Source: a virus. From it: DNA of 28,473 bases. The stretch is from the UHGV virus genome UHGV-0135791; one strand, written 5' to 3'. The position numbers and the translations under genes are program-made. The notes under the pieces are model-generated. The model ran no database searches and was not told where the DNA came from. It was given only the letters and a program-made list of their open reading frames with translations. Below, one piece after another: positions 1 through 28,473 of the stretch. Within the stretch, counting starts at the first letter, position 1, and each line of letters opens with the position of its first letter.

Positions 1-118
1 ACACTAGGTATGAATCTATCTATTCAGTAGAGCGGGTAATTGTCCGTAACCTGAAACTTAAGCCGGGCGTTTCTTTTTGCGGGATGGTTGGCGTGTAACA
101 AACACCAATAAAATTTAA

Positions 119-147
119 TTGCACGCTGAGATAGAATAGGCTACTAT
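119..147 (+). promoter_or_regulatory. sigma70-like early promoter, TTGCAC-N17-TACTAT
   Basis: -35 TTGCAC 119-124, 17-nt spacer, -10 TACTAT 142-147. The block AATAGGCTACTATTCA (135-150) recurs nearly identically in two minus-strand promoters. Confidence 0.45.
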
Positions 148-178
148 TCATTTACACGAACGAGAGGAGAGACAGAAG

Positions 179-328
179 ATGGTTACTTTGATGATTATGG
201 AATTCGAAAACAGCGCTGCGACCTATCGCGAGATGACTATGGCGCAGGCGTACCGTCTGGCGTCAAACGGCAACTTCTACAAGGCTCAAATCATCAATGA
301 GTTCGGGGTAATTGACTATGAATTTTAG
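179..328 (+). CDS. small early protein, 49 aa, unknown function
   Basis: ATG 179 preceded by GAGAGGAGAGAC Shine-Dalgarno block; open to TAG 326-328; below the ORF track size cutoff. Confidence 0.45.
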   Translation: MVTLMIMEFENSAATYREMTMAQAYRLASNGNFYKAQIINEFGVIDYEF

Positions 329-590
329 AAGCTACACCGTGACTGTTGATTTTGAGGGGCTGGAGTTGCCCCTCCCTAACAACTACAGGTATATAACTCG
401 TGACCGTTTCGGGTTTATTCAGGGGTGGCGGAACAAACCAACAGACACTGAGTTCGGGATGTCAGGAGGAGAAGAGTTGCCGATCACGTTCGGACATCAA
501 AGTAGCAATGAAGAACTTAAAACGGTGATTCGTAAGTATCGCCGCCGTGGCAACACGGGGCTTATCGCGATAACAGGCGCTGTTGAATAA
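318..590 (+). CDS. hypothetical early protein, 90 aa
   Basis: Track ORF 312-590; first ATG at 318; overlaps the upstream gene by 11 nt. Confidence 0.5.
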   Translation: MNFRSYTVTVDFEGLELPLPNNYRYITRDRFGFIQGWRNKPTDTEFGMSGGEELPITFGHQSSNEELKTVIRKYRRRGNTGLIAITGAVE

Positions 591-609
591 ACGAGAGGAG
601 AGACGGGAG

Positions 610-828
610 ATGTTCCTGGAATGTAAATCCTACGATGGCTATTGGGTGCTCACTAAAAACGACCTGTACCACCTCAAAGAAGACGGCGACGAGAGCCGCT
701 GCTACATAATAGACGACAACGGCACTGAACTTGATGTCTATTACACCGGGTACGGTCGCTGGGCGTTATCCGCAGACGATGACTTTGTGTTCGAAGAATA
801 TAACGGAGAGGAGACAGAAGATGAGTAA
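610..828 (+). CDS. hypothetical acidic early protein, 72 aa
   Basis: ATG 610 directly after CGAGAGGAGAGACGGGAG; within track ORF 583-828. Confidence 0.6.
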   Translation: MFLECKSYDGYWVLTKNDLYHLKEDGDESRCYIIDDNGTELDVYYTGYGRWALSADDDFVFEEYNGEETEDE

Positions 829-1336
829 CAAAAACGAAGTATTCGAGTACCTGATTGACCAACTACGGCAGCAGGTAAATAGCCGCCAGTGCGAAGACCT
901 GGCCCACGAGGTGCAGTCACTTAAGAACCAGTTACGTGATGCTTCGGCACAGATTAAGGAGTTGACACTCGCGCTCGATAGTTCGGATAACGAGGTTATG
1001 TGCCTTCGCTCAATCGTCGACATAAACCCTAAAGGTGCGATTGGGTACATCCGGCGGGCAAATAGCGCAATGACTGGCACCATGCGCCGCCAATACCTTA
1101 GCAAAGCACTTGAGGAACTCGGATGTAAGGACACGCCAGAGCAATCCGGCTGCCGTAAGGAAGATACCCACGAGTGTTACCATAACTGGCGTTTCGTTAA
1201 TGGCAAGGCTCCCGCCGTGTGCATCAATTGCGGCGCGACTAAATCCAGCGAGTGTGAGCACGAATGGCGAGTCGCAACCTTTTATGGGGCCAGAGTATCC
1301 CCGACGTACTGCCGTAAATGCGGGTTAAAGAAATGA
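821..1336 (+). CDS. hypothetical protein with N-terminal coiled-coil-like region and C-terminal Cys-rich zinc-ribbon-like region, 171 aa
   Basis: ATG 821 after GGAGAGGAGACAGAAG; C-terminus carries CINCG and CRKCG pairs; stop overlaps the next start (ATGA). Confidence 0.6.
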   Translation: MSNKNEVFEYLIDQLRQQVNSRQCEDLAHEVQSLKNQLRDASAQIKELTLALDSSDNEVMCLRSIVDINPKGAIGYIRRANSAMTGTMRRQYLSKALEELGCKDTPEQSGCRKEDTHECYHNWRFVNGKAPAVCINCGATKSSECEHEWRVATFYGARVSPTYCRKCGLKK

Positions 1337-1533
1337 CCAGCATCCTTTTTATCTGGACACTGACCGCAGGCCAGATGCAACTCGCGGCATCAGAAACGTT
1401 TTATTCACTGGAGGCGTGCCAGGTTGCGGCACGCAACGCAGAGAACGCGCACTTCCTGTTTCAGGATAAGCCGATTGATACTGAGGTACGCGCAACATGC
1501 TCAACGAAACGATTAGCTAAGCAGGAGAAGTAA
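1333..1533 (+). CDS. small protein with hydrophobic signal-like N-terminus, 66 aa
   Basis: ATGA stop-start overlap with upstream gene; N-terminus MTSILFIWTLTAGQMQLAASE. Confidence 0.4.
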   Translation: MTSILFIWTLTAGQMQLAASETFYSLEACQVAARNAENAHFLFQDKPIDTEVRATCSTKRLAKQEK

Positions 1534-1535
1534 TT

Positions 1536-1739
1536 ATGGTGCAGAGATATTCTAAGTATGGGTCTGACAACCATTTCATTGACCGCCACGGGAAGTGGGT
1601 TAAGTTTGAGGACTACCAGAATCTTGACCTAAAGCTGTTGGAAGTTGAAGCCGAGTTACAGAAATACAAAGACCAGTTTCCGGATTACGTCGAGTGCGCG
1701 AATTGTGGGTCAGTTACACATGTGGAAGGGGTGGAGTGA
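1536..1739 (+). CDS. small early protein, 67 aa; paralog of the next gene
   Basis: RBS AGGAGA then ATG 1536; begins MVQRY; ends with CANCGSVTH. Confidence 0.55.
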   Translation: MVQRYSKYGSDNHFIDRHGKWVKFEDYQNLDLKLLEVEAELQKYKDQFPDYVECANCGSVTHVEGVE

Positions 1740-1921
1740 TGGTACAGAGATATGAGGTTAGAGGGAGTGAAATTGGAAGTGGTGCGGATTGGGTCGCGGT
1801 CGTTACCTATGAGGATTACGTAAAACTTGAGCTTAAGTTACGTAGGCTCGCCAAACAGGTGATAGACCGCCCGTGCAACTGGAAGACGTATGAATTAGCG
1901 CGCGAGATTCTCGACTTATGA
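1739..1921 (+). CDS. small early protein, 60 aa; paralog of the previous gene
   Basis: TGATG stop-start coupling; also begins MVQRY and shares the EDY..L.LKL motif. Confidence 0.5.
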   Translation: MVQRYEVRGSEIGSGADWVAVVTYEDYVKLELKLRRLAKQVIDRPCNWKTYELAREILDL

Positions 1922-2211
1922 CACTCGCAACTGACATCCTGAAACGAAGCGGCATTACACCGCTGTCACCGAGAGCTAAAACACAGATATACAAGCGCCG
2001 CTGTAACGCGCTGTACCTTGAGATTCAGGCCAGGCGCAAAGCTATCCGCGCCTGTGGATTCCAGAACGGGAAGGCCGTGAATCTCGGTGAGTTTAAAACA
2101 CAGGAACGCACCGCTATCGCAAATCGGTTATTTAATTACTGGAAATCGCTGGGGTATGAAGATATTCCGACTAAACCGCAGAGACGACAATACATCTGGA
2201 GGCACAAATAA
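1918..2211 (+). CDS. hypothetical basic protein, 97 aa
   Basis: ATGA overlap with upstream gene; Lys/Arg-rich. Confidence 0.55.
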   Translation: MTLATDILKRSGITPLSPRAKTQIYKRRCNALYLEIQARRKAIRACGFQNGKAVNLGEFKTQERTAIANRLFNYWKSLGYEDIPTKPQRRQYIWRHK

Positions 2212-2241
2212 ACCGTTATTAGGATAATTCCTACCCGTGGT

Positions 2242-2282
2242 ATCCTCCAGTTACTGCATACTTAATACGCACCTGGAGGATT
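2242..2282 (+). promoter_or_regulatory. stem-loop sequestering the holin Shine-Dalgarno
   Basis: 9-bp inverted repeat ATCCTCCAG (2242-2250) / CTGGAGGAT (2274-2282) with 23-nt loop; GGAGG at 2276-2280 lies in the 3' arm, 6 nt before the TTG start. Confidence 0.5.
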
Positions 2283-2286
2283 CATC

Positions 2287-2595
2287 TTGGATAAATTTAC
2301 TGAAACAGTAACGGGGTGGCTTCTCGCTGCCGCTCTGGCTGGTGGGGTCATCGGACTACGACAACATAAGTCCGTTATTTCTGGCCCTATCGACGGATTC
2401 TGCTTTATCGCAACCGGCTTCACCTGCGCCGTATTTGGCGCACCTCTCGCAGCTCAATGGTTTGGTATCACGGGCGACCGTGAAATCGCTGGCCTGGGCT
2501 TTATCATCGCTGTTCTCTGGATGCCTATCTATTCCCGTCTCTCCGGTATCGTCGCCGGAGAATACATCGCACGTCGAGGGGGTACAGATGAATGA
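2287..2595 (+). CDS. holin (putative, three predicted TMDs), TTG start
   Basis: 102 aa with three hydrophobic segments and a charged C-terminus; immediately upstream of the endolysin; no in-frame ATG near the 5' end. Confidence 0.6.
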   Translation: MDKFTETVTGWLLAAALAGGVIGLRQHKSVISGPIDGFCFIATGFTCAVFGAPLAAQWFGITGDREIAGLGFIIAVLWMPIYSRLSGIVAGEYIARRGGTDE

Positions 2596-2860
2596 GTTAT
2601 TCTGGTTCGGTGGTATGCTGGCAATCGGAGGCACATCGCTGTTTAATGTATACCATCCCAGCGTTGACGACGGGTTATTTGGTCGCGTGCTCTATATCCT
2701 GACCGCTATCATCTGCGCTGCCGGTTGTATCCACCTGTTACAAGGCAGCATGTCACCAACGTTGCCTGAGACATTAATCACATTAGTTGCGCTGCGCCAG
2801 ATTCGCCAGGCGTGGCTGTCATACGGAGGATACAAGCGTGTCTCGAAATATTTCAGATAA
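2588..2860 (+). CDS. second lysis-cassette membrane protein (holin or antiholin-like), 90 aa
   Basis: ATG 2588 overlaps the holin stop; two hydrophobic helices; ends 22 nt into the endolysin gene. Confidence 0.5.
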   Translation: MNELFWFGGMLAIGGTSLFNVYHPSVDDGLFGRVLYILTAIICAAGCIHLLQGSMSPTLPETLITLVALRQIRQAWLSYGGYKRVSKYFR

Positions 2861-3326
2861 TGGATTGCATTTCACCGCCGCGTTCGAGGGGTTCCGAGGA
2901 ACTGCATATCGTGCTACTCCGAACGAGAAGTACCTGACTATTGGCTACGGGCATTACGGGCCAGACGTAACCCCAGGTAAGACCATCACACCAGGACAGG
3001 GCTTGTTGTTACTGAATCGCGATATGGCTAAGGCCGTAGCTGCGGTTGACGCAGCAGCCCACCATTCTCTCACGCAGGCACAGTTCGACGCTGTGTGCGA
3101 CCTGGTGTATAACGCAGGTGCTGGCGTGATTGCGGCTACTACAGGCACGGGTGAGGCGCTGCGCTCCGGCGATGTTGCGACGCTGCGTGCCAAGCTGGCG
3201 CTGTTCATCAACCAGAACGGCAAACCGCTCCTCGGCCTGCGTCGCCGCACGGCTGGTCGCCTGGCGCTGTTCGACGGTAAACCGTGGCAAGAGGCAGAGG
3301 CTATTGGGCGCGCGGTGAAAGGTTGA
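2838..3326 (+). CDS. endolysin, GH24 (T4/P22 gp19-type) lysozyme
   Basis: GTG start 7 nt after ACGGAGGA; translation has the P22 gp19-like pattern (ISDNG..., IGYGH, QAQFDAVCDLVYNAG, LGLRRRTAGRLALF), matched from memory. Confidence 0.8.
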   Translation: MSRNISDNGLHFTAAFEGFRGTAYRATPNEKYLTIGYGHYGPDVTPGKTITPGQGLLLLNRDMAKAVAAVDAAAHHSLTQAQFDAVCDLVYNAGAGVIAATTGTGEALRSGDVATLRAKLALFINQNGKPLLGLRRRTAGRLALFDGKPWQEAEAIGRAVKG

Positions 3327-3392
3327 CACATAAGACTAATCCGACGATACTTAAATCACCTCCTGCTTCATCCCTCTACTCTCCAGTTTTAT

Positions 3393-3424
3393 CCCGGCCC
3401 TGACCCAGCCGGGATTTTTTTTTT
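3393..3424 (+). terminator. rho-independent terminator
   Basis: CCCGGC (3393-3398) / GCCGGG (3408-3413) stem followed by a 10-T run. Confidence 0.75.
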
Positions 3425-3446
3425 ATCTATTTTCTGCAATGACTAG

Positions 3447-3475
3447 TTGACTATTACATTCGACCCTACTATATT
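3447..3475 (+). promoter_or_regulatory. sigma70-like promoter, TTGACT-N17-TATATT
   Basis: -35 TTGACT 3447-3452, 17-nt spacer, -10 TATATT 3470-3475; sits just after the terminator and before a run of small genes. Confidence 0.5.
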
Positions 3476-3582
3476 TACTCCATCGACAACGAGAACGGAG
3501 TAGAGAAGATGAGTAACTTCCATAATGGGCATGTGATGCAGTTCTACCGCCATAATCTGAAAACTAAAGGAGTGTTTGGAAA

Positions 3583-3732
3583 ATGAAAATCACAGATAAA
3601 GAAGCATTCGAAGACGCGCAACTGATGGCACGCATCGCCGTTAGCAACCTTGGCGGAAGCATTCCTGCGGATTCGTTCTGGGCGGCAGCGATGAAGGCAC
3701 TGAAAGAAGCTTATGCAGGAGAGAAGAAATGA
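3583..3732 (+). CDS. small hypothetical protein, 49 aa
   Basis: AAGGAG upstream of ATG 3583; below track cutoff. Confidence 0.4.
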
Positions 3733-3887
3733 GCGAACAAGGCCCGGTAAGCCAGCCATTACGAGTAGGCCGTAAAGTCAGCCACACCCCGTTCCCGCCA
3801 CGCGAGGAACTGTTGAAACGTAACAGTTTCCCCGGGCCGGACAGGAACAAGTATCTCAATCGCATGTGGGGAGAGCGTAAAGAATGA
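3729..3887 (+). CDS. small hypothetical protein, 52 aa
   Basis: ATGA overlap with upstream gene; AGGAGAG RBS; below track cutoff. Confidence 0.4.
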   Translation: MSEQGPVSQPLRVGRKVSHTPFPPREELLKRNSFPGPDRNKYLNRMWGERKE

Positions 3888-4108
3888 CTGACCGCGACTA
3901 CGAAAAGATGATGGTAGAGGCCGTTAACGGCGGCGTAGACATTAGCCACGTTATGCACGTCCTGAATACTAAAATAGCGGTAGCCGAGCAAATGGTTGAG
4001 TCGCTTTACGAGACACGCCGTGAACTGATTAACCGCTTCAACCTGAACAAGGGTGGCACCAATGCCATCGACGCCGGCAAAATCTCAGGCGTGAAGCTGG
4101 AGGATTAA
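3884..4108 (+). CDS. hypothetical protein, 74 aa
   Basis: Track ORF; ATGA overlap with upstream gene; GGAGAG RBS. Confidence 0.55.
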   Translation: MTDRDYEKMMVEAVNGGVDISHVMHVLNTKIAVAEQMVESLYETRRELINRFNLNKGGTNAIDAGKISGVKLED

Positions 4109-4113
4109 CAAAA

Positions 4114-4413
4114 ATGAGTAGTAGCACATTAGATAAAATTGAAAAAATGCAGGTCATCCTGCGAAATATGAAATCAGACATTAAGCGGCAGGACAGGTTG
4201 AATTCAATAAACGGAATGGAACTAACTACAAAGCAAGCGCAGAAGCGCAATGCAGAATCGGCATGGATAGCAATGGAACAGATTAAGCGTCGCCATGAAT
4301 TGCATGCCCTGTCTGTTGAGTTGGGATTTGCGGAACGAAGGGATGATTATAGCGCAATAGAGTTAACTGACGGATGGCATTGCTTTACCTACAAACCAAG
4401 AGAGCCAGATTGA
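4114..4413 (+). CDS. hypothetical protein, 99 aa
   Basis: Track ORF; GGAGGA 8 nt upstream of ATG. Confidence 0.6.
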   Translation: MSSSTLDKIEKMQVILRNMKSDIKRQDRLNSINGMELTTKQAQKRNAESAWIAMEQIKRRHELHALSVELGFAERRDDYSAIELTDGWHCFTYKPREPD

Positions 4414-4643
4414 GCCGCAAGAAATTCGCAAGCAAAGCTGCAGGCCCTCACTTAGGGGGCTTTTGTTGGCTAGAACCAGTAGTTATTGATGGCGTCCTGT
4501 GGAAACCTTACTCGGTTAACCACATTGATGCCGACGGGAAGAAGTTCAGCTTCTACATTTTTGCAATTAGCCGTGAGCACGCTGCCTGTGTGGTCGACGA
4601 TATACGAGAAACGGCGTGGCTCGGTGATGAGATAGTGGGGTAA
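4374..4643 (+). CDS. hypothetical protein, 89 aa (start uncertain)
   Basis: Track ORF overlapping the previous gene by 40 nt; weak RBS. Confidence 0.35.
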   Translation: MALLYLQTKRARLSRKKFASKAAGPHLGGFCWLEPVVIDGVLWKPYSVNHIDADGKKFSFYIFAISREHAACVVDDIRETAWLGDEIVG

Positions 4644-4646
4644 TTA

Positions 4647-4817
4647 TGTTTAGTGACATCAACGCAGCAATCGAAGAAGCAATCTGGCGTCGCTACAACG
4701 GCGAGCAACAACGGCACTTCTGCCTGGTGCAGCGCGGTAACATGATTGCCGTGGTGCAGGACCGGGATAATAAATACCCAAATGCAATGTGGACGACGAG
4801 GAATTTCTTAGGATGAT
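4647..4817 (+). CDS. small hypothetical protein, 56 aa
   Basis: ATG 4647 after GTGGGG; below track cutoff. Confidence 0.4.
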
Positions 4818-5049
4818 TACCAGCATTCCGAACCTGATTAAAGAATTCGGCACGATGGCGGAGACATGCCGACAAACCGGCATCAACGAAATGACTATTC
4901 GCAAGTACAGCAAAGACGTAGACTGCGAGCGCCATGTAATTTATAACAACCGTCTGATGACGCACGTTAAGACAAGCCCGGTGTTATTCACGCGCCGCGG
5001 TATCACAAAGACTGAGCAACGTATTGCTAAAGAGGAGAGTAAGGAATGA
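4813..5049 (+). CDS. hypothetical protein, 78 aa, possible HTH
   Basis: ATGA overlap at 4813-4817; segment AETCRQTGINEMTIRKYSK resembles a helix-turn-helix. Confidence 0.45.
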   Translation: MITSIPNLIKEFGTMAETCRQTGINEMTIRKYSKDVDCERHVIYNNRLMTHVKTSPVLFTRRGITKTEQRIAKEESKE

Positions 5050-5228
5050 TTGAGTTTTTGAAGGCACTTGATGCCGCAGGTGACCTGGTGTTTTGGCTGG
5101 CCTTTCTCGTTGTGCTGATAAAACAACCGACTTTGTTTAACAGTCTTCCTCGCCATCTGTGGTGGCCTATGTTTTTAGGCATGGGTGTATCAGGAGTGGC
5201 AGGCATCCTGTTGTGGTTTTTCAAATGA
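5046..5228 (+). CDS. small membrane protein, 60 aa, two predicted TMDs
   Basis: Strong RBS AAGAGGAGAG; two hydrophobic helices. Confidence 0.55.
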   Translation: MIEFLKALDAAGDLVFWLAFLVVLIKQPTLFNSLPRHLWWPMFLGMGVSGVAGILLWFFK

Positions 5229-5329
5229 GACTGCTAATCATCTCTAACGCTTGGACTATCGCCGTAGCAAACGACCACTACGGTGGTGATGGTAAAAGAG
5301 CACCACGACACGGCACATACAACTGATAC

Positions 5330-5353
5330 AAGCCCTCTACGGAGGGCTTTTCT
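5330..5353 (+). terminator. putative rho-independent terminator
   Basis: AAGCCCTC / GAGGGCTT stem with TACG loop, then TTTCT. Confidence 0.45.
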
Positions 5354-5387
5354 GTACATCCCACCTAATCCCCTTATATAATCCCTT

Positions 5388-5432
5388 TAGACGCGTAGGG
5401 CGCGTCTGATGCGCTCTGATGGTCAGACGCAT
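5388..5432 (+). promoter_or_regulatory. paired hairpins and TCTGATG direct repeat upstream of TerS
   Basis: AGACGCG-TAGGG-CGCGTCT hairpin (5389-5407), then TGCGCTCTGA-TGG-TCAGACGCA with a TCTGATG direct repeat; possible -10 TATAAT at 5377-5382. Confidence 0.3.
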
Positions 5433-5447
5433 ATGCAAGGGGATTCT

Positions 5448-5993
5448 ATGAAGCTGAAACTCAAGCAGCCATCACCAGAGGTGGTGAAAGCAGCACATGA
5501 AGAAGCTGTTAGCGCAAACCGTCGCCGAAAACGGCCGCGCGGTAAACAGAGCCTTTATCAATCATCCCGTAATTCCGCCGCGTTGTGGGACCCGGACTAT
5601 TGCGACGCGTTAATCGAGTTCTTCGACCGCACGTCGTGGGAGCTTGTGCCTACGTCTAAGGGTGACGAACGCCCACTGATTCAGGATAAACCCCCATCAC
5701 TGGCCCGCTTCGCCCTGCACATCGGCGTCACTATCCCGATTATTAAGCTGTGGCTGCGTGAGATTCCGGCGTTTGCCGAAGCCTATGAAACCGCTCAGGC
5801 GCTGGAAGAGGCCTATTTCACTGAGACGGGAGCGGCAGGTATCTCTGCTACGTTTGCTGCCGCTAAACTAGGCCTTAGCAAAGAGAAACCCGTTGAATCC
5901 ACCGAAGAGACAGCACCGACTGAGATTGTGTTCACCGTAGCAGAGCCTGTAGGTAAAATAGTAACAACGAACATGGGCGAGGTAGCGGAATGA
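5448..5993 (+). CDS. terminase small subunit (putative)
   Basis: ATG 5448 after AAGGGGA; HTH-like segment PSLARFALHIGVTIPIIKLWLREIPAFAEAYETAQ; stop overlaps the TerL start. Confidence 0.65.
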   Translation: MKLKLKQPSPEVVKAAHEEAVSANRRRKRPRGKQSLYQSSRNSAALWDPDYCDALIEFFDRTSWELVPTSKGDERPLIQDKPPSLARFALHIGVTIPIIKLWLREIPAFAEAYETAQALEEAYFTETGAAGISATFAAAKLGLSKEKPVESTEETAPTEIVFTVAEPVGKIVTTNMGEVAE

Positions 5994-7240
5994 GTATTCA
6001 GCTATCCGCCCCTCAGGCGCTGTTCCTGAACTGTGAGAACAAATATAAGGCCTACGTCGGCGGCTTCGGCAGCGGCAAGACGTTTGTCGGCTGTCTGGAC
6101 CTGCTTACATTCATGCTTAAGCACCCCGGTACGCGCCTCGGTTACTTCGGCCCTACCTACCCGGCTATCCGTGACATCTTCTATCCAACGTTCGAGGAAG
6201 CGGCTAACCTCCTGGGCCTTGATGTTCTGGTTAAATCCGGCGACAAAGAGGTCGTCGTTACGCGAGGTAAGACGGTAATCGGAACAGTAATCTGCCGCTC
6301 GATGGATAACCCCGGCTCTATCGTCGGTTTCAAAATCGCGGCTGCGGTCGTGGATGAACTGGACGTACTGAGCCGTGAGAAAGCTGAGCTGGCGTGGAAC
6401 AAAATCGTAGCCCGTATGCGTCTGGTTATTCCTGGCGTAACCAACCACATCTCCGTCACCACGACGCCGGAAGGGTTCAAGTTCGTATACGCCAAATTCA
6501 AAGAGAACCCGACGCCGAGTTACTCGATGGTCCAGGCCTCAACTCACGAGAACGCGAGATTCCTGCCGCCGGATTATATCAGCTCGCTGACCGAGACCTA
6601 CCCGGCGCAGTTGATTAACGCTTATCTGAACGGGGAGTTCGTCAACCTTACTTCCGGCAGCGTGTATTACGCCTACGACCGCCGTAAGCACCGCAGCAAA
6701 GAGACAATCCAACCCGGCGACACGCTGTACATCGGGCAGGACTTCAACGTTACGAAGAACGCAAGCGCCGTGTATGTGCAACGTAAAGACGGTTGGCACG
6801 CGGTAGCAGAACTGAAAGGCCTGTTCGATACGCCTGACACCGTGAGGGTGATTACTGAGAAGTGGAAGTCGCAAGGCCATCGCATCGTCGTGTACCCGGA
6901 CGCCAGCGGCAAGAACCGAAAGACCAACTCGGCGTCAATCTCTGACATCGCTTTACTCCAGCAGGCTGGTTTCGATGTGCGGGCTAAATCCGCCAACCCG
7001 CCGGTTAAAGACCGTGTTTTAGCCGTGAATGCTGCGCTGGAAAAAGGTAAGCTGTGGGTTAACGACCACTTATGCCCGGAGATAGCCAAGACGCTGGAGC
7101 AACAGGCGTATGACGACAACGGCGAGCCAGTTAAAGACGGCATCATCGACCATATGGCGGATGCTCTCGGCTATCCTGTAGTTTACGAGATGCCGGTGGT
7201 TAAACCAGTAATCAACATCCCGGTGACTTTCGCACTTTAA
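5990..7240 (+). CDS. terminase large subunit
   Basis: Walker A GGFGSGKT and Walker B-like AAVVDELD; 416 aa; ATGA coupling with TerS. Confidence 0.9.
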   Translation: MSIQLSAPQALFLNCENKYKAYVGGFGSGKTFVGCLDLLTFMLKHPGTRLGYFGPTYPAIRDIFYPTFEEAANLLGLDVLVKSGDKEVVVTRGKTVIGTVICRSMDNPGSIVGFKIAAAVVDELDVLSREKAELAWNKIVARMRLVIPGVTNHISVTTTPEGFKFVYAKFKENPTPSYSMVQASTHENARFLPPDYISSLTETYPAQLINAYLNGEFVNLTSGSVYYAYDRRKHRSKETIQPGDTLYIGQDFNVTKNASAVYVQRKDGWHAVAELKGLFDTPDTVRVITEKWKSQGHRIVVYPDASGKNRKTNSASISDIALLQQAGFDVRAKSANPPVKDRVLAVNAALEKGKLWVNDHLCPEIAKTLEQQAYDDNGEPVKDGIIDHMADALGYPVVYEMPVVKPVINIPVTFAL

Positions 7241-7252
7241 GAGGATTATTCA

Positions 7253-8734
7253 ATGTTAACTATGAACGGTCAGAATCAGGGTGTTAAGACAAAACACCGG
7301 GAATGGCTGCATCACTTCGATAAATGGCAGAAGGTGCGCCACGCGCTGGAAGGCGACCTTATTCGCTATCTGCGCAACGTCGGGAAGAACGAACCAGACC
7401 AGAAGTACGCCGCCCAGCGCCAGGAAGAATATGAGAACGGCGCTATCTGCTACAACTTCACCAAGCGTACACTGTCAGGTATGGTCGGCTCGGTGATGCG
7501 CAAAGACCCTGAGCAGATTATTCCACCTGAACTGGAATACCTGTTACGCAATGCTGATGGCTCTGGCGTCGGCCTGTGGCAGCACGCGCAGGATACGCTG
7601 ATGGAGATTGACTCGGTGGGGCGTGGTGGGTTGCTGGTGGACGCGCCGGAGACAGCCGCGGCAACGGCCGCAGAGCAGAACGCGGGCCTACTAAACCCGG
7701 TCATTGCATTCTACACCGCGGAGAACATCATCAACTGGCGACTGACTCGCGTTGGTTCAGTTAACCGCGTGACAATGGTCGTGCTGCGCGAGGTGTGGGA
7801 ATACTCAGAATCTGGCGATGAGTTCGAAACAAAGTTCGGCGAGCAATATCGCGTCCTCGATTTGATTGAAGGGCGCTACCGTCAGCGCATTTACCGATTC
7901 GATGCCGAAGGTGGCGCACAGGGTGATGTAATCGAAATATTCCCGGAACTGGGGGAACAGTTGCGTGGTAAAATCCCGTTCACGTTCATCGGGGCGAGCA
8001 ACAACGATGCGACCATCGACGACGCACCTTTGCTGCCGTTGGCGGAGCTAAACATCGGACATTTCAGAAACAGCGCAGACAATGAGGAGTCCAGCTTCGT
8101 CGTAGGGCAGCCAACTCTGTTCATCGCCCCCGGCGAGAATATGAGTATGGAGCAGTGGAGAGAGGCCAACCCACACGGCGTGCGCATGGGGTCGCGTTCA
8201 GGCCATAACATCGGTTACGGCGGCAATGCGTTTCTGGTTCAGGCGGGAGAGAACAACCTCGCCAAGCAGAACATGCTGGATAAAGAGAATCAGGCCATCC
8301 AGATTGGCGCACAGCTTATTACCCCGACGCAGCAAATCACCGCGGAATCGGCACGCCTGCAACGCGGGGCTGATACGTCAGTTATGGCAACAATCGCACG
8401 TAACGTAAGCATGGCGTACACAGATGCGTTGCGCTGGGTGGCTGCCATGCTTGGATTGCGAGAAGACACAGAGATTGAGTTCAAGCTGAATATGGAGTTC
8501 TTCCTGCAACCGATGACCGCGCAGGACCGCGCTCAGTGGATGGCAGACATTAACGCTGGTTTACTGCCGGCAACTGCTTACTATGCTGCGTTGCGCAAAG
8601 CTGGTGTAACTGACTGGACTGACGAGGATATTCAGAACGCTATCGAGGATGCGCCTCTGCCGTTAGGTGCAAATACTCGGGTGGTGGGAGAAATTCCGCA
8701 GTCGGCGCAACAACAAGACACCGCCCAGCAGTAA
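7253..8734 (+). CDS. portal protein (putative)
   Basis: 493 aa directly downstream of TerL; AAGAGGA RBS; acidic C-terminus. Confidence 0.7.
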   Translation: MLTMNGQNQGVKTKHREWLHHFDKWQKVRHALEGDLIRYLRNVGKNEPDQKYAAQRQEEYENGAICYNFTKRTLSGMVGSVMRKDPEQIIPPELEYLLRNADGSGVGLWQHAQDTLMEIDSVGRGGLLVDAPETAAATAAEQNAGLLNPVIAFYTAENIINWRLTRVGSVNRVTMVVLREVWEYSESGDEFETKFGEQYRVLDLIEGRYRQRIYRFDAEGGAQGDVIEIFPELGEQLRGKIPFTFIGASNNDATIDDAPLLPLAELNIGHFRNSADNEESSFVVGQPTLFIAPGENMSMEQWREANPHGVRMGSRSGHNIGYGGNAFLVQAGENNLAKQNMLDKENQAIQIGAQLITPTQQITAESARLQRGADTSVMATIARNVSMAYTDALRWVAAMLGLREDTEIEFKLNMEFFLQPMTAQDRAQWMADINAGLLPATAYYAALRKAGVTDWTDEDIQNAIEDAPLPLGANTRVVGEIPQSAQQQDTAQQ

Positions 8735-8744
8735 GTTCACATAT

Positions 8745-8767
8745 AGCCCCGAAAGGGGCTTTCTTAT
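8745..8767 (+). terminator. rho-independent terminator after portal gene
   Basis: AGCCCC-GAAA-GGGGCT hairpin followed by TTCTTAT. Confidence 0.55.
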
Positions 8768-8803
8768 AGTATGCTATTAACTTTAGCGCCACAGGGTTTA
8801 TCT

Positions 8804-9847
8804 ATGAGCTTACTTACATCTCTGATCAGCCATCAGATATGGCTACAACGCACCGCATCCGGTGAAGTGAAAGACCTTGCGCCGTTCATTCAGGAGATGC
8901 GCGACGAAATCAAACGACAGGTGCTGTTGTTCGGCGACGACGGGAGAAGCACCGCGCGACTGAATAAACTGTTACGCGACCTCGAAGAAGCACTGACAGG
9001 GCTTACTGGTGGCTGGCAAACGAAGCTGACAGAAGACCTTAAGGAGCTGGCGGCGTATGAGGCTGAGTGGAATGTGAAGACACTCACGGCTAACGTTAAT
9101 GCGGAATTTGTCACTCCGACCGCTGAGCAGGTGTGGTCTGCCGCAGTGTTTCAACCGCTGGCGTTAAGCGACAAGCCCGTTGATTTCACGAAGCTGATGG
9201 AAGGCTGGGGCGAAACAGAAGTTGCTCGCCTTGTAACCGGCGTTAAGATGGGTTTCGTACAAGGACAAACCACACGGCAGATTGCTAAGAATGTGGTGGG
9301 TGCTGGTGGGCTGGCTGACATCTCTGAACGCAACGCCGCTACGGTAATCCGCACTGCATTATCCCATGTATCGAACGAAGCCCGTAACGAGACGTACCGC
9401 CAGAACGATGACATCATCGAGAAATACGAATGGGTATCAACGCTGGACAGCCGTACCAGCACGATTTGCAGAGCCAGAGACGGAATGACGTGGGAAATCG
9501 GTAAAGGGCCAATGCCTCCAGCCCATCCGAATTGTAGGTCGTGTACAGCGCCCGTAATCAGTTCAGAGTTCGACTTCCTCGATAAAGGAGCGAAACGTGC
9601 AGCTAAGGGCGCGGACGGCGGTACTCAGGTAAGCGCAGACACCACCTACTACGAGTTCCTGAAACAACAACCGGCATGGTTTCAGGATGAAGCACTCGGT
9701 CCTGTTCGCGGTAAGATTTTCCGCAACAGCGGTATATCGCCGGAAGAGTTTCGCGTAATATCTGTAGATGGTTTCGGGAATCCGCTCACGCTTAAGCAGA
9801 TGGCGGAACTCGATAAACGTGTTGCTGATTATCTGAAAGGGGAATAA
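8804..9847 (+). CDS. head morphogenesis protein, Mu F / SPP1 gp7-like
   Basis: Motif TSTICRARDGMTWEIGKGPMPPAHPNCRSC typical of the Mu F-like minor head protein family; start may be 8771 or 8804 in the same frame. Confidence 0.75.
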   Translation: MSLLTSLISHQIWLQRTASGEVKDLAPFIQEMRDEIKRQVLLFGDDGRSTARLNKLLRDLEEALTGLTGGWQTKLTEDLKELAAYEAEWNVKTLTANVNAEFVTPTAEQVWSAAVFQPLALSDKPVDFTKLMEGWGETEVARLVTGVKMGFVQGQTTRQIAKNVVGAGGLADISERNAATVIRTALSHVSNEARNETYRQNDDIIEKYEWVSTLDSRTSTICRARDGMTWEIGKGPMPPAHPNCRSCTAPVISSEFDFLDKGAKRAAKGADGGTQVSADTTYYEFLKQQPAWFQDEALGPVRGKIFRNSGISPEEFRVISVDGFGNPLTLKQMAELDKRVADYLKGE

Positions 9848-10161
9848 TGATGGGCTTTTTCAAAGTAACTGATGTGCCGTCGCGTCGCGTAGTCCAGTAC
9901 GCCCGCGTGTCTGGCTCTGACGAGAACGTGGTGTTTATCGAAGATGAAAGTGTACTTGGTACACCTGTAGACGATATGCCGTTTGCGTATAAAACCGGTA
10001 TTGCGCTACCGGCGGCGGGTATGCTTTACGAGATTCCGTATCTGGCGGACGCTGGTGATGTGTATTTCTCTGCACAACCGCAGAACACCGAACTGGCAGA
10101 CGGCAGCGCAACTATCACTGTCGAGGTTAAGGCAGGCAAAGCGCCGTATACTCTGACCTAG
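9847..10161 (+). CDS. Ig-like-domain protein, truncated by an in-frame amber codon
   Basis: ATG 9847 after AAAGGGGA; ORF ends at TAG 10159-10161 inside an Ig-like fold (APYTLT*YKDGKEV). Confidence 0.6.
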   Translation: MMGFFKVTDVPSRRVVQYARVSGSDENVVFIEDESVLGTPVDDMPFAYKTGIALPAAGMLYEIPYLADAGDVYFSAQPQNTELADGSATITVEVKAGKAPYTLT

Positions 10162-10308
10162 TACAAAGACGGTAAGGAAGTGGTAAATGCCCCGGAAGAG
10201 GCTCTATCTCTGACGGTTAATGCTGTTGGCGAATACTTCGTTAAAGTCACCGATGCCGATGGTGTAGAGGCCGTGAGTAAAGCGGCGAAGGTCACTAAGC
10301 CAGAATGA
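10162..10308 (+). other. in-frame continuation after the amber codon, completing the Ig-like domain
   Basis: Same frame stays open 48 codons (YKDGKEVVNAPEEALSLTVNAVGEYFVKVTDADGVEAVSKAAKVTKPE) to TGA-TAA at 10306-10311. Confidence 0.55.
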
Positions 10309-10311
10309 TAA

Positions 10312-10342
10312 AAGGCCCCGTTATGGGGCCTTAGTTTTATTT
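10312..10342. terminator. bidirectional rho-independent terminator
   Basis: AAGGCCCC-GTTAT-GGGGCCTT hairpin with T-rich flanks on both strands, between convergent genes. Confidence 0.7.
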
Positions 10343-10858
10343 AAATCGCGCTGGCATTAGCACCATAAATGCAGTGTTTGAAAACGATATTTTGCATCCT
10401 CTGGTTTGGTCCTGGAAATCGAAACGAGCAATTTCATTTTTGTACGCCTTAGAAATCTTGTGCGCGTCTGCCAAGTAGGGCATGGCGAATCCTATGCTAT
10501 CAACTGCCCCCGGCGTGATGTGCGCCACACGTCGCCAGTCAGGAAATTTTCCGTCTACAACATCCACCGGAAGTGTACATATAAGCGCACAACTATCATC
10601 ATAGAAAGAAACACTGCTGATGTCATGGTCTACTTCCGCGTAGTTAAATTTAGAAGGCTCTCTCCCTTTTATGTCTATGAGAACCCCATTCTCAACGTTT
10701 GTCTTAACGTTGTCGCAGAACAATCTACGACCGTCCGTAGACACTATCAATCCTTCCGGGTCTATGTAAAAAGCATTAAAATAATAGCGCACATCATTTT
10801 TAGCTCTGCATATTTTTGCCCCTATATACGCAGGGAAAGTAATTACTGTAGTAACCAT
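10337..10858 (-). CDS. truncated DnaN (beta sliding clamp) homolog, domain II-like, 173 aa
   Basis: Segments [38 protein letters not shown] and C-terminal [11 protein letters not shown] parallel E. coli DnaN [45 protein letters not shown] and AAYVVMPMRL (from memory). Own promoter, GAGGAGGAG RBS, terminator; AT-rich relative to flanks. Confidence 0.55.
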   Translation of the reverse strand: [173 protein letters not shown]

Positions 10859-10886
10859 TTTAACTCCTCCTCGTTTCGATAACTGA

Positions 10887-10915
10887 ATAGTACCCTATTA
10901 TGTTGGTGTCTGCAA
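10887..10915 (-). promoter_or_regulatory. leftward sigma70-like promoter, TTGCAG-N17-TACTAT
   Basis: Read on the minus strand: TTGCAG acaccaacataataggg TACTAT tca; -10 region identical to promoters at 119-147 and 19703-19731. Confidence 0.5.
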
Positions 10916-10969
10916 ACTATTTGTTTACGTATTCCAGTTATTCCGCTCAATTGTAAATGTTGGAATAAA

Positions 10970-10981
10970 CTATTCGAATAG
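10970..10981. promoter_or_regulatory. perfect 12-bp palindrome CTATTCGAATAG, candidate operator
   Basis: Abuts the -35 of a rightward promoter-like site; half-site GAATAG/CTATTC also occurs within the conserved promoter block. Confidence 0.35.
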
Positions 10982-11010
10982 TTGACTTTTCACTAAAAAT
11001 ATGCTAAGCT
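10982..11010 (+). promoter_or_regulatory. possible rightward promoter, TTGACT-N17-TAAGCT
   Basis: Good -35 but weak -10. Confidence 0.3.
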
Positions 11011-11234
11011 CCACCTGAGCTTGTGAAGTATGAACAAGCGACCGCGGCGCGGGCAGGTAACGGAGCGGGACGTAAGTCCTGAGTGTAGTTACGCTGACGC
11101 GTTCGGAAGGGCCATACTCTATTGCTTGTGTAAAAAGTAACTGGTTTACTGAGATTACGCCGTTTCTATGTTTAAATGATAAGAACTAGCGCCCCGCTTT
11201 ATGGCGGGGCTTTACTTATCGAGAAAGGAGAAAC

Positions 11235-11621
11235 ATGAATCTTAAAGCAACTGTCGTAGCAGGAGCATGTTTCATCATCCTGGCCTACGCACACGGCATC
11301 TATCAGTATCGCAGCGGCTGGAACGAAGGCCGGGAGAATCTCGTTTCGCAGCAACAGCAGAAAGCGCAGGCTGAGTTAGCGAAGAAAACACAACGGCAGC
11401 AGCAGGAAGAATCAAAGGCCGCCGCTGCTGACAACGAAGGCAAGACGAAATCAGAGGTGATTACCCGTGAAGTCGTTAAGTACATTAAAACGCCTGGTCG
11501 CAGCGTGTGCACTTTTGACCCTGAGCGCGTGCAGCTCAAGTCCCGCGCCGTCGCAAACGCCAATTCCATCCCCGGATATGACGATGATGCAGCCGCCGTG
11601 CAAACTGGCGCCGCCAAGTAA
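11235..11621 (+). CDS. Rz: i-spanin (Rz-like)
   Basis: N-terminal TMD (VVAGACFIILAYAHGIY) followed by a Gln/Ala/Lys-rich periplasmic region; strong RBS AAAGGAGA; contains the start of an overlapping lipoprotein gene. Confidence 0.7.
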   Translation: MNLKATVVAGACFIILAYAHGIYQYRSGWNEGRENLVSQQQQKAQAELAKKTQRQQQEESKAAAADNEGKTKSEVITREVVKYIKTPGRSVCTFDPERVQLKSRAVANANSIPGYDDDAAAVQTGAAK

Positions 11622-11730
11622 CGACGCCGACGGGGATTTGGCTATCGACGTTCAGAATGCAGAATGTGCGCGGCAACTGAGACTGAAAGTGTTCATGTTG
11701 CAGGATTATGTGAGGAATATTCTGGAATAG
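11467..11730 (+). CDS. Rz1: o-spanin (Rz1-like outer membrane lipoprotein)
   Basis: GTG start after GAGGTGA, in the +1 frame inside Rz; signal peptide with lipobox LSAC; Pro-rich mature region; extends 109 nt past the Rz stop. Confidence 0.65.
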   Translation: MKSLSTLKRLVAACALLTLSACSSSPAPSQTPIPSPDMTMMQPPCKLAPPSNDADGDLAIDVQNAECARQLRLKVFMLQDYVRNILE

Positions 11731-11812
11731 TTGCCTTGCAGGTTGGAATAATTTATTCTTGACATGTAAATCCGGGTGGCCCGGGTTCCAACGTCCAGGG
11801 GACATACTGACT

Positions 11813-12514
11813 ATGAATCGTTTTTTACGTTATCCGTTCCAGGAAGAAGCTGGGGCAGAAGATAAAGCTGGCGGCGGTGACGCGCCGAAAATGTACACAG
11901 CTGAAGAAGTGCGGGCGCTGATTGAGAAAGAAGTTGCCGGGCTTAAGGCCAATCAGGAAGCATTGCTGGCGGAGAAGAAAGAAGCCGCCCGCAAAGCAAA
12001 AGAGGCCGAAGAAGAACGACAGCGCGCACACCAGGAGGCGTTAAAAGCCGCCGGTAAGATGGACGAGTTCGAAAAGACGATTCGTAGCCAGTATGACCCG
12101 GTGTTAGCCGAGAAAGATGGTCGCATCTCCAGAATGGCAGAGCGCATCCTCGGCAGCGAACGTAAAGCGGTGTTAGGCTCTTTCGCGGGTGACTTTATTA
12201 CCCCGGAAGCAGTAGACATTCTTGCTCCGTTCGTTAAGACTGAGTTCGAAGGTGATGATGTGGTTACTAAGTTTGTCGGCGCAGACGGTAACGTAATCAC
12301 GACTGACCCGGAACAGTTCCGCAAATACCTGCGCGAACACAAAGCGTTTTCGCATTTGATTAAAGCAAATGCAGCTTCCGGCGGCGGGGCTTCCGGTGGC
12401 AAAGGCGGCGGGGCCGCACCAGCGTTTAAAGACATGAGTGAAGCGGAGCGTTTAGCTCTGTACAAATCGAACCCTGCCGAATTTGAACGGCAACTTAAAG
12501 CCCTGAGGAAATAA
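11813..12514 (+). CDS. scaffolding protein (putative)
   Basis: Ala/Glu/Lys-rich, helix-prone, about 234 aa, immediately upstream of the major capsid gene; start could also be 11759 or 11894. Confidence 0.65.
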   Translation: MNRFLRYPFQEEAGAEDKAGGGDAPKMYTAEEVRALIEKEVAGLKANQEALLAEKKEAARKAKEAEEERQRAHQEALKAAGKMDEFEKTIRSQYDPVLAEKDGRISRMAERILGSERKAVLGSFAGDFITPEAVDILAPFVKTEFEGDDVVTKFVGADGNVITTDPEQFRKYLREHKAFSHLIKANAASGGGASGGKGGGAAPAFKDMSEAERLALYKSNPAEFERQLKALRK

Positions 12515-12516
12515 TA

Positions 12517-13560
12517 ATGGCAATTACCACTATCGGCGATATCGTAACTGGCAACATCCCGGTCCTGGCGTCTTACATGACCGAGGACCCGGTGGAAAAA
12601 ACCGCGTTCTTCCAGTCCGGCATTCTGACCCCGACCCCGTACGCTGCCGAGATTGCTCGCGGCCCGTCCAACATCGCCAACATCCCTTTCTGGAAAGCGA
12701 TTGATACATCTATCGAGCCGAACTACTCGAACGATGTATACCAGGATATCGCCACCCCGCGTAACGTTCAGACCGGTGAGATGATGGCGCGCGTTGCGTA
12801 CCTGAACGAAGGTTTTGGCCAGGCCGACCTTACCGTCGAACTGACCAGCCAGAACCCGCTGCAATCCGTGGCTTCCCGTCTGGATAACTTCTGGCAGCGC
12901 CAGGCACAACGCCGTCTGATTGCTACTGCGCTCGGTCTGTACAACGACAACGTAGCCGCTACCGATGAATACCATACGCAGAACGATATGGTTGTCGACG
13001 TGTCTGCTTCTCTGGGCTTCGACGCAGGCGCATTCATCGACGCTACCCAGACTATGGGCGATGCTCTGATGGGCAACGGTGGCGAGGTGCTGGGTGCTAT
13101 CGCTATGCACAGCTTCGTTTATGCGCAGGCGCGTAAGCAGCAGCTTATTGACTTCATCAAAGACGCTGACAACGACACCTTGTTCGCCACCTACCAGGGC
13201 TACCGTGTGATTGTTGACGACAGCATGACCGTAGTCGGCTCCGGCGGCAGCCGCAAGTTCATCTCCATCATCTTCGGCAACGGCGCTATCGGTTACGGTG
13301 AAGGCAACCCGTCCAACCCGCTGGAATACGAGCGCGAAGCGTCTCGCGGTAATGGTGGTGGTGTAGAAACCCTGTGGTCCCGTAAGACCTGGCTGCTGCA
13401 CCCACTGGGCTACAGCTTCACCAGCGCGGTAATCACCGGCAACGGCACCGAGACTGTCGCACGTTCTGCGTCCTGGCAGGACCTGGCGAACGCCTCCAAC
13501 TGGAGCCGTGTGGTTGAGCGTAAGCATGTACCGATTGCCTTCCTGGTAACTGGTGCTTAA
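12517..13560 (+). CDS. major capsid protein (putative)
   Basis: 347 aa after the scaffold; RBS GAGGAAA; followed by a strong terminator, as expected for a highly expressed structural gene. Confidence 0.75.
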   Translation: MAITTIGDIVTGNIPVLASYMTEDPVEKTAFFQSGILTPTPYAAEIARGPSNIANIPFWKAIDTSIEPNYSNDVYQDIATPRNVQTGEMMARVAYLNEGFGQADLTVELTSQNPLQSVASRLDNFWQRQAQRRLIATALGLYNDNVAATDEYHTQNDMVVDVSASLGFDAGAFIDATQTMGDALMGNGGEVLGAIAMHSFVYAQARKQQLIDFIKDADNDTLFATYQGYRVIVDDSMTVVGSGGSRKFISIIFGNGAIGYGEGNPSNPLEYEREASRGNGGGVETLWSRKTWLLHPLGYSFTSAVITGNGTETVARSASWQDLANASNWSRVVERKHVPIAFLVTGA

Positions 13561-13576
13561 GGTTAATATATAATCG

Positions 13577-13604
13577 AGAGGGACTTCGGTCCCTCTTTTC
13601 ATTT
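13577..13604 (+). terminator. rho-independent terminator after capsid gene
   Basis: AGAGGGAC-TTCG-GTCCCTCT hairpin followed by TTTCATTT. Confidence 0.75.
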
Positions 13605-13619
13605 ACTAAGAGGTGAATT

Positions 13620-13874
13620 ATGGCTAAGACCGGAAAAGGCTTGCCGCGCAGCCTTGAGAACACTGATTTCAGTAGTGTTGTGCCGGAAGCAACGGCAGAA
13701 ACCGCTGGACTGGTTAAGAAAGGTGCTGCCGTAACGAACATCGGCACGCAAACCGTTACTGGTGAAGACGCCGGCGCAGTTGCTACGTCCGCACAGACCG
13801 CGGTTAACGCCGTAGGTACTAAACTAAACGCACTTCTGGCGCAACTCCGCGCCGCTGGCGTAATTGAATCGTAA
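13620..13874 (+). CDS. small Ala/Thr-rich structural protein, 84 aa (possible head decoration)
   Basis: RBS AAGAGGTGA; position just after the capsid gene. Confidence 0.6.
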   Translation: MAKTGKGLPRSLENTDFSSVVPEATAETAGLVKKGAAVTNIGTQTVTGEDAGAVATSAQTAVNAVGTKLNALLAQLRAAGVIES

Positions 13875-13886
13875 AGGAGATTTAAC

Positions 13887-14231
13887 ATGGTTGATGTAAT
13901 CAAGCGTCGCACCACAGGTGTGTCCGCCGATACCGTAGGCGCTAAAATCGATATGGCGAATATCTCACCGGCATCTTTTTCCACCCCACTGAACGCCACA
14001 ACGTCAGTAAGTTCACCTGGCGCGCTAACCCTTACTGTAACCGTAACTGGCGGTCTGGCTCCGTACACTTACCAGTGGTACAAGAACAACAACGCTATCG
14101 CGGGCGCTACTGCGGCTACCTACACCAAAGCCGCCACTGTCGCGTCTGCCGACTCTGGCACGTATAAAGTGGTTGTTCACGATGTATATGGTAATATTAT
14201 CTCCAGTAGCACCGTAGCAACTGTGTCTTAA
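13887..14231 (+). CDS. Ig-like (Big_2-type) domain protein, 114 aa
   Basis: RBS AAAGGAGA; C-terminal domain APYTYQWYKNNNAIAGATAATYTKAATVASADSGTYKVVVHDVYGN is an intact Ig-like fold with the conserved Trp. Confidence 0.7.
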   Translation: MVDVIKRRTTGVSADTVGAKIDMANISPASFSTPLNATTSVSSPGALTLTVTVTGGLAPYTYQWYKNNNAIAGATAATYTKAATVASADSGTYKVVVHDVYGNIISSSTVATVS

Positions 14232-14267
14232 TGCAACGGCCCTTCGGGGCCGTAATAAGGAAAGGTC

Positions 14268-14447
14268 ATGGCAGATAATTATGTAATCCGTGAAAAGTAC
14301 ACCCACGTTGATATTGTTGACGGTCAGGTGATGCCTGTTCGCGGTGCGGTAGAAGCGGATGAACTGGTTGCAACCCAACCGGACAACGAAGAAGCGCACA
14401 ACAACGGCGGTGGTACTAAGCGTCGCCGCCGTAAGTCAGAGGGATAA
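14268..14447 (+). CDS. small hypothetical protein, 59 aa, basic C-terminal tail
   Basis: RBS AAGGAAAGG then ATG 14268; below track cutoff. Confidence 0.45.
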   Translation: MADNYVIREKYTHVDIVDGQVMPVRGAVEADELVATQPDNEEAHNNGGGTKRRRRKSEG

Positions 14448-14450
14448 TAC

Positions 14451-14603
14451 ATGAATATCGTGCGCCGCTTGCTCTGCACCCACAAATACCGAACGGTAAG
14501 AGTCGCGTATGGTGACGAGATAATTGGTAGAAATTACAAGCGATATTGCCAAGAGTGCACAAAATGCGGCGCAATCAGATACGTGGGTGGTGATAAATGT
14601 TAA
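14451..14603 (+). CDS. small Cys-rich protein, 50 aa (possible zinc ribbon)
   Basis: ATG 14451; contains CTH...CQECTKCG; overlaps the next start by 7 nt. Confidence 0.3.
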   Translation: MNIVRRLLCTHKYRTVRVAYGDEIIGRNYKRYCQECTKCGAIRYVGGDKC

Positions 14604-15106
14604 TTGTAGAAACAGGTCAAATTGTAGATGGGGCCGATTCGTACATTAGCCTAGCTGACGCCCGCGCGTTAGCGGCTAATTACGGTCTTGAGTTACCCGC
14701 GGACGATACCGCCGCAGAGGTGGCCTTGCGCAACGGCACTACCTATGTCGGGCTTGCAGAACCGCAGATGTGTGGACGTCGGGTGTCAGCAGAACAATCT
14801 CTTGCTTACCCACGCACTGGCGTAACGTTGAATGGTTTCCCTGTATTGGACAACGCCATCCCGAAACAGGTGATTCTTGCGCAGGTAATCGCTGCCGCTA
14901 CATATGGCGCGGGTACGGAAGTGCGGGCTAACTCAGACGGCCGCTCTGTACAAACTGAGCGCGTAGAGGGTGCGGTGACAGTGACGTACTTCAACAACAG
15001 CAACAGTGGCGCTACGACCGCGATTACTGCCGCGGACGATGCCTTACGCCCGTTACTGTGTGGCGGACTTAACAATGGTTTCTCGTTTAACGTGTACCGG
15101 GGCTAA
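14597..15106 (+). CDS. head-tail connector/adaptor protein (putative)
   Basis: Track ORF in the head-tail joining region; call is by position only. Confidence 0.55.
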   Translation: MLIVETGQIVDGADSYISLADARALAANYGLELPADDTAAEVALRNGTTYVGLAEPQMCGRRVSAEQSLAYPRTGVTLNGFPVLDNAIPKQVILAQVIAAATYGAGTEVRANSDGRSVQTERVEGAVTVTYFNNSNSGATTAITAADDALRPLLCGGLNNGFSFNVYRG

Positions 15107-15108
15107 AA

Positions 15109-15723
15109 ATGGCGAAGACTAAAACAGAGATGTTTACCCTTATCGGTGCAAATCTCCCCGATAACACTACCGGTCTTATCACCCCAGCCGCATTGCGCGA
15201 GGTAATGACGCAGATGGCGGACTCGCCTATTTACGCCACTCCAGGCGTTAAAGAGGTTGAAGTCCTCCGTGCCGCGTCGACCGTGATACAAGCGCCTACC
15301 GCAGTAGACACGGCATTGCAGTTAACTTTTGGCTCTGCTCAGGGAAGCGTATCTAACCCGGTAATGATTAATGTGGCAGGTCTGGTAACTTTCAACACGG
15401 CCGGTAACTATGCCGTTCGCGTTAAGCTACAGGCGGGGCGCACTGGGGCCAGCGGCACGTCTATCCTGTTGTCACGCATTCTGGTTAACGGCGCACAATA
15501 CGGTTCACCGGCAGCTACGAAACTGGTTAGTGCGGAAACTACCATCCCTATTGAATCCCGTGTGGTGATTAACCCGACCGCAGGCCAGACGTTTGCCGTT
15601 CAGATTATGCGGGATAGCGCCGGGAGTAACTTTGGCGGCGTATACCCACAAGCGGCTACCGTAACTGCATGGGGGACCGCGCCATCCGCGCTACTGGTTA
15701 TTTCTAGACTGGAGGCCGCGTAA
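15109..15723 (+). CDS. structural protein, 204 aa (neck or head completion, putative)
   Basis: Track ORF tightly packed in the morphogenetic operon. Confidence 0.6.
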   Translation: MAKTKTEMFTLIGANLPDNTTGLITPAALREVMTQMADSPIYATPGVKEVEVLRAASTVIQAPTAVDTALQLTFGSAQGSVSNPVMINVAGLVTFNTAGNYAVRVKLQAGRTGASGTSILLSRILVNGAQYGSPAATKLVSAETTIPIESRVVINPTAGQTFAVQIMRDSAGSNFGGVYPQAATVTAWGTAPSALLVISRLEAA

Positions 15724-16082
15724 TGAGCACCGCCTTTAGTAAGCGTATGCAAGGCGTTGGTACACGCCTGCTAACCAAATTCGGTAGCACGGTATCTCTG
15801 GTTCGCGCTGGCTCGAAAGTATGGGATGAAGTTCTCGGTGAATATGTCTGGTCTGCGGATGAAGTGTTGCCGTTGAAGGCTGTTCCGGTTCCGGTTAACA
15901 CAGGACTGGTGAACGGTACGACGATTCAGGCGGGCGACATGATTGTTAAAGCCGATTACAGCGTCGTACCGAAGATGGAAGACAAGGTGCAATTTGGCGG
16001 CGAGCAATGGTCCGTCGTAGCTATCGAGAAGAAGATGGTTAACGATGATGTCGTGGCGTATTTTATTCAGGTGAGAAAATGA
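15723..16082 (+). CDS. head-tail joining protein (putative), 119 aa
   Basis: Track ORF; start overlaps the upstream stop. Confidence 0.6.
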   Translation: MSTAFSKRMQGVGTRLLTKFGSTVSLVRAGSKVWDEVLGEYVWSADEVLPLKAVPVPVNTGLVNGTTIQAGDMIVKADYSVVPKMEDKVQFGGEQWSVVAIEKKMVNDDVVAYFIQVRK

Positions 16083-16474
16083 GTTTCGCGCTTGATGTCT
16101 CTAAGTTCGTGGAAAAGGCGAAGAAGAACCCTGAAACGGTGATGCGTCAGGTGTCTATCAAGCTGTTTTCCGCTATTATAAAGGCGAGTCCGGTAGATAC
16201 TGGCCGCTTTCGTATGAACTGGATGGCGTCTGGGGGTACTCCTACCTCCGGAACTACAGACGCTACGGATAAATCAGGAAACATAGCTATCGGAAACGCT
16301 ACAAGTTTCGTACTGAAAGCCACAGACTGGCGCGAGTTCACGCTGGCAAACAATCTGCCGTATGCTCAACGGCTGGAGTATGGCTGGTCGCAACAGGCCC
16401 CCGCCGGGGTTGTCAGGACTAACGTGTCCCGCTTCCAGCAACTCATTAACGAAGAAGCCAACAAGGTGAAATGA
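16079..16474 (+). CDS. HK97 gp10-like tail completion protein
   Basis: Motif PVDTGRFRMNW characteristic of the HK97 gp10 family; ATGA coupling. Confidence 0.65.
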   Translation: MSFALDVSKFVEKAKKNPETVMRQVSIKLFSAIIKASPVDTGRFRMNWMASGGTPTSGTTDATDKSGNIAIGNATSFVLKATDWREFTLANNLPYAQRLEYGWSQQAPAGVVRTNVSRFQQLINEEANKVK

Positions 16475-16887
16475 TGGGCTACTTTGAGGACTTAACCAAA
16501 GCGTTCGATGTGCCGCTGGTAGCCTTCGGAACCACCAACGGCATCAAGGTTGCGCTTGAAAATACTGACGCGCCGACGTCAACCGATACACCGTATCTGG
16601 CAAGTTACATGTTGCTTGCGGATACCGAGCAGGCTGACTTATTCTTCACCGAGCAACGCTCTGGTATCTATCAGGTAGACATTAACTACGCATCGGTGAA
16701 AGGTAGCGCACCAATCAATAAAATGGCAGACTTACTTAACACGGCGTTTAAAGCAGGTAAGTCATTTTCACGTAACGACATCTGCGCCGAGGTTCAATCG
16801 GTTAGCCTGGGGCCGCTGATTGTAGAAAACGGATGGGCCAAACGACCATTGTCAATTAACTTTATTGCATTCACCAAGAGGCTGTGA
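16471..16887 (+). CDS. tail terminator/completion protein (putative), 138 aa
   Basis: Position directly before the major tail protein gene; coupled start. Confidence 0.6.
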   Translation: MMGYFEDLTKAFDVPLVAFGTTNGIKVALENTDAPTSTDTPYLASYMLLADTEQADLFFTEQRSGIYQVDINYASVKGSAPINKMADLLNTAFKAGKSFSRNDICAEVQSVSLGPLIVENGWAKRPLSINFIAFTKRL

Positions 16888-18056
16888 ATATGGCTACAAC
16901 TCCTTTTAAGGGCGCGACTACCGCGCAATTCTATGTGGCGGAAACTACCCCCGGCGTAACCCCGGACAACCCGGTCTGGTCGCCGTTGCGCAACACCGGC
17001 GGTGTTCCCGCCATTACTCGCGACACGCTGACCTCCAACGAACTGGACGGCAGCCGTGAAACTACGTCCATCCGCACCGGTAACAAACAGGTTAGCGGTG
17101 AATATGCTATCGAGCTTAGCTCTAAAAGTCAGGATGACTGGCTGGCGGGTGCTTTAGGCTCTACGTGGCAGTCCGGTGCATCGCTGTCCGGGCTGTCGAT
17201 TACCGTCGCACCGGCGGGCAAGACGTTCACCCGCGCCGAAGGTAGCTTTATTTCTGATGGCGTTGAAGTAGGCGACCTGATTGCGTTCACCGACTTAACG
17301 GGCGATAACGCTAAACCGTTTATCGTCACTGCGGTAACGGCTACGGTTGTTACCGGCGCGGGTATCCAACACCCCCTGACCGTCGAGACAAAAACCAGTA
17401 AGGCCAAAACCGGCGACAAACTGGAAACCGGTAGCCAGTGTAAGACGTTCTCTATTCTCACCTGGTACAAAGGCCAGTGCGGCGGGACTGATGCGTACAC
17501 GTTAACCAAAGGCGTGGAAGTTTCTGGTTTTACCGTTGAGCAGGCCGTTAACGCGATGGTAACGGGCAGCTTCCCGTTCATCGGGCGCAGCCAGGAGATT
17601 CTCACCACGGCGCCGTCTGGTTCTGACTTCTCCTCGGTTACGTTTGGTGATGAGCCGTTCTCCTCGGTTGACGTTTCTGTGTTCGACGGCTCTACTCCGT
17701 TGCGTTGCGATAGCCTGACCATCACCAATGATAACAGCGCGTCTGCACAGTTCGAACTTGGTAACACTAACGTAGCATTTGTGGAACGTAGCCGTGCAGC
17801 TAACACCTTCTCCATCTCGGGTAAGCTGTATGACATGGCTATGATTCAGAAGTTTATCAACGAGCAGCAGGTAGAGATTAACTCTATTCTGGCGGGGGTA
17901 AACGGCGCTATGTCTTTCAGTTTGAAACGCGCGGAACTCACGGCGGTTACACCAGAGATTGGCGGACCTGAGTCAATCACTCAGTCCATTGAAGGCCAGG
18001 CTACGGGTAACCAGTACCAGTCGTCTATTGTTATCCAGCGCATCACCTACGCATAA
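16884..18056 (+). CDS. major tail protein (putative), 390 aa
   Basis: Large Thr/Ser/Gly-rich protein after the tail completion genes, followed by a strong terminator. Confidence 0.7.
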   Translation: MNMATTPFKGATTAQFYVAETTPGVTPDNPVWSPLRNTGGVPAITRDTLTSNELDGSRETTSIRTGNKQVSGEYAIELSSKSQDDWLAGALGSTWQSGASLSGLSITVAPAGKTFTRAEGSFISDGVEVGDLIAFTDLTGDNAKPFIVTAVTATVVTGAGIQHPLTVETKTSKAKTGDKLETGSQCKTFSILTWYKGQCGGTDAYTLTKGVEVSGFTVEQAVNAMVTGSFPFIGRSQEILTTAPSGSDFSSVTFGDEPFSSVDVSVFDGSTPLRCDSLTITNDNSASAQFELGNTNVAFVERSRAANTFSISGKLYDMAMIQKFINEQQVEINSILAGVNGAMSFSLKRAELTAVTPEIGGPESITQSIEGQATGNQYQSSIVIQRITYA

Positions 18057-18060
18057 AACT

Positions 18061-18085
18061 AAGGCCCCTTTCGGGGCCTTTTCTT
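18061..18085. terminator. bidirectional rho-independent terminator
   Basis: AAGGCCCC-TTTC-GGGGCCTT hairpin followed by TTCTT; lies between convergent genes. Confidence 0.7.
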
Positions 18086-18314
18086 ACTCATCAATATTAC
18101 TCCTGTACTCCCGTAACTTCTCCAGGCTTTCGATTGCTTCTGCCAAGTCGGTTCCCGTGTCTTTGTGCCCGCGAAGGCCCATACACAATAGCTTCTTCAA
18201 CGCGTGCTGTAGCGCAGGGTCGCGTATATCGAAGGCGCGGAGAACATCGTAAACGTCTACTGTCATAGTGCTGCCGTGAATGTTTGTCATTGTGCGGTTG
18301 TATTTTGAAGTCAT
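18084..18314 (-). CDS. DUF3310-like small phage protein, 76 aa
   Basis: Motif PALQHALKKLLCMGLRGHKD...DLAEAIESLEKL matches the A.KYL.R.G.K...DL.KA..YL pattern recalled for DUF3310. Confidence 0.5.
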   Translation of the reverse strand: MTSKYNRTMTNIHGSTMTVDVYDVLRAFDIRDPALQHALKKLLCMGLRGHKDTGTDLAEAIESLEKLREYRSNIDE

Positions 18315-19441
18315 CCCAGCATCTCCGGTGAAATAGTTAAACGTGCGACCTCGCCGTATTCAGCGCTATAAGTAATTACGTTTGCACTACGGCCTGACAT
18401 CCATCCGCCGCGCGAGGCGTAGGCGTCTTTAGCCGCTAAGGTGCGGTGTTGCTCAACAACCATGTTACGGCTTTCTACAATCTTCTGGTGGTGCAGGTGA
18501 CCCACGTGGGCATAACTGTAGACACTCTCGCCGAACGCTTTACGGAACTTGGCAATCATTACTGGCTCAATAGCGTCGAATCGTGCTTTATGCCCGTGAT
18601 GGAAGAACAGTGTCGTTTTGCCGTGTTGCACCATCTTGTAAACATCCGGTGACGTATCGACAATCACTCGGCTGTCGTTTGAGTATAAAGTCGTGAACAT
18701 TTCCGCCAGCCATACAGACCCTACAGGGTCGTGGTTCCCCTGCACGATAAGCAAGCGAACGGTTTTATGTTTAACCAGCGCCATATCTACAACACGGCGG
18801 ACCATACGAATCATGTAGCGTACAAGTTTCTGATAGCGCGTGTCAGCGTCCAACACATGACGTGACTCAGGTGTAACCGCGTCCAGACTATCGAAGTGTG
18901 CGAAGTCGCCCAGCAGGTTAATAACTCCTGTCCCGGCATCCGGTGCTTTCTGGAATGCCGCATCGAACCAGCGGGAGAACAGGTCTTCCGCAATCTTCAT
19001 GTCCCAGTCGTCGCCGCTCTCGTCGGCCCATGCCAGCATACCGAGATGGAAATCGGATACCGTGTAAAGATTGAGTAGCTTGTCGTCGCGTTTAGCGCGA
19101 ACGGCTTTAACAGGTGCAACGGGTGTAATCTCTGACCTCATGCCTTCGATTACGGCTTTCATCAACTCTATCTGACGTTCGGCGTCAGTATCGGTCTTAA
19201 CCCATTGCAACTTAGTGTTGCCGAACTCGTCCACAAGTGACGACGTGCCTTTAATTTTGTAGCCGTCCGGGACAAGGTGGCTAACGTCGCGCCCGTGGCC
19301 TACGCCTTTCTTAGCCAGCTTCGCTTTACGGATGCGAATAACGCGGTCTGAGATGCCATATTTACGGGCTATATCGATAGTTTTAACTCCGGCGTTCAAT
19401 TCTTCCTGTAACTGTTCGTCGGTTATTTTCTTCCCGGCCAT
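18311..19441 (-). CDS. N-terminal HTH domain fused to a calcineurin/Mre11-like metallophosphoesterase, 376 aa
   Basis: HTH-like LNAGVKTIDIARKYGISDRVIRIRK; phosphoesterase motifs VSDFHLG, LLGDFAHFD, QGNHD, FHHGH and HVGHLHH in canonical order. Confidence 0.75.
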   Translation of the reverse strand: MAGKKITDEQLQEELNAGVKTIDIARKYGISDRVIRIRKAKLAKKGVGHGRDVSHLVPDGYKIKGTSSLVDEFGNTKLQWVKTDTDAERQIELMKAVIEGMRSEITPVAPVKAVRAKRDDKLLNLYTVSDFHLGMLAWADESGDDWDMKIAEDLFSRWFDAAFQKAPDAGTGVINLLGDFAHFDSLDAVTPESRHVLDADTRYQKLVRYMIRMVRRVVDMALVKHKTVRLLIVQGNHDPVGSVWLAEMFTTLYSNDSRVIVDTSPDVYKMVQHGKTTLFFHHGHKARFDAIEPVMIAKFRKAFGESVYSYAHVGHLHHQKIVESRNMVVEQHRTLAAKDAYASRGGWMSGRSANVITYSAEYGEVARLTISPEMLG

Positions 19442-19479
19442 GCTTACCTCCTCGTGTTTAGGATTTGTCCTATACTAGC

Positions 19480-19671
19480 TCACTTCTCTTTGACATTCGA
19501 GTTGCACGCCCAGATTAAGATAAATACCCACGGCAGCAGAATCCAACCAAGAAACAGATTGGCCATGAATATCGCCAGCTTTGCTTTATGGTTGCGGAAA
19601 TAGGCAACTAAAAAAGGCGTAAAGTACGCGAGCAGTGCAAACAGGATTAAGGAAACTGGTAAACTGGACAT
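19480..19671 (-). CDS. superinfection immunity (Imm-like) membrane protein, 63 aa
   Basis: Two TMDs with pattern FLVAYFRNHKAKLAIFMANLFLGWILLPWVFILIWA, resembling the Imm_superinfect family (from memory); first gene after the leftward promoter. Confidence 0.55.
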   Translation of the reverse strand: MSSLPVSLILFALLAYFTPFLVAYFRNHKAKLAIFMANLFLGWILLPWVFILIWACNSNVKEK

Positions 19672-19702
19672 TTTAAACCCCCTTCATTGTTGGTGTAAGT
19701 GA

Positions 19703-19731
19703 ATAGTACCCTATTATATTGGGGTGCGCAA
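19703..19731 (-). promoter_or_regulatory. leftward sigma70-like promoter, TTGCGC-N17-TACTAT
   Basis: Minus strand reads TTGCGC accccaatataataggg TACTAT tca; shares the AATAGGGTACTATTCA block. Confidence 0.5.
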
Positions 19732-19838
19732 GTAATGTGATAGAATAATTTTGCGCCTAGTGTCGCACACGAAAAGCGGGTGGTTCCCGCCTGGCGCAAC
19801 ACCATCAACCAGTAACCTCTTAACCAAAGGATTAAAGA

Positions 19839-20255
19839 ATGAAACTTTCTGATTTTTATTTCGAAGAGAAAGCACTGGTAGGTAAGAAGATGCCGATTCT
19901 CCTGCCGAATGGTGAAGACTCAGGGGAGTGGCTTAACGTTGTAAGCCCTGATGCGGATGCCGCCGTTAAAGCGGGGCGTGCTTTCATTATTGCGTACCGT
20001 CGCGGGTTGGCGCGTTTCGAAGAACTGGAAAAAGCCGCCAAAGAATCCGGCGACTATACTGAATATAACCTGGCTGTTAACGAGCTGGCGGAAGACCTCA
20101 ACCGGCAACTTGCAGCAGAAGTCGTAAACGGCTGGAGCTTTGATGAGCCTTTCTCTAAGGAAGCGTTTAACAAGTTGCTCGACCAGTTCAAGGCATTAGG
20201 CACACAGGTAGCCGCGTTCCATAACGCTGAGCGCAAAGCATTACAGGAAAAGTAG
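19839..20255 (+). CDS. tail assembly chaperone (lambda G-like)
   Basis: 138 aa acidic protein just upstream of the tape measure gene; ends ...CAG GAA AAG TAG with the -1 frame open from 20231. Confidence 0.6.
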   Translation: MKLSDFYFEEKALVGKKMPILLPNGEDSGEWLNVVSPDADAAVKAGRAFIIAYRRGLARFEELEKAAKESGDYTEYNLAVNELAEDLNRQLAAEVVNGWSFDEPFSKEAFNKLLDQFKALGTQVAAFHNAERKALQEK

Positions 20256-20287
20256 ACGCGCTGTACAGGTTCGCCACCTACGAGTTT

Positions 20288-20620
20288 GTGGATAAGCATA
20301 AAATCAGAGAGTTTGATTCTATAGCTGACGGACACGAACAGGCGCTTATCGCAATGGGTGTAATCGATAAGAAAAAACGTGCAGCGCGACGGGGTGGGCC
20401 AGAATGCCCACCCCTTTTTATATCCACCTTTGAGACGTATTGCGACATTAAGTTTACGCGACACGTGCGCGAGGACGCTGTAGTATTGTTTGCAAGAGAA
20501 TCCGTTACGTGGCAAGACCTGAAAGCCTATCTCGATGTTACGCAAAAGCAGCTTAGCCTGTTCGAGATAGACATTATCATGGGCTTAGAAGCAATCTTTG
20601 AAGGTAGAAATCATGGCTGA
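20288..20620 (+). CDS. tail assembly chaperone T-like segment, probably made as a G-T fusion by -1 frameshift
   Basis: Track ORF (GTG start, no clear RBS) lies in the -1 frame relative to the G-like gene and overlaps the TMP start. Confidence 0.4.
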   Translation: MDKHKIREFDSIADGHEQALIAMGVIDKKKRAARRGGPECPPLFISTFETYCDIKFTRHVREDAVVLFARESVTWQDLKAYLDVTQKQLSLFEIDIIMGLEAIFEGRNHG

Positions 20621-22895
20621 TACCGCTAGTTTGATAGTACGAGTATCATCGACCGGCGTCGATAAAACCACATCACAACTGAACGGGCTTACCAAAGCCG
20701 CAGGTGCTGCAGCTGCTGCCGTCGTCAGTCTGGAAACCGCTAAGCAGGTGTTCAGCGCGCTGGTAGACTCCCAGCGCAACTTCGATAAGCTGAACTCCGG
20801 CCTAATCACAATGACCGGGAGTGCTGAGAACGCGGCTAAGGCTTTCAGCGTCCTGCAACAGTTCGCAAAAGAAACCCCGTACGGGCTTAACCAAGCGGTG
20901 GAAGGCTTTACTAAGCTGGTGGCCCTTGGCCTGAACCCAAGCAAAGAGGCGTTAATCTCCTACGGCAACACTGCCGCGGCGATGGGCAAAGACCTTAACC
21001 AGATGATTGAGGCAGTTGCCGACGCCAGTACATTTGAATTTGAGCGACTGAAAGAGTTCGGTATCAAGTCTTCTCAACAGGCGGATACTGTTTCGTTCAC
21101 GTTCCGTGGCGTAACGACCACGGTTAAGAAGAACTCCGAAGAGATTCAGAAATACCTTCTGAACATCGGTAATACCGATTTCGCAGGGGCGATGGAAACG
21201 CGTTCGAAAACCCTTGACGGGCAGTTATCCAGCCTCGCGGACTCCTTCGACGGCCTTGTACTTGCGGTGGCGCAATCAGGTTTCGGTGACGCGGTGGGTG
21301 AACAAGCAGCAACAGCGGAAGACGCTATCACGGCCCTCACCGACGCCATCGCGTCTAATGAGATAGCCGCCACGCTCCAGGATTGGGTGACACTGTTCAA
21401 TGAATCGTTCAAGTTTATTTCTGATGCCTTAAACGACCTGGCATACGATACCGGGGACAAATCCGCAGATATGTCAGACTCGCTGGGGACTATCCCGGAC
21501 GCTATCCGTGAGTGGTTGCCTGATATACAGCAGACATTCCACGAGGTTATTGCGTGGTTCCAGCGCATTGACGATTACGCCGTAGCGCTTGGCCAGACCC
21601 TCGCCGACGTGTTTGACCCGAGCAAAACGGCAGCGCTAACATTTAAAAAACTGACCGCAGAAGCCGACGCCGCATACGACGCCAGCATAAAACGCGCAGA
21701 GGCCGAATCACAGGCCATTACCAACAGGTCTAAGCAGCGTAAGAAAGAAATTGAGGAACAGCGCAAGCAGTATGACGAGCGCAAGAAGCAAGAAATCGAC
21801 CTAGCCAGCCTTGTTAATGGGAAGGGCGGAAAGGGTGGAACTGGCGGAGCCGGAAATACTAACGACAAAGACGCGAAAGCCGCCGCTAAGAAGGCGGAGC
21901 AATTGCGCAAACAGGCCCAGGATTACCTCGACACTTTGGCCCGTCAGAACAACGACGAGTTAAAGGCTATCGACGCGCAGGAACAGCAGAAACTGGCTAA
22001 AGCAAAAGAGTTTTACAGTCAGGGCGCGTTGTCTCTGAAAGAGTACGAGCAAGCAAAAACGGCTATCGTCCTTGAAGCAGGGCAAAAACGGCAAGATGAA
22101 CTGGATAAACGCCAGAAAGAAGCCCAGGAAAAGCAGCAGAAAGGCGATGACTTCATGGCCCAGATTATGGGTCAGAACGCCACTGAGCTTGAGCTTCTCG
22201 ATATCCAGGAACAGCAGAAACTGGCTGTCGCCGATAAATACCGCGAACAGGGTCTGATTAGTGAGAAGCAGTATCAGGCTGCGCTTAACGCCATCAACGA
22301 GCAGTACGCCACGAAGCGCGCCGACGCAACGGCAACCGCCTTTGGTAACATGGCTTCAAACATCGGGTCTGCGTTGGGTGAGGCTTCTGGCGCATACAAG
22401 GCATTCGCTATCGTACAGGCCACTATCGCCACGTACACCGCGGCTATTGAGGCGTACAAGTCCACGGCGGCTATCCCTGTAGTTGGCCCGTTCCTGGCTC
22501 CCGTAGCCGCTGCTGCTGCCGTTGGGGCGGGTATGGCGCAGATTTCCGCTATCAGGTCTGCGCGTGAACAGGGTGGGCAGTTATCCGCCGGGCAGGCTTC
22601 TACTATCGCCGAACGCGGTAAACCAGAAGTTATCATGCCCGCTGGTGCGTCACGTGTACGCACTGCGCAGCAGATGAAAGAAATTATGGGGCAAAACGGC
22701 GGCAGTACCGGGTCAGCCAATATCAGCATTATAAATAACACCAGCGCACAAATTGGTAATACCAGTGTTGAACAGGACGAAGAAGGCCGCTTGCGTATCA
22801 TTATAGAGGAGCAAGTTGCTGCTTCGCTGCAGAATAGTAACAGCAAAATATCGAAAGCTAGGAAGGCTACAAGAAACGCACCCGGCTTTAAGTAA
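20613..22895 (+). CDS. tail tape measure protein
   Basis: About 760 aa, Ala/Gln/Lys-rich with internal repeats (QEQQKLAKAKEFYSQG / QEQQKLAVADKYREQG) and a Gly-rich stretch. Confidence 0.85.
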   Translation: MADTASLIVRVSSTGVDKTTSQLNGLTKAAGAAAAAVVSLETAKQVFSALVDSQRNFDKLNSGLITMTGSAENAAKAFSVLQQFAKETPYGLNQAVEGFTKLVALGLNPSKEALISYGNTAAAMGKDLNQMIEAVADASTFEFERLKEFGIKSSQQADTVSFTFRGVTTTVKKNSEEIQKYLLNIGNTDFAGAMETRSKTLDGQLSSLADSFDGLVLAVAQSGFGDAVGEQAATAEDAITALTDAIASNEIAATLQDWVTLFNESFKFISDALNDLAYDTGDKSADMSDSLGTIPDAIREWLPDIQQTFHEVIAWFQRIDDYAVALGQTLADVFDPSKTAALTFKKLTAEADAAYDASIKRAEAESQAITNRSKQRKKEIEEQRKQYDERKKQEIDLASLVNGKGGKGGTGGAGNTNDKDAKAAAKKAEQLRKQAQDYLDTLARQNNDELKAIDAQEQQKLAKAKEFYSQGALSLKEYEQAKTAIVLEAGQKRQDELDKRQKEAQEKQQKGDDFMAQIMGQNATELELLDIQEQQKLAVADKYREQGLISEKQYQAALNAINEQYATKRADATATAFGNMASNIGSALGEASGAYKAFAIVQATIATYTAAIEAYKSTAAIPVVGPFLAPVAAAAAVGAGMAQISAIRSAREQGGQLSAGQASTIAERGKPEVIMPAGASRVRTAQQMKEIMGQNGGSTGSANISIINNTSAQIGNTSVEQDEEGRLRIIIEEQVAASLQNSNSKISKARKATRNAPGFK

Positions 22896-22902
22896 TAACA
22901 GA

Positions 22903-22926
22903 AAGGCCCGAAAGGGCCTTATTTCT
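22903..22926. terminator. bidirectional rho-independent terminator
   Basis: AAGGCCC-GAAA-GGGCCTT hairpin followed by ATTTCT; lies between convergent genes. Confidence 0.65.
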
Positions 22927-22938
22927 CCCGCCTCTGGG

Positions 22939-23589
22939 CTAACGACCCTCTTTTATCAAGGCGATAACGCGGTCGAACATACCTTCCCTTATCGCCTCTA
23001 TCTCACATCTTCTTGATTCCGCCGCCCTTATCTTTTCAGCAATGTAAGCATCTAGCGCTTCTTCCTGAGTTTCAAAACGTCCTAGATTAATAGTTTTTTT
23101 ATCACAGCTCACTGAGGCTTTAAATTTACCTCTAGATTCTTCATAAAAAACACCTGTAGGTGTTCCACTATTTTTCTTCTCCTTTAGGAAAACATTCAAC
23201 CATTTCGGGATGAAAATGCAAGTGGTAGGGCTGTATACCTTATTAATACCAGAGAATATGTCCTTATCTAGCTCCCATCCCTCCACATAATTACAAAGCC
23301 ACCATCTACGGAAGGACATAAACCTTTGCCACCCTGGCCACACAGTTACATCCCGGTACGCAGGCCTTTTGTTTTTATACTCGGTGTCCACGCAACGTTG
23401 GATCATCCCTCGCCATGTAGCGTACGCCAGACACGTCTCACGGCTGCCGTTTATCTTGGGGCTAACCACATAATCGGCGTCATTTATGCCAAAACCACAT
23501 ATAGTTGCACGCTTAGTTTTGCTGCTTTTGTTCGCAGGATAATTCGCACGCAGCCACATGCTCTTGGCTACTTTTTCGGTTGGCATCAT
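22939..23589 (-). CDS. HNH homing endonuclease with C-terminal AP2-like DNA-binding domain
   Basis: N-terminal pattern ATWRGMIQRC...AYRDVTVWPGWQRFMSFRRWW...ELDKDI; C-terminal GVFYEESRGKFKASVSCDKKTINLGRFETQEEALDAYIAEKIR is AP2-like. RBS AGGAGA before the ATGATG start; AT-rich. Confidence 0.65.
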   Translation of the reverse strand: MMPTEKVAKSMWLRANYPANKSSKTKRATICGFGINDADYVVSPKINGSRETCLAYATWRGMIQRCVDTEYKNKRPAYRDVTVWPGWQRFMSFRRWWLCNYVEGWELDKDIFSGINKVYSPTTCIFIPKWLNVFLKEKKNSGTPTGVFYEESRGKFKASVSCDKKTINLGRFETQEEALDAYIAEKIRAAESRRCEIEAIREGMFDRVIALIKEGR

Positions 23590-23624
23590 GTTAGTATCTC
23601 CTAAACTAATAGGAGTATCTTGCC

Positions 23625-24125
23625 ATGTCTTCTTTGAAATTTCCAGCAAGTTTAAAGCCAGTGGTGTCAAAAGGCTACTCGATGACCAGACGCAACAACG
23701 TCTGGAGTGTAGATTTAGCTGGCGGCGGTGTACGTCAGGGGCGCGACACGTATTACGACGTGTTCCCGATAAGCGTAACCCTGATTACCTCAGCGCTAGG
23801 GCGTCAGGCGTTTCTGTCGTTCCTCGAAAAAGTCGATGGCGGTGCGTCAAGTTTCTGGATGGCGCACGACTTCGGCATGGGTATCGAGGATTATCAGGTA
23901 ACGATCACGTCCACCATCGCGGAGTCTACCGAAGATGGAATTAACTGGACGATTACTTTCACGGCAACCGCTGAGAAATCGCCGTTCCAGAACCTTGAGA
24001 ACCAGTGCCTGATTAACAATCTGCCGGATTTGTATGGTTGCTATGGCGACGGGCTGGGATGTTTCCTTAAAGCCTACGGAACCGCACAATCAACGTTTCC
24101 ACGAATTTGGGACCCGATGCAATGA
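23625..24125 (+). CDS. minor/distal tail protein (putative), 166 aa
   Basis: First gene after the TMP/HNH region; AGGAG 9 nt upstream. Confidence 0.6.
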   Translation: MSSLKFPASLKPVVSKGYSMTRRNNVWSVDLAGGGVRQGRDTYYDVFPISVTLITSALGRQAFLSFLEKVDGGASSFWMAHDFGMGIEDYQVTITSTIAESTEDGINWTITFTATAEKSPFQNLENQCLINNLPDLYGCYGDGLGCFLKAYGTAQSTFPRIWDPMQ

Positions 24126-24637
24126 GCCAGGAATCAGTAGAAGCAGCCTATCGCCGTAAGCTGGCCTCAAATCCCGACGGCGAGATGGACTACATCACGT
24201 TGCAAATCAGCCACCCGTTGCTGTCGAAGACCTATTATCTCGTGCGCGGGCTACAGGAACTTACGGCAACACTGGAGACGGGCGAAACAATCACGTTCGA
24301 ACCTACCCCAATGGAAGCGTCAGGGGCTGCCAACAATAGTGACATGGACCAGACGACGACGTTTACTCTACCGGATATTCTCAATCAACTGGATGACGAG
24401 ATGGACAAAATCCCGATGAGTAACACCGAGTTGCCGAAGTTCGTCTTCCGCCGTTATGTCAGCACCGACCTGTCTTACCCGGCGGACGGCCCTGTCGTGT
24501 ACGAGTTACAGGCCATCAACCAGGAGAAAGGCGAGTTCTCCGCGGATGTCGGTACACCTATGCTGAACCAACGAAGCACTGGTATACTGATGACACCTAA
24601 AGAGATACCGTTATTACGCGGCCTGTTGACTACATGA
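24122..24637 (+). CDS. minor tail protein (putative)
   Basis: ATGA coupling at 24122-24125; track ORF begins 24107 with TTG. Confidence 0.6.
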   Translation: MSQESVEAAYRRKLASNPDGEMDYITLQISHPLLSKTYYLVRGLQELTATLETGETITFEPTPMEASGAANNSDMDQTTTFTLPDILNQLDDEMDKIPMSNTELPKFVFRRYVSTDLSYPADGPVVYELQAINQEKGEFSADVGTPMLNQRSTGILMTPKEIPLLRGLLTT

Positions 24638-24999
24638 ACATTAACGACTACACGGGCATACCTTACGACTTTCGCAAGCGCAATTGCTGGCACCATGTGC
24701 GCATTGTCCGCGCGGATGCCGGGTTAGAAACCCCGGCGTTCGACGTTACAAGCCCAACGGCAATTAACGAAGCGTTCGACGAAGGTCACCGCAACACGAA
24801 GGGGCTTACGAAAATTGATAAGCCCGAAAACTTCTGTGCGGTGCTTATGGGTTATCGCCGTGGGGGTCGTATCGTGTGGCACGCGGGAGTTTACTTCGAC
24901 GGGATGGTGAGTCATTGTGAGCTTGCGTCGCGTCAGGTACGGCTTGACAGGCTGGCGGACCTCAGAGACACGTACACGGAGATTGAATTTTGGCGATAA
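24634..24999 (+). CDS. tail assembly protein, NlpC/P60-like (lambda K C-terminal-domain-like)
   Basis: Candidate Cys-His-His triad (NCWHHV, WHAGVY, VSHCE); ATGA coupling. Confidence 0.6.
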   Translation: MNINDYTGIPYDFRKRNCWHHVRIVRADAGLETPAFDVTSPTAINEAFDEGHRNTKGLTKIDKPENFCAVLMGYRRGGRIVWHAGVYFDGMVSHCELASRQVRLDRLADLRDTYTEIEFWR

Positions 25000-27545
25000 T
25001 CCTGCACTACACGCGAAACGCTGAGGGCGCTTTCGACCGTACAAAACACGTCGGGATGCCGATGGAGTTTGTCGTTAACCGTATCCCGGACGGCGTGCCG
25101 GTGCGCGTCTACCTCGGCGAGATTGGCGATGATACTGATGTCACCGACGACTTCGACGCACTTAAAGATGAAGACGCTGTATATCACATTATCGAGGGTG
25201 CGGGCGGCGGGATAGGTAACGCTATTGGGAAGGTGTTTGGTTTTATCCTTAAGCCAATTGCCAAGTTGTTTGGCCTGAACACGGCCGCCAACGCCAACTA
25301 CACGGCGACTAACAACCAGACAACGTCACCGAATAACAGCCTAACAGACCGCTCCAACAAGCCGCGTCCTTACGAGCGCTCCTATGACATCTGTGGGACT
25401 GTGCAGACAATCCCTAACGACCTGATGCAGACGTATAAGGCGTTCAACTCCACTGGTGCTTTGCTGGAATATTCGTACTATGACGCAGGGCGCGGACATC
25501 TGCATATTGAGGCTGATGGCGTCACAGAGGGCGACACCCTGATAAGCGACATCACAGGTTCCTCTGTTGCCGTATACGCGCCGTATACGTCACCGAACAA
25601 CACCACATCGCCGCAGCTACAAATCGGCGACATCATTGATCAGAAACTCTATGTTACATACTCCAACGACGACGTTGACGGTATCGTATTGAAAGCGCCA
25701 AACGACATCGGGGCTAACCCAAGCTCCGGCGGAACCGCCAAACGTATTTCGACCACCGGCTACCTCTACGACCCGTCAGGTGACTCTGCCTTTTCTGAGT
25801 TTCTTAACGTAGGTGACGTCGCAGTGCTGAGCAATTTTGACGTTAAGGACGTCACTAACCTGAACGGCTCATTTGAGGTTTTATATGTCGACGACTTCGA
25901 GGTTCGGCTGTACGTCGGGAATATAGGTAACTGGGGAAATCTTAATAGCGGAGAGACTTACGCGCTTACAGAGCGTTCATATACGTTTATAGGCCCAAGC
26001 AACACCTATGACGTATCTCTTACAGACTGGTATTACATGGTGCGCGGAGAAGTTGACCGGGTACTCGCTAACGTTGCAGGGCAGAACGGCCTCTACAAAT
26101 ACGACGGCGGCTATAATCGCACCAGCGTAACCGTAGAACTCCAGTACCAGATGATTGATTCCCAACGTAACCCGTTGGGCGATATTTACACAGTACAAGC
26201 TACAATTACGGGCAACAATACGGATTACGTCGGTACGTCCATTTATGGGCAGTTGCCTACCGCATCGCGTTTCCGCGCCCGCATGCGCCGCATAACGAAT
26301 TTCGATAAGGGCTACGACGGGACGGTAAGCGACGAGATAACGTTCATCAACCTGTACGGACAATCACTCGACACCACCTCGCACTACGGCAACAGAACTA
26401 CCGTACATTGCGCCCGTAAACAGACGCCTCGGGCCGCCAGTATCGACAACCCGGAACTGCGCATGATTGCAACCGAGATGTGCTACAAATACCTCGGCAA
26501 TGGGGTATTCGATACTGTAATGACCCCAAATACTCAGGCGGTGCAGTCGCTGATCAGACTGGCGCGCGACCCGGCGGTGGGTAATCTGGAACTGACAACG
26601 GCAAACATGGACAAGTTACTTGCTGTGCAGGAAGAGATTGAGTCCTATTTCGGAAGTGAGTTAGCGGGTCAGTTCTGCTACACGTTCGACGACTACGACA
26701 CCACGATGCAGGACATCGTTCAGACTATAGCGGAAGCCGTGTTCTGTACCGCGTACCGTAAAGGTGCGGATATTATGCTGCGATTCGACCGCCCGGTCGC
26801 CGGGCCAGAGATGGTGTTTACCCACCGCAGCAAAACTACCGGTACGGAGAAATGGACCCGCACGTTCAACGATTCTACGACCTACGATAGCCTGTCGTTC
26901 TCGTACATCGACCCGGATACGAACGTACAGGAGACGATTTATATACCGGAAGAACTCGGCGCAAACACCGAGGAGTACGAATCGAAAGGCGTGCGCAACT
27001 ATCAGCAGGCATATTGGCTAGCGTGGCGTCGCTACCAGCGTAACACGTTAAGTAAAGTTGTCGTAGAGTTCGAAGCTACCGAAGAGGGGGCGCTCGCTAC
27101 ACCGGGCGGTGTAATCAGCGTGGTTAAAGGTTCACGTATTGCGCCACAGGACGGCTATATTGTTGCCGTTAATGGGCTTACGCTGACACTGTCACAGCCC
27201 GTTACTTTCACACCCGGCGACGACCATTCTATCATCCTCAAGAAGCGCGACGGCTCCGTACAGAGTATATCTGTTATCAAAGGAACCCACGACCGCGAGG
27301 TGATTATGCTCTCTGCGCCGGAGGAGGCAATCTACACAGGGAATAGTGCGCTAAAAACTGAGTTTTCATTCGGCAACGAAGCAAGGCATAATGCTCAGAA
27401 GATAGTTGTTTCTTCAATCGACCCTGGTGACGACCGCACGGTCAAGATTACTGGTTACAACTACGACGACGGATTCTATAAATACGACGGCGTCGCGCCT
27501 TACGGCAGCGGTTTCTCCGACGGATTCAGCAATGGTTTTAATTAA
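24990..27545 (+). CDS. central tail fiber / tip attachment protein (lambda J-like) with gpI-like N-terminal region
   Basis: 851 aa; RFRARMRRIT parallels lambda J IRMRRMT; N-terminal 100 aa (DAVYHIIEGAGGGIGNAIGKVFGFIL) resemble lambda gpI; TTG start at 24990 is uncertain. Confidence 0.75.
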   Translation: MAIILHYTRNAEGAFDRTKHVGMPMEFVVNRIPDGVPVRVYLGEIGDDTDVTDDFDALKDEDAVYHIIEGAGGGIGNAIGKVFGFILKPIAKLFGLNTAANANYTATNNQTTSPNNSLTDRSNKPRPYERSYDICGTVQTIPNDLMQTYKAFNSTGALLEYSYYDAGRGHLHIEADGVTEGDTLISDITGSSVAVYAPYTSPNNTTSPQLQIGDIIDQKLYVTYSNDDVDGIVLKAPNDIGANPSSGGTAKRISTTGYLYDPSGDSAFSEFLNVGDVAVLSNFDVKDVTNLNGSFEVLYVDDFEVRLYVGNIGNWGNLNSGETYALTERSYTFIGPSNTYDVSLTDWYYMVRGEVDRVLANVAGQNGLYKYDGGYNRTSVTVELQYQMIDSQRNPLGDIYTVQATITGNNTDYVGTSIYGQLPTASRFRARMRRITNFDKGYDGTVSDEITFINLYGQSLDTTSHYGNRTTVHCARKQTPRAASIDNPELRMIATEMCYKYLGNGVFDTVMTPNTQAVQSLIRLARDPAVGNLELTTANMDKLLAVQEEIESYFGSELAGQFCYTFDDYDTTMQDIVQTIAEAVFCTAYRKGADIMLRFDRPVAGPEMVFTHRSKTTGTEKWTRTFNDSTTYDSLSFSYIDPDTNVQETIYIPEELGANTEEYESKGVRNYQQAYWLAWRRYQRNTLSKVVVEFEATEEGALATPGGVISVVKGSRIAPQDGYIVAVNGLTLTLSQPVTFTPGDDHSIILKKRDGSVQSISVIKGTHDREVIMLSAPEEAIYTGNSALKTEFSFGNEARHNAQKIVVSSIDPGDDRTVKITGYNYDDGFYKYDGVAPYGSGFSDGFSNGFN

Positions 27546-27557
27546 AGAGGACTCTAT

Positions 27558-28473
27558 ATGTCAAGCGGATGCGGTGACGTTTTAAGCCTGGCGGATTTAC
27601 AGACCGCCAAGAAACACCAGATTTTCGAAGCTGAAGTCATCACTGGCAAATCCGGCGGGGTTGCTGGTGGTGCAGATATTGATTACGCTACTAATCCGGT
27701 AACTGGGCAGATGCAGAAAACGCTTCCAGCCGTGTTGCGCGATGCTGGTTTTTCTCCTGTATCGTGGGACTTTTCCACCGGCGGTACGTTAACAGTTAAT
27801 GACCGCGACAAAGTTGTTTACGACCCGGTAAGCCTGACTTGGTACTCATATGCAGGTACGTTGCCGGTTACGGTTCCCGCGAGTTTTAACCCCGTCGGTA
27901 ACGCAAACTGGAAGCCGCAGACGGACCCAAATTTGCGTAATGATTTGGCGTCAAGTACCGCCGGTTTAGGGGCTTCACTGGTGTCTTTTTCCAACGGTAA
28001 CACCGTTGGAACATTATCTGACGCGGACGGTGCCAAGAACATAGGCAGCGGCGAAAGGAGTTTGCTTGCACGTAACAATGATGTTAAGCATTCTGGCGAC
28101 TTTTCTACCCTGCAAGCCGCGGTGGATGCGTCGCTACCGAAAAATGACTTACTTATTTCCCCTGGCGAATATACTGAAAAAGTTACTATTGGTAACGCAC
28201 AGTTAAAAGGCGTTGGTGGGGCTGTAGTACTAAAAACACCAACAGGCTTTACAAACACTGTCCAGGTTAATTCATCTACACCCCATTGGCAATTCCGCCA
28301 TAGTTGTGGTTTTGCTATAGATGGTTCTGGAACAACCGGGAGCGTAGGTATTAGTTTTGACCCGTCAGACCAATATTCTGGCCGACATAATTTTAGTGAT
28401 TTATACATCCACAACATCAACAAGGCCATTCAGAAGCCTTCCGGGAACATCGGTAATACATGGAGAAATATTG
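27558..28473 (+). CDS. tailspike/tail fiber, 5' partial (runs off window end)
   Basis: RBS AAAGAGGA then ATG 27558; open to the window end (305 codons); from about residue 180 the sequence looks like the start of a pectate-lyase-type beta-helix. Confidence 0.7.
   Translation, partial: MSSGCGDVLSLADLQTAKKHQIFEAEVITGKSGGVAGGADIDYATNPVTGQMQKTLPAVLRDAGFSPVSWDFSTGGTLTVNDRDKVVYDPVSLTWYSYAGTLPVTVPASFNPVGNANWKPQTDPNLRNDLASSTAGLGASLVSFSNGNTVGTLSDADGAKNIGSGERSLLARNNDVKHSGDFSTLQAAVDASLPKNDLLISPGEYTEKVTIGNAQLKGVGGAVVLKTPTGFTNTVQVNSSTPHWQFRHSCGFAIDGSGTTGSVGISFDPSDQYSGRHNFSDLYIHNINKAIQKPSGNIGNTWRNI

Follow-up and report, generated by a model that had tools for sequence, protein, structure and literature searches.

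The locus examined here lies on the plus strand of the window, by which we mean the whole stretch of viral DNA analysed (28,473 nucleotides, UHGV-0135791). In the list of open reading frames (ORFs) the tail assembly chaperone gene, G, spans positions 19839–20255 (+) and specifies a 0-frame product of 138 amino acids (15.5 kDa); a Shine-Dalgarno (SD) sequence AAGGA precedes it at 19827–19831 (+). The original prediction had G ending in CAG GAA AAG TAG, with the stop at 20253–20255 (+), and reading of the sequence found every one of these coordinates to be correct. The −1 frame, likewise claimed to be open from 20231 to 20620 and to overlap the start of the tape measure protein (TMP) gene, does run uninterrupted from 20231, directly after a TGA at 20228–20230, to a TGA at 20618–20620 (129 codons). 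A shift from one frame to the other has to take place between the −1-frame stop and the 0-frame stop, and this obligatory overlap (20231–20255, +) measures only 25 nt, which corrects the earlier description. The extension, T, is read in the −1 frame from GTA at 20252 to the TGA at 20618–20620 (20252–20620, +; 122 amino acids); the 0-frame TAG stands directly 3′ of the shift codon and contributes its TA as bases 2 and 3 of the T codon GTA. Computed with the junction placed between AAG (Lys138) and GTA (Val), the GT fusion has 260 amino acids and a mass of 29.5 kDa, as opposed to the approximately 25 kDa anticipated at first.

The TMP gene follows at 20613–22895 (+), identified by PHROG 1538 (E = 9e-193) and by the annotation of phage K1G. 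Its ATG at 20613 overlaps the T stop by 8 nt, ATGGCTGA, and is preceded by an SD sequence AAGG. The octamer ATGGCTGA at the T stop and TMP start (20613–20620) is identical to that at the T/H boundary of lambda (943–950), while the proteins are without detectable similarity.

Upstream of G lies the tube protein gene (16884–18056; Pfam Phage_tube_2), and three minus-strand genes (18084–19671, −) stand between the two and split the tail module, as in K1G. One encodes a metallophosphoesterase-type DNA repair exonuclease (18311–19441, −), another a superinfection immunity protein of 63 amino acids (19480–19671, −; Pfam Imm_superinfect, E = 2e-12), and the third is a 76-aa ORF. This minus-strand arrangement between tube gene and G is common to K1G and Jerseyvirus, with K1G having two additional genes, for an ATP-binding protein and a polynucleotide kinase, where the window has the 76-aa ORF alone. 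On the far side of the TMP gene, a minus-strand ORF of 243 amino acids (22939–23670, −) is found between it and the next tail gene, within an insert at 22896–23624; K1G has no gap at that place. The 5′ end of this ORF overlaps the start of the downstream plus-strand gene (23625) by 46 nt. It gives a weak match to an AP2 domain (E = 2e-4, below the Pfam cut-off) and is annotated as an HNH endonuclease in two related records. The insert is present, whole or in part, in seven of the ten phage records that its search matched, the other three matching the flanks only; the neighbouring G/T region matched more than 200 records. This insert looks like a sporadic insertion of the homing-endonuclease type.

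Both reading frames of the chaperone locus belong to known protein families. G scores 27 bits with Pfam Phage_TAC_4 (cut-off 21.1); the −1 ORF reaches 67.5 bits with Pfam Phage_TAC_18 (E = 1.1e-18, cut-off 27). In PHROG 15027, which has 259 positions, G aligns to positions 1–138 (E = 3e-71) and the −1 ORF to positions 135–259 (E = 8e-71), indicating that this family was built from fused proteins. Judged by the Pfam and PHROG matches, the −1 ORF is a genuine coding sequence and not a chance ORF. A sequence search of the PDB with the fusion protein returned nothing credible.

The window represents a Kagunavirus (subfamily Guernseyvirinae), with 95–97% DNA identity to many Escherichia coli Kagunavirus phages in this region and about 96% to K1G. 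The K1G entries (GenBank GU196277, from 2010, and RefSeq NC_027993) hold at this place a two-piece joined coding sequence (CDS), ORF22B, beside the short ORF22A (proteins ADA82266/ADA82267 and YP_009168805/YP_009168804). The K1G fusion has the junction ...ALQEK|VDALY..., is 260 amino acids long and differs from that of the window in two residues; by exact-sequence look-up it is found in NCBI as ADA82267.1, YP_009168804.1 and QNO11738.1, and in phage fKuEco01 as well. Since a K1G-type fusion with the same junction sits in NCBI, a frameshift has been predicted at this very site before, and as a prediction it has been in GenBank since 2010. Most other GenBank records give T as a separate gene, with a start that differs from record to record, and the genome announcement of the related phage Shashou speaks of 'no canonical slippery sequence' (PMC6776780). 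Our literature search (Kagunavirus, Jerseyvirus, K1G) found no protein, ribosome-profiling or reporter data for the phage or its subfamily.

The locus was compared across a set of 63 IMG/VR loci whose T domains are 100% to 35% identical to that of the window, and codon variation was followed in 17 lineages grouped at ≤90% amino acid identity (median pairwise identity 51%). In each of the 63 loci T is read at −1 relative to G, and amino acid conservation in the T frame sets in only with the first codon past AAG (V.AL..FA.W.F...). A frameshift would be unneeded if T were an independent gene with a start of its own, be it GTG 20288, CTG 20261 or ATG 20354, and many records do list a free-standing second 'tail assembly chaperone' of 88–119 amino acids. 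Also in favour of such a start, T codon 4 is TTG in 18/63 loci with AGGA 12 nt upstream, but the same codon is CTG in the 45/63 loci that include the window. T codon 13, GTG at 20288 in the window, is GTG in only 13/63 loci; upstream of it there is no SD match (best 'GAG'), unlike G and TMP, which bears out the earlier remark that the downstream ORF lacks a convincing ribosome binding site. Before T codon 35 no start codon is conserved in the 63 loci. This codon is the first widely conserved ATG, it too is without an SD sequence, and starting there would lose 34 residues, the invariant F21, D22, I24, G27 and H28 among them. Furthermore, the annotated T starts vary among records, and independent initiation leaves unexplained why A_AAR plus stop is invariant and why the −1 phase is fixed in 63/63 loci. 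We consider it quite unlikely that T is translated in this way.

The shift site of the window, G_GAA_AAG (20246–20252, +), contains the core tetramer A_AAG (20249–20252). Re-pairing in the P site from GAA to GGA is imperfect, requiring a G-U pair at the middle position, and the overlap in the window contains no canonical X_XXY_YYZ heptamer, so that the tetramer A_AAG alone is canonical. Among the 63 loci, A_AAG or A_AAA is present at the slip position in every case: G terminates with A_AAG and an adjacent TAG or TAA in 57, and with A_AAA and an adjacent stop in five. The stop adjoins the shift codon in 62/63 loci, the lone exception (L027) reading GCA AAG TTA TAG. The first T codon is GTA (Val) in 58 loci, ATA in four and GTT in one. 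In some relatives the overlap shrinks to 16–19 nt, and T-frame stops come as near as 4–5 codons upstream of the junction; because the permitted windows are this short and the T-frame stops this close, A_AAR is the sole element common to all of them. The codon preceding AAG varies among loci. G_GAA_AAG is the commonest form; Raoultella phage RP180, of the same genus as the window, has G_GGA_AAG, the heptamer of lambda; two loci have A_AAA_AAG, the dnaX heptamer; the most distant clade has A_AAA_AAA; and other loci have G_GCA_AAG or G_GTA_AAG, in which the tetramer alone can re-pair. The original prediction was thus right to call the heptamer of the window non-canonical, and overlooked both the canonical heptamers of relatives and the covarying helix that lies downstream.

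Runs of A residues might also allow RNA polymerase, in place of the ribosome, to change the frame by slippage during transcription. The most distant relatives do carry A7 runs (GCAAAAAAATAG), but in the window and in most lineages the run is no longer than A4 (GGAAAAG) or A3 (GCAAAG, GTAAAG), lengths that do not suffice for productive slippage during transcription. The final G of AAG, conserved in 16/17 lineages, fits re-pairing of tRNA-Lys and not homopolymer slippage. Taken together, these observations make a polymerase-based change of frame highly improbable.

Synonymous variation is suppressed at the junction. Over 124 conserved columns in the 17 lineages, synonymous sites elsewhere are saturated (mean major-codon fraction 0.61), against which the junction codons stand out: Lys 0 is AAG in 16/17 lineages, Val +1 is GTA in 15/16, Ala +3 is GCG in 16/17 and Leu +4 is CTG in 15/17. 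Two side observations from this alignment concern other positions. Synonymous variation is also suppressed in the last two codons of T, and one Asn column in G (alignment column −69 relative to Lys138) uses a single codon in 100% of the 17 lineages, the only such fully fixed codon in G outside the junction. Upstream of the slip site, the sequence GAGCGCAAAGCAUUAC contains no match to an SD-like element at a distance of 10–14 nt. An AGGA (20245–20248) does abut the tetramer, and it is missing from the GCAAAG and GUAAAG lineages. An upstream SD stimulator was rejected on these two grounds.

What led us to search for long-range pairing was the near-absence of synonymous change at codons +3 and +4. 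In every lineage (17/17), the 14 nt after the stop have a downstream complement of 10–13 bp (−16 to −22 kcal/mol). In the window this helix, H1, pairs a 5′ arm CGCGCUGUAC (20257–20266, +), which starts 4 nt after A_AAG, with a 3′ arm GUGCAGCGCG (20379–20388, +). By RNAduplex it has 10 bp and an energy of −20 kcal/mol, its arms are separated by a loop of 112 nt, and its pair probabilities in the window are 0.95–1.0; pair probabilities and covariation support both arms. Short-range searches came up empty, with 0 pairs from RNAalifold over 102 nt in 20 lineages and z = −0.49 from local folding of 20253–20340, because the 3′ arm of H1 lies beyond their range. The first pair of H1 forms 4–6 nt after A_AAG in all lineages (4 nt in the K1G-like ones, 5–6 nt in the others), and in the exceptional locus L027, where the stop comes one codon later, the spacing is kept relative to A_AAG and not to the stop. 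The 3′ arm occupies one of three places, at ~+125 nt from the stop in the K1G-like lineages including the window, in Jerseyvirus and in three other lineages, at ~+197–203 nt in eleven lineages, and at ~+68 nt in the A_AAA_AAA clade. Arms specific to single clades are still complementary (CUGUAC/GUGCAG, UUGUUUC/GAAACAA and UUGCUCC/GGAAGCAA).

Covariation in H1 was counted on ungapped alignments of two classes, class A with 35 sequences and class B with 23. In class A, 88% of cells are paired versus 19–53% when the partner is slid, and four pairs have changed on both sides; in class B the corresponding values are 86% versus 19–46%, with five pairs changed on both sides, these counts not being independent events since related sequences are included. 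None of 500 shuffles reached the observed covariation score in either class (0/500 each), and RNAalifold recovers H1 unprompted in classes A and B. In single lineages the energy of H1 falls only within the top 0–13% of control windows. The two classes accommodate the helix differently in the protein. The 3′ arm of class A falls within a variable linker of T (KKKRAARRGG in the window, EDAEETTQDAG in Jerseyvirus), and complementarity is kept; that of class B encodes F-x-Q-R, where x covaries with residue 5 of T and CAG is the only Gln codon used. Rfam has no family match for the region (best E = 0.98, on the wrong strand). A covarying long-range helix beside the slip site is absent from the sources searched and appears to be new.

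H1 is probably a stimulator of frameshifting, as judged from its position and conservation. Both its place and its covariation correspond to the downstream structure of a stimulated −1 signal of the dnaX/IS3 type (5–9 nt), the 4-nt spacer of the window being at the short end of known spacers. Alternatively, the frameshift could be real and H1 have some other role in the sparsely translated stretch that separates the stop of G from the start of TMP: it might stabilise the mRNA, shield it from Rho or RNases, hide spurious internal starts, or position the adjoining hairpin H2. Such a role would suit the ~357 nt (20256–20612) that should be free of most ribosomes, the resemblance of H2 to an intrinsic terminator, and the fact that the 5′ arm covers T codon 4 (TTG/CTG); in addition, the G/T region of lambda contains no comparable downstream helix by the same measure. 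Against such roles stand a 5′ arm fixed 4–6 nt from A_AAG in 17/17 lineages while the 3′ arm is found at three places, and a spacing that in L027 follows A_AAG and not the stop; the geometry is that of known −1 stimulators. A purely non-stimulatory role for H1 therefore seems to us rather unlikely, and carries more weight than either independent initiation of T or polymerase slippage.

H2 abuts the 3′ arm of H1 and lies inside the T ORF, upstream of the TMP gene. Together with its U-tract it spans 20391–20424 (+): a GC-rich stem of 9 bp, GGGGUGGGC/GCCCACCCC (20391–20399 with 20406–20414), is followed by UUUUUAUAU, and the whole scores as an intrinsic terminator. The same nucleotides encode a conserved GPECPPLFI motif, in which synonymous variation is suppressed at the T-frame codons Gly +49 and Cys +52. 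Covariation between Kagunavirus and Jerseyvirus is seen in the lower part of the stem, and the hairpin with its U-rich tail is kept in many lineages, Jerseyvirus being without the U-run. H2 may serve to attenuate transcription of the tail genes, or it may simply be a side effect of the coding sequence.

The geometry of the ORFs, the homology, the conservation and the covariation of the RNA are observed, and from them we infer the occurrence and the frequency of a shift as well as its stimulation by H1 and the stop. We propose that a programmed −1 ribosomal frameshift at A_AAG makes GT beside G, with H1 and the stop as probable helpers, and put the probability of this reading at about 0.82. The G-to-GT shift claimed at the outset is thus supported, at the level of comparative genomics, by the joined CDS of K1G, by the phase common to 63/63 loci and by the conservation of the site. 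A small fraction of ribosomes would slip back by one base at A_AAG (20249–20252), the last sense codon of G; tRNA-Lys would re-pair from AAG to AAA, and the next codon to be read would be GTA (Val) in place of the TAG stop. Translation would continue in the −1 frame to 20620 and yield the 260-aa GT beside an abundant 138-aa G. By analogy with gpG and gpGT of lambda, the G part would bind the tape measure protein and the T part would recruit the tail tube protein, with neither protein present in the virion.

The frequency of slippage would probably be set by three elements, namely the A_AAG tetramer, H1 and the adjacent stop. With the P site occupied by GAA and the A site by AAG, H1 would start at about +11 from the first P-site base, at the mRNA entrance of the ribosome. 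The adjacent stop would act if the slip comes after translocation, when the A site is slow to fill. Protein sequencing alone cannot separate these routes because all of them yield ...QEK-VDAL.... The minimal −1 site is a Z_ZZN tetramer, natural cases of A_AAG being known from IS1222 and Bacillus subtilis cdd, and E. coli has a single tRNA-Lys (PMC5009743). In E. coli A_AAG is the most shift-prone tetramer, is near background when alone and reaches up to 5.6% with a pseudoknot (PMC4066793). Since A_AAG without a stimulator is barely above background, our explanation depends on H1, the stop or both.

A broader reading, to which we give an even chance, is that the Guernseyvirinae-type signal may be a three-part module consisting of a bare A_AAG, an adjacent 0-frame stop and a long-range helix whose 3′ arm has changed its place at least twice in evolution. 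In such a module the moves of the 3′ arm (~+68, +125 and +200 nt) may have dragged amino acid changes in T along. If H1 and the stop indeed set the G:GT ratio, the module would explain why annotators in this subfamily found 'no canonical slippery sequence'.

For a siphophage, a frameshift of this kind is to be expected and comes as no surprise. The comparative evidence favours recording G and GT as a joined CDS with its junction at A_AAG in the whole subfamily, which is large, has among its members many candidates for therapy against E. coli K1 and Salmonella, and in most of its records has T listed as a separate small gene with arbitrary starts. H1, the minimal tetramer and the stop make up a compact system, open to testing by mutation, in which to study the boosting of weak slip sites and the constraints that an RNA structure places on its encoded protein. 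If H1 and the stop do set the G:GT ratio, they would represent a natural, phylogenetically replicated long-range stimulator of bacterial −1 frameshifting.

The closest known arrangement is that of K1G, whose ORF22A/ORF22B occupy the same locus with a coding arrangement essentially identical to that of the window. The K1G annotation is a prediction that makes no mention of an RNA element, to which the present analysis adds H1. The next comparison is with gpG and gpGT of lambda, where the −1 frameshift was described by Levin, Hendrix and Casjens (1993) and by Xu, Hendrix and Duda (2004, 2013, 2014), G and GT are made at a ratio of ~30:1, G binds the tape measure protein and T binds the tail tube protein (reviewed in PMC5009743). 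As in lambda, the tape measure gene is preceded by two ORFs, of which the second occupies the −1 frame and has no start of its own, the shift is placed on an ...A_AAG lysine codon near the end of G, and T and TMP overlap by the same 8 nt. Unlike lambda, in which a canonical heptamer is followed by five more sense codons, the window has imperfect P-site re-pairing, an adjacent stop, and three minus-strand genes between its tube gene and G. Sequence homology to lambda G was considered and rejected, there being no detectable similarity; the relation is one of architecture.

With dnaX and the IS3 family the locus shares an A_AAG lysine codon, a single tRNA-Lys(UUU) and an RNA structure downstream after a short spacer. 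It differs in that the structure forms at long range, around 112 nt (~185 nt in class B), and is not a local hairpin or pseudoknot, and in that AGGA abuts the site instead of an SD-like element standing at 10–14 nt; the frequency, too, would be expected to be low and not ~50%. The resemblance to G_CGA_AAG of IS1222 and A_CGA_AAG of B. subtilis cdd lies in the Z_ZZN tetramer, here the only strictly conserved slip element, and lineages with GCA_AAG or GUA_AAG lack P-site re-pairing, as in tetramer-type frameshifting. The stop immediately 3′ of the slip site recalls the 'shifty stops' of Weiss et al. 1987 (cited in PMC5009743), encountered here in a phage tail chaperone. Among the sequence features of the lambda-type class, the window lacks only the canonical heptamer, which both close and distant relatives possess. 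On its architecture, its protein families and the conservation of its −1 phase, the locus is a member of the G/GT class of tail-chaperone frameshifts.

Follow-up and report, generated by a model that had tools for sequence, protein, structure and literature searches.

Lambda carries I and J as two polypeptides, gpI being the tail tip assembly or “insertion” protein and gpJ the central tail fibre or tip attachment protein, whereas the hub of Kagunavirus-like phages is one. In the lambda virion, gpI is a plug with hydrophobic helices, and its N-terminal domain does not appear in the structures, which show the protein from residue 101 onwards, right after its GG (PMC10721106, PMC11101478). A fused arrangement was described by Iyer, Burroughs and Aravind (2006, Genome Biol 7:R60, PMC1779556), whose TAPI consists of a ubiquitin-like domain (Ubl) with a conserved C-terminal Gly, a Gly-rich linker and a C-domain, and is “in some prophages fused to TAPJ”; the fused TAPI-TAPJ is accompanied by a TAPK that is NlpC-only and JAB-less. 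A structure for a single-chain hub comes from gp14 of Shigella phage Sf11 (“Baseplate hub 2 protein”), where cryo-EM modelled only residues 81-827 and the N-terminal ~80 are absent (PMC12724387). The paper on the T1 tail makes no mention of gpI. In the BASEL paper, tailspikes are placed directly downstream of the J-like gene.

Here we report that an 851-aa open reading frame of a Kagunavirus-like siphophage is an ordinary tail-tip hub protein of this type of phage. The frame, taken from a mechanical ORF listing, occupies 24990..27545 of the window (the whole 28,473-nt stretch of DNA that was analysed; all features below lie on its plus strand) and begins with TTG. It is a genuine gene; the identical 2556-nt CDS is annotated in the relatives K1ind1 and KMB36, and database proteins with 97% identity to its product exist. 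The complete CDS is of the BH2P type, a gpI-like module followed by a TipJ/J-like hub, and its product is very likely a trimeric baseplate hub protein of the TipJ family, equivalent to Sf11 gp14 (“BH2P”). A sequence-only reading had suggested an I-J gene fusion in this stretch. As a description of architecture, with one chain in place of lambda I and J, this holds; as an anomaly of this particular genome it does not, given 78 related loci, and the presence of I and J as one TTG-started protein is already known from relatives.

J-like hub domains and continuity of the frame

Residues 354-831 (26049..27482) form a host-specificity/hub domain of the TipJ family, matching NCBIfam NF040662 (attach_TipJ_rel) over model positions 4-477 of 477 with E=8.5e-114 and 380.7 bits, the cutoff being 140 bits. 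Residues 330-762 (25977..27275) are collinear with lambda gpJ 86-533 by BLASTP (E=1e-6, 21% identity). The same alignment bears out the earlier recognition of J-like sequence in RARMRRIT (residues 429-436, 26274-26297), with FRARMRRIT paired to FNIRMRRMT of lambda J. Weak Pfam matches to FNIII-A_GpJ (369-437) and Phage-tail_3 (571-714) fall in the hub as well, and Foldseek with the full-length AlphaFold2 model placed 9occ_E, lambda gpJ (8k35_A, 9e7m_Ja, 8xcg_J, 8iyk_F) and T1 9l9p_S at its top ranks, with poor TM-scores. Because the hub and J are collinear over 330-762 and 86-533, the ~245 extra N-terminal residues stand where lambda has gene I, whose product is 223 aa long.

The reading frame is unbroken in 74 of the 78 related loci, with the same TTG start in essentially all of them. 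Within this clade J homologs thus ordinarily include the N-terminus, an outcome that the sequence-only reading had named as refuting it. The gene is split by a frameshift in the other four, once (L036) near residue 264, and one heptamer of the X XXY YYZ form (GGGAAAT) occurs at 25934. These observations could be taken to favor a recoding event or sequencing indel that masks two genes, I and J, or a recoding event that adds an I-only product. However, the four frameshifts lie at four different and unrelated positions, the stretch 25190-25900 is free of slippery heptamers and of homopolymers of six or more, and past residue 70 both alternative frames run into stops within ~25 nt. Sf11 gp14, moreover, was modelled as a single chain (81-827) across the junction (PMC12724387). 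We regard the probability of such masked or additional products as close to nil, and the missed recoding event suggested earlier is not supported in a frame that is open throughout.

Three phages farther away were examined, NX263, KarinMuster and a Vibrio phage, and each encodes a comparable single-chain hub. That of NX263 is annotated “MoaD/ThiS family protein” and is preceded by a Pfam-positive NlpC/P60 gene. The KarinMuster_Bas82 hub aligned over residues 26-833 and has the Gly-Gly junction, while the N-terminal match of Vibrio BUCT006 is limited to query residues 113-240.

Translation from TTG 24990

The start proposed from the letters alone, TTG at 24990..24992 with a ribosome-binding site, was confirmed. 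A GGAG Shine-Dalgarno motif (24978..24981) lies 8 nt before it, within the 3' end of the preceding gene, and no start farther upstream is possible because of an in-frame TGA at 24984-24986. Among 79 loci the homologous codon is TTG in 78 and GTG in one, and a GGAG, GAGG or AGGA motif is found at most 20 nt upstream of the start in 77. The preceding gene stops at 24997-24999 and thereby overlaps the hub ORF by 10 nt, as it does in 66 of the 79 loci, which suggests translational coupling. Translation begins at the conserved TTG with its own GGAG, 10 nt over the upstream stop, and the combination of TTG and overlap suggests coupled, low-level expression that would fit three copies per virion.

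About half of the public gene calls start instead at internal ATGs (25056..25064), giving 827- and 824-aa versions. The first ATG, earlier placed at 25053, is at 25056 (Met23), and a second follows at 25062 (Met25). Were either the true start, the first 22-24 codons would be an untranslated leader; ATG is the commoner start codon generally, and many automatic annotations chose it for this gene. Yet conservation of residues 1-22 at the protein level persists down to 41% identity, and over the 79 loci the third codon positions upstream of the ATG vary 1.8 times as much as positions 1 and 2. No Met at all is present within residues 16-30 in nine loci, and no Shine-Dalgarno motif precedes the internal ATG, whereas the TTG and its motif are retained almost everywhere. 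An ATG start would also remove residues 2-22 and with them strands 1 and 2 of a fold that is predicted with confidence. We consider an internal start very improbable; the ATG is not conserved, TTG 24990 is correct, and it should replace the internal ATG in the public calls for this family, roughly half of which are truncated within a folded domain.

A frameshift fusion of the upstream, K-position gene to the hub at the conserved GAATTTTGG overlap was considered separately and rejected. A TGA closes the hub frame two codons ahead of the TTG, and GAATTTTGG is no canonical slippery site; its conservation is explained by the dual coding of FWR* and MAI.

The N-terminal module and its likeness to lambda gpI

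AlphaFold2 confidently predicts residues 1-72 (24990..25205) as a ubiquitin-like beta-grasp domain, with strands at 2-9, 15-22, 38-42 and 64-69 and a helix at 24-31, which ends in EGAGGG and is followed by a hydrophobic helix. The glycine run E69-G-A-G-G-G74 (25194..25211) closes the beta-grasp and might serve as a processing site or as a hinge. In family alignment A4, E69 and G72 never vary and G74 hardly does. Residues 70-87 (25197-25250) read GAGGGIGNAIGKVFGFIL, the Gly-rich hydrophobic motif picked out earlier from the letters. Residues 75-96 (25212..25277), IGNAIGKVFGFILKPIAKLFGL, are predicted as a Gly-rich amphipathic or hydrophobic helix, a putative counterpart of lambda gpI H1/H2, and appear in the model as a low-confidence helix at 80-93. 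The helix varies in sequence among relatives (for example ALVVGALVALVVVAATVLL in P0022) and is hydrophobic in all.

The best-conserved stretch of the module, residues 108-146 (25311..25427), follows the pattern N-Q-x-x-S-P-N-N-S-L-T-D-R-x-N-K-P-R-P-Y-E-R-x-Y-D-I-C-G...IPNDLM, with invariant columns in alignments A1 and A3, and is proposed to correspond to the segment of gpI that holds the plug and strand. In the full-length AlphaFold2 model (mean pLDDT 45), residues 73-232 and 440-851 are unusable; by analogy with gpI, residues 73-232 may serve as a plug.

The earlier impression of a gpI-like N-terminus holds for architecture, fold and gene position: a beta-grasp ending in a Gly run, the hydrophobic helix behind it, and the place of the module in the gene order. 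At the level of sequence it did not hold, and the resemblance is not above chance. Neither the N-terminal 201 aa nor 15 family members matched Pfam Lambda_tail_I (PF06805) or ThiS at E<=10. A homology search seeded with lambda gpI returned only copies 99-100% identical, too alike for a profile; compared by hhalign with lambda gpI alone, the family profile gave a non-significant E=0.04 (probability ~1%), and with 13 diverse gpI proteins from phage records E=0.078 (probability <1.5%).

Broader searches returned the family itself. In BFVD, Foldseek queried with the Ubl model retrieved nothing but N-termini of the same family, and no gpI. A profile of residues 1-106 searched against 1.84 billion representatives gave 15 matches, all of them at the N-terminus of a hub-like protein or fragment; stand-alone I-type proteins and fission or fusion intermediates were not among them. 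Searching a word index with the first 201 residues brought up just 13 fragments.

The beta-grasp and helix could, on these sequence comparisons, be a lineage-specific extension of the J-like hub, unrelated to gpI by descent; the shared architecture would then reflect convergence or separate acquisition, and the name “I-J fusion” would be wrong. We think this unlikely. The order of elements (Ubl, terminal Gly-Gly, hydrophobic helix, polar stretch, strands) equals that of gpI point for point, lambda gpI comprising a Ubl domain, GG, hydrophobic helices, a plug, and strands that augment the gpJ sheets. The module also holds the gene position of gpI, directly after a 121-aa gene in the K position and before the J-like domains of the same ORF, and the ORF list, Pfam and PHROG point to nothing else within 22895-27545 that could be gene I. 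The sole hhalign alignment to gpI, although non-significant (E=0.078), is collinear and positionally sensible (hub 86-140 against gpI 147-204), a related hub is annotated MoaD/ThiS, as is the TAPI Ubl, and the Ubl is missing from the resolved virion structures of lambda and Sf11 alike. From these points together we infer that the N-terminal module and lambda gpI share an ancestor.

Proposed role, neighboring genes and known single-chain systems

We suggest that one hub chain performs the tasks of lambda gpI and of the N-terminal half of gpJ. Its order is Ubl (1-72), EGAGGG, hydrophobic/amphipathic helix (75-96), an extended conserved segment (~100-245) and the J-like hub (~330-831). [quoted passage not shown] There is no lambda-type C-terminal fibre, host binding being left to the next-encoded tailspike. 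The tailspike gene starts at ATG 27558 (27558..28473) and continues beyond the window end, and in relatives it lies 13 nt past the hub stop.

The upstream 121-aa gene (24634..24999), in the position of lambda K, matches PHROG 329 “minor tail protein” (E=4.5e-12), and relatives annotate it as “murein DD-endopeptidase” or “peptidoglycan endopeptidase”. Its product is probably an NlpC/P60-like peptidase, as suggested by Cys18, His83 and His94 in an H-x-G-V-Y...H pattern. BLASTP aligned it to lambda K only at the catalytic-Cys region of the NlpC/P60 half (E=0.22) and found no similarity to the NlpC/P60 protein of NX263; there was no Pfam match of any kind and no JAB match in Pfam or NCBIfam. Lambda K has a JAB domain, and the 121-aa protein is too short for one. 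The hub itself, in its AlphaFold2 prediction, has the N-terminal ThiS/MoaD-like beta-grasp of TAPI in residues 1-72, as well as the conserved Gly at the end of the Ubl with the Gly-rich/hydrophobic linker behind it, whereas the JAB/MPN domain expected in the adjacent K protein is absent.

In virions the Ubl may be either cleaved off or merely disordered. One tentative and rather doubtful conjecture is that it chaperones assembly from within the chain and can be removed, the papain-fold NlpC/P60 protein encoded next to it cutting at the conserved EGAGGG; the cut would free the hydrophobic helix as a lumen plug and membrane-insertion element. If true, it would resemble the action of a deubiquitinase, with no JAB peptidase taking part; a viral Ubl-processing step would be built into a virion protein, and the domain's absence from tail structures would be explained. 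A JAB-less fused hub would be a convenient system in which to examine the function and cleavage of gpI-type Ubl domains, a question that is not specific to this window.

Among solved structures, the comparison is with Sf11 gp14 and not with the Kagunavirus protein itself. The two match by phmmer (9OCC chain E, E=6.3e-27) in two collinear stretches, query 33-245 in the N-terminal module and 528-832 in the C-terminal hub, and the Sf11 model begins at residue 81, inside helix 75-96. The homologue in Salmonella phage NX263, near-identical to Sf11 gp14, matches the hub by BLASTP at 3e-21 and 2e-13 with ~26% identity. The length is similar, 828 aa versus 851 aa here, and the junction there is shorter (QPSG-AIG versus EGAGGG). 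Gene order is comparable: NX263 has the tape measure, two small tail genes, a small NlpC/P60 gene, the hub and a “tail protein” that is probably a tailspike, and the Sf11 genes, numbered gp18 to gp13, run in like order. TAPI-TAPJ fusions with an NlpC-only TAPK, found as prophages by PSI-BLAST from MoaD/ThiS, are exactly the architecture class of this hub.

Compared with lambda gpJ (1132 aa), the 851-aa hub lacks the C-terminal fibre and receptor-binding domain. T5 pb3 likewise carries hub domains and a lumen plug on one chain; its plug is an insertion within HDII, whereas here the plug would belong to the N-terminal module, and pb3 has no Ubl domain. It also includes the gpL-equivalent HDI, which in this phage is a separate gene (DUF1833, 24107..24637). 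The hub is a clean natural case of lambda I and J functions on a single chain and, because these functions share one chain here, it supports the view that the domains of siphophage tail tips are conserved but split differently among genes.

The TTG start and the overlapping upstream gene

The window is a Kagunavirus-like siphophage and shows 91-92% identity to K1G, K1ind1, KMB36 and other Guernseyvirinae across 24600-27600. Its hub ORF (24990..27545, +) encodes 851 aa from a TTG codon, 8 nt after a Shine-Dalgarno GGAG (24978-24981, +); no earlier start is possible, since the frame has a TGA at 24984-24986. The TAA of the gene before it (24634..24999, +) occupies 24997-24999, so that gene and the hub gene share 10 nt, and K1ind1 and KMB36 have hub CDSs of identical length (2556 nt) with the same overlap, annotated “tail protein”.

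Public gene calls of the hub family (clusters P0014-P0133) divide between 851/848 aa from the TTG and 827/824 aa from an internal ATG. The earliest in-frame ATG is at 25056 (Met23), not at 25053 as a sequence-only reading had it, and another is at 25062 (Met25). Across 78 related viral loci (52-97% identity over the N-terminus) plus the window, 78 of the 79 homologous codons were TTG and the remaining one GTG, a Shine-Dalgarno-like motif lay within 20 nt upstream in 77, and the overlap was retained in 66; nine of the 79 encode no Met at residues 16-30. Codons 5-24, past the overlap and before the ATG, have summed column entropies of 14.7, 15.0 and 26.6 at codon positions 1, 2 and 3, a pattern typical of translated sequence. 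Conservation of residues 1-22 (MAIIxHYTRNxxGxF...) can still be recognised in homologues with only 41-62% overall identity, and the two strands upstream of Met23 belong to the predicted fold, which independently supports the TTG. We therefore assign the start to TTG 24990, the codon favoured by the sequence-only reading, and regard the 827/824-aa calls as truncated; these lack the two opening strands of the N-terminal beta-grasp domain.

The overlap sequence (GAG ATT GAA TTT TGG CGA TAA, 24979..24999; sites in related loci L004-L083) is unusually conserved, down to ~52% protein identity. In it the upstream protein ends with ...FWR*, and the hub Shine-Dalgarno, TTG and Met-Ala-Ile lie in the same bases; this dual coding probably explains the conservation. 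The 121-aa upstream protein has no Pfam match and is annotated as a peptidoglycan endopeptidase in relatives; its Cys18 ... His83-x-G-V-Y ... His94 pattern resembles NlpC/P60, and with lambda K it gives a weak match in the NlpC/P60 half, near the catalytic Cys (E=0.22). It is probably an NlpC/P60-like peptidase and is too short for a JAB domain.

Elsewhere, the tape-measure gene (20598..22895) is separated from a 166-aa distal-tail-like gene by an opposite-strand, 243-aa HNH/AP2-domain endonuclease-like ORF (22939..23670, -; PHROG 953, E=1e-65; weak Pfam AP2). As this site carries no gene in K1ind1 and KMB36, the ORF has the look of a homing-endonuclease insertion within the tail module; in Salmonella phage NX263, too, a reverse-strand ORF follows the tape-measure gene. 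The distal-tail-position protein (23625..24125, +; compared with related locus L001, 2119..3519) has 166 aa in the window and KMB36 versus 466 in K1ind1 and 457 in Sf11 gp17, so two length variants circulate in the clade; residues 3-165 of Sf11 gp17 already carry the tailspike-docking helix. A 549-aa ORF (11953..13602, -) is antisense to ORFs 11759..12514 and 12517..13560 on the plus strand and is probably a shadow ORF of structural genes.

A J-like hub in one reading frame

Residues 354-831 match NCBIfam NF040662 (host specificity factor TipJ family; E=8.5e-114, 380.7 bits, cutoff 140), and residues 330-762 are collinear with lambda gpJ 86-533 by BLASTP (E=1e-6), an alignment in which FRARMRRIT pairs with lambda FNIRMRRMT. 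The J-like character earlier suspected from RARMRRIT is thus borne out. Pfam matches are weak (FNIII-A_GpJ, Phage-tail_3). The full-length AlphaFold2 model was poor (mean pLDDT 45), and its best Foldseek matches in the PDB were Sf11 9occ_E, lambda gpJ (8k35_A, 9e7m_Ja, 8xcg_J, 8iyk_F) and T1 9l9p_S. Extrapolating the alignment from hub residue 330 and J residue 86, the hub has ~245 N-terminal residues absent from lambda J, as against 223 aa in lambda gpI. It is without the C-terminal fibre of gpJ (851 versus 1132 aa), and a tailspike gene follows at ATG 27558 (+), as judged from the sequence and relatives.

The continuous frame had been taken for an I-J gene fusion or a missed recoding event. 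Of 78 relatives, 74 have the hub as a single ORF of 843-865 aa; the exceptions (loci L008, L036, L046 and L050) carry frameshifts near residues 381, 264, 661 and 645, respectively, four unrelated sites, beyond which homologous sequence carries on in another frame. They probably reflect assembly errors or pseudogenes; the one in L036 (42,572 bp) falls near the module boundary. Neither a canonical slippery heptamer nor a homopolymer of at least 6 nt occurs in 25190-25900 of the window, the sole heptamer being GGGAAAT at 25934. Intact ORFs, unrelated frameshift sites and the lack of a slippery heptamer near the junction lead us to reject recoding. A fusion anomalous to this window is likewise rejected, given the intact relatives and comparable fused hubs in the more distant phages NX263, KarinMuster_Bas82 and BUCT006; within this clade the N-terminus is a normal part of the J-like protein.

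The N-terminal module and lambda gpI

AlphaFold2 on residues 1-106 (21-sequence alignment) gave block-mean pLDDT of 83-91 for residues 1-70, with strands at 2-9, 15-22, 38-42 and 64-69 and a helix at 24-31. At the end of this predicted ubiquitin-like beta-grasp (Ubl) domain stands E69-G-A-G-G-G74, with E69 and G72 invariant and G74 almost so. Residues 75-96 then form a predicted Gly-rich helix, amphipathic or hydrophobic, that varies in sequence and is hydrophobic in every relative, its counterpart in cluster P0022 being a plain transmembrane-like stretch; N108...M146 is the most conserved stretch of the hub N-terminus.

The TAPI family was defined by three parts in order: a ThiS/MoaD-like Ubl whose C-terminal glycine is conserved, a Gly-rich linker and a small C-domain (Iyer, Burroughs and Aravind 2006). 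Lambda gpI is a virion component: its hydrophobic helices, the plug beneath the tape-measure C-terminus and the strands augmenting gpJ sheets come from residues 101 or 135 to 223, and its N-terminal domain is resolved in none of the structures (PMC10721106, PMC11101478, PMC12617516). The module matches gpI in element order, in its place downstream of the K-position gene (I does not exist as a gene of its own here) and in virion behaviour.

Sequence comparisons gave no such match. Pfam Lambda_tail_I found nothing at E<=10 in the hub or 15 relatives; comparing a 31-sequence family profile with 13 diverse gpI proteins, hhalign returned only a collinear, non-significant alignment (hub 86-140, gpI 147-204; E=0.078, probability 0.7%). 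An HMM of residues 1-106 matched 15 proteins among 1.84 billion representatives, N-terminally in all and none a stand-alone I-type protein, and Foldseek against BFVD recovered same-family N-termini only. The gpI-like N-terminus proposed from sequence alone therefore stands in architecture, gene position and virion behaviour, not in sequence homology; common ancestry with gpI is inferred.

Burkholderia phage phiBtTUL1a (OR360541.1, 29359-30243; locus L166) contains an intact lambda-gpI-like ORF of ~195 aa in one frame, where the record annotates two small hypothetical CDSs and a J CDS starting inside it, which looks like misannotation.

Proposed role and fused hubs in other phages

Most likely, the protein forms the trimeric hub of the tail tip, with residues from ~330 onward making the conserved hub cone. 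Residues ~75-245 may do the job of gpI, plugging the lumen, holding the tape-measure C-terminus and turning the hydrophobic helix toward the outer membrane on opening. The Ubl (1-72) could work in assembly and then be cut off at the glycine run or left disordered. Starting at a weak TTG that overlaps the upstream stop would fit a three-copy protein made at a low level by coupled translation.

The closest solved homologue, Sf11 gp14 (9OCC_E; E=6.3e-27 over hub residues 33-245 and 528-832), is modelled from residue 81 to 827 (PMC12724387). By alignment, that model starts inside the hydrophobic helix, ~10 residues past the Ubl-ending glycine. NX263 has a comparable fused hub of 811 aa, labelled “MoaD/ThiS family protein” in its record, and the gene before it is a Pfam-positive NlpC/P60 gene. 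The name of this Sf11-gp14-like hub (L176, 3830..6265) implies that some annotation pipeline recognised the Ubl, which Pfam at E<=1 does not; its CDS begins ~17 aa later than that of Sf11 gp14 (811 versus 828 aa). Escherichia phage KarinMuster_Bas82 has a fused hub of 843 aa, 29% identical across residues 26-833 (E=8e-78), whose junction reads ...ELPKGG; that of Vibrio phage BUCT006 has 917 aa, and its N-terminal region matches hub residues 113-240 (tblastn).

The protein is already known from 97% identical database entries, an NCBIfam model and the cryo-EM structure of a homologue. Fusion of I and J alongside a JAB-less peptidase was likewise on record by 2006 (Iyer, Burroughs and Aravind 2006). 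The observation is correct but ordinary.
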